DNA from: Squalus acanthias
Taxonomy: Eukaryota
Length of the DNA: 64,000 nt
Reading direction: 5' to 3'
NCBI GenBank assembly: GCA_030390025.1
Contig: CM059432.1
Span: 30,444,001 to 30,508,000 of the forward strand
The notes beneath the pieces are model-generated. The model was not told the origin of the DNA and made no database searches. It saw only the letters and a list, made by a program, of their open reading frames with translations. The translations under genes were made by a program, and so were the position numbers. Shown in pieces: positions 1-64,000 of the stretch (positions are counted from its first letter, which is position 1; every line of letters starts with the position of its first letter).

Positions 1-551
1 CCATATACATATTAAATGATAGCTAATGTTTTATTACACTCATTTAAATTCTATTGGCGAAAAGCTTGACTCCGTAGTGCCTGAGTTTTCGGCGCTACGG
101 GTGCCGTTTTGTGCCAAAAATGGTGTCTGTGCCGCGCAGACACACTTCTGGTGCGTGCCGCGCCAGACACCATCTTGGTGAGGGCAATAGGGCGGGCGTT
201 AGGAGCGTGCGCCAGAAGTATGCAGAGTGCGCAGTTCATGACATCAATCAGCATGCAACGCTGAAGTGACTCCAGTACTGCCAATTTCATCGTTAACACT
301 GGAGCTAACCTCGCACAGCTGAACATGCGTTCAGCATCAGCAAGGACTCCCCACCAGCATTATTTAAAGGGATCAGCAACCACTCTCAGGTTAGTTGCTG
401 ATTAATGTCCACTGGCTCTGTGTAAGTTTGTGGAACTCTTTGGAGCTTTCTAGAGTTGTTTAAAGTTGGTGAGGTGATGGAGTGGTGCTGCAAGTGGAGA
501 AGGCTTTGCTTCTGACTTTAAGGTTTCTAGTTAGACCACTTGCTCCCAATC

Positions 552-1585
552 ATGGGTGCTGTAGTTGTCATCCCCCTTGGACTGCAGCATGACAGGGAGA
601 TGGAGCAGAGGCAGCAAAGAAGAGAACAAGCTGTTCGCAGAGAGAGGAGGAAGGGGAGAAGGGCTCTCAGCAGGAGGCCCTACCCACCTAGGGTCTTCCG
701 AGAGCAATTCTCTTACCTCAGCCTAAGCCAGGAGCAGTGTGTGAGGTGTCTGCGCTTTACGAAGGAGGTGTTCACAGAACTCAGCCACCTCTCGCAACCA
801 GACCTGTAGCCTCACGCCAGGGCAAGGGCAGCATTGCCAATGGCTGTGAAGGTGACCATGGCCTAGAAATTCATCGCGTTGGGATCCTTCCAGGCTGGAG
901 CAGGCGACATCTGTAACATCTCTCAGTTCGCCATCCACTGCTGCATAAAAGAGGTGACAGACGCTCTTTATGCCAGGAGAGGGGCCTTCATTGTCTTCTC
1001 TCTGAACAGAGAGAAGCAGGCAGAGCGTGCATGTGGCTTTGTCAGGACAGCGAGCTTAGCGATAGGGTGCCATCGACTGCACGCACGTGGCTATGCGGGT
1101 ACCGCAACTCAGCTGTGATGTACTGCAACCGCAAAAGTTTCCACTCACTGAATGTGCACTTGGTGTGTGACCATTCTCGGCATATCATGATGGTGAATGC
1201 CCGATATCCTGGCAGAAGTCATGATGCTTTTATTCTGTGCCAGTCCGTTGTTCCCTCAGTCTTTGAGTCACCAAGGCAAACCAGGGGCGACAAGGGCTAT
1301 CCCATAACCACCTGGTTTATGACTCCGCTCCGCAACCCAACCACACGTGGCCAGTATGCGTACAATGAGAGCCATGCTGCCACATGAAACATCATAGAGC
1401 AGAGCATTGGGATGCTGAAGCAATGGTTCCGCTGCCTGGACCGCTCTGGAGGAACACTGCAGTACTCACCAGAGGGCGTCTCAAGATTCGTCGTGGTCTG
1501 CTGCATGCTCCACAGCCTTGCCATCAGGAGGGCGCAGCCCTTGCCACCAGGCATATGGCGACCAGCTGAGGAGATGAAGGAAGAG

Positions 1586-1620
<35 letters not shown>

Positions 1621-1771
1621 GGAGGAGGAGGAGGAGGAGGAAGAGGAGGAGGAGGACGAAGAGGAGGAGGAGGAAGCGGAAGAGGAGGAAGCAGAAGGGA
1701 GGAGGCAACCCAGACAGCCCCTTTCTGACCGGGCTGTCCGTAATCGACTCATTCAACTGCGGCACCAGTGA
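552..1771 (+). pseudogene. Harbinger DDE transposase (HARBI1-like family), frameshifted
   Basis: Motifs spread across frames: RRPYPPRVFR, GSFQ..GDIC.ISQ, NRKSFHSLNVHLVCDH, YPGRSHDAFIL, GDKGYP, YNESH, LKQWFRCLDRSGG.LQYSP; acidic C-terminal tail. Confidence 0.92.
1578..1692 (+). repeat. (GAG/GAA)n microsatellite encoding the poly-Glu tail of the transposase
   Basis: Directly visible trinucleotide run. Confidence 0.95.
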
Positions 1772-1964
1772 ACGTAACCCCAATTCCACATTCACCTCAC
1801 CATCCCTCTGATAGGGACCATCACAGCATCCTCTTGACCACAATGCTGAAATGAAAGCCACCATCAAATATAAACATTCCAAATCAACATTATACAGCAA
1901 TCCATCAAATATTTTATAAAAAGTCAACTAATCACACTTGTGCATTCCCTTAGTGCCTGTCTTC

Positions 1965-3423
1965 CATTTGCCTTTGCCTGTCCTAATGCTCCTATGAAGT
2001 GCTACCCCAGTCGCTGCACAATGGCTGGTGGAAGGCTGCTGACATTCAGTTGGGGAGACTGCAGATGGCCTTGCAGGATGACCTCGAGCAGCTGTGGGCC
2101 ATCAGACCCTGCATCTGGTTGGGTTCACAAGTGCAGTAATGGAGTTGGCCATTAATTCCGTGCTGGAAATCATGGGCTCCAAGCACTGCGCAGAGCCCCG
2201 TGCAGGGTTGGAGCCGGATTCCTCCATGCTCCTTGACATTACACTCAGGCTTTCTGGCAGGCCTGCCAATGCACCTAGCATCTCATTGTGCATACCCTTC
2301 TTCCGTAGGCCACCCCATTGAAGTCCTCATCTGAGTTCTCTGCAGCAGAACTCATGTGTGACCTCGCCCTCTGAGGAGGTGGCACTGGCGATACCCTTTC
2401 CCTCTGCCCTGGCTGCAGGCCACTCATGCCCGGTGTCTCACCACGTACAGTTCCCTCGTCTAACCTATCCTCTAAAGTACGCGGAGTGTCAGTCTCTGAG
2501 CTGGTGGCTGGGATTATGAAATCGAGTGACACTATGTCTTCATGATCACTGTCTTCCTGCTCCTTCACCAGTGCATGGCCAGGTTGCAGTTCTTTGCAAT
2601 CTGAAACGAGAAAGGCACACGGGTACTGTTGTGGTGAGGGGAGGGGGGAAAGCAAGAGATGCATGCTTACACCATCTGCAGCTTATAAGTCAGAAGAGAT
2701 AGTGGGATGAGGGGGAAGTGGGATGTGAGAAGGAGGATTAGGTATGAGGATACCGTCATCTTGAATTGCTTCAGCCCCGCCGCTGGCCACGGGCTCAGCG
2801 ATTGCCCTTCCAAGAATGGCCAGCACCATCTCCTCCAAGTGGGTGAGATTACCCAGGCGCGCCCGTGTCCCTTCGGGTAGCCCCTGCTGGCTCCAATTGT
2901 GAGCCACCTTGTTCTGCAAGAGAAAAGGAAGTGTGTCAGTGAGTGTGGTGCAATGTGTGAGGTGCCTGTCATGGTTGATTGGCTGACAGTTTGTGCAAGA
3001 TGTGAGATGTGGGTGGGGGTCTTGCAGCAGTGGTATGTGTGTGAGGGTGAGGTGAAGCTATGAATGTGAGGTATAAGTCGTGTTTGGTAGCGATTGTTGG
3101 TAGGTGAGTGATGGGGGTGTGGTGCATTGAGCAGTGTGTGAGGCTAGTGGTGGGATATGGCATTTGAAGATGAATTCAATGTCCTTAACCACTCGTGTGA
3201 TGTCATTAAACCTCTTTCTGCACTGCAGCCAAGACCTTGGAGTTACACTGCTGGCATTGACAGCTATGGCCATCTGCTCCCATTGATGTTTTCAATTTTG
3301 CCTGGAGGGTCCCCTGGCCCCTTGTAGAAATTGGACCTCTCTGCTCCTTTCCACCTCCTGCACCAAGGCCTCCAGTGCTGCATCAAAGAACCTTGGTGCA
3401 TAGGCTCTCCCCTGTTGTGACAT
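1965..3423 (-). pseudogene. Harbinger Myb/SANT-like DNA-binding protein gene, 3 exons, decayed
   Basis: ATG at 3423 gives MSQQGRAYAPRFFDAALEALVQEV; then RSWLQCRKRFNDITR; exon 2 NKVAHN...LTHLEEMVLAILG; exon 3 EMLGALAGLPESL..MSRSMEES. Confidence 0.85.
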
Positions 3424-4271
3424 CAGCAGTTGTTTTGCACTGTCTTCTCCAGCCAGTTGAATGACCTGCTGCAGGGAGAATGCATGTCTCCTTTAAGTGG
3501 TGCAGACTGCTTTTAAGAAGTGGAGGCTAGCTTCCATTGGTGCTGCTAGCCTCGCATGAAGGTGGGCCCCCTACTGAGCGTTCAGCCACTCAGCAGCGCT
3601 GGGCTGAACGCTACAATCATTATAATTAGCAGGCAGATTGAAGGTTACGGGCTGCCTGCATTCCTTTTGGCAGGCATGAGGTGATCACGCATTACGCTCC
3701 CTGTGCCCGTTTTCGGGGCAATCCAATTTTTAGCCCTACATTGTTTTACACTGAGGATTATAGATCTCTAACACTGAGACATAAATTAAACTGAGGAATT
3801 CTGAGGATCATAGATCTTGACAGTAAAGTTCTATCTGCTTTCAACATCAGCAGGGCCCTCTGTATCTCTGCCACCAATTTTTATACTTCTTTTATGGCAA
3901 TTATTCCTTAATATGTGGATATAAATTTCATTCATAGTATGTGCTGTACGTGGTACTGAAAAAAAGAATAAAAATACAATATTTGGTTTTATCAGAATGT
4001 TATTTTCCTGTTGTTACTTTGTCTTCACTTTTCCTTTCATCACCTCCCCATTTTCGAGCAAGAGCCCGCTGTCAGTGGTATTGTAAAAAAGAAAAATACA
4101 TCATCAGTGAGAATGGTGATTAAAAACCTCTGCCTACCCATAGTGCAAATTAAAAAGCGCAAAGACATCTTAAAACTATGTATAGCAGCTTAAATGTCAT
4201 TATTTCAGTCCAGTTTCTAACCCATAAATCCACACCATTGTGATAGTGAGCTTTAATGAATGATTTAGACT

Positions 4272-5262
4272 ATTCTTTTTTAAATTCGTTTTTATGGGAT
4301 GTGGGCGTCGCTGGCAAAGCCAGCATTTATTGCCCATCCCTAATTGCCCTTGAGAAGGTGGTGGTGAGCCACCTTCTTGAACCGCTGCAGTCCGTGTGGT
4401 GAAGGTACTCCCAGAGTGCTGTTAGTTAGGGAGTTCCAGGATTTTGACCCAGCGACGATGAAAGTCAGGATGATGTGTGACTTGGAGGGGAGCTTGGAGG
4501 TGGTGGTGTTCCCATACGTCTGCTGCCCTTGTCCTTCTAGGTGGTAGTAGTCGTGGGTTTGAGCGGTGCTGCCGAAGAAGCCTTGGCGAGTTGCTGCAGT
4601 GCATCTTGTAGATGGTACACACTGCAGCCATGGTACGCCGGTGGTGGAGGGAGTGGATGTTTAAGGTGGTAGAGGGGGTGCCAATCAAGCGGGCTGATTT
4701 GTCCTGGATGGTGTCGAGCTTCTTGAGTGTTTTTGGAGCTACACTCATCCAGGCAAATGGAGAGTATTCCATCACACTCCTTACTTGTGCCTTGTAGATA
4801 GTAGAAAGGCTTTGGGGAGTCAGGAGGTGAGACACTCACCACAGAATACCTAGCCTCTGACCTGCTCTTGTTGCCACAGTATTTACGTGGCTGGTCCAGT
4901 TAAGTTTCTGGTCAATGGTGATGTTGATGGTGGGGAATTCGGCGATGGTAATGCCATTAAATGTCAAGGGGTGGTGTTTAGACTCTCGCTTGTTGGAGAT
5001 AGTCGTTGCCTGGCACTTGTGTGGCGCGAATGTTACCTGCCACTTATCAGCCCAAGCCGGAATGTCGTCCAGGTCTTGTTGCATGCGGGCATGGACTGCT
5101 TCATTATCTGAGGAGTTGTGAATGGCACTGAACAATGTACAGTCAACAGCGAACATCCCCATTTCTGACCTTATGTTGGAGGGAATCGCTGAAGATTGTG
5201 ACCTTCAATCACTACAACCATCTTCCTTTGTGCTAGGTATTACTCCAGCCAGTAGAGAGTTC
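4272..5262 (-). mobile_element. LINE family B (CR1/L2-group non-LTR retrotransposon), RT C-terminus and 3' tail
   Basis: ORF pieces MFAVDCTLF, WADKWQVTFAPHKCQ, IYKAQVRSVMEYS, LDTIQDK; 3' tail GGGCAATAAATGCTGGC..GCCAGCGACGCCCACATCCC. Confidence 0.9.
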
Positions 5263-6149
5263 TGCACATTGACCTCCAAGGAGAGGCAGTAGTTTTAGTG
5301 TGCAGCACTATGTCCGTGTCTGATTTGCTTTGTTTGCGCCATCAGATTTTGGAAGGTTACGGTGCCATGTGTTTCAATTACTTGGCTTACGAGCTTTGTG
5401 GGCTGTGTTATCACCATGCTGACTAGCCACTAGCAATGGTCTGGTTTCAAAGAATTTCCCCTGGTTCAGCCTCAGGGGAGTATATACAAAAACAACGAAT
5501 AATCCTATCCAATGCTGACTGGGATTCTGTCTGCCAAGCAGAGCCCTCAGTTTCAATCTGTATTAAAATAAGGTTAGCTTTGGGACATTACCATACTCCA
5601 GTCCATCCTCCAGAAGCAACCCTTGAACAATAGCTGAGTGCTGGAGATGCAGTGGTGAGAAGGCCACCAAATTGACAATAAATGGATGTGCCAAATGATC
5701 ACCAAGCACCTTTTTAAAAAACCAAATCAGGTACACTGCATTCTTGGCCTGCCCATGGTGACACTCCTTCTCCCAACCCCATTATCCCCTCTCTGGAGCC
5801 CAATAGAAGCTTAGTTTAGATGCCTTCCTAACTGCATCTCTTGTGAAATGGCGTAAGTGGATAAAAACAGCCATTGATGTTATTTCTCTCGGGTTTCCGC
5901 TGAAGGTATGGTGGGAGATTGGGAGAACCCCTTCTAAAGATTGTGCCTCCTGCACTGCTCTTGGTCGCAGTTCCAAGGGGGCTGGTAATAATCTGGCACT
6001 TTGCTTAAGTGGCCATTCATTTTATGTGAGGCCATAAACTATATGGGCAAGCTTTTCAACCATGGGGAACAATGCACTTGAGCCCGATCCTGTTCTCGTC
6101 CAACAATTTTCCTGTTTCTGGCAGCAGGAGGAACACTGGCTGATTTTTT

Positions 6150-6327
6150 TTCTTTCCCTTTTCTATAGTTTTGGGGAAGGTAGTCAATTTTAGTGACACC
6201 ATCGATGCTCTGCTTGAGATCTGCTGATTCAGCAGGGACTTGGGATCAAGCCTGGTCCTTCAGGGTCTACATGGCTTTGTGTCACACCATGTGATGGATT
6301 TATTTACTAAGCCATCAAGGGAGCCCT
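6150..6327 (-). mobile_element. old tRNA-derived SINE fragment (related + strand fragment near 28175-28285)
   Basis: Degenerate B-box-like segment followed by GCTGAATCAGCAGATCTC; similar to CTGGTCTGTGATGAGTTAGCTAATCTCAG near 28250. Confidence 0.4.
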
Positions 6328-6384
6328 GGCAGAAGTACTTTGAATGTAAAATACAATTGTCCACCATAAAGGTTGTTGAAGAAA

Positions 6385-6758
6385 CATAGAATCTAGGAGC
6401 AGGAGTAGGCCATTCGGCCCGTCGAGCCTGCTCCACCATTCAATACGATCATGGCTGATCATCCAAAATCCAGTACCCTGTCCCTGCTTTAATCCCCACA
6501 GTACATATATCCCACCCTACCCCCGTAACCCCACGTATTTAATTCCCCCTAACACTAAGGGTCAATTTATCATAGCCAAATCAACCTAACCCGCACATTT
6601 TTGGACTGTGGGAGGAAACCGGAGCACCCGGAGGAAACCCTCGCAGACACGGGGAGAATGTGCAAACTCCACACAGACAGTCACCCGAGGTCAGATTCGA
6701 ACCCAGGTCCCTGGCGCTGTGAGGCACCAGTGCTAACCACTATGCCACCGTGTTGCCC
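6385..6758 (-). mobile_element. V-SINE (HE1-type shark SINE) with CR1-derived 3' tail
   Basis: Minus strand has tRNA head (TGGCATAGTGGTTAGCAC...GGGTTCGAATC) and V-domain TGTGTGGAGTTTGCACATTCTCCCCGTGTCTGCG..GGTTTCCTCCGGGTGCTCCGGTTTCCTCCCACAGTCC; tail matches the CR1 3' ends in this window; AAGAAA on both flanks (possible TSD). Confidence 0.92.
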
Positions 6759-7235
6759 AAGAAAGGCATTCTTCTATTGGACATTGTATATTCATCAATT
6801 GGCAGCATTTTACTGGAGACATCTTACAATGAGAAGACAGTGGGTGAAGTCAGCACTTGGCCAGTCAACTGTCACTGCAGGAGAATGATGGGCATCCTTC
6901 CCAGGTCTTGCGGGTTGTGTTCTCCAAAAGAAGTTAAATGCTGAGCTCTTTATCCTCTGGGGCTGTAACGCTATCCAACTATGTCCAACAATACCAAATA
7001 TGTTAAGATACTCTCCCACACATGCTGTATGAACAAAATGTACTTTGGCAGCAGAAAATACTTAACCATTGTACACTCTGAAAAACAATAATAGAGCCAG
7101 AGCATGCATGCAAACAGATAGCTCAAAATCTCATGTAAGCCATAAAAAGGTTCGAAAGGAGTTTGATATGCAGATATAAAAAGTTGCTAATTGCTGTGAT
7201 TGTGAGGACTTATGGATACCCCAGTGCTTGTTTAC

Positions 7236-7381
7236 CTTGAGCAGTCATAGAAAAATGTCCTCGTTTCCAGGTTTATTCTATTGCTGACATCCTGGCATCA
7301 CTCAGCAGGTTGTCCATTTCTTCCAAACACGCCTGCTCAGAGGATTCCCATTAGCAAATCCTTTGGTGCCAGTACAGGCAG
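7236..7381 (-). other. candidate spliced exon (non-coding or 5'UTR)
   Basis: Acceptor TTTTTTTGCCTTTCCAG and donor CAAG|GTAAAC bracket 146 bp of non-repeat sequence; stops in all three frames. Confidence 0.25.
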
Positions 7382-7924
7382 CTGGAAAGGCAAAAAAATG
7401 GCACAAAGACTCATGAAAAACCAAGTGCCAGTGAATAAAAAAAACACAAAAAATTTGCAAAAAGAGCTCAGAAACAATTGCCTTTAAAATCTGTGGGCTT
7501 AAGGTTGGCCCAGAGGTCATCTTCCCACCATGTATCCTGGGTGTGCTGGGAACCTGGCATTCGGGACGGCTGCCAGTCACAAAATGGAGAGGTGCTTGTC
7601 CTGCCCCATGCAGAATGCACTAATGAGGCACCCGCCTGCTTAGCACAGGAGCTTCCAACACATACCCCGAGCTGACTGGACTCCTTTCTGCCTTATTTTG
7701 TGGTCCAGTCGACCCCAACTGGGCCCAAACACTGTGTGCACCAGACAGTAAAATGGACACCTTTGTGTTTTACAATTATTTTCAGTGTTCATTTAACATT
7801 TCCTTCACTTGCAGGGTTTTTTCGTTTTCTTCAATTTTTCCATTTTCCCACCATTTTTTATGTGGGCCTCACTCAGGTCTTTTCTTTTAGCTATCTGCAT
7901 GTTCTTATTTTCTCTTTTCATTGT

Positions 7925-8838
7925 CTCATTGATGATCTTATATCATCAAGCTTGGAAATGTAGTAAACAGTGAGGAAGATAGTGGTAGACTTCAGGAGGA
8001 CATAGACAGACTGGTGAAATGGGCAGACACATGGCAGATGAACTTTAATGCAACAAAGTGTGAAGTGATGCATTTTGGAAGGAAAAATGAGGAGAGACAA
8101 TATAAATTAAATGGTACAGTTTTAAAGGGGTTGCAAGAATAGAGAGACCTAGGGGTTCACATACACAAATCTTTGGAGGTGACAGAACAGGTTGATAAGG
8201 CTGTTAAAAAGCATATGGTATCCTTGGCTTTATAAATAGAGGCACAGTACAAAAGCAAGGAAGTTATAGTAGAGCTTTATAAATCACTGGTTAGGCCTCA
8301 GCTGGAGTATTGTGTCCAATTCTGGGCACCACACTTTATGAAGGCATTGGAGAGGGTGCAGAGGAGATTTACAAGAATGGTACCAGGGATAAGGGACTTC
8401 AGTTATGTATAGAAACTAGAGAAGCTGAGATTATTCTTAGAGCAGAGAAGGTTAAGGGGAGATTTAATAGTGTCCAGAATTATGAGGCATTTTGATTGAG
8501 CAGATAGGGAGAAACTGTTTCCACTGGCAGGAGGGTTGGTAACCAGAGGACACAAATTTAAGATAATTGGAAAAAAAGCCAGTAGGAAGATGAGAAGAAT
8601 TTTGTTATGATTGTTATAACAGCAAGCTGTTATGACCTGGAATGCACTGCCTGAAAGGGTGGTTGAAGTAGATTCAATTAACTTTCAAAGGGGAGTTGGA
8701 TATATATTTGAAAAAGAGAAATTTTCAAGGCTATGGGGAAAGAGCAGGGCAGTGGGACTAATTGGATAGCTCTTCAAAGATCTAGCATAGACACAATGGG
8801 GTTGAATGGCCTCCTTCTGTGCTGTATGATTCTTTGAT
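7925..8838 (+). mobile_element. CR1 LINE 3' fragment (decayed)
   Basis: RT C-terminal motifs ([31 protein letters not shown]) and CR1 3' terminus. Confidence 0.9.
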
Positions 8839-9029
8839 CAATTCTTTTTCTGTTCAGCAGTTTGCATGTTATTCACCCCAGAAACTCAGCATTCCCAGAT
8901 GCAAAACTAGGAAAATCAACCTTTGTAATCAACCCTATCCCACTCTTGAATTTAAGTACATAATCTAGGCTGACATTTCAAAGCAATACTGAGGGAGTGC
9001 TGCATTGTATTTTGGGTGAGATGTTAAAT

Positions 9030-10715
9030 GTATCCAAAATTGGTTTAGTGGCAGGAGGCAGAGGGTGATGGTCGAAGGTTGTTTTTGTGACTGGAAGCCT
9101 GTGTCCAGTGGTGTACCGCAGGGATCGGTGCTGGGTCCTTTGCTGTTTGTAGTGTACATTAATGATTTAGATATGAATGTAGGAGGTATGATCAGTAAGT
9201 TCGCAGATGACACAAAAATTGGTGGAGTGGTAAATAGCGAGGAGGAAAGCCTCAGGCTACAGGACGATATAGACGGGTTGGTCAGGTGGGCAGAACAGTG
9301 GCAAATGGAATTTAACCCTGAAAAGTGTGAGGTGATGCATTTTGGGAGGACAAACAAGGCAAGGGAATACACAATGAATGGTAGGACCCTAGGAAGGACA
9401 GAGGATCAGAGGGACCTTGGTATGCATGGACATAGATCCCTGAAGGCAGCAGGACAGGTAGATAAGGTGTTTAAAAAGGCATATGGGATACTTGCCTTCA
9501 TTAGCCGAGGCATAGAATATAAGAGCAGGGAGGTTATGATGGAGCTGTACAAAACGCTAGTTAGGCCACAGCTGGAATACTGTGTGCAGTTCTGGTCGCC
9601 ACACTATAAGAAGGATGTGATTGCATTGGAGAGGGTGCAGAGGAGATTCACCAGGATGTTACCTGGGCTGAGCGCTTCAGCTATGAAGAGAGACTGGATA
9701 GGCTGGGGTTGTTTTCCTTAGAGCAGAGAAGGCTGAGGGGGGACCTGATTGAGGTGTACAAAATTATGAGGGGCATAGATAGGGTAGATAGAAAGGAACT
9801 TTTCCCCTTAGTAGAGGGGTCAATAACCAAGGGGCATAGTTTCAAGGTAAGGGGCAGGAGGTTTAGAGGAGATTTGAGGAAAAACTTTTTCACCCAGAGG
9901 GTGGTTGGAATCTGGAACTCACTGCCTGAAAGGGTGGTAGAGGCAGGAACCCTCACATAGAAGATAGAAGATAGGAGCAGGAGTAGGCCATTCGGCCCCT
10001 CTAGCCTGCTCCGCCATTCAATGCGATCATGGCTGATCATCCAAATTCAGAACCCTGTCCCTGCTTTCTCCCCATATCCCTTGATCCCTTTAACCTTAAG
10101 AAATATATCCAACTCCTTCTTGAATATATTTAATGAATTGGCCTCTACTGCCTTCTGTGGTAGAGAATTCCACAGGTTCACCACTCTCTGGGTGAAGAAA
10201 TTCCTCCTCATTTCTGTCCTAAATGGCTTACCCCTTATCCTTAGACTGTGGCCCCTGATTCTGGACTCCCCGACCATCGGGAACATCCTTCCTGCATCTA
10301 GTCTGTCCAGTCCTTTCAGAATTTTATAAGTTTCAATGAGATCCCCTCTCATTCTTCTAAACTCCAGTGAGTATAAGCCCAATCGACCCAATCTCTCATC
10401 ATACATCATTCCTGCCATCCCAGTATCAGCCTGGTGAATCTTCGCTGAACTCCTTCCATGGCAAGAACCTCCTTCCTCAGATAAGGCGACTAAAACTGCA
10501 CACAATACTCAAGATGTGGTCTCACCAAGGTCCTGTACAACTGCAGCAAGGCATTCAAGAAGCATTTAGATGAGTACTTGAAATGCCATAGCATACAAGG
10601 CTACGGACCAAGTGCTGGAAAATGGGATTAAAATAGACAGGGCTTGATGGCTGGCGCGGACACGATGGGCCGAAGGGCCTCTTTCTGTGCTGTATAACTC
10701 TATGACTCTATGACT
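9030..10715 (+). mobile_element. CR1 LINE 3' fragment, interrupted by an inverted CR1
   Basis: [17 protein letters not shown]; (CTATGACT)n tail; nearly identical to the copy at 43160-44250. Confidence 0.95.
9959..10551 (-). mobile_element. CR1 LINE 3' fragment (different subfamily) nested in opposite orientation
   Basis: ORF LYSLEFRRMRGDLIETYKIL...RRNFFTQRVVNLWNSLP; the host CR1 resumes at CATTCAAGAAGC. Confidence 0.92.
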
Positions 10716-12022
10716 ACCTACCTATTCAAGTGAATGTAATGGATCCCAGGGCACCATTTGAAGAAAAGCAAGTTCTTCAACCGTCCGAGCCAATATTTGT
10801 CCCTCAGACAACATGAAATGCAGATTATCTGTGTTTTCATTGAATTTTCTGTTTGATAGACTTCGCTGTGTGGAGATTGGCTGCATCACTTGCCTGCATA
10901 ACAATAGTACTTCAAATTAATTCAATGTTTATATTCTGAGGATTTTTATGGTGTTATATAAATGCAAGTTCTTTCTTTCCATTCTGTAGCAAGAAAATCA
11001 AGCTGGTTGAAACTCATACCCCAAAATTGTTCAGAAAAATACTCCATCCTGACTGATAGTCAATGGGTTCAGGACTCAGCAATGAGGAGGATTGAATCTA
11101 TATTGTATGACAGCCATGGATACTGAGTGGCCAGACTCCAATTATGCATCATTGTGCTCTGCTGCCTCCCAATTAATCCAAGAATGGTTTGCCTTAATAA
11201 TCAGCCGGATCGATTTCAATGCTACATCATTATTTATGGCCTTGGACTATCAGTGTAACTCTAATAATCCTCCAGGGTCTTTTCATGCAAGTTCAAACCT
11301 GCCACCTATTGAATTTCAGCTTCAAAAGGATAGAGTGGCAATCATCAAAGCAAGTTATTACTGGGAGAGTGTTGGGACAGTTCTTCTAAAGAGAATTGTG
11401 ATTTCTGTAATAATATATGAGGCAGACAAAATATAAAATTACTGACTTGATTTGGGAGATCTTTCGGAAAGGAACTTGTCCTGATTAAAAACAGTGGCCG
11501 CGATTTTGCCAGCGCTCAGGGGGCGGGTTTGGAGGCGGGTAAGGTGGTAAAATAGGAAAAAATGATGGCGGGTTCCGATCCCGCCGTCAACCCGCCTCCG
11601 TTCAACTTTGCCAAAGGCGGGCTCCCAGACTCCCGTTTGGTCCCACCATCAAGCGGCGGGATAGGCCCTTAAGGCAGTTAACTGCTTGTTAACTGCCTGG
11701 ATAATGCCATTTTGACAGCCGTTTTACATTTTACCACTTTATCTGCGTGTTCCACGCTGTTCCCAAACCACGCCAGCTGATTGTGTCGGGTTCACCAAGT
11801 GGCTGCCTTCTTGACAGCTGCAGCTCCAGCATAAAAACTGAGCTCTCAACAAGGATCAGTTGCAGATGGCAGAACTTTGTTTTTCAATTCTTGGAAAACT
11901 TTTTGCAGGTCTACTGATCTTGGAAGTGGTGAAGCTGAGATCCATCTCCACTGTAACCTCCTGGGCAAACCCTCTCCCCACATTGACTGAGCGCTTCTTC
12001 AACGGAGATATCTACCAGCAGC

Positions 12023-13248
12023 ATGGGACCCATTTATTTCCTTTCAACCTGGTCCTCAGATTTGGAGGAAAAGCAGCCACGGCAGCAGCGCAACCAGGAA
12101 CAACAGCTGCAAAAACAGCAGGTGTGCCAACATTCTCCTCACCCACCTGATGCTGCACAGGGTAAAAGGCGTCAGCGCAGGGATGCACGTCGCCGCAGGA
12201 GATACCCCCAACACAGGGTTTACAGGCCGAGGATGACCTTCCTCAACATGACTGAGCAGCAGTGCCAATATTGAGGCTGAGACTTTCGCGAGAGGTGGTC
12301 AGTGACATCTGCGCAATGCTGCACCAACACCTGGAGCCCAGAGGAGCAGGTGGACACCCCTTACCAGTGGCTGTCGAAGTCACCACCACACTCAATTTTT
12401 TTGCTTCAGGGTCCTTCCAGGGCTCATCAGCAGACATCAGTGGCATCTCCCAGTCGGTCGCACACATTTGCATCACACAGGTAACCGATGCCCTCTTTGC
12501 CAAGGCGCACAACTACATCTACTTCACGACGGATCAAGCAAGTGTCACCACGCATGCGGTTGGCTTTGCAAATATGGCAGGCTTGCCAAGGGTGCAGGGC
12601 ATCGTAGACTGCACACATGTGGCCCTTAGTGCACCCCATCACAACCCAGCTGTTTTTGTCAACCGCAAAGGCTTCCACTCCCTCAATGTGCAGCTGGTGT
12701 GTAATCACAGGAAGGACATTTTGCATGTTTGTGCGAAGTACCCTGGAAGTTGTCATGACTCGTTCATCTTGTGGCAGTCTAGTGTGCCTCCGCTCTTCAA
12801 TCTGCCAAACCAACTTTCCAGGTGGCTCCTTGGAGACAAGAGCTATTCCCTGAAGACGTGGCTGATGACACCATTGAGGAGGCCGTCGAATGAAGCTGAG
12901 GAGCGCTACAATGCCAGCCACATTTCGACCAGATCCATCAACGAGCAATCCATCAGCTTGCTGAAGATGCGATTCAGATGCCTTGACAGATTAGGTGGAG
13001 CCCTGCAGTATTCAGCAGCCAGGGTCTCCAGAATCGTCGTGGTCTGCTGTGCACTGCACAACATCGCACAGCATCGTGGCTTGCAGCTGCCTGAGGAACA
13101 AGTGGCTCAGTGCATAGCCTCCTCAGATGATGAGGAGGAGGAGGAGGAGGAAGACCTTGCGGAGGCGGATGCACCAGTTCCAGCTGCACGCGAGCACATT
13201 GCTGCCCGTGGTGCAAGGGATGCACTAATCTTTGCCAGATTTGCTTAA
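12023..13248 (+). pseudogene. Harbinger DDE transposase, near intact (one frameshift near 12265)
   Basis: The 328-aa ORF carries [58 protein letters not shown]; the N-terminus ([21 protein letters not shown]) is in another frame. Confidence 0.95.
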
Positions 13249-13506
13249 GTAGATGACGCAAACAAATGTGGCTGGCACCTTCTTAACACACCATAGACAA
13301 TGGACAAGAACCTGTGGGTTCCTATCACTCTGACCAACATCATTACAATTGTAAGTCGTCCTCAATGTGGAACTTTCATTTCCCAGATTACACAGGCCAG
13401 AACTTCAACTGTTTGCCATCACTTCTGTTTAATCCATTCACAAAAGGATGAAAATGTCAAAATTGATACAGAACAGAACAGAACACCCAAGTGACCACCC
13501 TTGTGA

Positions 13507-15503
13507 CTAATTATGCTTTATCTTCCTCTTATGCATGCTTCTACGTGGTGCTTCCCCTGTGGTTTCAGCAGATTTGGAGACACATTGCTCACTTTCATGC
13601 TGCGCCTGCTTCGATACCTTTGGCGGGCGTCCTCTGGGTTTGTGAGCCTGTGAGGGCTCAGCAACAGTCTGCTCCTCCTGCGTCTGTGCAGGGGCTGAGT
13701 CACCCATCTCAGTTGGGTGAGGAATCTGGTGGGGCTCTGACTGAGGGCTACTCAGTGGCATGGGAGTGTGAGCACTTGGAGAGGTACCCCTACTTCCTTG
13801 CTGCCTGCCACCAACATCCCTCTCATGGGTCAGCCCCACTACAGTGCTAGCAAGTGGCTTGACAGCACCTTGCTGCACATCAGGGGGGCCATAAGGACCC
13901 ATAGCTGTACTGGCAGTCCTACTCCAAAGGACTTCCATTAAGCTCTGGTTTCTCTGCTCAATAGCTGCCCATCGCTCCTCCAGAGATGTCAGTCTATTCT
14001 GAACATTCACCATGTTTTCCAGACTCTGGCGACTTATTTCCTCCATGGCCGTAACCATTCTCTCCTCTACCGTAGCCACCTTTTCAGAGAGGTAGCCATC
14101 CTTACCATGGAGGTAGCCATAATTTCCACGGATGTTGCCATCCTTTCCGCAGTGATGCGTTCATGCGCCAATGCCTCCACAAAGGCTCTGCTTATATTTG
14201 TGGTGGACTCCTCCATTTGCTCCAGCAACCCTGGAGACAAAACCTGCCAGAGATTCCTGCACTTGTTATTGGAGTTCCAGCACCGCTCTCCTTCTGGATG
14301 GACCCGGAGGCACAGGGTCGACATGCAGCTGAGCCGAGCTGGCAGAGTCCTGCGCCCTCCGACGAGGACACTCCACTGCTGTCCCTGTCTCCACCATCTG
14401 CTGATGCTCACTTGTGAGCTGTGATACACCAGGTGACAACACTACTCTATCTCGCAAAGGTCCCACCGAGGTGTGAGTGTCTGCGCTGGTGCTGGGTGTG
14501 CTGAATTCTGCTGATGCTGCGCCCTCAGAGGTTGCAGCTTCCTCTGAGGAGCCTGGAAGCTTCCTCCTGGACAGTGGGGACGGGGGCTTTGGATGGTCCT
14601 GTGGGGAAGTAAAGGAAAGAGTTAGAGATGTGAGGTCAAGGTTACATGCACATTGAATAGTGCAGGTGACCATAAGTCAATCTGTTAGAGTATCAAATTC
14701 ATTATCAGTGACTCATGCAATGTCAATGAGAGAGATGCCAAACTATTCTGTCACCAGCTTGCTGTGATGCGCCTGTCTGTCCATCCCCCACTTGGGTATC
14801 GTCCTCGATCCCAGCAATTTCCAGGGCCACCTCCTCCCAGGGGGTGAGCTGGGCTACTGAGGGCGGCCGTCGTCCTTTCATAGCTCTTTCCCTCTTATTG
14901 TGGGCTCTGTTTTCCTGCAATGAGGGACACAAGTGGAGTTTGAGTGAGAATGAAGAAGTGAGTGTAGAGAACCCATAGCATAGATGCTTAGAAGGAGACA
15001 GAGGACCCTCCCTGTGTGTTGTAAGTTGTTGTTGTCATTGCATCACAGTGATAGGGAGTGTGAGGGCTGCATGGTCGAATAGTTAAGTGAATGTGGCCAT
15101 AGAGAGAGAGGGAATGGGTAATGGTGCAGGGATGTAAGTGTCAAGTGGGATGTGGGGGAAGAGGTTGGCAAAGCAGAGTGCTGGTGAGGAGAGGCGATGG
15201 GGATCAGATTGAGAGTGATGGGAAAGTCATACTCACTTTTCCTGTGCGGAGTAGGTCATGAAACCTCTTCCTGCATTGCAGCCAGGTTCCGCGGCTCATT
15301 GAAATGGAGTTCATCTCCTCGGCCACTTGCAACCACACAGCTTTTGTCTGCTGGGGTGGCTTTTTTCTTCCTAAGGAAGGGAGCAGCACCCCCTTATTAC
15401 ATGTGGCTCCGTGCACCAGAGCTTGGAGGGAGGGCTCATCAAACTGAGGTTCACACTTTTGCTTGATTGTGGACATTGTCGGGAAATCAACTCCTTCATA
15501 CAA
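13507..15503 (-). pseudogene. Harbinger Myb/SANT-like gene, 3 exons (15476-15237, 14914-14755, 14598-13507)
   Basis: Exon 1 ends W..VAEEMN...RGTWLQCRKRFHDLLRTGK|GTGAGT; exon 2 acceptor TTGCAG|GAAAAC and donor G|GTGAC; exon 3 acceptor CCCCACAG; exon 3 is frameshifted and ends in a basic tail. Confidence 0.9.
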
Positions 15504-16189
15504 TTTGCAAAGCGTTTGCAGTCTCCAGAAGAAGCAAGGCTGCTTGCATTGATGACGTCATTGGAGGCGACTTTCTGTATGAAAAGATTCAATGGGCCAG
15601 GGGTTCCCACATGCAGGAAATCAATTGCCCAATTAGGGGAAAATCCCACTTTTTCAACACTTCACTTAGGAGTCGGGGTCCTGACACGATTTCCACCTGA
15701 CACGCCCCAGCCCGCCCACACTGGCAAAATCCAGCCCAAAGTCTAACATCTACAGACCTAACTCCCAGTGCTGCCTGTATCCTGGCCATCCTTGTGGTGA
15801 TGGCCACACTGTTTACTGTCTCCCAACACATGGGGTACTCCACCCAGCAGCAGGAGAAAGCCAGGAAGGCTAATTTTGGGATTGATGATGTGACCTCAGC
15901 AGTTCAGTACGGGCAAGGACTTCAGTTTGAGACCAGAATCACTTTCTTGGCAGCTGCAGATTCCCTTCACAGCACTGAAGAGTCTGGGAATGGATCAAAA
16001 GAGGTTAGGGAATTGTGCTATTTTAAGAGGAGCTATGGAGGCCTATTAGATAAAAGCATATAATTCAATGCGCCAAACCAGTATCCTATTTCTTACCAAT
16101 TATATAATATTCTAGATCCATACGAAAGACATGGGGAAAAATCCATGATTGCATATAAAATGTTTCCCAATTATCCACATGCTCAGTAT

Positions 16190-16870
16190 AATAATTATAA
16201 GCATTTCACTGCCAAGTTTTCTCTAGAGAAAGCCGTACATTCTCTGCAAAATATATTAGTTCAAGAGTCTTCTGGTCTGTTTAAATTGAACGATTGATGG
16301 ATTAGGCTGTGGTACAGGCAAGCCAACTTTATTTATCCACAGAAATCATAATGCAAGTATGGCTCCCAAGCCAAAACACAGAGATTTTTTTTGGCATGAT
16401 ATTTACCCATTTGTCAGGATTCAGTTAGAGCTAAAGATTATGCGCAGAATTATTTTCTAATTTGGAACTTATATCCGAAATGTTACCTTTTCATCTTTTA
16501 CTGACTTTGTCATGCCATTCACTTCTGAGGGTGGTGTGGAAGGTTTTGATGCACTGTTACAAACAGGTGACATGACGTTACCAATATGGTACCATTATGC
16601 TATGCCGTTCGTTTACATACCAGAAATGGATACTGAAAACATGTGCATTCCCAATCTACGATGTTGCATCTTTTTGGACAAAAACTCATGGACTGGGAGT
16701 GCACAGTTTTGCGATACGCAGTCCTGTTGTGTGCTAAGGAGGAGCAGAGTGGAATTATTATCCCATGTCAGAAAGTACCAACATATCCTGAAAATGTTGT
16801 CATACTAGATGAGCAACATGGCATGAGATTCTACTATTCTGGGTTCTAATATAAAATTAATGGATGGAAA
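16190..16870 (+). pseudogene. possible relic of an env-like or other foreign coding sequence
   Basis: Protein-like overlapping ORFs (TGDMTLPIWYHYAMP...IPNLRCC...; IPCQKVPTYPENVVILD) with no splice signals; resemblance is from memory only. Confidence 0.25.
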
Positions 16871-17221
16871 ATCATGTGGGGTGCGCCAGTCTCCATGCCC
16901 ACGTTCCCGGTATGCGCCCCCGTTGTGCGAAGCCAGTCTGAGTCAGTTCTGCATATGGAGAAGATCCCAGTCCTGGAACCTGACTCCTGATTACTTTGAC
17001 CTGTCTCCCAATAATCAACTTGGATGATAACACCCTTTGATTTATTTTTTTGCCTTAATGATTAGGCACCTTGATTATCAGAGCTGCCATTATATGCATA
17101 TCCCCTTTATCTGCCACAATCTGCAGAGAAATCAGGGCTGCCAGAATTTTCACAGGAATTGGGGATTTGGCTCAGGGGACCAGTTGGAGTCAGGGCTGTC
17201 AGAGCTAGCAACCCAGTGTTA

Positions 17222-17605
17222 AAGAGAAAGAACTTGCAATTATATAGCACCTTTCACGGACAGCCTAAAGTGTTTTACAGCCAATTGAGTACTTTTGAAG
17301 TGTAGTTTGTAATGTAGGAAATGCGGCATTCAATTTGCACACAGTAAAGTTCCACAAACAGCAATGTGATAATGATCAGATAACCTTTTAGTTGTGTTGG
17401 TTGAGGGATAAATATTGACCAGGACATCAGGAAGAACTCCCCTGCTCTACTTCAAATACTGCCATGGAATCTTTTACGTTCACCTGAGAGGTGCAGACGG
17501 GGCCTCAGTTTAACATCTCATCTGAAAGACTGCACCTCTGACAGTGCAGCACTTCCTCAGTACTGCACCGAAGTGTCAGCCTGGATTATGTACTTAAATC
17601 TCTAT
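17222..17605 (-). mobile_element. DeuSINE (SacSINE1-like)
   Basis: Deu-domain reverse complement GAACTCCCCTGCTCT...GCCATGGAATCTTTTACGTTCACCTGAGAG; L2-type tail AAAGAACTTGCA.TTATATAGCACC. Confidence 0.88.
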
Positions 17606-18894
17606 CACTGCATTCATATTTTTATGAGTACAATGGCTTCTGCTTAGAAGATTATTGCATCCAGTGGGGAGCTCACAAAAGATTAAAAAAGACTGCTAGA
17701 TCTCCCTCTTAAGAAGCAGCCTGTACTTTATATAATTCTTGACAGAACACCACGAATGCTGTTTTAATCCTTTAGTGGTTCACCATCTGCCAACAGTATT
17801 CAGAAATCAACATGGCATTTTTTCTGCTGTCATTTCTGGAGTGGAACCATTCAAAAAGATTGATTTCCTTGCTGATTGTATCTCTCATCCATATATTGGC
17901 TCTGATTGCGTTTAGTTTCTCCTGAAACAAAGCTAGATCTGAGGAATGCTGGTTGTCTGTAAGAGTGGATGAATGCTCAACATATTACATGACATTCCTC
18001 TGCCTGCAATCTTAGCAGATGCACTAATCCATCTTAAATAAACAGATTAACACCTGCATTCAAATAGTGGAGTCAGAAATGTAATCCGAACCTCTGAATT
18101 GCTTATTCACTAATAGTTAGACACAAGTTCTCTGAGGTTTCTGCTCAATGCCTTAGTTTTGGTGGATCTGTTCCAAATCAATGCTCAACTTTTTATGCAG
18201 GGTTGGAAGCTGCTCAGGAGAGCATTGGAATAGTTGAGTGTTGGATCAGTGGTTCAGTAGCAGATGGGCTGAAGCAGGGGCAGAGATGGGCGATGTTAGA
18301 GAGCTGTAAGCAGGCAGTCTTTGCGATGGTGATCTATCTTTCTTTCTTTCTTTCGTTCTCATGGTCTACCCTCCAAGAGGTCCTTCCACCAACAATTGAG
18401 GCCAGCTAGAAAATCATTAAGGGTAAAAATCTTTCTTCCCCATCCAAACTATTTCAGTCTTCTTACACATCTAATTCCCATAATCCACCCACCATCAAGC
18501 ATGAAATGATACCAGACAGCTCCCTTTTCCCCCATTTGTTAGGCACGTCACTCTGTATACACATTCATATTAGTCTGTGCATCAATCAGTTGCAATCAGT
18601 CTGCCAAAAATGCTTCCAGAAAATGGACCATATGATTCTTGTTTGGGGTCATTTTTTCATCCAAACTATATGCAGATATTTCAGTGCCAATCCTCATTGT
18701 TTAAAAAGCTGACTCACTCATTTAATTTTATTTTTGTGGCACATGTAGCAGAGTGAAGTTGGGCTCATTTCAAAATAATGTTAGTATTTTTTATTCTTCT
18801 TCAGAAGATGGTGATGGATGCCAAAAGCCCTCCAGTACCCCTCCCAAGTGGTTCATCTGAATCTGAGATCCTATTGAGGGATTGTTGGCAGGTT

Positions 18895-19222
18895 ATAGAA
18901 CATAGAATCTTGCAGCACAGACGGAAGCCATTTGGCCCATCCTGCCGGTGCCAGCTTTTTCAAAGAGCTATCCAATTATTCCTACTCTCCAGCTCTTTCC
19001 CCATAGAACTGCAACAGTTTTTCTTTTCCAGCATATATCCAATTCCCTTTTGAAAGTTATTATTGAATCTGCTTCCACCACCCTTTCAAGCAGCGCATTC
19101 CAGATCATAACAATTCGCTGCGTAAATAAACTCTCCTCATCTACCCTCTGGTTCTTTTGCCAGTTATCTCAAGTCTGTGTCTTCTTGTTACCGACCCACC
19201 CGCCAGTGGAAACAATTTCTCC
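18895..19222 (-). mobile_element. CR1 3' terminal fragment
   Basis: CATAGAATC...GGCCCATC tail and the reverse-complement WNAL/GYGE region. Confidence 0.8.
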
Positions 19223-21838
19223 TAACAATGGACGAGCATCATCGGAGAGCTTTACAAAGGGAAAGCAAGTCAGCCATTGTTCTTGCGCTTGATGGCTATC
19301 TAATGACTCCTGCTGGAAAATAGAAGACAGGATCGGGCTGGGTTGTGTTGCCCTCAACAACTATGAAGTTTTCTAACACTCACTACACAGGTTTACATAT
19401 GGAAGATGGCCATATGGATGATCTGCCAGAGGGCTGCTGATTATTTGCAGAACCACACCTCAGTTTGAGTCACCACACCGAAAAAGCGAACTTTTTTTAT
19501 TCATTTATTTATTCATTTTTTTGGTCAGGAAAATGTTATGGTCAAACAAATACAGTATCTGAATGAGTACAAACTCCCAGTAGCCAAATGGCCAACATAT
19601 AATTTTGGAACAAGCTTAGAACATGGAGCATAACAAGGCTTGAAATGAGGAAAGGTCACTTGACCTATCAAACTTCCCATTCTACAAACTACATGGAATC
19701 TATCCTATCAGAGAATCGACTTCACTATTTCCTCTCCTGAAGGAAAGCTCAGTGTAGATTAGCTGAAAAGATACCTTTTAACAAAAATGTTTATTAGAAT
19801 ATGGATTGCTTTACCACAATGGCTATTGACGCTGAATCAATTATGACATTATGGAGGGAATTAGATAAAGACTTAGGGGTAGAATTTCCATGGATGTTCC
19901 CCCATCTTCAGTTTACACCGTTTCTCTGTGGTTTCCACCAATCTTTTGCCGAAGCTACAACAGATAATCGGAGAACCTATCCAGAAATTACTGACATTGA
20001 AAAATAAATTATTAAAGAGGAAGACCGGGGAATGGGATTATGGTAGATATCTCTGACATAGGAATAACACTGGTGCATGCATGATGGGCTGAATGGCCTT
20101 CTGTGTTGAAATGTCTGTGATCCCGTGATTGTATGAAATAGCCAATCAAACAGCTCCCCAATCAAAAAAGCCCCATACGGTTCATCCATCCTTGCATCTT
20201 TACAATTGAGCCCTGGCCTGCTATCCTCCATAGATAAAACACCTACCCTCTACCAACCCTCTCCAACCCCACTCCCTGCACCACTACCACTCTTCCAATA
20301 TGCTCAGAGAAGCGTAAATTGGAACTCAGCCTGCCCAAAAATGCAGTGAACAATGCCATTTAAGGCACTACTATGAGGATAGTACTGTGCTCATAGTGGT
20401 GCCTGTTCTAAAGTCTGGAGGCATACAGAAAGCTGCTGCTCATTACATGGCGCATTAGCAATTTCAACAGCCTAAATGAAATATTCCCCACCATTAACTT
20501 AGCAGCCAGCAGATGAATTATAGCCCTCAGAAGTTTGGTGAAGATAAAATTTCAGGCAATTTTCAACAAGCGGAGGCAGAATTGGCCAGCTATGTGCACA
20601 ATAAAAACAACATTTGCCAGATAATTCCAACAAGAGCAGATGGAAATTATCTGAAGATACACGGAAAGAAAGCAGAGAAATATAGGAGTGAAATGTCGGC
20701 TCCTGAAGGTATGGTTGTGTTTCAGCATCAATCAGGATCAATGCCATAGTTCTGCTTCTCTGAAGACTCGTGGTCATGAACATTTCCCTGGTGCATGAAC
20801 ATTTATCTAATCGCGATCATAATATGATCGAGTTCAATGTAGTGTTTGAACGGGAGAAAGCGCGAAACAGCTACTAAGATTCTAGATTTAGGTAAGGCTG
20901 ACTTCAATGCAATGAGGCAGAGACTGTCCACTGTAAACTGGGTAAATCTGTTACTGGGTAAAACAACAGAAGATCAGTGGAAGGTGTTCAGAAAAGGATT
21001 TAATGCGATACAGAACCAATTTATACCCCGACGAGGCAAGACCTCTACTTGCCAAAAAAACCAGCCATGGACGACTGAGAGGTAAGGGACAACATAAAAC
21101 TAAAAGAAAAAGCATACAAAAATGCAAAAACTAGCACAGATCCTAGCAACTGGGACAGATACAAAGAACAACAAAAGGTGAGAAAACAGATAGCAAGAGC
21201 TACAAAAAGGGATTATGAAAAGAAACATGCAATGGATATCAAAATCAACACAATTTTTTTTACAATTGTATTAGGGAAAAGAGGGTGGTCAGGAGCAATG
21301 TGGGCCCCTTGAAAACTAATAACAGTGATATTGTCAATGAAAATAAGGAAGTGGCGGCATGTTGAATAATTAATTTCTGTCAGTATTTATAGTAGAGGAA
21401 GAGGATAGCATGCCGGACATGCAAAGAAAACTAATATTGAATCAGGGATGGGGACTCCCCAAAAATTACCGTTAGCAAAATAACAGCAATGAAGAAAATA
21501 ATAACACTAAAGAGTGACAAATTCCCAGGACCAGATGGTTTTCATGCCAGGGTATTAAAGGAAGTAGGTGAGAACATTGCAGATGCCCTAACTTTAATCT
21601 TCCAAAGTTCTCTCGATTCAGGAACTATTCCTTTAGATTGGAAAATTGTGTTTGTCACTCCGCTATTTAAGAATGGTGAGAGAGGGAAACCAGGGAATTA
21701 TAGACCAGTTAGCCTCACATCTATTGTCGGGAAATTACTAGAGTCTATAATTAAGGATGGAGTGACTGAACACCTTGAAAATTTTCAGCTGATCAGAGAG
21801 AGCCAGCATGGATTTGTAAAGGGTAGGTCATGCCTGAA

Positions 21839-24800
21839 CCAAATAACTAGGGCAGTAGACAGGGCTTTAAACTAATGAAGGGGGGAGGGGGTGGGAGGAT
21901 TCAGGAAAGAGTAAATTTAAAAGCAGTAAGAGAAATGTCAAGGCTCTAGAGCAGAGTAGAGTTTTGGGTAAAAATAAGCAGAGTGCGTCAGGAAGGGACA
22001 GAGAGAGTACAAACGTAATAAGGCATCAGTGACTAAGGTGACATCAGGGAAAAATAGAAATAAGTCAAAGCTAAAGGCACTATATCTGAATGCGTGAAGC
22101 ATTCGCAACAAAATAGATGAATTAATAGCGCAGATAGAAATTAATAGGTTTGATCTAATAGCCATAACGGAGACGTGGTTGCAAAGTGGCCAAGATTGGG
22201 AACTACTGTAAATATTCCAGGATACTTAACGTTTAGAAGAGATAGGCAAAATGGAAAAGGAGGAGGGGTAGCCCTGATAATAAAGGATGGGATAAAGACA
22301 GTAGAGAGAAAGGATCTTTGCTCCGAAAATCAAGAAATAGAATCAGTTTGGGTGGAGCTAAGAACCAGCAAGGGGCAGAAAACATTGGTGGGAGTTGTTT
22401 ATAGTAGTTGTAATGTAGGGCAGAGTATAAATCAGGAAATTAGAGGCGCATGTAAGGGTAATACATTAATCATGGGGGACTTTAATCTGCATATAGACTG
22501 GGCAAACCAAATTTGCAGTAATAGTGTGGAGGACGAATTCATGGAATATATGCAAGATAGTTTTCTAGAACAGTATGTTGAGGAATCAACTAGGGAACAG
22601 GTTATTTTAGATCTTGTATTGTGCAATGAGAAAGGGTTCATCAATAACCTTGTAGTAAAGAGTCCTTTAGGGAAGAGTGACCATAAATGCTAGAATTTTA
22701 TATTGAGTTTGAAAGTGATTTAGTTAAATCCAAAACTAGGATCTTAAATCTAAACAAAGCAAACTACATAGGTATGAGGGGTGAGTTGGCTAAGGTAGAT
22801 TGGGAAACTACAGGTATGATGCTAGACAAGCAATGGCTAGCATTTATAGAATGAATACATAAGTTACAACAAATATACATTCCTTTAAGGCACAAAAACC
22901 CTACAGGAAAAGTGGTCCAACCGTGGCTAACAAGGGAAATTAAAGATAGTATTAGATCAAAGGAAGAGGCTTATAATGTTGCCAAAAAGAGTAGTAAGCC
23001 TGAGGATTGGGAGGATTTTAGAGTTCAGCAAAGGAGGACCAAGAAATTGATAAAGAAAGGGAAAATAGAATATGAGAGTAAACTAGCGAGAGACATAAAA
23101 ACAGACTGTAAAAGCTTCTTTAGGTATGTAAAAAGGAAAAGATTAGTGAAAGTAAATGTGGGTCCCTTACAGGCTGAGACAGGGGAAATTATAATGGGGG
23201 ATAAGGAAATGGCAGTGAAATTAAACAAATACTTTGGCCGTGATTTTCTCAGCGGTGTCGGGGCGAGTCAGCTGGTTTCTGGGTTCCAGTCCCACCCCCA
23301 GCTGCCTCCGCTCTCTAGATATGATTTTCCCTTGATTGGCCTTGTTAAGCCCATTGGCCAATTAACAGGAAGCGGGTCTGATGACGTCATTTGATGACGC
23401 GTCATCTGCCGGTTTCCTTAAAGGGACCATGCACAATTTAATTTTGACAGTTGATTTCTCAGTGTTTGACAGCATTGAGGTGCTGAAAACACTGACAATC
23501 ACTGCACAAAGGTGAACTCTTGCACCCAGGCTCTCCAATGACTCCCTCCATATGCTTATGGAGGGAGTCACAGTAGGCAGGGAGGTTCTCTTCCCTTCCA
23601 AGGGCAGAAGAGACCTCCCCAGGACACCAACTTACCTTGCACCTCCACCCAACCCTCTCTATCTACTTTATCACTTCCCCATCTCACTAGCCACCCCTCA
23701 CACTCACCCTCATTCTACTGCAAGCATACCAACTAACAACACACAAGGGTGGACACTTGAGAGGTTTAGCCAATGTCCATGTGAAGTTTCTGGTAATGTG
23801 TTGTCATACAGTGAAATCTCTTTTTCAAAAAGTGCCCCTTATTGGACAGATCTGAGTGTACATTGAGAAGTGTCTTACTGAGTTCCTGTGATTGTTCAGT
23901 CATAACTCCACCCGCCCCCCCCCACCCCTCCACCCCGCTATAGTGATGTGAGTGCATGGAATGGCTTGGACATTAAAGGGATGCTTCACGGTGCTGGTGT
24001 GGGATGGTGTCAACCTGGCGCATCATGTCGCAGCCAGGGTTTACAGCATCAAGTGAAGAAAGTCTGGTGATGGTGATGCCATTGCTGGCTTTCAGCCAGC
24101 AATTTTGTCAGGGGCTGTGTCCAGTGCGGCATCAGGTGATGGCGGCGAAGGTTGGTGATGAGGTTGGTGATGTTGCTGTTTGGGATAATCGTGGAAGGAT
24201 TCGGAGGACCAAGGTCTGATTGTTTCATTGGCTCCGATGTTGCTGAAATAGATGGCAGCTGCAGGTGAGATGACAGAAGCGATCTGTCACTGGTGAGAGA
24301 GGTTCTCCCAAAGAGGTGGCACTGGACATACAGTTAGATTTAAAAACTTGTAAGCTAAAGAAATCTGTATATGTATTAAAAATGCAGTAACCAACATTTT
24401 CTTTGCTCTGAAACTCACCATGTGCAACATGGCATCCTTGACACCACTTCTGCAGCTGTCATCTTTTCACAAATATCAGACCAGACTCACAACACACCAT
24501 ACTTACCTGGCGTGTTGTCCGGATGTCGTAAAACCCGACCCAGAAGCTGGAAAATCGAAAAAGACCCTGAAAATTGCTCACAAGTACCTGTTAATAGGCA
24601 GTTAATTGCCTTTAATCCGTTTCCAGCCGCTAGGTGTCGGGTCCATTCGCAAATCGGGGACCCGATGCTTGGGAAGGTTGTGTGGAGGCGGGTTGATAGC
24701 GGGTGCGGAAGCTGCTGTCAATCAAAACGACTTTAACCTCTGACCCGCCTCCAAACCCACCCTCTAAGCGTTGGCAAAATCATGGCCTTTGAGTCTGTCT

Positions 24801-26500
24801 TCATAGAAGAAGACGCAAAAAACTTCTCAGAAATAGTGGAGAACCAAGGGTCTAGCGAAAATGAGGAACTGAAAGAAATTAGTATTTGTAAAAAAAATAG
24901 TACTGGAAAATTAATGGGACTGTAAGCTGATAAATCCCCCGGACCTGATGGCCTACATCCTGGGGTTTGAAAGAGGTGACTATAGAGATAGTGGATGCAT
25001 TGGTTGTCATTTTTCAAAATTCCATAGATTCTAGACTGGTTCCTGCGGATTGGAAGTTAGCAAATGTAACCCCACTATTTAAGAAAGGAGAGAGAGAGAA
25101 AATGGGGAACTACAGACCAGTTAGCCTGACATCAGTAGTAGGGAAAATGCTAGAATCTATTATTAAGGATGTGGTAACAGGGCACTACAAAAGTAATAAT
25201 AGGATTGGGCAGAATCAACACGGATTTATGAAAGGGAAATTGTGTTTGACAAATCTGTTAGAGTTTTTTGATGTTTAAACTAGTAGAATAGATAAGGGGG
25301 AACCAGTGGATGTGGTGTATTTGGATTTTCAGAAGGCATTCGATAAGGTGCCACACAAGAGGTTATTAAACAAAATTAGGGCTCATGGGATTGGGGGTAA
25401 TATACTCGCATGGATTGAGGATTGATTAACGGACAGAAAACAGAGAGTAGGAATAAACGGGTCATTTTTGGGTTGGCAGGCTGTAACTAGTGGGGTACCG
25501 CAAGGATCAGTGCTTGGGCCTCAGCTATTCACAATCTAGATCAATGATTTGGATGAGGGGACCAAATGTAATATATCCAAGTTTGCTGATGATACAAAGC
25601 TAGGTGGGAATGTAAGTTGTGAGGAGAATGCAAAGAGGCTTCAAGGGGATATAGACAGACTAAGTGAATGGGCAAGAACATGGCAAATGGAATATAATGT
25701 AGAGAAATATGAAGTTATCCACTTTGGTAGGAAAAATAGAAAAGCAGAGTATTTTTTAAATGGTGAGAGATTGGGAAATGTTGGTGTTCAGAGGGACCTG
25801 GGTGTCCTTGTACACAAATCAATGAAAGTTAACATGCAGGTACAGCAAGCAATTAGGAAAGCAAATGTATGTTGGCCTTTAGAACAAAAGGATTTGAGTA
25901 TAAGAGTATTACTGTAATTATATAGGCCCTGGTGAGACCACACCTGGAGTATTGTGTACAGTTTAGGTCTCTTTACCTAAGGAAGGATATACTTGGCATA
26001 GAGGGAGTGCAACAAAGGTTCACCAGACTGATTCTTGGGATGGGGGGATTGTCCTATGAGGAGAGATTGAGTAGACTATGTCTATATTCTCTAGAGTTTA
26101 GAAAAATGAGAGATGATCTCATTGAAACATACAAAATTCTTACAGGGCTTGACAGGGTAGATGCAGGGAGGATGTTTCCCCTGGCTAGGGAGTCTAGAAC
26201 CAGGGGTCACAATCTCAGAATAAGGGGTCGGCCATTTAGGACTGAGATGAGGAGAAAGTTCTTTACTTAGAGGGTTGTGAATCTTTGGAATTCTCTACCC
26301 CAGAGGGCCGTGGATGCTCAGTCGTTGAGTATATTCAAGACAGAGATCGATAGATTTTTGAATATTAAGTGAATGAAGCGATATGGGGATAGTGCAGGAA
26401 AGTTGAGATGAGGTAGAAGATCAACCGTGATCTTATTGAATGGTGGAGCAGGCTCGAAGGGCCAAATGGCCTACTCCTGCTCATATTTCTTATGTTCTTA
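21839..26500 (+). mobile_element. CR1 LINE: ORF1 end, decayed APE-RT ORF2 and 3' tail
   Basis: ITRAVDRALN* (ORF1 end); APE motifs (IAITETW, MGDFN, SDH); RT KFADDTK; (CTTATGTT)n tail; many stops and frameshifts. Confidence 0.93.
23236..24787 (-). mobile_element. non-autonomous Harbinger deletion derivative related to Harbinger 2
   Basis: TIRs GGCCGTGATTTT / AAAATCATGGCC with a perfect TTT TSD inside CR1 ORF2; right end matches the Harbinger 2 left end; retains traces of Myb exon 1 and the transposase 5' region. Confidence 0.9.
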
Positions 26501-26759
26501 CAGGGGACTGTTAATGCATGTTATTTATATGGACTTCCAGAAATCATTTGATAAAGTCCCTCATAAGAGACTGTTAGCTACAGTTAAAACTCATGGAATT
26601 GAGTGCAAATTATTGACCTGGTTAGGAAATTTGCTGAGCGGCAGGAATCAGAGAATAGGGATAATGGGCAGGTACTCTAATTGGCAGGATGTGACTTGTG
26701 GTGTCCCGCAAGAATTTGTGTTGGGGCCTCAACTATTCACTGTATTTATTAATGACACT

Positions 26760-27230
26760 GGGGGGAATTTTTCGGGGAGTCGGCGGGCACATTTCGTGGC
26801 GGGTTGGGTGGGAAAATGTTTTTTTTGATAGTAGGTAGGGAACCCGCTGTTAACCCGCCTCCACACTAATCGCTCAGATGTCGGGTCTGTCATTACTGAA
26901 CAGACCCGACACCAAGCGGCAGGGGAGGCAATTTAGATTATTTATAGCTTGAAAACAAACACTTAAAAACTATTTTAAGGTCACCTTTAGATTTTAAGAG
27001 TTCGTCCACGGCTTCCCTGATGCTCGGGGATCACGTCAGGTAAGGAGTTCGGGAGTTGTGTCAGCATGGGTTGATTGCTTAACTTGACAGCTGCAAATCC
27101 TCTATAAAAGTTCTCATTTCATAGCTGTTCACTTTCCAAGGTTAGAAGCTGTTGCTTACTGCCTTTGGAAGACAGACTGAGCTTTATGGAGTTTGCTAAT
27201 GTTTGGCGCAAACTCTGTATCTCTTGATCT
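26760..27230. mobile_element. Harbinger-type terminal fragment
   Basis: Starts GGGGGGAATTTTTC, has GGCGGG/CCCGCC subterminal repeats and TATAAAA; no right TIR found. Confidence 0.6.
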
Positions 27231-27697
27231 CTGTATCTCTCCTTTGGTGCTGTACAATTCAATGATTCTGTTGGACCCATTGTATATTTCTAGCATATGT
27301 GCTTATTTTCTTTGATCTCTATGTATGGTTAGTAGTCTCATTCGGACCTAACTCCAGAGTCAAGTACTCTATTTATTTTTCAGCAAGTGCCTTTAAGATG
27401 GATTAATCCTCAAATCAGTTAAAACCACCGACTTGTTTTTATAGAGGTGCCAAGATGCAGATAGCGCAGATATCAATTTGATAAAAGTATGCTTGAGGTA
27501 CAGCTTCATCTGTCTCTCACCACATTGGGCTTTAATATGAAGCTTAACCTTAGCATTTAATACAAGTGAAAAATTAATGTCTCACATTTGTTATTAGTAG
27601 AGCAGATACAGACCAGCTAATCATGAAGATGTATCCTAGCTATCAAAGAAAAGATAAAGAAAAATCTGACTATTTAAATCTCGGCACCATACAACAA

Positions 27698-28140
27698 AAA
27701 GGAAGATTTGGATTTATATAGAACTTTACCATGTCTCTCAAAACGCTTCACTGAAAAATCAATTTTGTTGAAGTGCAGAGACAGCTGTTGAGTAAAAAAT
27801 TCAATGGCCACTCTGAACACAGCAAGATCCCATTGGCAGCAATGGGATTGGGTGACGAACTAATCTGTTGGCTACAAGAGGAATATTGGTCAGGACACCA
27901 GGAGAACTCCCTGCTCTTCGAATAGTGTCCTGCAGTTTTTAACATCCACCTGAGCCACTGAAACAGTAGCTGAGGACTGGTTTAAAGTCTCATCTGAAGG
28001 ATGGCACCTCTGGCAATGCAGCATTTTCTCAGTACTGCACTGGAACAATCAGCCTAGATTATGATCTCAAGTCTTTGAGTAGGAACTTGTACTCACAGCC
28101 TTCTAACCAGAAGGTGAAAGTGCTACCAACCAAGCCAAGC
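27698..28140 (-). mobile_element. DeuSINE (diverged)
   Basis: GGACACCAGGAGAACTCCCTGCTCTTCGAATAGTG core and tRNA-like head. Confidence 0.8.
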
Positions 28141-29032
28141 AGTCATTAACATTAAAATGGCTCTGTATCTTACCCAATGGCTCACTTTGTTTGCTGGAAT
28201 GTCTGGTGTAGAGCTAAAACATCCAGACCAAGAAGATCCAGGTTTTATCCCTGGTCTGTGATGAGTTAGCTAATCTCAGTAATGGGATCTACAATTGGTC
28301 TGGGTACTGGGAAGTACACAGAGTTAAGATATATGAACAAGGGTTGAGCTTATTGGGTCTCTTTCTCCAAGCACGTGTCACAGTGCAGACTGAACATGAT
28401 GGCTTGCAGAGCAACAATTGGTGAGTTTTTGGAGCAAGCTGGCATCAAATCTTCTTGATAAGCCAATGGTTTCTCTATATTTTCTACTGGTTCACAGCAG
28501 GAATGTATCTGAATCAGGGCTGTGATGGCGTGGAAGTAGGCATTAGACTCAAAAGGGGTGAATTTTAATGTGGTGGAGAGCATGGGTTTGGGAGCGGGTG
28601 GAGGGTCAAAACCAGGGAAATTGACAGCGTGTTGGGAAGCCGGCTCCAACTGCTGACTTCCGGGTTTCACTCCAGTGCTTTAGGCTGCATGCGCGGGAGA
28701 GGCGGATTGTCGATTAACATATGTTAATCGCTCAATTAAAGCGATATTGACACCGATTTTTGACTTTAACGTCGGGTCCACGGGTTTCCCAGGCTTCTTG
28801 AAACTTGCCAGTGAAAGCAAGGCAAGTACACAGCGGCAATTGAGGGGGCTGAATCAATCTCAGGGAAATATGGCAATAAATACTCAGTACTCACAGCTGC
28901 TGTCTTACATGCAAGTGGGAAAGGGTTTGTTCACAGTGCTTTTGCTTGGAGTTGACTTTCTACCCTTTGGAGGTTTCTTCAAAAACTTGGCGGTTTGATC
29001 TACACTTTGGAGGTTTGCTCCATCACATCAGG

Positions 29033-31028
29033 ATGGGCGCCGCTTATGCTGCCTTAGATTGGACCTCAGATAAGGAACAACATGAGCAGCAGCAGCACTA
29101 GTATCAGCAGACTGCTGGTCACAGACCTGTAGCTGCATACCAGAGAGGGGACCAGCAGAGAGGGGACTGGCAGAGAGGTGCAGCTCACAGGAGGCACTAC
29201 CCACGACATATCCTTGACATGTATGAACAGCAGTCTCTCAGGAAGCTCAGAATGTCACATCAGGTGGTGGCAGACATCTGCAGCCTCCTAAAAGAAGACC
29301 TGCTCTTTGCTGGACCTGGTGGCCACACGTTACCAGTGGCTGTCAAAGTCACCACCGCCCTCAACATTTTTGCCTCTGGTTCCTTCCAGGAATCTAACGC
29401 AGACATATGCCGGATCACCCAGTCAGCAACCCACAAATGCATAAGACAGGTGACTGATGGCTTGTTTTCCGGGACTGGCAATTATTGCCTGCGATGATGC
29501 CAGTCAGAATGAGAAGGTGCTCAGGTTCATGGCTCTGGCTGACTTCCCACAGGTGCAGGGTGTCATTGATGCAAGCACTTGACAATCCGGGCACCCAAGA
29601 ACAACCAGGAATATTTGTCAACCGCAAGGGCTTCCACTCCATCAATGTGCAGCTGGTGTGTGACCACAAAAAAGATTTTTATGCAGGTGTGCGCAAGATT
29701 CCCAGGCAGCTGCCATAATGCTTTCATCCTACGACAGTTCAAGAGAGCACACCCTTTGCCACCAGCTATATGGCGACCAGCTCAGGAGGAGGAAGAGCAG
29801 AAGGAGGAGGAGGAAGAGGAGGAGAGGGAAGAGAAGGAGGAAGAAGAGGAAGGGTAGAGGCAACTGTAAAGTTTCCAAAATTTGCAGATCCCCAAAAATC
29901 TAAGGAAAAAGGACTTTGGAACTACCCCAGAGTGATAACAATGCATTTGGGCCTCACATAAGGAATTTAAGACCAAAACCAAGCTTTGGCATTTTAAAAG
30001 GCTGGAATTCAAGCCCCAGCAAACATTAACATTTGGACAATAGGCCCTGGGAGAAGGCAGCCCCACCCAAAACACAGAACCCATTAAAGAGACGCATAAA
30101 GATAGGAATGCTAGGCCCAGCAAGAAATCCAAAACATGAGGACAATGCAAACTCCGATTAAACAACAGATCAACAGGACGCAAGCCATTTGACACTCAGT
30201 AAAAAGCCATTACTGTTGACGAGGTCTTACAATGACCAGGTTTTGATTTGGTTTAGCATAATTGAAGGCCCATCAAGCAGTTACAACAGTTCAGTAAGAA
30301 GAGAGTTCAGAACATTTTAACACCAAGTTAAACCCATCAAAACTTAACAAGCCCGCAAAACCAAGACAATGGAATGAACAGGCCTCAACTGAAACCAAAT
30401 CACTTCAGCACAAAACCATTTTTAGTAAGGGGTTCTGGGAGCGAAAAGAACAAAGGAGCTGAACACGTATAATTGGGGGGCCTAATTCCCCAAGAGGCCC
30501 TCTCTCCGGACTCTCTGACAACGCTGGCACAGCTCCCTCTCAGCTCTGTTCCAGAAGCAGCACGTTCCAGGAAGACACTCGATGACCAGACCACCATCAA
30601 CTTACCTGGCTGGATTTCACACTGTTAAAACCCCTGTTTGGTGAGCATTATCCCTGATCTCCTGAAACCGAAACCTAGCTAGATAGTGCGATTTTTGGGA
30701 GGGATAAGGGTTTTTGTATATTGTCATTCTCCCTCACCTGAACCGTGTATTCCCCAACCTTTTTAAGTGCGAAGTGTGTTTTAAGTTTGTTACCTTTTTC
30801 TTTTAATAAAAGTCAAAATTCTTTCATCGGAACCTATTGTCTACTGCATCTTTATTCACAACCCCTAAATAAGTCCAAGGTCTGAACCTGGGGTGTGGGA
30901 GTGATTCGAACCGCTCACTGAGTCAGGGGTAAGGCTGACCCCTACCACCACCACCCCCTACACAACCCAGACAGCCCCTTTCTGGCCGGGCTGTCTGTGA
31001 CCGATTCATCCAGCTGCAATACCGGTAA
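29033..31028 (+). pseudogene. Harbinger transposase with an internal deletion, split by the LTR
   Basis: LPVAVKVTTALNIFASGSFQ, NRKGFHSINVQLVCDH, FPGSCHNAFIL, then a jump to RAHPLPP and the acidic tail (second Asp and Glu region deleted). Confidence 0.85.
29865..30962 (+). mobile_element. solo LTR (1098 bp)
   Basis: TGTA...TACA termini; perfect 4-bp TSD CAAC (29861-64 / 30963-66) that restores the Harbinger sequence GAGGCAACCCAGACAG; TATAAT at 30468; AATAAA at 30805. Confidence 0.9.
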
Positions 31029-33956
31029 ATGCAATCTAAATTCCCCATTCACAAACAGTCCCATACCTTATCTTCCCTCTGTTACTGACCATCAAAGCAT
31101 CCTCTTGGCCACAATGCAAAATTAAAGTAAAAATCAAAATAAACATTCCAAACCAAATTTATAAATCAAACCATGCCACATTGCATACAAATGTCAACTA
31201 ATCACACTTGTGCATTCCCGCAGTGCCTGTTTTCCGTGCGCCTTTACCTGTCCCAGTGATCTTACGCAGTGCTACCCCAGTGGCTGCAGCATGGCTGGTG
31301 GGAGGCTGCTGACTTTCAGTGGGGGAGCCTGCAGATGGCCTTGCATGACGACCTCAAGCAGCTCTGGGCCTAGAAGGCCCGGCTTCGGTCTGCACCATCT
31401 CGACATGGGCAGCAGCAGTCTAGACTGGCTGGCTGACAGGCAACAGCAAGGGCACGAGCGGAGTGGCAGGGGTCGGAGGACGAATGCTGTCATCCTGAGA
31501 GAGGACAGCGGGTTTGTGCTCCACGGAGCCACTGCCACTCCCCCAGGACAGCACCGCAGCAATCCTAGTAATCTGTTGGAGGACAGATTGCTGGACTGCT
31601 GTGACACTCTGCAAGCCCCGTTGATCACTGGATCACTGGTAACCGCAAGCACGATGGTAGCAGTCTGAGTTTCAACTGCAACATCCAGACGTTGGATGGC
31701 TTCTACCTATGCTGCAGTGGAAGCTGAGACATCAGCCATCAGACGCTGCATCATGTTTGGGTCCACAAGTGTGCTAATGGAGTTGGCCACCACTTCCATG
31801 CTGGAAAGAATGGGCTCCAAGCTCTGTGCAAAGCCATGTGCCAAGTTGGTGCTGGACTCCTCCATGATCCTTGACATTGCACACGGGCTTTCTGGCAGGC
31901 CTGCCAATGCACCTTTGTGCTAGGTATGACTTCAGCCAGTGGAGAGTTTTCTCCCTGATTCCCATGGACTTCAATATTACTGGGGCTCCTTGATGCCACA
32001 TTTGGTTAGAAGCTACCTTGATGTCAAGGACAGTCACGTTCACCTCACCTCTAGAATTCAGTTCTTTTGTCCATGTTTGGACTAAGGCTGTACTGAGGTT
32101 TGGAGCCGAGTGGTCCTGGCGGAACCCAAACTGAACATCGGTGAGCAGGTTACTGGTGAGTAAGAGCACTGTCGACGACATCTTCCATCACTTCGCTGAT
32201 GATTGAGAGTAGACTGATGGGGCGGTAATTGGTCGGATTGGATTTGTCCTGCTTTTTGTGGACAGGACATACCTGGGCAGTTTTCCACCTTGTCGGGTAG
32301 ATGCCAGTGTTGTAGCTGTACTGGAACAGCTTGGCTAGAGGCGCGGCTAGTTCTGGAGCACAAGTCTTCAGCACGACAGCCGGGATGTTGTTGGGGCCCA
32401 TAGCCTTTGGTCTACCCAGTATGCTCAGCCGTTTCTTGATATCACGTGGAGTGAATCAAATTGGCTGAAGACTGGTTTCTGTGATGGTGGGAACCTCAGG
32501 AGGAGGCCGATATGGATCATCCACTCGGCACTTCTGGTTGAAGATGGTTGCAAATGCTTCAGCCTTGTCTTTTTCAATCACGTGCTGGGCTCCGACATCA
32601 TTGAGGATGGGGATGTTCATGGAGCCTCCTCCTCCCGTTAGTTGTTCAATTGTCCACCACCATTCATGACTGGATGTGACAGGACTGCAAACCTTTGATC
32701 TGATCCGTTGATTGTGGGATCGCTTAGCTCTGTCTATAGCATGCTGCTTCCGCTGTTTAGCATGCATGTAGTTCTGTGTTGAAGCTTCCCCACGTTGGCA
32801 CCTCATTTTTTTTTAGGTACACCTGGTGCTGCTCCTGGCATGCTCTTCTGTACTCCTCATTGAATCAGGGTTGGTCCCCTAGCTTGATTGTAATGGTAGA
32901 GTGAGGGATATGCCGGGCCATGAGGTTACAGATTGTGGTGGAAATAAATTCTGCAGCTGCTGATGGCCCACAGCGCCTCATGGATGCTCAGTTTTGAGTT
33001 GCTAGATCTGTTCTGAATCTATCCCATTTAGCACGGTGGTCGTGCCACACAACACGATGGAGGGTGTCCATAGTGTGAAGACGGGACTTTGTCTCCACAA
33101 GGACTGTGCGCTGGTCACTGCTACCAACGCTGTCATGGACAGATGCATCTGTGACAGGTAGATTGGTGAGGACGAGGACAAGTAGGTTTTTCCCTTGTGT
33201 TGGCTCTCTCACCACCTGCCGCAGGCCTAGTCTGGCAGCTATGTCCTTCAGGACTTGGCCAGTAGTGGTGGTACTGAGCCACTCTTGGTGATGGACATTG
33301 AAGTCCCCCATCCAGAGTACATTCTGTGCCCTTGCTACCCTCTGTGCTTCTTCCAAGTGGTGTTCAACATGGAGGAGTACTGACTCATCTGCTGAGGGAG
33401 GGCAGTAGGTGGTAATCAGCAGGAGGTTTCCTTGCCCATGCTTGACCTGAAGCCATAAGAATTCATGGGGTCTAGAGTCAACGTTGAAGACTCCCAGGGC
33501 CACTCCCTCCCGACTGTGTACCACGTGCCGCCACCTCTGGTGGGTCTGTCCTGCCGATGTGTCAGGACATACCCAGGAATGGTGATGGAGGAGTCTGGGA
33601 TCTTGGCTGAAAGGTATGACTCTGTGAGTATGACTATGTCAGGCTGCTGCTTGACTAGTCTGTGGGACAGCTCTCCCAATTTTGGCACAAGTCCCCAGAT
33701 GTTCGTGAGGAGGACTTTGCAGGGTCGACTGGGCTGGGTGTGCCTTTGTCGTGTCCGAAGCCGGTGCCTACGTCGATGACAGGTGGTCCTTCTGGTTTTA
33801 TTCTTCTTATTGTTTCCCGTAGCGGTTGTGTACAACTGAGTGACATGCTAGGTCATTTCAGAGAGCATGATGCAGAGATGCCGGTGTTGGACTGGGGTGG
33901 ACAAAAATGAGAAGTCGCACAACACCAGGTTATAGTCCAACAGTTTTATTTAAAAT

Positions 33957-33991
33957 TACGAGCTTTCGGAACGCTGCTCCTTCTTCAGGTA
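33957..33991 (-). ncRNA. minimal type I hammerhead ribozyme motif
   Basis: UAC-CUGAAGA-A-GGAGC-AGC-GUUCC-GAAA-GC-UC-GUA. Confidence 0.7.
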
Positions 33992-34153
33992 AAATACAGC
34001 ATTTGACACGTTGGACCCCCTGTGACCCACCTCATTGTCTTAGCTGTACTCTGATGTGTCTTTGATGTAATGCCTCCCTAACAGATTGTATCTCTGCAGA
34101 CAAATTGTTCTCTGTGTATATATACTGTGTAATAGATTCCCTCACTGTACCTG

Positions 34154-34188
34154 TACCTGAAGAAGGAGCGGAGCTCCGAAAGCTCGTA
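34154..34188 (+). ncRNA. minimal type I hammerhead ribozyme motif
   Basis: UAC-CUGAAGA-A-GGAGC-GGA-GCUCC-GAAA-GC-UC-GUA: catalytic core, stem II, stem I (UAC/GUA) and palindromic AGCU stem III. Confidence 0.75.
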
Positions 34189-34207
34189 ATTTTAAATAAA
34201 ACTGTTG

Positions 34208-35099
34208 GGGGGAAAAATTAGGTCGCGCCCCATTTGGGGCGCAAATATCGTCTGGACGCAAATATTAGCGCCTGGCGCTAATTATCGGCACTGACTGGAA
34301 ACTTCACTTTTACCGCCCCGGGAGGTGAGTGGAGCGCTAAATCAGGCGCTGCACACCTGTCTTAAGGCGCAAAGGCCAAGGAGTGAGGCGCTAACTCAGA
34401 GCGCTGGCGAAGCTCATGTAATGTCAGTCAGCAATGGAACACACACACAATGGCACGGGCCAGTTCTTAAAGGGGATGGTTAATCTTGCTTTCCATCCAC
34501 ATCCTGTTCATTGCAGCCTTGAATCTCGGCCTGGAGAGACTTGCACATCAAATGTGCTGGAAAGAACAATGGAGAGTACCAGGCAAAGAGCTCAGAGTGC
34601 AGCTCCCACAGTCTCTGCTAAATCGATACAAGGAATGGCAAATCAAAATGAACCTGCAAAGTGCTGCTCAGTACCCAAAACTCCTTCACACAATGTTGAA
34701 TCTCTCCAGAAGTCTCTCCCTCTCTCTCTCAGAATGCGTAGTTCAAAAATGCCACCAACAATAAAAGACAGGAAGAGGCCCCCTTTAAATAGCGCCCCCC
34801 CCAGCCCCACAGCGATTGATAGCGTTCCAGTCTTCTGGTCGTTGAATGCGCCAGGCGGTAAGGCAGGGGGCGCCACTCAATTTCCGCTCCGGTCGCCACA
34901 AGGGCGTTGCACCATGGAATGACGTCACAATCTGCGCGCGCAGGTGGTCGCAGCGGTAAAGTTTAGCGCCACCGCACAATCTCTAGTTAAGTTCCCGAGC
35001 GGCGCAAACATCGCTGCGCCCGGGCGTTAGCGGCTTTGCGCCCCATTAGCGCCCTCTTAAGGCGCTAACGGGAGGCGCAACCAACTGAATTTTTCCCCC
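34208..35099. mobile_element. Harbinger-type MITE (892 bp), copy 1
   Basis: TIR GGGGGAAAAATT / AATTTTTCCCCC; perfect TTG TSD; near identical to 49704-50596. Confidence 0.95.
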
Positions 35100-35400
35100 T
35101 TGGACTATAACCTGGTGTTGTGCGACTTCTCATTTCAGAGAGCAGTTAAGAGTCAACCACATTGCTGTGGGTCTGGAGTCACATTTAGGCCAGACCAGGT
35201 AAGGATGGCAGATTTCCTTCCCTAAAGGGACATTAGTGAACCAGATGGGTTTTTACGACAATCCGATAGTTTCATGGTCACCATTACTAAAACTAGCTTT
35301 TGTTCCAGATTTATTTACTTAACTGAATTTAAATTCCCCAGCTGCCATCATGGGATTTGAACTCACGTATCTGGATCATAAGAACATAAGAACATAAGAA

Positions 35401-36290
35401 TTTTTTTTAAAATTCATTTAAAAGATGTGGGCATCGTTGGCAAGGCCAGCATTTATTACCCATCCCTAATTGCCCTTGAGAAAGTGGTGGTGAGAAGCCT
35501 TCTTGAACCGCTGCAGTCCGTGTGGTGAAGGTACTCCCACAGTGCTGTTAGGTAGGGAGTTCCAGGATTTTGACCCAGTGACGATGAAGGATCGGCGATA
35601 TACTTCTAAGTCAGGATGGTGTGTGACTTGAAGGGGAACTTGGAGGTGGTGGTGTTCCCATGCGCCTGCTGCCCTTGTCCTTCTAGGTGGAAGAGGTCGC
35701 GGGTTTCGGAGGTGCTACTGAAGAAGCCTTGGCAAGTTGTTGCAGTGCATCTTGTAGATGGTACACACTGCAGCCACGGTACACCGGTGGTGGAGGGAGT
35801 GAATGTTTAAGGTGGTGGATGGGGTGTCAATCAAGCGGGCTGCTTTGTCCTGGATGGTGTTGAACTTTATGAGTGTTGTTGGAGCTGCACTCATCTAGGA
35901 ATGTGGAGAGTATTCCATCACACTCCTGACTTGTGCCTTGTAGATGGTGGAAAGGTTTTGGGGAGTCAGGAGGTGAGACACTCGCCGCAGAATAACCAGC
36001 CTCTGACCTGCTCTTGTAGCCACAATAGTTATGTGGCTGGTCCAGTTAAGTTTCTGGTCAATGGTGACCCTCAGGATGTTGATGCTGGGGGATTCAGCGA
36101 TGGTACTGCCACTGAAAGTCAAGGGGCGGTGGTTAGACTCTCTCTTATTGGAGATAGTTATTGCCTGGCACTTGTGTGGTGCGAATGTTACTTGCCACTT
36201 ATCAGCCCAAGTCTGAATGTTGTCCAGGTCTTGCTGCATGTGGGCAAAGGCTGGTTCATTATCTGGGGAGTTGTGAATGGATCTGAACAC
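35401..36290 (-). mobile_element. LINE family B 3' fragment
   Basis: Homologous to 4272-5150 (WADKWQVTFAPHKCQ, YKAQVRSVMEYS, same 3' tail). Confidence 0.92.
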
Positions 36291-37895
36291 CAGCGTTTTA
36301 CCTACTACTGATGTCAGGCTAACTGGCCTGTAGTCCCTGTTTTTTCCTCTTCCCCCTTTCTTAAATAGCGGGGTTATTTTTGCTACCTTCCAATCCTTGG
36401 GGACTGTTCTAGAATCTAGGGAATTCTGGAAGATTAATACCAGTGCATCCACTATCTCTGCAGCTACCTCTTTTAAAACCCTAGGATGCAAGTCATCAGG
36501 TCCAGGGGATTTGTCGCCACTTAGTCCCATTAATTTCTCCAGTACTATGTATTTACTTATACTGATTTCTTTAAGTTCCTCATTCTCATTAGACCCTTGG
36601 TTCCCCATTATTTCCGGAATTTTTTTGTGCCTTCTACCGTGAAGACACATACAAAGTATTTATTTCATGTCTCTGCCATTTCTTTATTGCCCATCATAAT
36701 TTCTCCTGTCTCTGCCTCTAATGGGCCCACATTTACTTTCACTTATCTCTTCCTATTTACATACCTATAGAAACGTTTACAAGCTGTTTTTATGTCTCTT
36801 GCTAGTTTACTCTCATATTCTTTGCTGAATTCTAAAATCCTCCCAATCCTCAGTCTTACTACTCTTTTTGGCAATATTATAAAACTCTTCCTTTGATCTA
36901 ATACGATCTTTAACTTCTCTTGTTAGCCACGGTTGGACCACTTTTCCTGTGGGGCTTTTGTACCTTAAAGGAATGTATATTTGTTGTAAATTATGTATTA
37001 ATTCTTTAAATGCTTGCCATTGCTTGTCTACCATCATACCTTTTAATGTAGTTTCCCAATCTACCTTAGCCAACTCGCCCCTCATAACTATGTAGTTTGC
37101 TTTATTTAGATTGAAGACCCTAGTTTCGGTTTTAACTAAATCACTTTCAAACGCAATATAAAATTCTATCATATCCTGGTCACTCTTCCCTAAAGGCCCC
37201 TTTACTACAAGGTTATTAATTAACCCTTTCTGATTGCAAAATACTAGATCTAAAATAGCCTGTTCCCTTGTTGGTTCCTCAATATACTGATCTAGAAAAC
37301 TATCTTGTAGACATTCCATGAATTCGTCCTCTACACTATTACTGCAAATTTGGTTTGCCCAGTCTATATGTAAATTAAAGTCCCCCATGATTACTGTATT
37401 ACCCTTGTTTCATGCGCCTCTAATTTCCTGATTTATACTCTGCCCTACATTACAACTACTGTTTGGGGGCCTATAAACAACTCCCATCAATGTTTTCTGC
37501 CCCTTGCTCTTTCTTAGCTCCACCCAAACTGATTCTACTTCTTGATTTTCAGAGCTAAGATCCTTTCTCGCTACTGTCTTTATCCCATCCTTTATTATCA
37601 GGGCTACCCCTCCTCCTGTTCCATTTTGTCTATCTCTTCTAAACGTTAAGTATCTGAGAATATTTAGTTCCCAACCTTGGTCACTTTGCAACCAATTCTC
37701 CGTAATGGCTATTAGATGAAACCTATTAATTTCTATCTGCGCTATTAATTCATCTATTTTGTTGCGAATGCGTCGCACATTCAGATATTTAGCTTTGACT
37801 TTTTTTTCTATTTTTCCCTGATGTCACCTTAGTCACTGATGCCCTATTACCTTTGTTACTCTCTCTGTCCCTTCTTGACTCACTCAGCTTATTTT
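36291..37895 (-). mobile_element. CR1 ORF2 5' part (APE to RT start); an isolated CR1 tail lies at 35377-35400
   Basis: IRNKIDEL, IAITENW, YRPP, MGDFN, KSPGPDDLHPRVLKE; same subfamily as 21900-25150. Confidence 0.92.
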
Positions 37896-38669
37896 ATTGA
37901 TTCTTTTGTATAAGCGATAAAGCAGTTTTGACCTGGGGTTCAGTCAGTATAGTCCAATCACAGGGTGTCTCCAGTTGTTGCCATAGAGATGGCAGAAGAG
38001 CCTCCACTGTAACCTTCAGGAATGCAATAACTCCAGTGTTTTCCTTGACTCGGGTCCATCACGATTACACTCGGTCACAAAACTCCAAAGGGTGCTCTTA
38101 CTTTCCTGACAGCCATTCATTAACCTAATTTAACCCAGTACATCCAGGCTGAATTAACTGTTGTAATTTCTTTAAAAATTGAGCAAAATGAATGAGAAAA
38201 GCAGGACGACCTTGAATCTCCCAATAATTTGGGGCAAGGTATTAAGCTGGAATGAATCCTTCAAAGGCATAATTTCATTAATGTCTTGCATTTTATCTAG
38301 GGTTTCTGAGATATCAACTGTATTAACATTCTCCAATATTTAACATAATTCTGGTTACCTTAATTATACAACATTCACTACTTATTTACTCTACTACAGC
38401 TTAAATAATTAATTCCCTAATTCACAGAAATATGAAGGGTAACAATAGTGATGAACTCAGAAGTGCCAATTTTTACGTGACAAACCCGCTTCGCGTGCCC
38501 AAGCAGTGTTCACATATTTACTCAACCAGCTTTCTGCAGTGGCCACCTGCAGAAAACTACAGTAGTATTCATAATTGAATAATTTGATCAGACACTCGGT
38601 GTGTAAGCTCAGGTGAGTTAGCATCAATTACTCTCATTCAGTTCAGACCCAAAAACAGCAGGAATCAAT

Positions 38670-38831
38670 GGGGTATAAATTCAGCTGGGCGGTAGTGCAA
38701 AGCAAGCGAATCTGCAGCCTTTGCCTGATTTTCTTTTTCATTGACTTCAAAGCGAATGAACAGAGTGTAAAACGGCCGGCAGATTTGCTATTGCTCATTT
38801 TCTGCTTCCACCCAAGATGAATTTATACCCC
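38670..38831. mobile_element. small Harbinger/Tourist-like MITE (162 bp)
   Basis: Perfect 14-bp TIR GGGGTATAAATTCA / TGAATTTATACCCC; flanks AAT/AGT; a related fragment lies near 62797-62920. Confidence 0.85.
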
Positions 38832-39396
38832 AGTATCTCAGATTAGCACATACGTATATAGTGGAAAAGCTAAGTCAGCATATAGTTACAAACATCCAGT
38901 AGGTTACAAGTCATCGTCTTTCTTCTTGCTTCGGCATGCCTTGTAGATAATCTAGAAATCTGCTGAATATAACTGAGGAAAAATTAGTTTGCAGAAAAAA
39001 ATCTGGAATATTTGTAACATTCTTAATGCTAACAAAGCTAAGGACTACAAAAGGGTTATCACTTCAGAGAGTGACTGTGAAAAGGAGCGAAGCTAGCTAA
39101 AGCACCGAAGCTGCACAAAAGAAGCAGCTTCACGTATATTTAAAGAGACAGAATATGAAAATCCTGGAATAGGTTGTGTCTAAAGTCGGAAAGAGACATT
39201 TTGTTTCTTCACCTTATTCTATTGAAGAAAACTTGTCCTTTTTCTCTCATTTCAATGTTGTCTTTCAATCTCTGATGTTTGCTACTTAACCCAGTTCTAT
39301 ACTGACTAAAAATCTCAGGCTTGAATTGGCCCTCCTGTTATGCCACTTTATTTACTCAGGGGATGTGGGTTGTGTACGGTAGCAAATGGTAGCATA

Positions 39397-39881
39397 GGGC
39401 TATGGTAGCATTGTGGTTATGCTACTGGACTAGATAATCCAGAGGCCTGGACGAATGATTTGGAGATATGAGTGCAAATCCCACCATGGCAGCTGGGGGA
39501 ATTTAAATTCAGTTAATTAAATAAATCTGGAAATAAAAAGCTAGTATCAGTAATGGTAACCATGAAACTACTGGATTGTTGTAAAAACCCATCTGGTTCA
39601 CTAATGTCCTTTAGGGAAGGAAATCTGCCATCTTTACCTGGTCTGGCCTATATGTGACTCCAGATCCACAATGTTGACTGTTAACTGGCCTCTGAAATGG
39701 CAAGCCATCTGGTTGTACCAAACCGCTATGACAAAGTCAGCACTGTGGGAATACCTTCAGCACACGGACTACAGCGGTTCAAGAAGGCGGCTCACCACCA
39801 CCTTCTCAAGGGCAATTAAGGATGGGCAATAAATGCTGGCCTTGCCAGGGATGCCCACATCCCTTGAGCGAATAAATAAAA
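39397..39881 (+). mobile_element. tRNA-derived SINE made of the LINE family B 5' head and 3' tail
   Basis: A box TAGCATTGTGG, anticodon-like stem CTGGA..TCCAG, B-box-like GAGTGCAAATCCC; body matches 35379-35135 and 33867-33819; tail from ~39738 matches 4420-4290. Confidence 0.92.
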
Positions 39882-40069
39882 CCCCCACAATGTTATCAGA
39901 TCAGACCTTCACCCAAGCCTGGTGGGGTGAAGGTCTAGGTAACAGCTTTGCGAGCTTTTAACTTATTATTCCCCTCCTGTACAATTTCCTTTAATTTATT
40001 GCAATGGTTTGAGCATTGTTCTGGACTCGATGGGCCGAATGGCCTCCTTCTGTGCCGTTATGACTCTAT

Positions 40070-40811
40070 GGGGGAGAAATTGAGTTGGGCGCTAACTTCG
40101 CCAGGGTGCTACTTTTAGCGCCCCGGAAACATTAGCGCCCCCACGGCTGAAATTGAGTGGTAGCGCCCCAAGAGGGAAGCGGGGCGCAACTGGAGGTGCC
40201 CCGCCTGCCTCTTGGGGCGCTATGAGGGAATATCGCGGTGCTACGTGCTGCGGCACATCGCGCTGCGGTATTGCAGGCCTTCCTCCCCTTCTTAAAGGGG
40301 AGGGGCCTTGCGCAGCGCGGCCCGTGGCCCAGCTGGGCCGCCGGGGATCGGGAGTGCCGGCAAAAGAGCCCGACACTCAAGAGAAGTGCCGGGCTCACGG
40401 AGAGCAGCCGGCACTCTGCGGGGTGGTGGGGGGGGGGGGGTTCAGGAGGAGGAGCGGGAGCGGAGGCAGGTGCTGGCAGGTGGCCAGCAACAAAAATGAC
40501 CGCCCGGCACCTCGCCTTTAAATAGCGCCGCCCCGGCCGCAGGTAGGCCCCCCTGACCCCATCGGACATAGCGTCCGGCGGTAAGTCAGGGGTGCTGCCG
40601 AAGATCGCGAGCGGGGTGCTGCGCATGGCGATGACGTCATTGCCGGTGGCGCAGCGCCGCGGGGTGCTAATGGTTACCGCCGCCGCTAACCTCCCGCTGA
40701 ATTTCGCGGGAGGCGTTGGCGGCGACGCGCCCTGGCGCTAGTTGCTTTGCACCCCGTTAGCACCCTCTTAGCGCGCTAACAGGAGGCGCAAAGCAACCAA
40801 ATTTTTCCCCC
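40070..40811. mobile_element. GC-rich Harbinger-type MITE (742 bp) inside a CR1 3' tail
   Basis: TIR GGGGGAGAAATT / AATTTTTCCCCC; perfect TAT TSD; right end similar to the 34208 family. Confidence 0.95.
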
Positions 40812-41607
40812 TATGACTCTATGCCTGACAAGTTATACATAACCATTGGACCATTACACCTTTATTTCTCCTTTATTTCGCACTTTTTATTTTCTTTGGT
40901 TAATTGCTAATTGGCTAATATCTTAATTACTGCCATAAGTCATATTAATAATCCCTGTATGATTAATTTCTTAATTAGGCATTTATATTCCTTAATTGCT
41001 AGCTTTCTATCTACTTTGTAAAATCATTTTCTCTGTTATGACTACTAAAGTCAATTTTTCACTTGAACTAGCCATATGCACACTATTTGAAAAAGAACTC
41101 AGCAAAATAAAACATAAATTGCAAGGCGAGTTGCATAGCTGATGAAAAGCCTTTAACTCAAGTCCCGTCATGTGCCGACAATGTTAGGATAGGAAGAGGC
41201 TGTTGTCCTTTTCTATGCACCAGGACCAAGAGTTCCAGATGCAGGAGTCAACCACTACTTGCAGATAACAGTGGCTTCAGGTCTTCATGCAGTAGGTGGC
41301 AGAGCTGCCCTTTTGCCTCTTTGGTGGTGCGCATATTTCTAACACACATCTCTTCACTAAGGCGCTCAAAAGACCTGTGTTGCCCATATGTTCAATGGGG
41401 ACGGGGGGGGTGGGGGGGGGGGAGAAATCCGGTGCGTCTATCATCCTTAAATGTCACCTTAGTCTCCTTTGCTCCATCCTATGCTGCTCCTCCTGCTCCA
41501 TGATAATGGCATAGAAGGATATCCCCATAGGGAATGTCATTCATGCTCCTGAGAATTCGTCACTGTGGGTGGCGGGGGCATTCAAATCTCCCAGTGCTCT
41601 TACACTG

Positions 41608-41950
41608 TCATAGGAACATAGGAACAGGAGTATGCCATTCAGCCCCTCGAGCCTGTTCTGCCATTCAATTAGATCATGGTTGATCTGTATCTTCCCTCAA
41701 TCTACCTGTCTTGGTTCCGTAATACCCTTGCCTAACAAAAATCTATCAATCTCAGTTTTGAAATTTTCAATTGACCTACCCTCAACCACTTTTTGGGCGA
41801 GAGTTCCAGAATTCCACTACCCTTTGTTTGAAGAGGTGCTTCCTGACATCACCCCTGAATGGCCTAGCTCTAATTTTAAGGTTATGCCCCCGTGTTTTGG
41901 ACTCCGCCACCAGAGGAAATAGTTTCTCTCTATCTACCCTGTTGACTCCT
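41608..41950 (-). mobile_element. CR1 3' fragment
   Basis: CATAGGAACATAGGAAC tail and GHNLKIRARPFR-type reverse ORF. Confidence 0.85.
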
Positions 41951-42219
41951 TTAAATGTCAGAAGCAGTGAGAAGCAAGACAGATTACCACAAAACTATCG
42001 CTGCAAAATGTCATTCTCAGCTGCAGAAATCACCATTGAAACTATCCATACTCTTCAGGATCACAAACTCCTCATTTCCGCCTGTCTCAGATGATCCTGG
42101 CAAAAGCTGTACCTTTTAATTCTCTGTCTACTTTCCCCCCGAGTGCCTTGCAAGTGTAAAAGCAGGAAACTTGGAGCTGAAGTGCCGCTGGGCCTCATTA
42201 TAATATATGTATTAGGGTG

Positions 42220-44251
42220 GGACCAACAAGCCCAGGGAACCCTGGATGTCAAGGGATATACGAGAATGGATTAGGAAAAGAAGGGAGGCTTTTGGCAGAT
42301 ACAAAGGACTAAAAACAGTGGAAGCCCTAGAGGAGTATAGAAAGTGCAGGGGGGTACTTAAAAAAGAAATTAGGAGAGCGAAGAGGGGGCATGAAATAAC
42401 ACTGGCGGGCAAAATAAAGGAAAATCCCAAGGTGTTTTATAAGTATATTAAGGGCAAGACGATAACCAGGGAAAGAGTAGGGCCCATTAGGGACCAAAGT
42501 GGCAATCTGTGTGTACAGCCAGAAGATGTAGGTGGGGTTTTAAATGAATATTTTGCATCTGTGTTCACTATGGAGAAGGACGATGTAGGCATAGAAATCA
42601 GGCAGGGGGATTGTGATATACTTGAACAAATTAGTATTGAGAGGGAGGAGGTACTAGCGGTTTTAGTAGGCTTAAAAGTGGATAAATCCCCAGGCCCAGA
42701 CGAGATGTATCCCAGGCTGTGAGGCAAGGGAGGAGATTGCAGGGGCTCTGACACAAATTTTCAGAACCTCTCTGGCCACAGGGGAGGTGCCAGAGGACCG
42801 GAGAACAGCTAACATAGTACCATTATTCAAGAAGGGTAGTAGGGATAAACCAGGAATTACAGGCCAATGAGCCTAACATCAGTGGTAGGGAAATTATTGG
42901 AAAAAATTCTGAGGGACAGAATTAGTCTCCACTTGGAGAGGCAAGGAATAATCAAGGATAGTCAGCATGGCTTTGTCAGGGGGAGATCATGTCTGACCAA
43001 TTTGATTGAATTTTTTGAGGGGGTGACTAGGTGTGTGGATGAGGGTAGTGCAGTTGATGTAGTCTACATGGACTTCAGTAAGGCTTTTGACAAAGTCCCG
43101 CATGGGAGACTGGTCAAGAAGGTAAGAGCCCATGGGATCCAGGGCAACTTGGCACATTGGATCCAAAATTGGCTTAGTGGCAGGAGGCAGAGGGTGATGG
43201 TCGAAGGTTGTTTTTGTAACTGGAAGCCTGTGTCCAGTGGTGTACCGCAGGGGTCGGTGCTGGGTCCTTTGCTGTTTGTAGTGTACATTAATGATTTAGA
43301 TATGAATGTAGGAGGTATGATCAGTAAGTTCGCAGATGACATGAAAATTGGTGGGGTGGTAAATAGCGAGGAGGGAAGCCTCAGGCTACAGGACGATATA
43401 GACAGGTTGGTCAGGTGGGCAGAACAGTGGCAAATGGAATTTAACCCTGAGAAGTGTGAGGTGATGCATTTTGGGAGGACTAACAAGGCAAGGGAATACA
43501 CAATGAATTGTAGGACCCTAGGAAGGACAGAGGATCAGAGGGACCTTGGTGTGCATGTACATAGATCCCTGAAGGCAGTAGGACAGGTAGATAAGGTGGT
43601 TAAAAAGGCATATGGGATACTTGCCTTCATTAGCCGAGGCATAGAATATAAGAGCAGGGAGGTTATGATGGAGCTGTACAAAACGCTAGTTAGGCCACAG
43701 CTGGAATACTGTGTGCAGTTCTGGTCGCCACACTATAGGAAGGATGTGATTGCATTGGAGAGGGTGCAGAGGAGATTCACCAGGATGTTACCTGGGCTGC
43801 AGCGCTTCAGCTATGAAGAGAGACTGGACAGGCTGGGGTTGTTTTCCTTAGAGCAGAGAAGGCTGAGGGGGGACCTGATTGAGGTGTACAAAATTATGAG
43901 GGGCATAGATAGGGTAGATAGAAAGGAACTTTTCCCCTTAGTAGAGGGGTCGATAACCAGGGGGCATAGTTTCAAGGTAAGGGGCAGGAGGTTTAGAGGG
44001 GATTTGAGGAAAAACTTTTTCACCCAGAGGGTGGTTGGAATCTGGAACTCACTGCCTGAAAGGGTGGTAGAGGCAGGAACCCTCAAAACATTCAAGAAGC
44101 ATTTAGATGAGCACTTAAAACGCCATAGCATACAAGGCTACGGACCAAGTGCTAGAAAATGGGATTAGAATAGACAGGGCTTGATGGCCGGCGTGGACAC
44201 GATGGGCCAAAGGGCCTCTTTCTGTGCTGTATAACTCTATTATGACTCTAT
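42220..44251 (+). mobile_element. young 5'-truncated CR1 LINE (tail continues at 45081-45095)
   Basis: Long RT ORF plus upstream frame; (CTATGACT)n tail. Confidence 0.95.
42867..44168 (+). CDS. CR1 reverse transcriptase domain (433-aa open frame; partial ORF2)
   Basis: [40 protein letters not shown]; no endonuclease domain present. Confidence 0.9.
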   Translation: MSLTSVVGKLLEKILRDRISLHLERQGIIKDSQHGFVRGRSCLTNLIEFFEGVTRCVDEGSAVDVVYMDFSKAFDKVPHGRLVKKVRAHGIQGNLAHWIQNWLSGRRQRVMVEGCFCNWKPVSSGVPQGSVLGPLLFVVYINDLDMNVGGMISKFADDMKIGGVVNSEEGSLRLQDDIDRLVRWAEQWQMEFNPEKCEVMHFGRTNKAREYTMNCRTLGRTEDQRDLGVHVHRSLKAVGQVDKVVKKAYGILAFISRGIEYKSREVMMELYKTLVRPQLEYCVQFWSPHYRKDVIALERVQRRFTRMLPGLQRFSYEERLDRLGLFSLEQRRLRGDLIEVYKIMRGIDRVDRKELFPLVEGSITRGHSFKVRGRRFRGDLRKNFFTQRVVGIWNSLPERVVEAGTLKTFKKHLDEHLKRHSIQGYGPSARKWD

Positions 44252-45080
44252 GGGCAGAATTTTCATTGACTCATGGAGGCGGGTTTGGAGGCCTGTGGGG
44301 GGTTAAAATTGCAGATTCAGGGGTCCCAAACCCATCCTGCCCCAACCCGCCTCCATGCCTGTTTTACAGGAGGTGGGTACCCGACCTGTGCTGGGACCCA
44401 CCTCCCCGAGGCGGGAAGAGGATTAGTGACAATAGTAGTTAACAGGCAGTTTTTTGCCTAATCCTTATTTTTAGCCCTGAAGTGTAGGCTTCCCACGACA
44501 GGTCCGAACCACGCTGTTTTAGCGAGGCGGACCGTGGGTATTCAGGGGTTTGAGGGGTCGATATGTCCGGTGGGCAGGTGAGTGATGGGTGCATGTGTGC
44601 AGAGGTAAGTATGTAAGGTAAGTGTAAAGTGTGGAAAAAAGTTTTACTTACCTTAACTTCCTCCTGCAGGTGTCAGCCCTTCAGGTCTCGGGAGTCAGAA
44701 ATCTCACCGGCACAGAAAGCAGAATGGCCGTTGAGCTGTCAAAAGCTGCAGCCTCTGCTTTTTGTTCTGCAGAGATCTCTAAATCAGCCTGAGAGGAAGG
44801 AATTAACTTAGACGACAGATTGTCAGTGTTTGACAGCTTCAAGGAGCTGTCAAACGCTGATATTGCATCTGTCAAAAGCTCTTGACAGATGAAATGTCAA
44901 TCTGTGACGTCACCTGTTGCCGGGTGGCCCTTAATTGGCCTGCTGAGCCCGCTGGGCGGGCTCAACCAGATCAATCAAGGGAAAATCGAGTGGGTTGGCC
45001 ACAAGTCGATGGAGGCGGGACTACAACCCAAAAAGTGGGAGTCCCGCCTCCATCACGTCCCCATTGACAAAATCCAGCCC
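44252..45080 (-). mobile_element. Harbinger-type MITE (829 bp) inside a CR1 3' tail
   Basis: TIR GGGCAGAATTTT / AAAATCCAGCCC; perfect TAT TSD; inverted relative of 46086-46905. Confidence 0.93.
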
Positions 45081-45090
45081 TATGCCTCTA

Positions 45091-45596
45091 TAACTCGGCT
45101 GCCTGTGTCCTAACCCGCACCAAGTCCCATTCGCCCATCACCCCTGTGCTCGCTGACCTACATTGGCTCCCGGTTAAGCAGCGCCTTGATTTCAAAATTC
45201 TCATCCTTGTTTTAAAATCCCTCCATAGTCTCGCCCCTTCCTAACTCTGTAATCTCCTTCAGCCCCACAACCCCCCGAGATAGCTGTGCTCCTCTAATTC
45301 TGCCCTCTTGAGTATCCCTGATTATAATCGCTCAACCTTTGGTGGTCGTGCCTTCTGTTGCCTAGGCCCTAAGCTCAGGAATTCCCGCTCGAAACCTCTC
45401 CGCCTCTCTACCTCTCTTTCCTCCTTTAAGACGCTCCTTAAAACCTACCTCTTTGACCAAGCTTTTGGTCACCTGCCCTAATTTATCCTTATGTGGATCG
45501 GTGTCAAATTTGTTGTCTTAAAATACTCCTGTGCAGCGCCTTGGGATGTTTACTACGTTAAAGGCGCTATATAAATACAAGTTGTTGTTGTTGTTA
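45091..45596 (+). mobile_element. L2 LINE 3' fragment
   Basis: NSAA.VLTRTK.HSPITPVLADLHWLPVKQRLDFKIL; end GGCGCTATATAAATACAA(GTT)n. Confidence 0.9.
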
Positions 45597-47420
45597 TATG
45601 TTCCCTTACTTTTACTTCTCTTATCTGCTCTGGCTCATTCCCCATAACTAGATCCAATAGCAAATCCTCCCTTGTTGAGCTTTTTAAATATTGGGTTCGA
45701 AAGGAGTCCTGTACACATTGTAGGAACTTCATTCCCTTATCCCCTTTACCTACCTCTTCTGTCCAATTAATATCAGGGTAGTTGAAATCCCCCATGATTA
45801 TTATTCTATGTTTTTTACTCATTTCCCTAATTTATCTGTATATTTCTTCCTCCACCTCCCTTCCACTATTAGGTGGTCTGTAGACTATGCCTATTAGTGT
45901 GATTGATCCTTTATTATCTTTTATCTCTACCATATGGATTCTATTTTTGTCTTGCTGATATCCACATCCCTTTTTTCTACTGCCATTATGTTATCCCTAA
46001 TAAGTACAGCTACTCCACCTCCCTTTTCCTCTCTCTATCTTTTCTAAATATGTTTAATTCCCAATCCTGATTTTTCTGTAACCATGGGGGAGATTTTGCC
46101 AATGGGGGCGCGTTGGAGGCGGGACTGCTGCTTGTCGGGTCGTTGTTCCGCCTCCATCGACTTCTGGCCAACCCACGCTATTTTCCCTTGATTGACCTTG
46201 TTAAGCCCGCCCAGCAGGCTTAGCAGGCCAATTAAGGGGAAGCCGGTTACAGAGAACATCAGCGTATGATTTTTCATCTGTCAAAAATTTTTGACAGATG
46301 AATTGTCATCGTTTGACAGCTCTGTGAAGCTGTCAAACACTGACATTCTATGTTGTTTGAAGAGTTCTTGCATTCAAGACTCATCAAACCTCTTTCTTTA
46401 GCAGAAATTAGATGGTTGTTGCATCAGAGAATGCAGCAGCCATCTGTCATCTCTGCCGGTGAGATGCGATACTTTCCACATCCCCAACTGTTGAAGCCTG
46501 CAGGAAGAAACAAAGGTAAGTAAACATTTTCTATCACTTTTCACTCACCTCACATACTTACCTCTCCACACTTGCACCCATCACTTACCTTCACAGCACA
46601 CTTCTGCACCCCTCCGACCCCCACAGACCCACTGCTCGCCTCGGTGACCCTGGCGGGTTTTCCCGACTTCGGGAAGCCCGCGCCTCTGTTGGAAAAATGG
46701 GGATGATCCTCTTAACTGCCTGTTCACTACCTGTTAACAGGCAGTTAAGTGACTGTAATCCCCTTCCCACCTCGAGGAGACGGGACCCTGGGAAGATGGC
46801 ATGGAGGCGGGTTGGGGGCGGGATGGGCACCTGCCCCCAGATTCTGCCATTTTCCCGGCGGTCCTGCCTCCGTACCCGCCTCCCCAGGGCTGGCAAGATC
46901 GTGCCTATAGTCTCAGTAATCCCTGCTATGTCTGGTTCCTCCCAACGCATGATCGCTTCCAGCTCCCCTGTTTTATTACGGACACTGTGCGCATTGCTGT
47001 ACAGACAGTTTAACTCATTTTTAATAGGATTTCCTCTCACTTTATGTTTAACCATCTTTTTAGACTCCTGTTCTATAATTCTATTTGTTCCCTTGCCGTC
47101 AATGTCCTCCATTACTTTATTCTTTCCTATGCTCACTTTTCCTGTTTTGTTTATATTTAGGCTGCTTATGTTTCTTGTAGATCCCTTCCCCCTTCTTACT
47201 AGTTTAAAGCCTTTGCTACCTCCCTATTTACCCTTTCCACTAGGACACAGGTCACATCCTGGTTCAGGTGGCGCCCGTCCCATTGGTACAGCTCCTTCCT
47301 GTCCCAGAAAACTGGTGCCAGTGTCCCATGAAAAGGAACCCCTCTTTCCCACACCAGCCCTTTAGCCACGTGTTAATTCTCCTGATCTGTCTGCTTCTAT
47401 GCCAATTTGCACATGGTCCA
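45597..47420 (-). mobile_element. CR1 fragment (ORF1 end and APE), interrupted by a MITE
   Basis: LNCLYSNAHSVRNKTGELE, DIAGITE, IIMGDFNYPDINW. Confidence 0.85.
46086..46905 (+). mobile_element. Harbinger-type MITE (820 bp)
   Basis: Ends GGGGGAGATTTTGCC / GGCAAGATCGTGCC; flanks CAT/TAT within the CR1 ETWL codons; same family as 57075-57862. Confidence 0.9.
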
Positions 47421-48299
47421 AGACAACTTGCATGTGCAATTTCGAAGCCTTTGGTTTATTTTCCTCCAGTCTACTCTCCTCCTTCCCTGCGGGCAGTGAC
47501 TCATTCTCGGATATGATCCACAGAGTCTGGTCACCCTTCAGCACCTCACAGAAGTGGCTATTCTTCTTGTACAAGGAGATGGGAGAAGGGAAAGAACCAA
47601 AGCAAAGACAGCTACATCTCAGCACATTCCCAGCTCTAATAGGGCCCTTTGTGAACATGAAACATGGATCTCATTGCAGACAACAGACTAAATTCTTTTT
47701 ATAGAGACTTCCCTACTTTCTAAAATACCTGTCCCTACGGCACTGTGATAACGTTATAAAATAAAATGATGGATTGAAATTTACTCCTTCGGCTGCCTCG
47801 GTTTCAAAATATTACAATATTCACACGTCCATTAATGTACTGTTAGGTCCTGCTTAACGACAGCGTAGCTGTGAATGTGGACGTGTTGTCGACTCCTTTG
47901 ATCCGTCCGTGCTGTAAGTACAATGAAAGGCAATGGCAGCAGCTGTTGCATGTTAGCATTCAGCAACTCACTGGAGCATGGCACCAGTACACGTGCCTTA
48001 GGCTGACGGTTGTTCTGCGTCTAATTGCTGGCCAATGTGTTTCAATCATTTGAGCGCAGAAATAGCAATGTTTTTGCTGCAGCAGCAATAGCACAGATTA
48101 AGTCAACAGTTTAGCACAGACATTATAATCCTTTTGAGGTTTAATTCATTAAATATGAAGGATGGATTCAAGGCTGGAATCTTGCTGCTGAGTGGCTTTT
48201 TCCAACTGGGAGAGAGGGAAAATATAGTGTAGCTGCATTCGCTGTTGCTTAAAGGAGGTATTGGAACAGGCAGAAGAAGAGCAAGAGCCCAGTGATAGG

Positions 48300-48570
48300 A
48301 GAATGGCAGAAGATAGACTAGCATCAGGGGTATCTGCTGTGGCCAAGGCCACAAGATCTTTGCAAGATTCCACGGAGGTGATGTTGGCAGACATAAGGAC
48401 AAGGAGGGCAAGAGTATTTGGAACCCAAGAAAGGAAGCCCCAGAAAAGGTTGGTGCAGGGATTATGGAGGGAGGTGGCACAGGCAGTCAGTAAGAACATC
48501 AACCACTGCATTCCTGGCAATACAGTGGCAGAAACATGTTAAGGACCTCACCAGGTTGGCCAAGGTAAGG
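48300..48570 (+). pseudogene. isolated Myb/SANT exon-1 relic (Harbinger type)
   Basis: EVMLADIRTRRARVFG..RKP...LWREVAQAVS, then QWQKHVKDLTRLAK|GTAAGG donor, as in the Harbinger 1 and 2 Myb exon 1. Confidence 0.7.
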
Positions 48571-49214
48571 AAAGGCACAAGTGTTCACACACATTTTGTA
48601 ATAATACTGAATGCATGCTCACCTCCACCCATCTATATCCACACAGTGAAAATGAAGAAATGACTAAGACAGTTAATCTGCACCAAAGACTTCACAAAAT
48701 CGCCCACGCAACAGCTAGTCCCACCATTCCACTGTTTCTTAGCCCACATTCTGAGAGGTGGTGGTGTTTGAGAGCGATGTCTATGCATGCATGTGCTTTC
48801 CACAAGAAGACAGTGTATTGTGATAAGAGGGGGAGGGGTGAATATTTACCACTTGCAATAACATTGTAAGCCTTTTCTTTAAAATAAATTTATTCCCTCA
48901 GCTGCATGAAACTCGGTTGATTACTCTTCCTCCCACCCGAGTCTAGGGGTGGTGAGATCAATTGTTGAACCCTTATACTGCTCTAGATGAGAACAGCTAA
49001 CCCAGCAGAGACTGGTACATTCCTTTCCCAAAATCTTGCTCCACGCTAGACAGTACACTTGCTGGGTCTTCAAGGCAGCCATGAGATCGGCCTGGATTTT
49101 CCTCTTGGTCGTTATGGTGGCAGAAGTGCGGCAGGCAGGCGTTCCATTTCACTGCAAGATGTGCCACTGACACTGGACGATTTTCTAAGGTCAGTGTCAT
49201 TGGCAGGAGAGTGG

Positions 49215-49703
49215 AGATTGGCTGCAGCAGAAGGTCAGTCTTGCCTCTGAGTCAGAAGGAATTGGGTTCAAGTTCCACTCCAGAGACGTGAGCACCTAAT
49301 GACACCTCAGTGCTGTACTGAGGGAGTGTTGCATTGTCGGAGGTGCCGTCTTTCAGATGAGAGGTTAAAGCGAAGCTACGTCTGTCTCTTGTGTGAACAG
49401 TAAAGGTCCCATAACACTATTCAAAGAAGAGCAGGGGAGTTCTCCATATTTATCCCTCAACCAACATCACGAAAACTGATTATCTGGTCATATCACATTG
49501 CTGTTTGTGGGACCTTGCTCTTCACAAATTGGATGCCGCATTTCCTACATTATAACAATGTCTAACTTCAAAATTTATCTGTAAAGCACTTTGGGATGTC
49601 CCGAGATTATGAAAGACGCTATATCAATAAAAGTTATTTCTTGGTGTAGTTTGGTTTGCCTTCTGAGCTGGACGTAACTGGTGCTATATAAATACAAGTC
49701 TTT
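49215..49703 (+). mobile_element. DeuSINE (SacSINE1-like)
   Basis: GGGTTCAAGTTCCACTCCAGAGAC head; GAAGAGCAGGGGAGTTCTCC core; GCTATATAAATACAAGTCTTT tail. Confidence 0.88.
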
Positions 49704-50596
49704 GGGGGAAAAATTAGGTCGCGCCCCATTTGGGGCGCAAATATCGTCTGGACGCAAATATTAGCGCCTGGCGCTAATTATCGGCACTGACTGGAAACTT
49801 CACTTTTACCGCCCCGGGAGGTGAGTGGAGCGCTAAATCAGGCGCTGCACACCTGTCTTAAGGCGCAAAGGCCAAGGAGTGAGGCGCTACCTCAGAGCGC
49901 TGGCGAAGCTCATGTAATGTCAGTCAGCAATGGAACACACACACAATGGCACGGGCCAGTTCTTAAAGGGGATGGTTAATCTTGCTTTCCATCCACATCC
50001 TGTTCATTGCAGCCTTGAATCTCGGCCTGGAGAGACTTGCACATCAAATGTGCTGGAAAGAACAATGGAGAGTACCAGGCAAAGAGCTCAGAGTGCAGCT
50101 CCCACAGTCTCTGCTAAATCGATACAAGGAATGGCAAATCAAAATGAACCTGCAAAGTGCTGCTCAGTACCCAAAACTCCTTCACACAACGTTGAATCTG
50201 TCCAGAAGTCTCTCCCTCTCTCTCTCAGAATGCGTAGTTCAAAAATGCCACCAACAATAAAAGACAGGAAGAGGCCCCCTTTAAATAGCGCCCCCCCCAG
50301 CCCCACAGCGATTGATAGCGTTCCAGTCTTCTGGTCGTTGGATGCACCAGGCGGTAAGGCAGGGGGCGCCACTCAATTTCCGCTCCGGGGCGCCACAAGG
50401 GCGTTGCACCATGGAATGACGTCACAATCTGCGCGCGCAGGTGGTCGCAGCGGTAAAGTTTAGCGCCGCCGCACAATCTCTAGTTAAGTTCCCGAGCGGC
50501 GCAAACATCGCTGCGCCCGGGCGTTAGCGGCTTTGCGCCCCATTAGCGCCCTCTTAAGACGCTAACGGGAGGCGCAACCAAGTGAATTTTTACCCC
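49704..50596. mobile_element. Harbinger-type MITE (893 bp), copy 2
   Basis: Near identical to 34208-35099; flanks TTT/TAT. Confidence 0.95.
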
Positions 50597-51679
50597 TATG
50601 TTTCTTTAGCTTGGTTACAGCTTGCACTACTCAGCACTAACTGCTGTAACAACGTAAATAGCACCTGATAAGGTCCAAAGTACAAAGTAGCTGACAGATA
50701 ACTCTTCACCTCCGCTGTAGTACAACCACCACCACCCCTTACGACTGTACCTCACTTATCACCATTTATTTTTCAGCTTTTTGACCACACCTACCAAAAA
50801 AATATTCTAAAATATCCAAAATCATCACACACTTCTGCAAAGGAATAGCTAAAGCTTGAGAAATGAATTCATTTTGTACATAGTTGTCGACATTTTAGCG
50901 TCAAATCTATTTGGTTAATATTTCAGTTATCTCTTCTGAACATCACGGGCGTTGCAAATGGAGAGGATAAAACTGCCCGACGCGTAGAGCGGGCAAATCG
51001 CGTTAGCACCAACGCTGTAAGTAGTGTTTACTAGAAATAAATTTAAAATAAAAGAAATAGCAGTGAGCGAATGGGGTCAGAGGAAAACAGGACAAGGAAA
51101 TATAAGCCTGAAATCTACTGTAGCTGATATTAGTGAATGAGATCTTAATGTGGTCTTGCTATTTAAAGCAAGCGTTAGACTATTTTTAAAATAAATGGGT
51201 CAGAATAGCAGGCAAAGGAATGACATACAAAAGCATTGTGTTCACCAACAGACATTTCCGGGCTGGACTGTTTACATTTAGGTTTAGTTAATGTAGCTTT
51301 GGCATGAATTCTGTAGCTTCGGGTTAATATTACAGTAATAAAGCTCACGCTGACACCTGGGCCTCGTGCGCTAAAGGTTACTAATTTGGCGATACCTGTT
51401 TGCGTCTGCAAGAAAGCTGCACATTAGGGTAAATTGTATGATTGGTGTAACACACGTGCATATCAGGAATTGGGCTGCAACTGTCATTAATGGATAGAAA
51501 ACTGGATCCATGACTTTGACATGTGAATTCCCAATATGTGTTGCCATCAAATGAAGCTCTGAAGCGCTAAATTGGAATATTTACTCTTCTGCCTGTTTTG
51601 CTTCGCATGCCTGGTTGAGTTTCAGTTTGGAATTAAAGAGATTCCAGCAAACTTTCTATGGCTGTGTCTCCTTTTGTGT

Positions 51680-52830
51680 TACGTCGGCAGTTCCCAATGA
51701 AAAGATCTAGAGAGGATAAGAGGCTAGAGGGAGAGGCCCAGGTGGATCGAGAATTCTGAAGACGGGAGAAAGGCTCCAATGTGCGGGGTGGGGGGAGACT
51801 CCTGGCCAAAGAAGTGGGCACGGAGGAGAAAGCGATGGAAGAAGAGCTCAGCATTGTTGCGAGATCGAAATTCAAGGTGGGGACATAAAGAGATGAAGCT
51901 GAGGCCTTTGCTGAGAACTGATCGTTCGGGGTCAGAGAGGGGAAGGTCAGAGAGGATAGTGAAAACACGGCAAAGGGTGAGATTGGAAGGAGGGATGGGG
52001 TCAGAGAAAGTGAAGGGGAAGAAAGATTTGGAGGGGGGCGTTGGTATTCACGAGTTGTTGAAGCTCGCGGTCCTTGACACCTGAAAGGAAGTAAAACATT
52101 TTTTTGTCAAAGCTCCAGATGAGGCGAAGGATGAAATGGCACTGCGGACCAGGGCAGCTTTGAGATAGAGTGAGTCTATGGGGCATAAATTTAAAGTAAT
52201 TGGTAGGAGGTTTAATGGGGATTTGAGGAGAAATTTTTTCACCCAGAGGGTGGTGGGGTTCTGGAACTCACTGCCTGAAAGGGTGGTAGAGGCAGAAACC
52301 CTCATCACATTTAAAAAGTACTTCGATATGCACTTGAAGTGCCGTAACCTACAAAGCTACGGACCAAGTGCTGGAAAGTGGGATTAGGGGATAGCTCTTT
52401 TTCGGCCGGCACGGACAAGATGGGCCAAATAGCCTCCTTCTGTGCTGTAAATTTCTATGATTCTATGAGTCGGTGCTGCAGAAGAGAGCAGTCAAGAGTG
52501 TGTATGTGGCAGACCATAGCATTGAGCATGGATCTTACGAAGCGGCGAGAGCAGTGGTTCGAGGAACGCTGAATATCATGCAGAGATATCTGTAATCATG
52601 GGTGGATCCGAAATACGAAGGGTAGAATTTTGGTTGGAATCCATGTGAAATAAGTCGGAGCCGGGGACAGTTGCTGGGGAAAGAGATGTGGCTGTGAAAG
52701 CAAGTTTTGGTAGATAACTGATCAAACACAAGAAAGGAAACAATGAAGGTGAACAAGGTAAAAGAGACAAACGGAAATCCCGTCGGAGAGAGGAGCAGAA
52801 CTTCTTCAAGGTGGGCATTCCTGGAAGAGA
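51680..52830 (-). mobile_element. Penelope-like element ORF N-terminal fragment
   Basis: HSHISF.S.C.RLRLI.HGFQ.KF; VFTI.SDLPLSD.ERSVLSKGLSF; ELFF.R..LRAHFFGQE; LDLFI.NCRR. The L.KGL.F motif precedes the RT in Penelope-like elements. Confidence 0.75.
52176..52467 (+). mobile_element. CR1 3' fragment nested in the Penelope ORF
   Basis: GHKFKVIGRRF...FFTQRVV.FWNSLP; TGAGTC on both flanks. Confidence 0.9.
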
Positions 52831-53499
52831 AGTGGCAGTGAATTAAACTGTTTTGAACAGGTAACACTTCCCTTAAAATAGCGGACAGAGAATGTCAGAC
52901 ATGTGCATTGAGTGTTTGGCTGCTATTACCGCAGATATTTCTGGCTCCTTTTTCAACCCATTCCTTTGCCGTTCACCAGCTTTCCATCTTTTTTTCTGAC
53001 TAGGTCTTTCCTGTACAATACAAGAGTTCATGGCTATGGGAACTCCGCATCAAGAAAGTAATTTCTTGGCATCAGTGTTCAGAGCATTGGCTTCAGCAGT
53101 AAATACATTGCCTCATTTGCCCTGACAATTCATGAGCTTAGTATAAATCTGACTGCTCCGTGAAATTTGGCCCTCGTTCTGTAACAACAGACTTAGTACG
53201 AGCTGATTGTTGAACTATTTAGAGCAACATTGGATTGTTCTTTATCCCCCTTCTGAAGCTTCTATTTATCAAAATGTTGACACACAAGTGCTTAGGAAGC
53301 CTTTATGGGGCTTCAACATTTGCATCAGACAAAACTCGTAAACTCTTTTTTTGGAAGATGCTAGGGCTAAGGGATCACACAGTGTTAGCAGATTTGTTCC
53401 ATATATTTTATGTGTATTACTTCAGTTCTAGGCTTTATAATAATAAATTTTCATTTTTGGCTTGGTCTGGCGAAGTTAATCACTTCAGCCAGACCAAGT

Positions 53500-55649
53500 C
53501 ATTAATAGATATGAAGAAAAGCAATGGTTCTAGAACCGACCCCTGGGGAACACCACTGTATACCTTCCTCCAGTCTAAAAAACAACCATTCACCACTACT
53601 CTGTTTCCGGTCACTTAGCTAATTTCATAACCATGCAGCCACTGTCCCTTTTATTGAATGGGCTTCAACTTTGCTGGCAAGCCTATTATGTGGCACTTTG
53701 TTGAACGCCTTCTGGAGACCATGTACACCATGTCAACCACATTGGCCTCATCAACCCTCTCTGTTACCTCATCAAAAAACGCAATCAAGTTGGTTAAACA
53801 CGATTTGCCTTTAACAAATCCGTGGTGGCTTTCCTTAATTAATCCACACTTGTCCAAGTGACTGTTAATTTTGTCCCTGATTTTTGTTTCTAAAAGCTTC
53901 CCCACTGCCGAGGTTAAACTGACTGGCCTATAGTTGCTGGGTTTATCTTTATATCTTTTTTTGAAAAAGGGTGTAACATTTACAATTCACCAGTCCTCTG
54001 ACACCACCCCTGTTTCTAAGGAGGATTGGAAGATTATGGCACGTACCTCCGCGTCTTCCTTCACTTCCCTCAGCATCCTAGGATGCATCCCATCCAGTCC
54101 TGGTGACTTATCTACTTTAAGTACAGCCAGCCTTTCTTGTACCTCATTGGCTGTAAAGTGCTTTGGGATGTCTGGTGGTAGTGAAAGGTGCTGTATAAAT
54201 GCAAGTCTTTCTTTTCTTTTTATCTTGTCTTTATCAATTTTTATCCCATCCAGTATCTCCTCTACCTCCTCCTTCACTATGTCTATGGAGCATCTTCTTC
54301 CTTAGTGAAGACAGATGCAAAGTACACATTTAGTACCTCAGCCATCATACCCTCTGCCTCCTTGTGTAGGTCTCCTTTTTGGTCCCTAATCGGCCCCACC
54401 ACTCCTCTTACTACCCGTTAACTATTTATATGCCTATAGAAGACTTTTGGATTACCTTTTATGTGAGCTGACATTCTATTCTCATACCCTTTCTTTACCC
54501 CTCTTATTTTCTTTTTCACTTCTCCTCTGAAGTTTCTATATTTAGCCTGATTCTCAGATGTATTCTCGACCTGACATCTGTCATACGTGCTCTTTTTCCG
54601 CTTCATCTTACTCTCTACCTCTTTCATAATCCAGGGCACTCTGACTTTAGTTGCCCTACCTTTCCCCCTAGTGGGAATGTACCTCGACTGTACCCAAACT
54701 ATTTCCTCTTTAAAGGCATCCCATTGCTCCACTACAGTTTTGCCTGTCAATCTTTGATTCCAATTTACCTGGGCCAGAATACTGGTTGGAGAGCGAGATG
54801 CACTCAGGGGACTCCTGCACTACCTGCCTGATCCTCCTCTTCTGTCTGGTGATCACACATTCCCTCTCTGCCTGCGCACTCCTTAGCTGCAGGGTGACCA
54901 CCTCCTGAAACGTGCTATCCACATAGCTCTCAGCCTCACGGATGCACCGCAGTGACGCCAGCTGCTGTTCAAGCTCTGAAACCCGGCACTCGAGCTCCTC
55001 CGGCTGACGACACATCCTGCACACCTCCTGCCTTCTAGTCACAAAAACACCCGTTGACCATTACCATTTGCGTCCTGCCACTGCCATGTGGGACCTTGTG
55101 GGACCTTGTCAAAGGCCTTGCTAAAATCCATGTAGACTACATCAAATCTGCTACCATCATCGACCCTCCTTGTTACTTCCTCAAAAAATTCAAGTTAGTC
55201 AGACACGACCTTCCCTTAACAAATCCATGCTGACTGACCTTGATTAATCCGTGCCTTTCTAAATGATGATTAATACTGTCCCTCAGAATTTTTTCCAATA
55301 ACTTGCCCACCATTGAGGTTTGGCCGACTGGCCTGTAATTACTCGGTCGATCCCTTTCTCCCTTTTTAATCAACGGTACAACATTAGCAGTCCTCTAATC
55401 CTCTGGCACCACACCTGTAGCCAGAGAGCATTGGAAAATGATGGTCAGAGCCTTTGTTATTTCCTCCCTTGCTTCTCTTAACAGCCTGGGATACATTTCA
55501 TCTGGGCCTGGTGATTTATCTACTTTCAAAGATGCTGAACCCCTTTATATTTCCTCTCGAACTATGTATATCTCATCCAATATTTCACACTCGTCCTCCT
55601 TAACTACAATGTCTGCATCGTCCCTCTCTTTTGAGAAGACAGACACAAG
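53500..55649 (-). mobile_element. mosaic of CR1 fragments (ORF2 pieces, ORF1 N-terminus at 54780-55030, DeuSINE tail at 54139-54221)
   Basis: HHGFVKGKSCLTNL; KSPGLDGMHPRMLRE; CRMC..LECRVSELEQQL..LR.IREAESYVD; NYRPV. Confidence 0.85.
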
Positions 55650-57065
55650 GGGCTGGATTTTACTTACCGAGACGGGTTGGGGGCGGGACTGCTGCCTTCT
55701 GGGTTCTAGTCCCGCCCCCAGCGACGTCTGATGAACTGCCGCTATTTTGCCCTGATTGGCCTTGTTAAGCCCGCCCTGCAGGCTTGCTGGCCAATTAAGG
55801 GAAAGCCGGTGTCAGATGACGTCAGTTGATGATGCTTCATCTGCCGGTTTTCTTAAAGGCAAATGCACCACATTTGTTTGACAGATGATTTGACAGTGTT
55901 TGACAGCATTGAGGTGCTGTCAAACACTGATAATCACTGTCTAAAGGTGAGCCCTTGCATCCAATCTCTCCAATTACTCTCTCCTTAGTATAAAACAGAT
56001 GGCAGCTACAGCTGAGATTGCAGAAGCCATCTGACACTTCTCCCGATGAGATGAGGCTACACAAACACTTCACAGCTTGTCACCTGCAGAAACATCTAAA
56101 CACATTAAACATTACTTTCCTAACATTTCATAAGAACATAAGAACATAAGAAATAGGAGCAGGTATAGGCCACTTGGCCCCTCGAGCCTGCTCCGCCATT
56201 CATTAAGATCATGGCTGATCTTGGGCTCAAAGCCACTTCCCTGCCTGCTCCCTATAACCCTTCACTCCCTTATCTTGCAAAAATCTATCTATCTCCAGCT
56301 TAAATGTATTTAATGACCCAACCTCCACAGCTCTCTGCGGCAGAGAATTCCACAGATTTACGACCCTCTGAGAGAAGAAATTCCTCCTCACCTCAGTTCT
56401 AAAAGGGCAACCCTTTATTCTGAAACTATGCCCCCGAGTTCTAGATTTCCCCACGAGGGGAAACATCCTCTCTGCATCTACCTTATCGAGCCCCCTCGGT
56501 ATCTTATATGTTTCAATAAGATCACCTCTCATTCTTCTAAATTCCAATGAGTATTGGCCCAACCTGCTCAACCTTTCCTCATAAGTCAACCCCCTCATCA
56601 CTGGAATTAACCTAGTGAATCATCTCTGAACTGCCTCCAATGCAAGTATATCCTTCCTTAAATAAGGAGACCAAAACTGTACGCAGTACTCAAGGTGTGG
56701 TCTCACCAATACCCTGTACAGTTGTAGCAGGACTTCCCTGCTTTTATACTCCAACCCCCTTGGAATAAAGGCCAACATTCCATTTGCCTTTTTGATTACT
56801 TGCTGTACCTGCATGCTAACTTTTTGTGTTTCAGGCACATGGACCTTCAGGTCCCTCCGAACTGTAGCATTTTGTCATTTCCTTACCTCTGATACTAACT
56901 ATTGCCACTTTGCATCCTTCACACCAATTCTGCAGCTGTCATCCAAACACCAACAGCACAACAGACTCACAGCACGCCTCACTTACCCTGACGGGGTTCC
57001 CTGATGTCGCGAAGCCCGCAGCAGAAGGCTCAAAATGGGGAAAAGCCTCTTAACTGCCTGTTAAC
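55650..57065 (+). mobile_element. Harbinger-type MITE split by a CR1 insertion, right end missing
   Basis: Left TIR GGGCTGGATTTT, TGACGTCA and TGACAG arrays; sequence resumes after 56873. Confidence 0.75.
56129..56873 (-). mobile_element. CR1 3' fragment
   Basis: (CATAAGAA)n tail; [28 protein letters not shown]. Confidence 0.92.
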
Positions 57066-57074
57066 ATCTCTCAG

Positions 57075-57862
57075 CATCTACCCCGTTTTAGTCCCATCTC
57101 CATTGACTTGTGGCCAACCCACGCTATTTTCCCTTGATTGACGTTGTTAAGCCCGCCCAGCGGACTTAGCAGGCCAATTAATGGGAAGCCGGTTACAGAG
57201 AACGTCAGTGTATGACGTTTCATCTGTCAAAAATTTTTGACAGATGAATTGTCATCATTTGACAGCTTTGAGAAGCTGTCAAACACTGACATTCTCTGTT
57301 GTTTCGTGAGTTCTTGTACTCAAGGCTCACCAAACCTATTTTGTGAGCAGAAAGCAGATGGCTGTTGCATCGGAGAATGCAGCAGCCATCTGTCATCTCT
57401 GCCATTGAGATGCCGGAGCCTCTGCAACCCCAATGATTGAAGCCTGCAGGAAGAAACAAAGGTAAGAAAATGTTTTCTATCACTTTTCACTCACCTCACA
57501 CACTTACCTCTCCACACTTGCACCCATCACTCACCACCACAACGCACTTTTGCACCCCTCCGACCCCCGTAAACCCACTGCTCACCTCAGTGACCCTGGC
57601 GGGGTTTCCTGACGTTGGGAAGCCCGTACCTCTGCTGGAAAAATGGGGATAATCCTCTTAAATGCCTGTTAACTGCCTGTTAACAGGCAGTTAAGTGGCT
57701 GTAACCCGCTTCCCGCCTCCAGGAGACGGGACCCGGCGGGGGTCGGGTACCTGCCTCCTTCGAAGATGGCACGGAGGTGGGTTGGGGGCGGGATGGGTAC
57801 CCCCCCCCGATTCTGCCATGTTCCCGGCAGTCCCACTTCCAAACCCACCTCCCCCTTTCCCT
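57075..57862 (+). mobile_element. Harbinger-type MITE, 46086 family, termini eroded
   Basis: Colinear with 46145-46885. Confidence 0.88.
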
Positions 57863-57899
57863 GGCTTGTTGAGCCATTTGTGTTAGTGCTGAAGCACTT

Positions 57900-58294
57900 T
57901 TACCATTTTTTTATGTGCAGAAGGCAGTTCAGCTTTAAGAGCTGAAGACTGCTGTTTTGGAATTATTTTTAATATTTTATTTTTAAATAATTTTTATTTT
58001 TTTGTTTTAGAAGGCAGTTCCCCTTTAAGGGCTCGAGACTGCTTTCTAAAATAACAGCCTAGCTTTAAGAAAACGTTGCCTCACTCCAGGAATGCAACAG
58101 TCATGCTACATTGGGCCTCCTGCTGAGCGCACCACCTGAAACAGCGCGTTGCACGGTAGGTTCTGCGCTGCAATCATTTAAATCAGCAGGCAGCATCAAA
58201 ATAATGGCGCTGCCTGCGCTCTTTTTACGGGCGCGAGTTAACCTCACCCCGAGGTGGCACTGCCCTTTTTCACACATTATCGGACTTCTAGGCC
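57900..58294. mobile_element. Harbinger right-end fragment related to Harbinger 1
   Basis: GGGCCTCCTGCTGAGCG...CAATCATTTAAATCAGCAGGCAG...GCTGCCTGC parallels 3564-3660; ends ACTTCTAGGCC. Confidence 0.65.
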
Positions 58295-59871
58295 ATTGAC
58301 CCTTGAAAGGAAGTGACTGAGACTAGACTTTCTAGTGGTATATGAGAGAGTAAATAGTATAGAAATGGTAAATCTGGAGTATTATTTCAAGTTAAACCAT
58401 GTTAGTAGGACAAGGGGACACAGGTTCAAACTATTAAAAGGCAAATTTAGGATTGATGCCAACAATTTCTTCTTCATACAAAGAGCAACCAACACATGAG
58501 TAGCACAGTGGAGGTATTAACTCTGGAATCATTGAAGAAGCAACTGGGTGTTGTGATGAGGAAGATTATAGGTTCCAGATGGATGAGCTACAAAGACAAA
58601 ATAGCCGTCCTTGTCTGGATCTATCTTGTGATCTTGTGAAAAGAAGAATGATCGATGAGTATGATCCTTTAGCCACTGTGCAGTTTTTACTGGCAACCTG
58701 GTTGACAAATCTATCTTTTATGCTCTTCACTCAACCATGTTGAATGCCCATGGCCATTTGGTCACCGCCAATGATAATGGAGATATTCCTCTCTTTGAAA
58801 TAACAAAGATGCTGTAAATTTAAACTACGTCAATAAAGAGACGAAATAGCCCAGATGCTTTCAATTTTCAATTAATACAGTCAATCAATTTTTGTGATCA
58901 TGATGAAGGAATGCAACATTTCTCGTAGTTGGCTCTAAAACAGAAATGGCAGAAGCCTAAATAAAAATGTTGCCTTCATGTTCTCTCAGCTGATGAAGGA
59001 TATTTGAGAAAGGAGAGAATTAATTAAAATGAAGTAGAATAACAAATATTATAGAAAATAAAATGACTGTAATGATTGCAGTTTAACAGAAGCAGTGAAG
59101 ACCCTATTAACTTCATACCAATATTAATTCCAAACATTTATTTTAATAACATTTTATCATATTACAAAAACATGTTTGCTAGAAACTGGTATGTAATCTG
59201 CACTCGACAACATTTATGATTCTAAAATCCTGAAATCTACAGCTGGAATAATATTGAACTGAATGTGGGCCACTTTGAAAGTGAGACCATCCAGCATGTG
59301 CTTGCAATATGGAGAAGTAACTGTTCCAAGAGACTGATTTATCTGTTAAATGTTTACTTGTTCAACTGTACTGGTTTGAACGTGGTACCATTGGGTAGTT
59401 GGATTATTTTGGCCTGGTAAAACATGGAACTGCAGCATAACAACAGCAGGACTATCTCCACCAATATTGTTCATTGTGTCCTCACCTCTATTTATGCTGC
59501 TACTTCCACAACTGGTGTGACTGTCCATTGAACCTCCATTTGATTCTGATTAAATTGATATTTATTGTTCTGTTTAAATTTATGTAGGAATATAAGAATG
59601 CACAGGACTGGAAAAGATCATTTTTGTCCATCTGGCCAGCTCCAGAGTTCAAATGGAATGCTGTGTTCACAACCTCAATCCCATAATTGATTTTCTTGTG
59701 TCCCGACTCTTCCTTAAAGTTCTTGATGCTGTTAGCCTCGATCGCGTCCCTGGACAGTATACCCCAAGCATTTAACACCGCTACTTCAAGTATTTGACCT
59801 GACCATCACCTTTCCGCTTCAGAATTGCTCTTTTGTGGTGTTGTGGATGCACATTAATAAACAAAAATTAT

Positions 59872-60614
59872 GGCCCAAAAATTCATCCCGGTGCGCGAGA
59901 GTACGCACTGCGTACTCTCGCGTATTCCCTCTGCAATTGCCGGTTTTCTGCATGCCCTGCGCATGCGCTGAAAACCGGCAATTGCTCTTTTGAAAAGGGG
60001 GCGGTTCCTCGGTGCATCGCGTGCGCGCTACAGGCTGCGCGCACGCTGTGCACTTCATGCTTTGGACGCGCAGGTAAGTACTGAAGATTTTAGAAATGTA
60101 AAAAGGAAGAGTAAGACCCACTTTTAACAAGGTAAGTAGTGAATTAAGTATTTTTTTGAATTTTTTTTACAGGTATATCTTTTTTAGAGACTTTAAAGAC
60201 AGGTAAGTTTATTTTTATAACTTTTTAAAAGATTTTAAATTTTTTCAAAAATTTAATTTTTTATTTAAAATGGTTAATTTATTTAACTATACTTATTTTA
60301 TTAATGTGATGGTTTTTAAAAAAAATTTAATTGAGGTTTAGCTGTTATTTTGGGGGGGTGTAAGATTCATAGATTTCACAGCCGTGCTGTGAAACTTATG
60401 AATGGAAGATGGTGTGCTGCCATTGGCTCTAACTGAGTCACGTGATCCCACAGCTCGCACGAATTCACTACGCCGGTGGGATACGCAAGCACTGCCCGGC
60501 TGATGTCTGGAACATCAAGTTCGTGCGAGCTGGATCTGAAAAAGCACAAGCGAGGTGAGAGATCGCGGGGAAGGCTTACCCCCGCGGGAACAGAGCGAGA
60601 TCAATTTCTGGGCC
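59872..60614. mobile_element. Harbinger-type MITE (743 bp) with AT-rich core
   Basis: TIR GGCCCAAAAATT / AATTTCTGGGCC; perfect TAT TSD. Confidence 0.92.
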
Positions 60615-60619
60615 TATGT

Positions 60620-60845
60620 TTTTCTTTTCCTAACAGTCTCTTCTGCTTGTCTCTCACTTTCTAACTCATTTTGTCTCGCTCTCTCCTGTTGGTCTTTGAC
60701 TCTTTCTATCTCCTCTCTATCTCTCATACTTTCTCTTGTTGCTTTCTCTGTATCTCTGCAGTTGTCTACAACTCTTTTCTCTCTCCTTGTCTCTGTCTCC
60801 TCTCTTCTATAACTCATTTGTCTCAAATAATCTCTTCTCTCTGCT
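60620..60845 (+). repeat. (TC)-rich low-complexity pyrimidine tract
   Basis: Degenerate TCTC repeats. Confidence 0.8.
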
Positions 60846-60961
60846 TGTGCTAAGCTCCATCTAATTTTCAGGTAAAATTTAAAGAAACTGCAATACTTGC
60901 ATTTATATAGCACCTTGTCATATCTTTCAGTGCTTCACATAGATTGAAATAAAGTACCTGC

Positions 60962-61421
60962 TAAAGAAAGAACTTGCATTTATATAGCACCTTTCATGAT
61001 CTCAGGATGTCCCAAAGCGCTTTACAGCCAGTGAAGTGCTTTTGAAGTGTAGTCATTGTTGTAATGTAGGAAACACAGCAGCCAATTTGCTCACAGCAAG
61101 CTCCCACAAACAGCAATGAACTAAATGACCAGATAATCTGTTTAGTGATGTTGGTTGAGAGATAAATATTGGCCAGAACACCAGGGAGAACTCCCCTGCT
61201 TTTCTTCGAAATAGTGCCATGGGATCTTTTACATCCACCTAAGAGGGCAGATGGAGCCTTGGTTTATCGTCTCATCCGAAAGGTGGCGCCTCCGACAATG
61301 CAGCACTCTCTCAGTACTGCACTGGAGTATCAGCCTAGATTTTGCGCTCAAGTGTCTGGAGTGGGACTTGAACTGAAAACTGTCTGACGCAGAGGCGAGT
61401 GTGCTACCTAGCACTGAGCCA
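60962..61421 (-). mobile_element. DeuSINE (SacSINE1-like), near full length
   Basis: Tail, Deu core and tRNA head all present. Confidence 0.92.
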
Positions 61422-62057
61422 CGAATGACACCTGCTGTTATGTAAGCAGTCATGTAACAGCCATTTTGCATTCGGGAAGGTCCAACAAACAATAATGCGC
61501 TGAATAACCGGTTAATCGTTTTAAATTTTAGGTGGCACTGATTGAGGGAGGAATGCTGGCCAGAACAATAGAATAATTCTTTGCTCTTCTACTTATAGGG
61601 GGCCATTTCTGTGGGGTTCTGTCCAGCCGTAACTTCAGCCGTAACTGAGACAGCATTAGTGACTGTCTTTAGCAGGAGATCAGGAAAAGTCCACGGAAGT
61701 TCGAGGCAATAGTGCTGGTCAATCTCACCAATTTCTATTAATCTCGGACACTGACCCTAACTGAAAAATTATACTCAGCAAGCCAATTAATCCATGGCAT
61801 AGCTGATCTGCCTCTGCAACCTCTTTTATATCTTTTGTCTGTTAACCTTATTTAATGAACAACATTTAAGTTTACATGCTGCTTATGATGATTCTGAGCT
61901 GAATAAACAATGGTTGCCTTGCTGTTTCTTTGATGAGTTGGGGTTAATTCATTCACTCAGTGTATCCTGTTGGGAGGTTCGTATTGTAAGTGCTAATATA
62001 ATCTGAACTGGTTGATGTCAGTAAGACTTGCAATGCAGCTTGTCAAATTTAGGGTTT

Positions 62058-62250
62058 TCAGATAAAAAGAGTTAATGCTGGAAATGCTCAGCAGATCAGG
62101 TAGTATCGGTGAAGAGAATAAGGTAGGGTTAACGTTTCAGGTCGATAAAGTGTTAATTCTGTTTCAGATGCTGCCTGACCTGCTGAGTGTTTCCAGTATT
62201 TTACTGTTGTTATTTCAGATTTTCGGCATTTGCAGTGTTTTGCTTTTGTT
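62058..62250. mobile_element. older Penelope-type terminal repeat in inverted arrangement
   Basis: ATGCTGGAAATGCTCAGCAG..CAGG arm and GATGCTGCCTGACCTGCTGAG..TTTCCAG arm; same family as 63651-63842. Confidence 0.75.
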
Positions 62251-63414
62251 TTAGGCTCGTTAAACCCAGACAGTTCTTTGCTGGGAAGTTAAGGCAAAGG
62301 GTTACGGATTTATCTGGTGACCTTGATAAATATTCTTGTCATGGTACCAATCCGAGTGTTCTTAAAATCAAGGGCTGTAGTCACGTCTGCAGAGCTTCCA
62401 CTCTCAGTAATAATAATCCCAGCGCTCAGAAATAATTGCGCTTGATATTAGCTTCCAAAAGTGTTATTTGAATGGCTTCATGCCTCAATTAAAATAGCAG
62501 ACAATGTAATGTCATGCAAACATGTTTAGCATTTGGATGCTAACATTGCACATAGTAATTTTTTGACTACATAATAAGAAGTGAATAATGAATCATCTCC
62601 AAAATCTTCACATTCAGTTGTAGTCTATTGCCACTTACTAAATGTCATGATCAAATCCCAAGAACAAAATAAAAAACAAACTGGCAGTGGTAGGGGGTGA
62701 GGAGGCTTGATAGATGTTTAAGATTTTCCTGGAGAATTTGGATCTAGGACAGTCAGGGAACAGGATTCAAGGCAATAGGATACAGTTTAAAGTTAAAGGG
62801 ATATAATTTTGTATTGGGTGTGAGCGCAAAATGGGCGATAGCGAATCGGCAGTCTGTTACACGCTCCGCCTGATTTTTGTTTCCATTGAAGTCAATTCAT
62901 TATCGCTCTTTTTTCCCTAAGTTGTCAAAAGGAAAATATGAAATTTATGCAACATTTTTTTAGTAAGAGAGTGATAGAGTTGCAGAACAGGTTATTAGCG
63001 AGAGTGCAGGAACAGAAAACCATGGTAGGTTTTATAAACAGACCAGGTGAATTTCAATTAGGAAAAAAGATACTGGGCTATTTGTTCTGGAATCAGTAAT
63101 GAAACTGATGGGACCTTTAGAAGGGTAGGCCAGATAGGTTGATGATCTACTCTTGCCCAAATAATTACAAGTTCCAATCTATTTGGAAGTGAATAGAAGG
63201 CAGTAATGAACCATAAATTAATGGGATATTGTCTGGTTTTATTTTCACATACCTTTTACCACCTTTAACTTCTATATATAAACCACCCAAACCCTTCGAT
63301 TAAATTCCAGCCTGTAACTCATTCCCAGGTGTCTATTGTTCTATATATAATCCATCCATCTCTGTTATATATAATCTTTCTTTCTTTAATATAGTCTTTC
63401 TTTCTTTATATAAA

Positions 63415-63636
63415 AATGAGAAGTCGCACAACACCAGGTTATAGTCCAACAGATTTATTTAATTTTACAAGCTTTCGAAGCAGTTCGCTCCTTCGTCAGG
63501 TAAGTTAGCAATGAGAGAATCTCCCAGAATTCACAATTTAAACCCAGACAAAATCTATTCACATTATTCCCTGCAACAAAGAGCACAGCCAAGACAATGA
63601 GATGTGTCCCAGGGGGTCCAACGTGTCAAACCACCT
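63415..63636 (-). mobile_element. Penelope-like terminal repeat (33868 family)
   Basis: GAGAAGTCGCACAACACCAGGTTATAGTCCAACAG and GGGGGTCCAACGTGTCAAA are shared with 33910-34020. Confidence 0.85.
63465..63503 (-). ncRNA. minimal type I hammerhead ribozyme motif
   Basis: UUAC-CUGACGA-A-GGAGC-GAACU-GCUUC-GAAA-GC-UU-GUAA. Confidence 0.7.
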
Positions 63637-63842
63637 ACTACTAATACGATAGCAAAATACTGCGGATGCTGGAAATCTGAAATAACAACAGAAAACGCTG
63701 GAAAAACTCAGCAGGCCAGGCAGCATCCGTGGAGAGAGAAAGAGAGTTAACGTTTCAGGTCATCGACCTGAAACGTTAACTCTCTTTCTCTCTCCACGGA
63801 TGCTGCCTGGCCTGCTGAGTTTTTCCAGCATTTTCTGTTGTT
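63637..63842. mobile_element. young Penelope-type insertion forming a 78-bp-arm hairpin
   Basis: Arms 63684-63761 and 63765-63842 (one mismatch), loop ATC; 14-bp TSD GTGTCAAACCACCT (63623-36 / 63843-56). Confidence 0.9.
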
Positions 63843-64000
63843 GTGTCAAACCACCTGCTGGCTGCATATCCTGTCAATTTGTGTTCTTGTGTTAGCCTTT
63901 ATATTCTTTATATACATAGACATTTTCATGTGGGCCTTATATTTTGGAGATTTTTACACCTGCCTTTCTGTACTGAAAGAGAAACCATTGTAAATGTTTT

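What the first reader, a model, noticed from the sequence alone, without database searches (positions are those of the whole stretch)
31916..35379. LINE whose endonuclease-RT gene sits directly behind a tRNA-derived SINE head: candidate Pol III-driven autonomous retrotransposon
Seen: removing the TSD-bounded insertion (33868-35129) leaves a continuous minus-strand read: B box GAGTTCAAATCCC (35364-35352), ~250 bp SINE-type body, ~100 bp linker, then the first APE strand (VLLTNIWGL, ~33720) and RT. Established: LINEs normally use a Pol II internal promoter in their own 5'UTR, while tRNA-derived A/B boxes are the Pol III promoter of non-coding SINEs. Inference: this family is effectively a protein-coding SINE, with the tRNA head as its native promoter. 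Limits: the A box is cut off in this copy and is seen only in the SINE at 39397; I cannot check whether the family is already described.
Basis: partly seen in the sequence, partly recalled or inferred. Interest (0 to 1): 0.88.

Follow-up and report, generated by a model that had tools for sequence, protein, structure and literature searches.

The report
Shark LINE with SINE-type tRNA head
This is a decayed copy of an abundant shark jumping gene that codes for its own copying enzymes but begins with the tRNA-like promoter normally found only on short non-coding repeats, avoids the stop signal of RNA polymerase III and has no in-frame ATG start, which suggests, without proving, a protein-coding element made by the polymerase that usually makes only small RNAs.

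Summary
Observation confirmed. Removing a 1262-bp insertion with a 15-bp TSD joins a tRNA-derived head, a conserved body and an APE-RT frame. The head is native: 24 of 29 copies found with an endonuclease anchor carry head or body, and 19 reach its first 9 nt. The family is the published elasmobranch Zenon LINE (PMC13343379). All 7 shark and ray consensi in its supplement start with this head; hagfish and coelacanth Zenons do not; the main text never says 'tRNA'. Indirect support for Pol III: no TTTT in 3.3 kb of sense strand (in-genome CR1 and L2 controls: 10 runs in 1.9 kb, 6 in 1.5 kb), A/B boxes kept across species, and an AATAAA-T(1-5)-A-tail end. The 'linker' is coding and the frame has no ATG before codon 284, so initiation is probably non-AUG near an Ala-Thr-Lys start. 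The head-bearing 'SINEs' are internal-deletion derivatives, and the body is not the Deu domain. No transcript, cap or ChIP data exist here, so polymerase and translation route are inferred. This scan had already noted the family on other DNA of this genome (at least 8 notes).

The parts
35352..35382 (-). 3' part of the tRNA-derived head with the B box (35364-35352); the A box and first ~55 nt are lost in this copy
   Evidence: in intact copy L075 the head aligns to Rfam tRNA model positions 7-64 (22.3 bits, below the gathering score of 29)
35130..35351 (-). AT-rich spacer and most of the conserved ~146-nt body of the 5' region; 35144-35130 is the upstream TSD copy
   Evidence: body 95-98% identical across 5 elasmobranch consensi, counted by eye
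33868..35129 (.). Later 1262-bp insertion, not part of the family. It has a 36-bp inverted repeat (35100-35135 / 33905-33940) and holds a nested 908-bp repeat (34193-35100) that is 98% identical to 49689-50597. A Penelope-like identity is recalled, not tested.
33824..33867 (-). Downstream TSD copy (33867-33853) and 3' end of the conserved body, directly before the coding frame
33716..33823 (-).
   Evidence: frame reading of published consensi by eye
31912..33715 (-). APE endonuclease and N-terminal part of the RT; decayed (stops, frameshifts) and cut at majority position 2255
35400..36290 (-). 3' fragment of another copy of the same family (RT end, 3' UTR, AATAAA, T4, A-tail)
39404..39880 (+). 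Short non-coding derivative: family head and body joined to the family 3' end (junction at majority position 3161); A box 39406-39416, B box degenerate
4272..5261 (-). A further 3' fragment of the same family

Best explanation
This is a copy of the elasmobranch Zenon LINE (CR1 group): about 3.3 kb, one APE-RT frame, A-tail, thousands of copies. Shown: its native 5' end is a tRNA-derived A/B-box head plus a conserved body; the frame starts right behind the body without an in-frame ATG; the sense strand has no T-runs; short head-bearing repeats are deletion derivatives. Inferred mechanism: (1) TFIIIC/Pol III starts at the first G of the head and reads the whole 3.3 kb because terminators have been selected out. 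(2) It stops at or after the T-stretch before the A-tail, and the RNA is polyadenylated through AATAAA, as in B2-type SINEs. (3) The uncapped RNA is translated cap-independently from a non-AUG codon at or next to the Ala of 'ATK', with the conserved body as ribosome entry element. (4) APE-RT copies the RNA by target-primed reverse transcription and also mobilises the short derivatives, which keep promoter and tail. The head was probably gained once in the shark-ray ancestor. Step 3 is the weakest: about 0.5 on its own.
For: Native head: 24 of 29 loci found with an anchor 560-860 nt inside the frame have head or body upstream, 19 of 29 reach head nt 1-9, and the other 5 end within or just before the frame. 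The 5' boundary is sharp: GGGAAC follows mixed flanking bases in 55 of 87 loci, and only 1 of 24 similar flank pairs abuts the element in both members. All 7 elasmobranch Zenon consensi (5 species) begin with the head; 3 of 3 hagfish/coelacanth ones do not. T-purge: majority of 18 copies has 0 TTTT and TTT 7 observed / 24.7 expected; CR1 control 10 runs in 1946 nt (TTT 38/24.8); L2 control 6 runs in 1509 nt (27/33.2). Against synonymous-codon shuffles, 5-nt windows with 4 or more T number 1 vs 9.6 (P=0.002); there is no TCTTT or TATTT; the 11 T4 sites in the interiors of 18 copies fall in 11 different alignment bins. The A box fits in 5 of 5 species and the B box in 4 of 5, while the stem between them changes with compensatory pairs (by eye). 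3' end: AATAAA kept in 34 of 42 ends; T-run before the A-tail is 1-5 long, 3 or more in 11 of 32 scorable ends, matching the B2/Dip/Ves pattern (abstract, PMC8466645). Non-AUG start: 970-codon frame with first Met at codon 284; 6 of 7 shared variants in the linker are synonymous in this frame vs 1 of 7 in each other frame, and 3 of 12 in the body; an in-frame TAA lies 3 codons before GCT in 44 of 63 copies. Subfamily differences are 20 synonymous to 8 non-synonymous, including the lineage without the nearby out-of-frame ATG.
Against: No transcript, cap, start-site or ChIP evidence. The absence of TTTT alone is not significant under the synonymous shuffle (0 vs 1.9, P=0.12); the signal rests on TTT and T-rich windows and on only two control families, neither a Zenon. 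C-runs are also under-represented (CCC 61/83, as in the L2 control). The body folds no better than shuffles (z -0.4 to -0.6) and matched no Rfam IRES model. An out-of-frame ATG (in AAT-GAA) is present in 6 of 7 published consensi and in about 14 of 61 copies here. The published SquAca_Zenon-1 consensus is one base shorter between GCT and that ATG than our copies, which puts the two in one frame there. The head scores only 22.3 bits on the tRNA model and ARAGORN finds nothing. The B box of the ray consensus lacks one base. Known Pol III retroelement RNAs are 100-1263 nt, and limited Pol III processivity is given as the reason (PMC10886601). T-runs before the A-tail can arise by tail mutation.
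Confidence: 0.66

Rival explanations
1. The family is Pol II-transcribed. A SINE head was captured as 5' UTR, and it or the conserved body acts as an internal Pol II promoter. T-runs are avoided to escape cryptic splicing or early polyadenylation, and a capped RNA is scanned to a near-cognate start.
For: LINEs are held to be Pol II elements (PMC10886601; PMC5786205). AATAAA plus an A-tail also fits Pol II. A capped RNA would explain translation without a special element. The body shows no folding signal.
Against: Two other LINE families of the same genome keep T-runs. The A and B boxes are the best-kept parts of the head across five species. The element starts exactly at the head's first G.
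Confidence: 0.2
2. Division of labour: Pol III makes the full-length template RNA, but the protein is translated from rarer capped Pol II read-through transcripts of copies lying in host transcription units, through the out-of-frame AUG with a frameshift or by reinitiation, and acts in trans.
For: It explains the T-purge without an IRES. The out-of-frame ATG is in 6 of 7 published consensi. Many short derivatives are mobilised in trans.
Against: The ATG is absent from nearly all copies of one major subfamily, whose differences from the other are mostly synonymous. The frame is kept upstream of the ATG back to GCT in four other species, with a 3-nt indel and synonymous changes (by eye). Pure trans action would weaken selection on the frame.
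Confidence: 0.12
3. One-off chimera: a SINE happened to lie in front of a 5'-truncated LINE.
For: This copy lacks the A box and sits in a nest of insertions.
Against: The same junction occurs in 24 of 29 anchor-selected copies, in 7 of 7 published shark and ray consensi, and in contigs of three other coded organisms.
Confidence: 0.01

Closest known systems
Elasmobranch Zenon LINEs (SquAca_Zenon-1/2/3, CarCar, RhiTyp, ScyCan, HypSab_Zenon-1; Stuart et al. 2026, PMC13343379)
   Same: Same family: the first 400 nt of SquAca_Zenon-1 are nearly identical to our copies, length 3.3 kb, no ORF1, poly-A tail.
   Different: The main text has no occurrence of 'tRNA' and one of 'SINE'. In the passages read it does not discuss the head, the T-purge, the missing ATG or the short derivatives.
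Lepidopteran Zenon and its internally deleted partner Persaeus (PMC6740152)
   Same: Zenon of about 3.3 kb with A-tail that spawns internally deleted, trans-mobilised derivatives.
   Different: Persaeus is stated to lack tRNA homology and a Pol III promoter; here both LINE and derivatives carry one.
tRNA-headed SINEs built on bipartite LINEs (Bov-tA/BovB, CoeSINE4, SINE2_Gav; Kojima 2018, PMC5786205)
   Same: tRNA head, a LINE 5' part and the LINE 3' end in one short element.
   Different: There the head is added to the non-autonomous element only, and only RTE and Vingi 5' parts were found in SINE bodies. Here the autonomous CR1-group LINE itself carries the head. [quoted passage not shown]
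SacSINE1 / Deu-SINEs of cartilaginous fish (PMC5499810)
   Same: tRNA-headed repeats of sharks.
   Different: The body here does not resemble the Deu alignment and lacks a Deu motif at 3 mismatches. A real Deu-type SINE with a different head and tail lies at about 61420-60960 of the window.
Polyadenylated SINEs B2, Dip, Ves (PMC8466645) and TRIMp3 elements Cassandra, Helenus, Ajax (PMC10886601)
   Same: Pol III promoter from a small RNA gene; in B2-type SINEs, AATAAA, a terminator of variable T-length and an A-tail.
   Different: All are short and non-coding.
L1Tc (PMC3383444) and R2 (recalled): LINE RNAs without a cap
   Same: Cap-independent translation proposed for an uncapped LINE RNA.
   Different: Their uncapped end is made by an HDV-like ribozyme, not by a tRNA-type promoter. 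An Ala first codon recalls dicistrovirus intergenic IRESs (recalled); no Rfam IRES match was found here.

Membership tests
Zenon LINE (CR1 group) | Single ORF with APE and RT, no ORF1 | tested here: met
   One 970-codon frame in the majority of 18 copies, no other frame over 120 codons; Pfam
Zenon LINE (CR1 group) | Poly-A tail | tested here: met
   42 ends listed; 32 scored with a T-run followed by 4 or more A
Zenon LINE (CR1 group) | RT groups with Zenon, apart from canonical CR1 and L2 | tested here: met
   30-row RT tree: 100/99 clade with butterfly, isopod, crab and sponge elements, excluding in-genome CR1 and L2. No named Zenon reference was in the tree; the name rests on identity with SquAca_Zenon-1. 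Row 'CR1ctrl_L104' is a mislabelled frameshifted copy of this family.
tRNA-derived SINE (SINE2) | tRNA-derived head with A and B boxes at the 5' end | tested here: met
   (weak score)
tRNA-derived SINE (SINE2) | Short and non-coding | tested here: not met
   Full-length form is 3.3 kb and coding; met only by the derivatives
tRNA-derived SINE (SINE2) | Transcribed by Pol III | not testable with these tools
   Indirect only; runs available were contigs
Deu-SINE / SacSINE1 | Deu domain in the body | tested here: not met
   (by-eye comparison and one motif)
IRES-driven, non-AUG translation (dicistrovirus IGR-like) | No in-frame AUG; coding constraint begins directly behind a conserved RNA element | tested here: met
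IRES-driven, non-AUG translation (dicistrovirus IGR-like) | Defined pseudoknotted fold or Rfam IRES match | tested here: inconclusive
   No Rfam match; folding z not significant; one compensatory pair series seen by eye only

The most novel reading that the evidence does not exclude
A natural autonomous retrotransposon, kept since the shark-ray ancestor, whose 3.3-kb mRNA is made by RNA polymerase III from a tRNA-derived promoter, polyadenylated like a B2-type SINE RNA, and translated without cap or AUG through a 146-nt conserved ribosome-entry element. Its deletion derivatives would be SINEs born directly from their own LINE.
Probability: 0.42. Interest if true: 0.92.

Novelty: new variant of a known kind. 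Interest (0 to 1): 0.75.

Why it matters
The textbook division is that LINEs are Pol II and coding, SINEs Pol III and non-coding (stated in PMC10886601 and PMC5786205). A coding LINE under long selection for Pol III read-through would break that division. It would show that Pol III can make a 3.3-kb translated RNA in a vertebrate, supply a candidate compact vertebrate cap- and AUG-independent entry element, and give a direct route for SINE birth by internal deletion of a headed LINE. Each step can be tested with short reporter constructs.

Tried and rejected
1. Deu/SacSINE1 identity of the body: my first reading from recall, rejected.
2. ARAGORN: 0 genes in the window. Rfam: only the weak tRNA hit in 1 of 9 loci, no IRES or ribozyme.
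3. RNA fold stability of head and body: not above shuffles. A possible loop-to-start-codon pairing (AGC with GCT) is only 3-4 bp and was not pursued.
4. Expression: no RNA holder listed. The four runs laid were contigs, and RNA status was a guess for three, so nothing follows on start, strand or level.
5. TSDs of the family: best exact matches were 4-10 nt in 19 of 20 fetched copies (one had no tail in range); no clear TSD.
6. ACG as start codon: rejected because other species have ACA or AAA there.
7. Headed relatives outside sharks: 20 metagenome loci (24-57% protein identity) showed no DNA similarity to the head, and most were T-rich; 0 loci in viral contigs; 0 in prokaryote contigs.
8. No intact frame among loci L001-L110; longest stop-free stretch 595 aa.
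9. Literature: ten searches listed no paper describing a tRNA-headed or Pol III-transcribed Zenon. Repbase and Dfam could not be searched; Nishihara 2006 was not held; supplements of PMC5499810 were unreadable; cells in the PMC13343379 supplement are cut at 400 characters. A prior description outside this library is possible.
Full report
1. Observation. The window lies in a 3.7-Gb genome whose nearest named protein hits are sharks and rays. Without the insertion, the minus strand matches positions 54-305 and 292-2255 of the family majority at 94.5% and 92.4%. This copy has lost its first ~55 nt and is cut inside the RT at 31912. Its frame is broken.

2. The head is native. A junction-side anchor gave 4371 candidates, 40 scored and 30 fetched; 29 of 30 (the window copy included) matched the body by BLAST. 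That anchor overlaps the body, so I repeated the search with an anchor 560-860 nt inside the frame (2953 candidates, 40 scored, 30 fetched). Of the 29 other loci, 24 have head or body upstream, 19 reach head nt 1-9, and 5 stop within or just before the frame. Over 87 loci, 29 of them chosen by a head query, 55 reach the start; the bases before GGGAAC are mixed, with a lean to A then C/T at the last two places; only 1 of 24 similar flank pairs abuts the element in both members. Of 20 longer stretches fetched, 19 had both ends in range; typical length is 3.2-3.3 kb, ending in an A-tail with no clear TSD. The searches return the best-scoring copies only, so these fractions describe well-preserved copies.

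3. One frame, no ATG. The majority of 18 copies (L095 left out for lack of a tail, L108 for an insertion) has one 970-codon stop-free frame; its first Met is codon 284. Among variants shared by at least 5 of 63 copies (CpG decay excluded), those synonymous in this frame number 2 of 8 in the head, 3 of 12 in the body, 0 of 8 in the first ten codons, 6 of 7 in the rest of the linker and 11 of 19 in the endonuclease. So the linker codes, though its first ten codons show no synonymous bias within this genome. An in-frame TAA lies three codons before a GCT in 44 of 63 copies, and an in-frame ATG further up is followed by TAG two codons later. By eye, four other species' consensi read in frame from the same GCT (ATK or AKK) with synonymous changes and one 3-nt indel, and one has a 1-nt deletion just before GCT. 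Against this, an out-of-frame ATG occurs in 6 of 7 consensi, and the published SquAca_Zenon-1 is one base short here relative to our copies. The ATG is missing from nearly all copies of one major subfamily, and the two subfamilies (5 and 12 full-length copies) differ by 20 synonymous and 8 non-synonymous changes.

4. T-run purge. The sense strand of the majority has no TTTT, TCTTT or TATTT; the antisense strand has 20 TTTT. TTT is 7 runs vs 19.6 in base shuffles (0 of 1000 as low) and 5 vs 11.3 in synonymous shuffles of the frame (P=0.008); TTTT absence alone gives P=0.011 and 0.12. T-rich windows: 1 vs 9.6 (4 of 5; P=0.002) and 8 vs 27.8 (4 of 6; 0 of 500); 5 of 6 was not significant. Controls built in a similar way from this genome: CR1 (24 loci, 1946 nt) has 10 T4+ runs and L2 (19 loci, 1509 nt) has 6. 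Individual copies hold 0-3 T4 runs, at different places. The window copy has none in 1956 nt of body and one in its 243-nt head part. Distant relatives in metagenomes are mostly T-rich and show no head.

5. 3' end. AATAAA is kept about 40 nt before the tail in 34 of 42 ends. The T-run before the A-tail is 1 in 18, 2 in 3, 3 in 7, 4 in 3 and 5 in 1; 10 were not scorable. The abstract of PMC8466645 describes this layout, terminator truncation in daughter copies and its re-elongation when tails are short, for Pol III SINEs. Tail mutation is an alternative.

6. Short derivatives. Of 29 loci found with a LINE-derived head query, 15 continue into the frame and 14 jump to the family's 3' end. Left junctions lie at 307-374 and right junctions at 2852-3228; some recur (3161 in two loci and in the window's 39404 element), and some keep LINE-specific coding sequence. 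They are best read as repeated internal deletions of the LINE. The body is not the Deu domain; a true Deu-type SINE sits elsewhere in the window.

7. Identity and spread. A 30-row RT tree places the family (100/99) with butterfly, crustacean and sponge elements, away from in-genome CR1 and L2. An earlier scan note pointed to PMC13343379; I checked it. The paper reports ORF1-less, A-tailed Zenon in elasmobranchs, coelacanth and hagfish. Its supplement holds SquAca_Zenon-1, nearly identical to our 5' 400 nt. All 7 elasmobranch consensi start with the head, and the 3 hagfish/coelacanth ones do not. By eye, the A box is kept in 5 of 5 species and the B box in 4 of 5; the stem between them shows compensatory pairs; the 146-nt body differs at only 3-7 positions, against the paper's figure of over 84% overall identity. 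Contigs from three coded organisms bridge the end of the body and the start of the frame (X1 record 5, X9 record 30, X15 records 10 and 11).

8. What was read. PMC5499810: parts 1-3 of 6, supplements unreadable. PMC5786205: abstract and passages. PMC13343379: abstract, outline, passages, and supplement rows cut at 400 characters. PMC10886601, PMC11481361, PMC6740152, PMC3383444, PMC7245038: passages. Supplements of PMC7245038 were read in part; those of PMC4824008 and PMC11481361 were searched without hits (one file not searched). PMC8466645: abstract only. A/B box consensus, Pol III termination at T4+, R2, dicistrovirus IRES and Penelope labels are recalled.

9. Verdict. The architecture is real and family-wide (about 0.97). 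The family is published, but the head and its consequences were not found described in the ten searches. Pol III transcription is the best explanation (about 0.7), and cap- and AUG-independent translation is likely but less secure (about 0.5). New variant of a known kind; interest 0.75. The scan had noted the family before in this genome.

Noticed in passing
window about 61420-60960 (-): A true Deu-type SINE (tRNA-like head, Deu motifs as in the alignment, a different tail), probably the SacSINE1 family; distinct from the Zenon-derived short elements.
   Followed up: partly
L136:262-430 (metagenome contig) versus LatCha_Zenon-1: By eye, the 5' UTR of this distant Zenon-like element resembles the coelacanth Zenon 5' UTR over about 150 nt. 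It may be a conserved RNA element of headless Zenons. No Rfam match; fold z -0.92.
   Followed up: partly
P0124/P0129/P0131 and P0168: Distant homologues share an upstream 'WGAG' reading and, 14 codons later, a basic N-terminus starting ARNK or ATKK, like the shark ATK start. Non-AUG initiation may be wider among Zenons.
   Followed up: no
window 33868-35129; related pieces at 63412-63630 and 49689-50597: The insertion has a 36-bp inverted repeat and a 15-bp TSD (Penelope-like by recall) and holds a 908-bp repeat that is 98% identical to another window copy, so probably young.
   Followed up: partly
head of intact copies, e.g. L076:1530-1570: The head holds two similar stem-loops in tandem (anticodon arm and an extra arm). 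The extra arm has a different sequence but still pairs in three other sharks and is largely missing in the ray consensus.
   Followed up: partly
window 31189-31914 and 1919-2276: Another repeat abuts the cut 3' end of this copy. A separate family 3' fragment at 5261-4291 begins at almost the same majority position (2219 versus 2255).
   Followed up: no
window 36290-37800 (-): A CR1 copy breaks off at the start of its RT and runs directly into the 3' fragment of the Zenon, followed by a (TTCTTATG)n tail just before the truncated head.
   Followed up: no
P0001, P0003, P0054, P0057, P0075, P0079, P0085, P0098: Several annotated shark proteins contain pieces of this LINE's frame, probably gene-model artefacts or exonised copies.
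   Followed up: no

What the first reader, a model, noticed from the sequence alone, without database searches (positions are those of the whole stretch)
31916..33867. Family B coding strand contains no TTTT (Pol III terminator) runs
Seen: scanning by eye, the + strand has no AAAA (so the LINE sense strand has no TTTT) across 31916-33867, 4295-5262 or 35430-36290, whereas the opposite run occurs about ten times in 31916-33867 alone. Neighbouring CR1 sense strands have many T4-T6 runs. Exceptions are one run in the head (35289-92, absent from the SINE copy) and the extreme tail of one copy. Established: four or more Ts terminate vertebrate Pol III. Inference: selection for Pol III read-through of a ~3 kb coding unit, a signal independent of the tRNA head.
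Basis: partly seen in the sequence, partly recalled or inferred. Interest (0 to 1): 0.82.

Follow-up and report, generated by a model that had tools for sequence, protein, structure and literature searches.

The report
SINE-headed shark LINE purged of T-runs
A 3.3-kb jumping gene of a cartilaginous-fish genome starts with the kind of promoter head that short SINE elements use and has almost no runs of T on its coding strand, which fits, but does not prove, transcription of a whole protein-coding element by RNA polymerase III.

Summary
The + strand has no AAAA in 31916-33867, 4295-5262 or 35430-36290. The sense strand is the minus strand.

All three stretches belong to one LINE family of about 3.3 kb. 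From 5' to 3' it has a SINE-type head with A- and B-box motifs, one endonuclease plus reverse-transcriptase frame, and a tail shared with a SINE.

In 30 genomic copies (91 kb) there are 14 T4+ runs at 12 sites, and no site is shared by more than 2 copies. The majority sequence (3306 nt) has none.

Zero T4+ is weak evidence on its own: P=0.02 for base shuffles, 0.10 for synonymous-codon shuffles, 0.20 for dinucleotide shuffles. The wider purge of T tracts is strong and strand-specific:
- TTT: 7 against 24.9 expected.
- Pentamers with at least 4 T: 1 against 20.5. The matching A-rich pentamers: 80 against 79.8.
- NNT|TNN codon junctions: 8 against 24.9±4.1.

Two other LINE families of this genome and 73 distant relatives show no such purge.

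Selection against Pol III termination is the best reading (about 0.55). No transcript data could be obtained, and no close headless relative was available. My literature searches found no Pol III-driven LINE.

The parts
31912..33867 (-). Family B copy 2, body: unit positions 291-2238 (endonuclease and the first part of the reverse transcriptase). 3'-truncated. No sense-strand T4+.
   Evidence: Pfam domains on sister copies.
33868..35130 (.). Unrelated repeat inserted into copy 2 between its head and its body. Parts of it recur at 49689-50597 with 98% identity.
   Evidence: D6, D11.
35131..35382 (-). Family B copy 2, SINE-type 5' part: unit positions 54-304. The first 53 nt, which include box A, are missing. 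It carries the single-copy TTTT at 35289-35292.
35401..36290 (-). Family B copy 1, 3' part: unit positions 2401 to the end (C-terminal part of the reverse transcriptase plus the tail). It ends in ...GAATTTTAAAAAAAA.
4275..5257 (-). Family B copy 3, 3' part: unit positions 2206-3288 (C-terminal part of the reverse transcriptase plus the tail). No T4+.
39402..39876 (+). Partner SINE: unit 4-346 joined directly to unit 3144-3282. This is the family B unit without its ORF.
   Evidence: (I13, I14). The same kind of joint appears in four other runs (table 5).

Best explanation
Family B is a single-ORF non-LTR retrotransposon of about 3.3 kb. Its full-length copies begin with the head of its partner SINE (box A and box B motifs) and end with the SINE's tail. 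Its sense strand has been purged of T tracts. I read this purge as selection against RNA polymerase III termination signals, both T4+ and weaker T-rich stretches, in an element whose template RNA starts at the internal promoter in the head and must run through about 3.3 kb.

Shown here:
- the anatomy of the element;
- the shared 5' ends of the copies;
- a strand-specific purge of T tracts that goes beyond codon usage;
- the absence of such a purge in other LINEs.

Inferred, not shown:
- that the head works as a promoter;
- that Pol III makes the long RNA;
- that the variable T-run at the very 3' end (T0-5 followed by A5-9) marks Pol III termination followed by A-tailing.
For: Anatomy
- Copies share a unit of about 3280 nt.
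- 16 of 30 copies start within 11 nt of one point, 8 nt before TAGCATAGTGG. That motif fits the box A consensus TRGCNNAGTGG as I recall it. GAGTTCAAATCC follows 52 nt later and fits 9 of 11 positions of the recalled box B consensus.
- Endonuclease and reverse-transcriptase domains are present.
- The majority sequence has one open frame of 970 codons.
- The SINE at 39402-39876 equals the two ends of the unit.

T purge
- 30 copies: 14 T4+ in 91,030 nt at 12 sites, none shared by more than 2 copies. In the region of the finding: 3 T4+ in 57,106 nt against 68 expected.
- Majority sequence: T4+ 0 against 3.9; TT 90 against 127; TTT 7 against 24.9. A, C and G runs are near expectation.
- T-rich pentamers 1 against 20.5; A-rich pentamers 80 against 79.8.
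- NNT|TNN junctions 8 against 24.9±4.1, with 0 of 5000 shuffles as low.
- Phe makes up 1.9% of codons, and TTC outnumbers TTT 15 to 3.

Specificity
- Comparator C1: T 22.1%, T4+ 16 against 4.8 expected.
- Comparator C2: T 22.9%, T4+ 6 against 3.3 expected.
- 73 relatives: TTT observed/expected is at least 0.69, against 0.28 here. Their T-rich pentamer ratio has a minimum of 0.30 and a median of 1.14, against 0.05 here and 0.04-0.29 in eight single full-length copies.

Tail
- T-runs recur only at the extreme 3' end, and 4 of 18 tails have T4 or longer.
- AATAAA lies at positions 3251 and 3294 of 3306.
Against: - No transcript evidence. No run is on record as RNA, and the contigs I laid behave like DNA.
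- Zero T4+ is not significant against dinucleotide or codon nulls (P=0.20 and 0.10).
- TTT and TT are depleted too, which selection against T4+ alone does not predict. Weak interrupted terminators have to be invoked to explain this.
- ARAGORN and Rfam find no tRNA in the head, even after one copy of its 21-nt duplication is removed.
- No proposed Pol III-driven retroelement exceeds about 1.3 kb, according to passages of PMC10886601.
- An uncapped Pol III RNA would have to be translated, and the frame has no in-frame ATG before codon 283.
- Only 4 of 18 tails have T4 or longer.
- No close headless relative was available as a control. The nearest, L079, is 36% identical in protein.
Confidence: 0.55

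Rival explanations
1. The T-tract deficit is a lineage-specific feature of composition or RNA biology that has nothing to do with Pol III. Examples are an inherited codon-context bias, or avoidance of U-tract-binding host factors. On this reading the SINE-type head is just an acquired 5' UTR and the element is transcribed by Pol II like other LINEs.
For: - TT and TTT are depleted as well as T4+. Under a dinucleotide null only 1.46 T4+ are expected.
- T content is low overall, at 19.6%.
- The most similar short relatives from metagenomes also tend to be T-poor, with few T-runs: L119 has 0 T4+ in 1333 nt and a pentamer ratio of 0.30.
- No tRNA is detected in the head.
- LINEs are stated to be Pol II-transcribed in PMC10886601 (passages).
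Against: - The deficit is strand- and base-specific: A-runs are normal.
- It goes beyond codon usage.
- It is more extreme than in all 75 comparator lineages.
- The nearest relative with a near-full ORF, L079, shows no deficit: 14 T4+ against 13.75 expected.
- The deficit sits in an element whose 5' end is a SINE head with box A at the position expected for a Pol III start.
Confidence: 0.3
2. The long head-ORF-tail units are not a self-propagating lineage. They are chimeras of SINE RNA and LINE RNA, or a non-autonomous offshoot copied in trans, and the T-poor body simply reflects the parent LINE.
For: - SINE forms outnumber long forms. In the laid contigs, head and tail depth is 5-40 times the depth of the 5' ORF.
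- There is no in-frame ATG ahead of the endonuclease domain.
Against: - All 30 long copies have the same head-ORF junction.
- The first look found 24,862 candidates for the 5' body.
- The majority sequence keeps a 970-codon open frame.
- No copy in the sample has a different 5' end.
- This rival does not explain why the parent would lack T tracts.
Confidence: 0.1
3. Chance combined with low T content.
For: P(0 T4+) is 0.10-0.20 under the codon and dinucleotide nulls. The three window stretches are copies of one family, not three independent trials.
Against: - TTT: P=0.001.
- T-rich pentamers: P=0.004.
- T|T junctions: 0 of 5000 shuffles as low.
- The family is an outlier among 75 comparator lineages.
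Confidence: 0.05

Closest known systems
SINE/LINE pairs with a common tail. In cartilaginous fishes: SacSINE1 (tRNA head, Deu domain, tail like the L2-2_CM LINE), as described in PMC5499810 (passages read).
   Same: A SINE with an A/B-box head shares its 3' tail of about 140 nt with a LINE of the same genome.
   Different: Here the LINE also carries the SINE's whole 5' part (346 nt, head included) at its own 5' end. I could not compare the sequence with SacSINE1 or L2-2_CM, so identity with them is a guess from recall.
Bipartite (5' end plus 3' end) non-autonomous LINE derivatives and SINEs built from them, such as Bov-tA and the RTE- and Vingi-derived SINE bodies: Kojima 2018, PMC5786205 (abstract and passages).
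   Same: The SINE equals the two ends of the LINE with the ORF deleted.
   Different: In that paper the tRNA-derived head is added to the short derivative, the LINE itself is taken to be Pol II-transcribed, and only RTE and Vingi are reported as donors. Here the full-length coding element carries the head.
TRIMp3 elements (Cassandra, Helenus, Ajax): LTR retroelements with promoters derived from small-RNA genes. PMC10886601 (passages).
   Same: A retroelement other than a SINE that carries a Pol III-type internal promoter.
   Different: Those elements are non-coding and 311-1263 bp long, and the paper ascribes that length limit to Pol III processivity. Family B is 3.3 kb and codes for its own endonuclease and reverse transcriptase.
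T+ SINEs of mammals (B2, Dip, Ves), with AATAAA, a Pol III terminator and an A-tail at the 3' end. PMC8466645 (start of the abstract only, as shown in the listing).
   Same: AATAAA lies near the end, followed by a T-run and then an A-run.
   Different: Here the T-run is T4 or longer in only 4 of 18 tails. Polyadenylation is untested, and the host is not a mammal.

Membership tests
Non-LTR retrotransposon (LINE) with an APE-type endonuclease | Endonuclease and reverse-transcriptase domains in one sense-strand frame | tested here: met
   Pfam Exo_endo_phos_2 (E=2e-10), Exo_endo_phos (E=4.5e-4, 20.5 bits, below the curated cut-off of 24.5) and RVT_1 (E=8e-35) on unaltered translations of L002 and L020. 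The majority sequence has a 970-codon open frame.
Non-LTR retrotransposon (LINE) with an APE-type endonuclease | Common 3' end with variable 5' truncation among copies | tested here: met
   First aligned unit positions run from 1 to 799, while 3' ends cluster at 3267-3281. Contig depth rises from 5' to 3' in four runs.
Non-LTR retrotransposon (LINE) with an APE-type endonuclease | Target-site duplications | tested here: inconclusive
   The flanks of 11 full-length copies were printed. No clear duplication was seen by eye, and no formal search was made.
SINE2-type (tRNA-derived) head | Box A and box B motifs at tRNA-like positions | tested here: met
   TAGCATAGTGG starts at unit position 9, and GAGTTCAAATCC follows 52 nt later. 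The consensus motifs are recalled, not taken from a tool.
SINE2-type (tRNA-derived) head | Recognisable as a tRNA by sequence and structure | tested here: not met
   ARAGORN finds nothing in the window or in 9 loci. Rfam finds no tRNA match at E<=1. ARAGORN is still negative after one copy of the 21-nt duplicated arm is removed. The fold has a z-score of -1.5.
Pol III type-2 transcription unit | No internal T4+ between the start and the terminator | tested here: met
   0 T4+ in the 3306-nt majority sequence. In 30 copies, 14 runs at 12 sites, none shared by more than 2 copies.
Pol III type-2 transcription unit | T-run terminator at the 3' end | tested here: inconclusive
   The tails read GAA + T(0-5) + A(5-9). 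T is 4 or longer in 4 of 18 tails.
Pol III type-2 transcription unit | Transcript made by Pol III (inhibitor profile, 5'-triphosphate end, Pol III/TFIIIC occupancy) | not testable with these tools
   No run is on record as RNA. The laid runs are contigs.
L2 clade / Deu-SINE partner (SacSINE1 with L2-2_CM) | Sequence similarity to the named consensus sequences, and placement of the reverse transcriptase in a phylogeny | not tested
The best protein relatives are unnamed contigs at 42% identity or less.

The most novel reading that the evidence does not exclude
Family B is an autonomous, protein-coding retrotransposon whose whole 3.3-kb template RNA is made by RNA polymerase III. Transcription starts at a SINE-type internal promoter, ends at a T-run at the element's own 3' end, and the RNA is then A-tailed. 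That would make it the first Pol III-driven LINE. It would be about three times longer than any proposed Pol III retroelement, and it would be the direct parent of its SINE by simple loss of the ORF.
Probability: 0.4. Interest if true: 0.9.

Novelty: new variant of a known kind. Interest (0 to 1): 0.74.

Why it matters
LINEs are taken to be Pol II-transcribed and SINEs Pol III-transcribed. The short length of SINEs and of TRIMp3 elements is ascribed to Pol III processivity (passages of PMC10886601). A coding element of 3.3 kb with a SINE head and a sense strand cleared of T tracts challenges that division.

It also gives a concrete route for the birth of a SINE: the head is already on the LINE, and the ORF is then lost. 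And it raises the question of how an uncapped RNA, whose frame lacks an upstream AUG, would be translated. The T-tract statistics used here (pentamers with at least 4 T, T|T codon junctions) are a cheap way to screen other genomes for more such elements.

Tried and rejected
- RNA evidence: no RNA holder is listed. The four runs I laid (X1, X4, X9, X10) are short contigs, and their depth pattern looks like DNA. They give no starts, ends or strand.
A smaller request for 8 stretches was served.
- tRNA detection in the head: negative with ARAGORN and Rfam, also after removing one copy of the duplicated arm.
- Close headless relatives in this genome: a tblastn of about 300 kb of held sequence found only family B copies and families at 40% identity or less.
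- Nucleotide similarity of the head or tail to the 80 metagenome loci: none.
- Variants seen in four other runs: of the 40 displayed rows (281 more were not shown), the 5 changes to T create no T4+. This covers too little to count as evidence.
- Earlier notes of this scan: none on this element.
- Literature: searches found no description of a Pol III-transcribed or tRNA-headed LINE. The library misses most subscription journals and Repbase.
- Rejected: general avoidance of homopolymers, for example through slippage. A, C and G runs are near expectation.
- Rejected: avoidance of internal priming on A-runs. A-runs are not depleted.

Full report
**1. The observation**

On the + strand there is no AAAA in 31916-33867 (1952 nt), 4295-5262 or 35430-36290, while TTTT or longer occurs 10 times in the first stretch. 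The coding sense is the minus strand: endonuclease and reverse-transcriptase pieces read on it. So the LINE sense strand has no T4+ in these stretches.

Each is a change in one copy only. One is in the head of the window copy (35289-92). The other is in the extreme tail of the copy ending at 35401.

**2. What the thing is**

The window lies in a 3.7-Gb genome. A protein hit names a shark, and earlier notes of this scan call it a cartilaginous-fish genome.

A search with the 1952-nt stretch gave 24,862 first-look candidates, and I took 30 loci. Comparing all copies with each other shows a unit of about 3280 nt. Its parts, from 5' to 3':

- **Head and 5' part, about 330 nt.** It opens with GGGAATGGTAGCATAGTGG.... 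This holds a perfect match to the box A consensus as I recall it. A 9-of-11 match to the recalled box B consensus follows 52 nt later, and between the two lies a 21-nt tandem duplication of a hairpin arm.
- **One open frame.** It is 970 codons long in the majority sequence of the 30 copies. It carries APE-type endonuclease and RVT_1 domains.
- **Tail.** It ends in ...CCCACATCCCATGAACGAA, then T(0-5), then A(5-9).

Of the 30 copies, 16 begin within 11 nt of the same first base and the rest are 5'-truncated.

The SINE at window 39402-39876 is unit 4-346 joined to unit 3144-3282, that is, the unit without its ORF. Joints of this kind are seen in contigs of four other runs.

In the window:
- Copy 2 is split by an unrelated insertion. 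Its head is at 35382->35131 and its body at 33867->31912.
- Copy 1 (36290->35401) and copy 3 (5257->4275) are 3' parts.

Neither ARAGORN nor Rfam calls a tRNA in the head. 'tRNA-derived' therefore rests on the box motifs alone.

**3. How strong the T depletion is**

Across the copies:
- In the region of the finding, 30 copies have 3 T4+ in 57,106 nt, against 68 expected from base composition. A4+ is 337 against 280 expected.
- Over the whole unit there are 14 T4+ in 91,030 nt at 12 sites, and none is shared by more than two copies. An earlier count over slightly different segments gave 12 in 91,374 nt. The runs present are therefore decay after insertion.

In the majority sequence (3306 nt; the copies lie 4.3% from it on average; it was not printed):

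| Measure | Observed | Expected from base composition |
|---|---|---|
| T content | 19.6% | - |
| T4+ | 0 | 3.9 |
| TT | 90 | 127 |
| TTT | 7 | 24.9 |
| A4+ | 14 | 14.8 |
| C4+ | 11 | 16.9 |
| G4+ | 9 | 7.3 |

Controls for zero T4+:

| Null model | Expected T4+ | P(0) |
|---|---|---|
| Base shuffle, whole unit | 3.95 | 0.0185 |
| Dinucleotide shuffle, whole unit | 1.46 | 0.20 |
| Synonymous-codon shuffle, ORF | 1.92 | 0.098 |
| Codon-order shuffle, ORF | 1.79 | 0.14 |

So the headline count is weak by itself. More sensitive measures are not weak:
- TTT in the ORF: 5 against 13.4±3.0 under synonymous shuffles, P=0.001.
- Pentamers with at least 4 T, whole unit: 1 against 20.5 expected from composition. 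A-rich pentamers: 80 against 79.8.
- The same T-rich pentamers in the ORF: 1 against 9.5±3.7 under synonymous shuffles, P=0.004.
- Codon junctions NNT|TNN: 8 against 24.9±4.1. The lowest of 5000 shuffles was 11. The same junction test for A, C and G gives 51 against 61.9, 114 against 99.5 and 74 against 71.7.
- Phe makes up 1.9% of codons, and TTC outnumbers TTT 15 to 3.

The purge is thus specific to T, specific to the sense strand, and partly independent of protein sequence and codon usage.

**4. Do other LINEs show it?**

No, as far as I could test.
- **Fragments in the window.** Seven fragments of other LINE families have 1-10 T4+ each. Six of the seven are at or above expectation from composition, and other3 (7 against 7.46) is just below.
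- **Comparator C1.** This is a young CR1-like family: 29 copies at 96-98% identity, with variable 5' truncation and a tail of 8-mer repeats. Its 2596-nt majority sequence has an 837-codon open frame. T is 22.1%, T4+ 16 against 4.8, TTT 52 against 27.9, T-rich pentamers 53 against 25.3, TTT:TTC 17:18, and T|T junctions 34 against 27.5.
- **Comparator C2.** Nine copies lie 3.2% from their majority sequence, an age like that of family B. T is 22.9%, T4+ 6 against 3.3, and T-rich pentamers 21 against 17.4.
- **Distant relatives.** 73 of 80 fetched metagenome loci passed the cut of at least 900 nt of coding match with no N; they are 23-40% identical in protein. Together they have 896 T4+ against 718 expected. 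Only 1 of the 73 has none (L119, 1333 nt). Their lowest TTT observed/expected ratio is 0.69, against 0.28 in family B. Their lowest T-rich pentamer ratio is 0.30 and the median is 1.14, against 0.05 for the family B majority sequence and 0.04-0.29 for eight single full-length copies.
- **Nearest relative with a near-full frame.** L079 (36% identity) has 14 T4+ against 13.75 expected.

The limit of this control is distance. No relative closer than about 40% protein identity could be had as DNA. The best protein hits are unnamed contigs at 42% or less, apart from an 85%-identical piece inside a shark protein annotated as an aldo-keto reductase. About 300 kb of this genome held no intermediate family.

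**5. Mechanism**

The best reading is selection against Pol III termination. The chain of reasoning is:
- The element's RNA must start at the first base of a SINE-type head, because that is where full-length copies begin. Box A sits 8 nt in, as in tRNA genes (recalled knowledge).
- Vertebrate Pol III stops at T4+, and interrupted T-rich stretches can act as weak stops (recalled).
- Over 3.3 kb even weak stops would add up. That would explain why TTT and pentamers with 4 of 5 T are purged, and not only T4+.
- The only place where T-runs recur is the last few bases, followed by an A-run, with AATAAA at 3251 and 3294 of 3306. This arrangement recalls the T+ SINEs of mammals (start of the abstract of PMC8466645, as listed). 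It is thin evidence, since only 4 of 18 tails have T4 or longer.

All of this is inference. No step of transcription was observed.

Points against:
- The length is far beyond any proposed Pol III retroelement. Those reach 1263 bp at most (passages of PMC10886601).
- A long frame would have to be translated from an uncapped RNA.
- The frame has no in-frame ATG before codon 283. This may instead point to unconventional initiation or to dependence on proteins supplied in trans.

**6. Comparison with what is known, and novelty**

SINE/LINE pairs with a common tail are textbook. In cartilaginous fishes SacSINE1 pairs with an L2-type tail (PMC5499810, passages). I could not test identity with it.

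Kojima 2018 (PMC5786205, abstract and passages) derives SINE bodies from LINE derivatives made of the 5' and 3' ends. In that paper the head is added to the short form, and only RTE and Vingi are named as donors.

Five literature searches found no LINE with a SINE head or with Pol III transcription. The library lacks Repbase and most subscription journals.

I file this as a new variant of a known kind. If Pol III transcription were shown, it would be a new kind of element.

**7. Verdict**

| Question | Verdict |
|---|---|
| Observation | Confirmed, and extended to the whole family |
| Best explanation (Pol III read-through constraint) | 0.55 |
| Composition or RNA-biology bias unrelated to Pol III | 0.30 |
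| Non-self-propagating chimera | 0.10 |
| Chance | 0.05 |

Noticed in passing
window 39402-39876 (+): The partner SINE is exactly the family B unit with the ORF removed: unit 4-346 joined to unit 3144-3282. Contigs of four other runs show several slightly different joints of the same kind.
   Followed up: partly
3' ends of L003-L033 copies; window 35401-35421, 4275-4295 and 39864-39885: The element ends in GAA + T(0-5) + A(5-9). The T-run is T4 or longer in 4 of 18 tails. AATAAA lies at 3251 and 3294 of the 3306-nt majority sequence. This looks like the terminator-plus-A-tail arrangement of mammalian T+ SINEs.
   Followed up: partly
family B majority sequence, nt 330-1178 (window about 33830-32980, minus strand): The 970-codon frame has no in-frame ATG before codon 283, so no ATG precedes the endonuclease domain. 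The nearest upstream ATG, at nt 358, is in another frame and opens only 48 codons.
   Followed up: partly
L012:1238-1279 (head of family B): The head holds a 21-nt tandem duplication of a hairpin arm (CTGGACTA...TCCAGAG) between the box A and box B motifs. Tools call no tRNA there, with or without one copy of the duplication.
   Followed up: yes
window 35383-35400 (minus strand): Three copies of TTCTTATG lie between the tail of copy 1 and the truncated head of copy 2. This is a CR1-like 8-mer repeat at the junction of two family B copies.
   Followed up: no
window 33868-35130 and 49689-50597: The repeat inserted into copy 2 recurs 15.5 kb away at 98% identity (300-nt and 210-nt blocks). It is either a very young element or a local duplication.
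   Followed up: no
window 9029-9727; L032-L060: A very young CR1-like LINE: 28,252 first-look candidates, copies 96-98% alike, an 837-codon open frame in the majority sequence, and a tail of ACTCTATG repeats. It may have been active recently.
   Followed up: partly
P0010: A shark (Heptranchias perlo) protein annotated as aldo-keto reductase family 1 member B1-like carries an 85%-identical piece of the family B reverse transcriptase. The gene model has probably absorbed a repeat, and the family is present in that shark too.
   Followed up: no
L119 (metagenome contig, 2037 nt): This is the only one of 73 distant LINE relatives with no T4+, and it has the lowest T-rich pentamer ratio (0.30). It is among the most similar to family B (38% in protein). 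The contig lacks the element's 5' end, so whether it has a head is unknown.
   Followed up: partly

What the first reader, a model, noticed from the sequence alone, without database searches (positions are those of the whole stretch)
39397..39881. SINE that equals the LINE's own 5' head joined to its own 3' tail
Seen: the SINE follows the family B 5' region up to AACCGCTA (39721-28; LINE 33827-33820), then after ~10 nt switches to the family B 3' tail (CAGCACTGTGGGA..., matching 4420-4290 and 35548-35425). Established: SINE-LINE pairs usually share only the 3' tail, as the V-SINE/CR1 and DeuSINE/L2 pairs in this window do. Inference: either the SINE is an internal deletion of a tRNA-headed LINE, or the LINE captured its SINE's head; both bear on how SINE bodies originate.
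Basis: partly seen in the sequence, partly recalled or inferred. Interest (0 to 1): 0.72.

Follow-up and report, generated by a model that had tools for sequence, protein, structure and literature searches.

The report
SINE cut from tRNA-headed shark LINE
This short repeat is the front and back ends of a 3.3-kb shark jumping gene (Zenon) with the coding middle removed, and because that jumping gene itself begins with a tRNA-like promoter piece, one deletion is enough to make what looks like a complete SINE.

Summary
Observation confirmed. The 485-nt element is a tRNA-like head and body, 9 nt, then the last 26 codons, 3' UTR and A-tail of 'family B'. Family B is the elasmobranch Zenon LINE (CR1 group, no ORF1). 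The head is a family trait: 7 of 7 shark and ray Zenon consensus rows in a 2026 supplement begin with it, and 0 of 3 hagfish and coelacanth rows do. The SINE begins where those rows begin and carries two head motifs found only in the 3 dogfish-labelled rows. It is as close to the LINE at the head (92.7%) as at the tail (92-93%). Contigs show at least three other head-to-tail junctions. Best reading: an old head gain by the LINE, then repeated internal deletions; this copy is one such product. Zenon deletion derivatives are known (Persaeus) but lack a tRNA head. No match was found to the V, Deu/Nin, Meta, UCON3, CORE or Ceph motifs tested. Still open: whether this exact junction amplified as a family, and whether RNA polymerase III transcribes the full LINE (0 TTTT in 2.8 kb, P=0.087).

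The parts
39397..39491 (+). tRNA-like head with decayed A and B boxes and a doubled anticodon-arm segment; same start as the published Zenon consensus
   Evidence: Rfam tRNA 18.9 bits, E 0.37 at 39399-39491; start and sequence compared by eye with SquAca_Zenon-1; box consensus recalled
39492..39728 (+). Body = rest of the Zenon 5' non-coding region
   Evidence: 216 of 233 columns identical to 35372-35131; window motifs found in 7 of 7 elasmobranch Zenon rows
39729..39737 (+). Junction letters; resemble the next letters of the Zenon 5' region in one consensus row, with a 2-nt CA overlap with the tail
   Evidence: Motif acaaagtca lies right after the head in CarCar_Zenon-1 only, 1 of 7 rows; an alternative weak alignment to the LINE 3' region exists
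39738..39818 (+). Last 26 codons and stop codon of the Zenon ORF
   Evidence: Translation STVGIPSAHGLQRFKKAAHHHLLKGN*, matching the ORF ends at 35466 and 4340
39819..39881 (+). Zenon 3' UTR and A-rich tail
   Evidence: Alignment A3; the tail folds better than shuffles in 2 of 3 full-tail copies (z -2.1, -3.3, +0.4)
39347..39369 (-). Inverted 23-nt stub of the element's own 3' end, just upstream of its 5' end
   Evidence: 87% complementary to 39854-39876; 0 of 1056 control windows score as well
39375..39395 (+). Two partial repeats of the element's first ~10 nt
   Evidence: Direct repeats D7 and D8
35131..35372 (-). Head and body of the Zenon copy, first piece (5' 58-67 nt missing)
33863..35130 (.). 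Later nested insertions splitting the LINE head, flanked by a 10-nt duplication; includes a 908-nt element at 34193-35100
   Evidence: near-zero depth over it in run X13, where 414 contigs end loose at 35131 with letters like 33852-33825
33820..33862 (-). Head and body of the Zenon copy, second piece
   Evidence: 32 of 37 columns identical to SINE 39690-39728
31915..33819 (-). Zenon: remaining 5' region with a short upstream ORF, endonuclease and first part of reverse transcriptase; frameshifted, 3'-truncated; no ORF1
   Evidence: Pfam PF14529 E 9.5e-10 and RVT_1 E 9e-5; collinear with aa 12-625 of the 948-aa relative P0155
35411..36289 (-). Zenon 3' piece (end of RT, C-terminus, 3' UTR, A-tail)
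   Evidence: aa 677-945 of P0155
4284..5281 (-). Second Zenon 3' piece; overlaps the end of the 5' piece and so ties both ends to one family
   Evidence: 34 of 37 identical to the end of the 33819-31915 piece; aa 666-945 of P0155

Best explanation
The element is a short internally deleted derivative of the elasmobranch Zenon LINE, a ~3.3-kb, ORF1-less, A-tailed CR1-group retrotransposon whose own 5' end is a tRNA-derived head plus a ~240-nt non-coding body. Shown: the head and body are the LINE family's 5' end, the tail is the LINE's ORF end and 3' UTR, and several different head-to-tail junctions exist. Inferred: (1) the Zenon lineage gained the head once, before sharks and rays split; (2) about 2.8 kb were later lost from individual copies or RNAs several times, probably at short microhomologies by template jumping of the reverse transcriptase or by DNA repair; (3) a product keeps an internal polymerase III promoter and the 3' end that the Zenon protein recognises, so it can be copied in trans as a SINE with no head-capture step. 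The 'SINE body' here is therefore simply LINE 5' UTR.
For: 7 of 7 elasmobranch Zenon consensus rows (5 species labels, 2886-3314 nt) start with this head and run on into the LINE 5' region; 0 of 3 non-elasmobranch rows do (first 400 letters visible). Whale shark gene models join head-derived residues to the endonuclease: 2 of 7 tested clearly (P0004, P0007; 0 of 300 shuffles), 1 weakly (P0003; 3 of 300), 4 not. The SINE carries two head motifs found only in the 3 SquAca rows of the 7, so it tracks the local LINE lineage. Identity is the same at both ends: head 92.7%, tail 91.9% and 92.9%, LINE tail to LINE tail 92.7%. The tail holds 26 in-frame codons of the ORF. Other junctions in contigs keep about 86, 69 and 55-60 nt of tail against 126 here; the shortest is in 4 of 4 runs, and a joint in that same zone has depth 6947 in run X9 against about 10 on unique flanks. 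Zenon is reported to give deletion derivatives repeatedly at microhomologies in Lepidoptera (PMC6740152).
Against: No tree of SINE and LINE heads could be built; direction rests on motifs and identities. The junction letters match the CarCar row, not the SquAca rows or the window's LINE copy. The read joints rest on 1-7 contigs each, only 15 of 5342 joints were shown, and none of the shown rows is the head-to-5' UTR joint or this copy's own junction. No target-site duplication was found around the SINE. Absence of the head in hagfish and coelacanth rows may reflect incomplete 5' consensus ends, and those Zenons are not sister to the shark ones.
Confidence: 0.8

Rival explanations
1. The SINE is an independent, older family that only borrowed the Zenon tail. 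The LINE took its head from this SINE by template switching, and later head exchange keeps the two alike.
For: A tRNA head on a LINE had to come from a tRNA or a SINE. Template switching and module exchange are the accepted routes for SINE change (PMC4824008; PMC5499810). Other Zenons show no such head.
Against: The SINE has the lineage-restricted head motifs, equal divergence at both ends, coding sequence in its tail and several junctions. An old independent SINE predicts one fixed junction and a more diverged head.
Confidence: 0.12
2. This locus is a one-off: a full-length Zenon copy that lost its middle in the genome after insertion and never moved as a short RNA. This is a sub-case of the best explanation that removes the label 'SINE family' from this junction, so its probability overlaps with it.
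For: There is only one such copy in the window. Its junction is not among the shown joints. No target-site duplication was found.
Against: The layout could not list this junction, because contigs that carry it lie unbroken on the SINE. At least one other junction looks amplified (depth 6947 in X9; depth is not a copy count).
Confidence: 0.3
3. The head-LINE contact at 33820 is a chance nested insertion of a 5'-truncated LINE into a SINE copy.
For: It is the only such junction in the window, in a heavily nested region.
Against: The same continuity is in 7 of 7 published consensus rows and in whale shark gene models. A random break would fall within 10 nt of the tail start only about 4% of the time.
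Confidence: 0.02

Closest known systems
Elasmobranch Zenon LINE (CarCar, HypSab, RhiTyp, ScyCan, SquAca Zenon consensus rows; Stuart et al. 2026, PMC13343379)
   Same: Family B is this family: window motifs from head, body and endonuclease start occur in these rows; no ORF1; A-tail; about 3.3 kb.
   Different: The paper's main text has 0 occurrences of 'tRNA' and 'polymerase' and 1 of a word starting 'SINE': the head and the short derivatives are not described there.
Persaeus SIDE of lepidopteran Zenon (Wang et al. 2019, PMC6740152)
   Same: 5' UTR joined to the ORF end, 3' UTR and poly-A of Zenon; several independent origins; variable break points at microhomologies.
   Different: Persaeus has no tRNA, 5S or 7S homology and no polymerase III promoter, so it is not a SINE. 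Here the deletion product starts with a tRNA-like head.
Bipartite SINEs such as Bov-tA, AfroSINE, SINE2-1_EC, SINE2-1_ACar (Kojima 2018, PMC5786205)
   Same: The SINE body derives from LINE 5' sequence and the tail from the LINE 3' end.
   Different: There the head is added after the deletion and is not part of the LINE, and only RTE and Vingi contributed. Here the head belongs to the autonomous LINE, which is CR1-group.
RTE-1_DAn and relatives (mentioned in Kojima 2018)
   Same: A LINE that holds a tRNA-like sequence.
   Different: Different clade; mentioned only as a source of unwanted hits, with no position, function or derived SINE given in the text read.
ZenoSINE and Fritillar of heliconiine butterflies (PMC6685494); SacSINE1 and CmiSINE of cartilaginous fishes (PMC5499810)
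   Same: SINEs with a Zenon-like tail; tRNA-headed SINEs in cartilaginous fishes.
   Different: ZenoSINE shares only the tail and has a head of unknown origin. SacSINE1 and CmiSINE have Deu or CORE bodies and L2 tails, not found here.

Membership tests
Zenon (partner LINE, family B) | CR1-group ORF with AP endonuclease and reverse transcriptase | tested here: met
   Pfam PF14529 E 9.5e-10; RVT_1 E 9e-5 and 1e-3 on fragments, below the curated cut-off; collinear with 940-980-aa single-ORF relatives
Zenon (partner LINE, family B) | No ORF1 | tested here: met
   About 100 nt separate the end of the shared head (33820) from the endonuclease start (33718); only a 65-aa overlapping frame with no Pfam hit
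Zenon (partner LINE, family B) | Poly-A tail, stated to be unique among CR1-group elements | tested here: met
   3 of 3 tails in the window end in A-rich runs; poly-A loose ends at 39862-39867 and 35424 in hundreds of contigs; criterion
Zenon (partner LINE, family B) | Sequence match to, or RT placement with, named Zenon elements | tested here: met
   Window motifs found in the 7 elasmobranch Zenon rows. 5' 400 letters only; no RT tree with named references was built
SIDE (short internally deleted element) | Consists only of the 5' end and the 3' end of the partner LINE | tested here: met
   All but 9 of 485 nt assigned to Zenon 5' or 3' sequence; the first 67 nt by eye against consensus rows only
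SIDE (short internally deleted element) | Amplified as a family with a shared junction | tested here: inconclusive
   Other junctions recur across runs; this copy's junction could not be counted
SINE (SINEBase definition, PMC3531059) | Short (<700 bp) and non-autonomous, with a LINE-derived 3' end | tested here: met
   485 nt; tail 92-93% identical to LINE tails; definition
SINE (SINEBase definition, PMC3531059) | tRNA-derived head with A and B boxes | tested here: inconclusive
   Rfam tRNA E 0.37, below cut-off; ARAGORN negative; one mismatch in each box in this copy, intact boxes by eye in 6 of 7 consensus rows (box consensus recalled)
SINE (SINEBase definition, PMC3531059) | Transcribed by RNA polymerase III from the internal promoter | not testable with these tools
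   Only contigs were available
V-SINE | V domain after the head | tested here: not met
   A 20-nt motif from a V-SINE primer hits 6607-6626 only; the SINE body does not hit that copy
DeuSINE / Nin (SacSINE1 type) | Deu or Nin domain | tested here: not met
   A 16-nt motif hits 17466 and 61221 only (near chance level as a count); the body does not hit those repeats and shows no likeness by eye to the Deu alignment
MetaSINE | 66-nt Meta domain right after the head | tested here: not met
   0 hits for a 17-nt consensus motif at 3 mismatches; by-eye comparison
UCON3-domain SINEs | UCON3 domain after the head | tested here: not met
   0 hits for a 16-nt motif; alignment rows
CORE / Ceph SINEs | CORE domain, or the RTE 5' UTR half of Ceph | tested here: inconclusive
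   No hit of the 11-nt CORE/Ceph motif in the body and none of the 20-nt RTE motif; a gapped look-alike near 39605-39627 was seen by eye and not tested further; full domains and the SINEBase alpha and beta domains were not compared

The most novel reading that the evidence does not exclude
Shark and ray Zenon is an autonomous, protein-coding LINE transcribed by RNA polymerase III from a tRNA-derived internal promoter kept since sharks and rays split. It gives birth to SINE families in one step, again and again, by internal deletion, so that a SINE's head, body and tail all come from one LINE. Hints: A and B boxes look intact in 6 of 7 consensus rows while the sequence between them differs; no TTTT in the visible 400 nt of 7 of 7 rows against TTTT in 3 of 3 other Zenon rows (by eye); no TTTT on the sense strand of 2.8 kb in the window, whereas 31 of 31 metagenomic relatives have 4 or more. 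The window count alone is not significant (P=0.087), and the family's low T content explains part of it.
Probability: 0.35. Interest if true: 0.85.

Novelty: new variant of a known kind. Interest (0 to 1): 0.62.

Why it matters
The origin of SINE bodies is an open question. The published model needs two steps, deletion of a LINE and then addition of a small-RNA head, and was documented only for RTE and Vingi. Here the LINE already carries the head, so one deletion gives a formally complete SINE, and the body's source is still present in many copies across sharks and rays. That makes the model testable with existing assemblies. It also raises the question of whether a 3.3-kb coding retrotransposon RNA can be made by polymerase III and still be translated. 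The parts have precedents and the consensus sequences are already published, which keeps this short of a new category.

Tried and rejected
No whole genome is held for this window, so copies could not be counted or aligned. Exact-pattern scans for the body found nothing in metagenome or viral contigs, and the endonuclease peptide found no relative in viral contigs. The 65-aa frame across the head junction found no homologue. No RNA holder is listed for the stretch; run X16 is only guessed to be RNA, so its joined forms say nothing on transcription. Search for a similar head on distant relatives: the SINE head has no nhmmer hit in 80 of 80 metagenomic loci (best E 3.5); no A/B-box pair upstream in 31 of 31 loci with long matches; no Rfam tRNA in 16 loci or upstream of the closest one, L001. 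These tests are weak: the box patterns also miss this SINE's decayed boxes, a head scoring like this one would exceed E 10 in 65 kb, many flanks are short, and most loci are only 25-40% identical. Relaxed ARAGORN calls on those loci were not confirmed by Rfam and were set aside. The ESM Atlas gave only unnamed clusters. Folding of head and body is no better than shuffles. A chance nested insertion was rejected. Deu, V, Meta and UCON3 membership was rejected on short motifs only. Five window motifs in full-text search gave 7 unrelated papers.

Full report
Observation. The element at 39397-39881 (+) has three matches elsewhere in the window: 39464-39699 to 35372-35131 (E 4e-82), and 39738-39863 to 4421-4296 and 35547-35424 (E 1e-49, 2e-47). 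The pieces 35372-35131 and 33862-33820 are one head split by a 1.27-kb nested insertion with a 10-nt duplication. In run X13, which has near-zero depth over the insertion, 414 contigs end loose at 35131 with letters that continue like the second piece. From 33819 the sequence runs into an endonuclease and reverse transcriptase. The window's LINE head lacks its first 58-67 nt and is the only head-to-LINE junction in the window.

Anatomy. The first 95 nt are tRNA-like but decayed (Rfam 18.9 bits, E 0.37; ARAGORN negative). The tail is mostly coding: the last 26 codons and stop of the LINE ORF, then about 45 nt of 3' UTR and an A-rich end. The three LINE pieces belong to one family: they map in order on a 948-aa single-ORF relative (aa 12-625, 677-945 and 666-945), and two of them overlap at 34 of 37 bases. 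No target-site duplication was found. An inverted 23-nt stub of the element's own 3' end and two partial repeats of its start lie just upstream.

What the LINE is. Stuart et al. 2026 (PMC13343379; I saw the abstract, section 13, passages, and supplement rows cut at 400 letters) report Zenon elements in sharks and rays, without ORF1 and with a poly-A tail. Supplementary Table 2 lists 10 Zenon rows. All 7 elasmobranch rows (CarCar, HypSab, RhiTyp, ScyCan, SquAca x3) begin with this head and body and run on into the region found at 33819 onward; the 2 hagfish rows and the 1 coelacanth row do not, in the part visible. The motif cactaatgtcc occurs 7 times in the searchable file, all in these rows. 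My reading of the species abbreviations (white shark, stingray, whale shark, catshark, spiny dogfish) is recalled. Independently, whale shark gene models place head-derived residues before the endonuclease: clearly in 2 of 7 tested, weakly in 1, not in 4. The head is therefore the family's own 5' end.

Direction. By eye the SINE starts at the same point as the SquAca rows. It holds two motifs present in 3 of 7 rows, all SquAca. Its identity to the window's LINE is 92.7% at the head and 91.9% and 92.9% at the tail, the same as two LINE tails to each other, 92.7%. Contigs of four runs laid at 80% likeness show other head-to-tail joints: 35142/39778 (3 of 4 runs), 35134/39795 (2 of 4), 35134/39809 (4 of 4) and 35146/35481 (X9, depth 6947). 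The last two are probably one zone at a shared TCT-x-AA. These keep about 86, 69 and 55-60 nt of tail, against 126 here. Against this reading: each joint rests on 1-7 contigs; only 15 of 5342 joints and 12 of 630 between-letter rows were shown; this copy's junction could not be counted; and its 9 junction letters match the CarCar row rather than the SquAca rows and can also be aligned weakly to the LINE 3' region. No head tree was possible, as no genome is held.

Mechanism. Most likely the Zenon lineage gained a tRNA-derived head once, before sharks and rays split (inference from 7 of 7 against 0 of 3 rows; the outgroup is poor, since vertebrate Zenons are not monophyletic). Internal deletion then recurred. 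A product keeps the promoter and the 3' recognition region and can move in trans (established for SINE-LINE pairs; not tested here). Whether the full LINE is a polymerase III transcript is open. The idea of counting T-runs came from earlier notes of this scan. The sense strand has 0 TTTT in 2813 non-overlapping nt against 2.1 expected from dinucleotide shuffles (P=0.087). The neighbouring CR1 copy has 7 in 1606 nt, and 31 of 31 metagenomic relatives have 4 or more (2.2-17 per kb), but they are richer in T. The window's LINE head itself has one TTTT.

Comparison with known elements. Zenon is known to give deletion derivatives: Persaeus in Lepidoptera, with several origins and microhomologies, but without tRNA homology or a polymerase III promoter (PMC6740152; part 1 of 5 and passages). 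[quoted passage not shown] ZenoSINEs share only the tail (PMC6685494, passages). The whale shark preprint names CR1-Zenon-like LINEs and has 0 occurrences of 'tRNA' (10.1101/443036, passages; supplements closed). The body did not match V, Deu/Nin, Meta or UCON3 motifs taken from PMC4824008 (parts 2-3 of 6, supplement part 1 and passages) and PMC7245038 (passages, section 7, supplement passages), although the V and Deu motifs did hit other places in the window. PMC5499810 (parts 1-2 of 6; no supplement held) covers other chondrichthyan SINEs. PMC3531059 (passages) gave the SINE definition.

Novelty. Ten library searches found no paper describing a tRNA-headed Zenon or SINEs cut from it. The library lacks most subscription journals, Repbase Reports and Dfam notes, and unseen supplements may bear on this. 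Eight earlier notes of this scan report head-bearing copies elsewhere in this genome. They are unchecked and are not counted as support; the word Zenon occurs in none of the genome's notes. Verdict: a real feature and a new variant of a known kind. Interest 0.62.

Noticed in passing
window 39347-39395: An inverted 23-nt stub of the element's own 3' end, closer to this copy than to the LINE tails, plus two partial repeats of its first ~10 nt sit right before the 5' end. Possibly priming on both nicked strands during insertion.
   Followed up: partly
window 36289-35425 and 35372-31915 (-): The LINE's 3' piece lies upstream of its 5' piece, and the two are nearly complementary (aa 677-945 and 12-625 of a relative): either two copies or one rearranged copy.
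   Followed up: partly
window 37895-35378 (-): A CR1 copy is joined in frame at 36290 to the Zenon 3' piece, which is followed by a CR1-type (TTCTTATG)3 tail before the head; looks like an insertion with loss of the CR1's 3' part.
   Followed up: partly
window 34193-35100 and 49689-50597: A 908-nt element with short terminal inverted repeats, 98.3% identical between two copies, nested in a palindromic element related to 63412-63630; near-zero depth in run X13.
   Followed up: no
window 33852-33655 (-): A short frame overlaps the endonuclease start, and similar peptides begin some whale shark gene models (P0003, P0005, P0008); may matter for how an ORF1-less RNA is translated.
   Followed up: partly
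proteins P0002, P0009, P0011, P0024: Whale shark gene models fuse host exons to pieces of this LINE's endonuclease; probably annotation chimeras.
   Followed up: no
window 39605-39627: A short gapped likeness, by eye, to the conserved RTE 5' UTR / Ceph motif; the ungapped test was negative.
   Followed up: partly
window 39828-39833 and 39871-39881: The tail holds AATAAA about 40 nt before the A-rich end; some mammalian polymerase III SINEs are polyadenylated through such a signal (PMC8466645, search listing only).
   Followed up: no
window 29500-31914 and 1361-2276: The LINE's truncated 3' end abuts another repeated coding element with a second copy near 1361-2276; it resembles a Harbinger-type transposon by recall only.
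   Followed up: no
window 6607-6626, 17466-17481, 61221-61236: V-SINE and Deu-SINE motifs mark other SINE copies in the window, unrelated to this body.
   Followed up: partly
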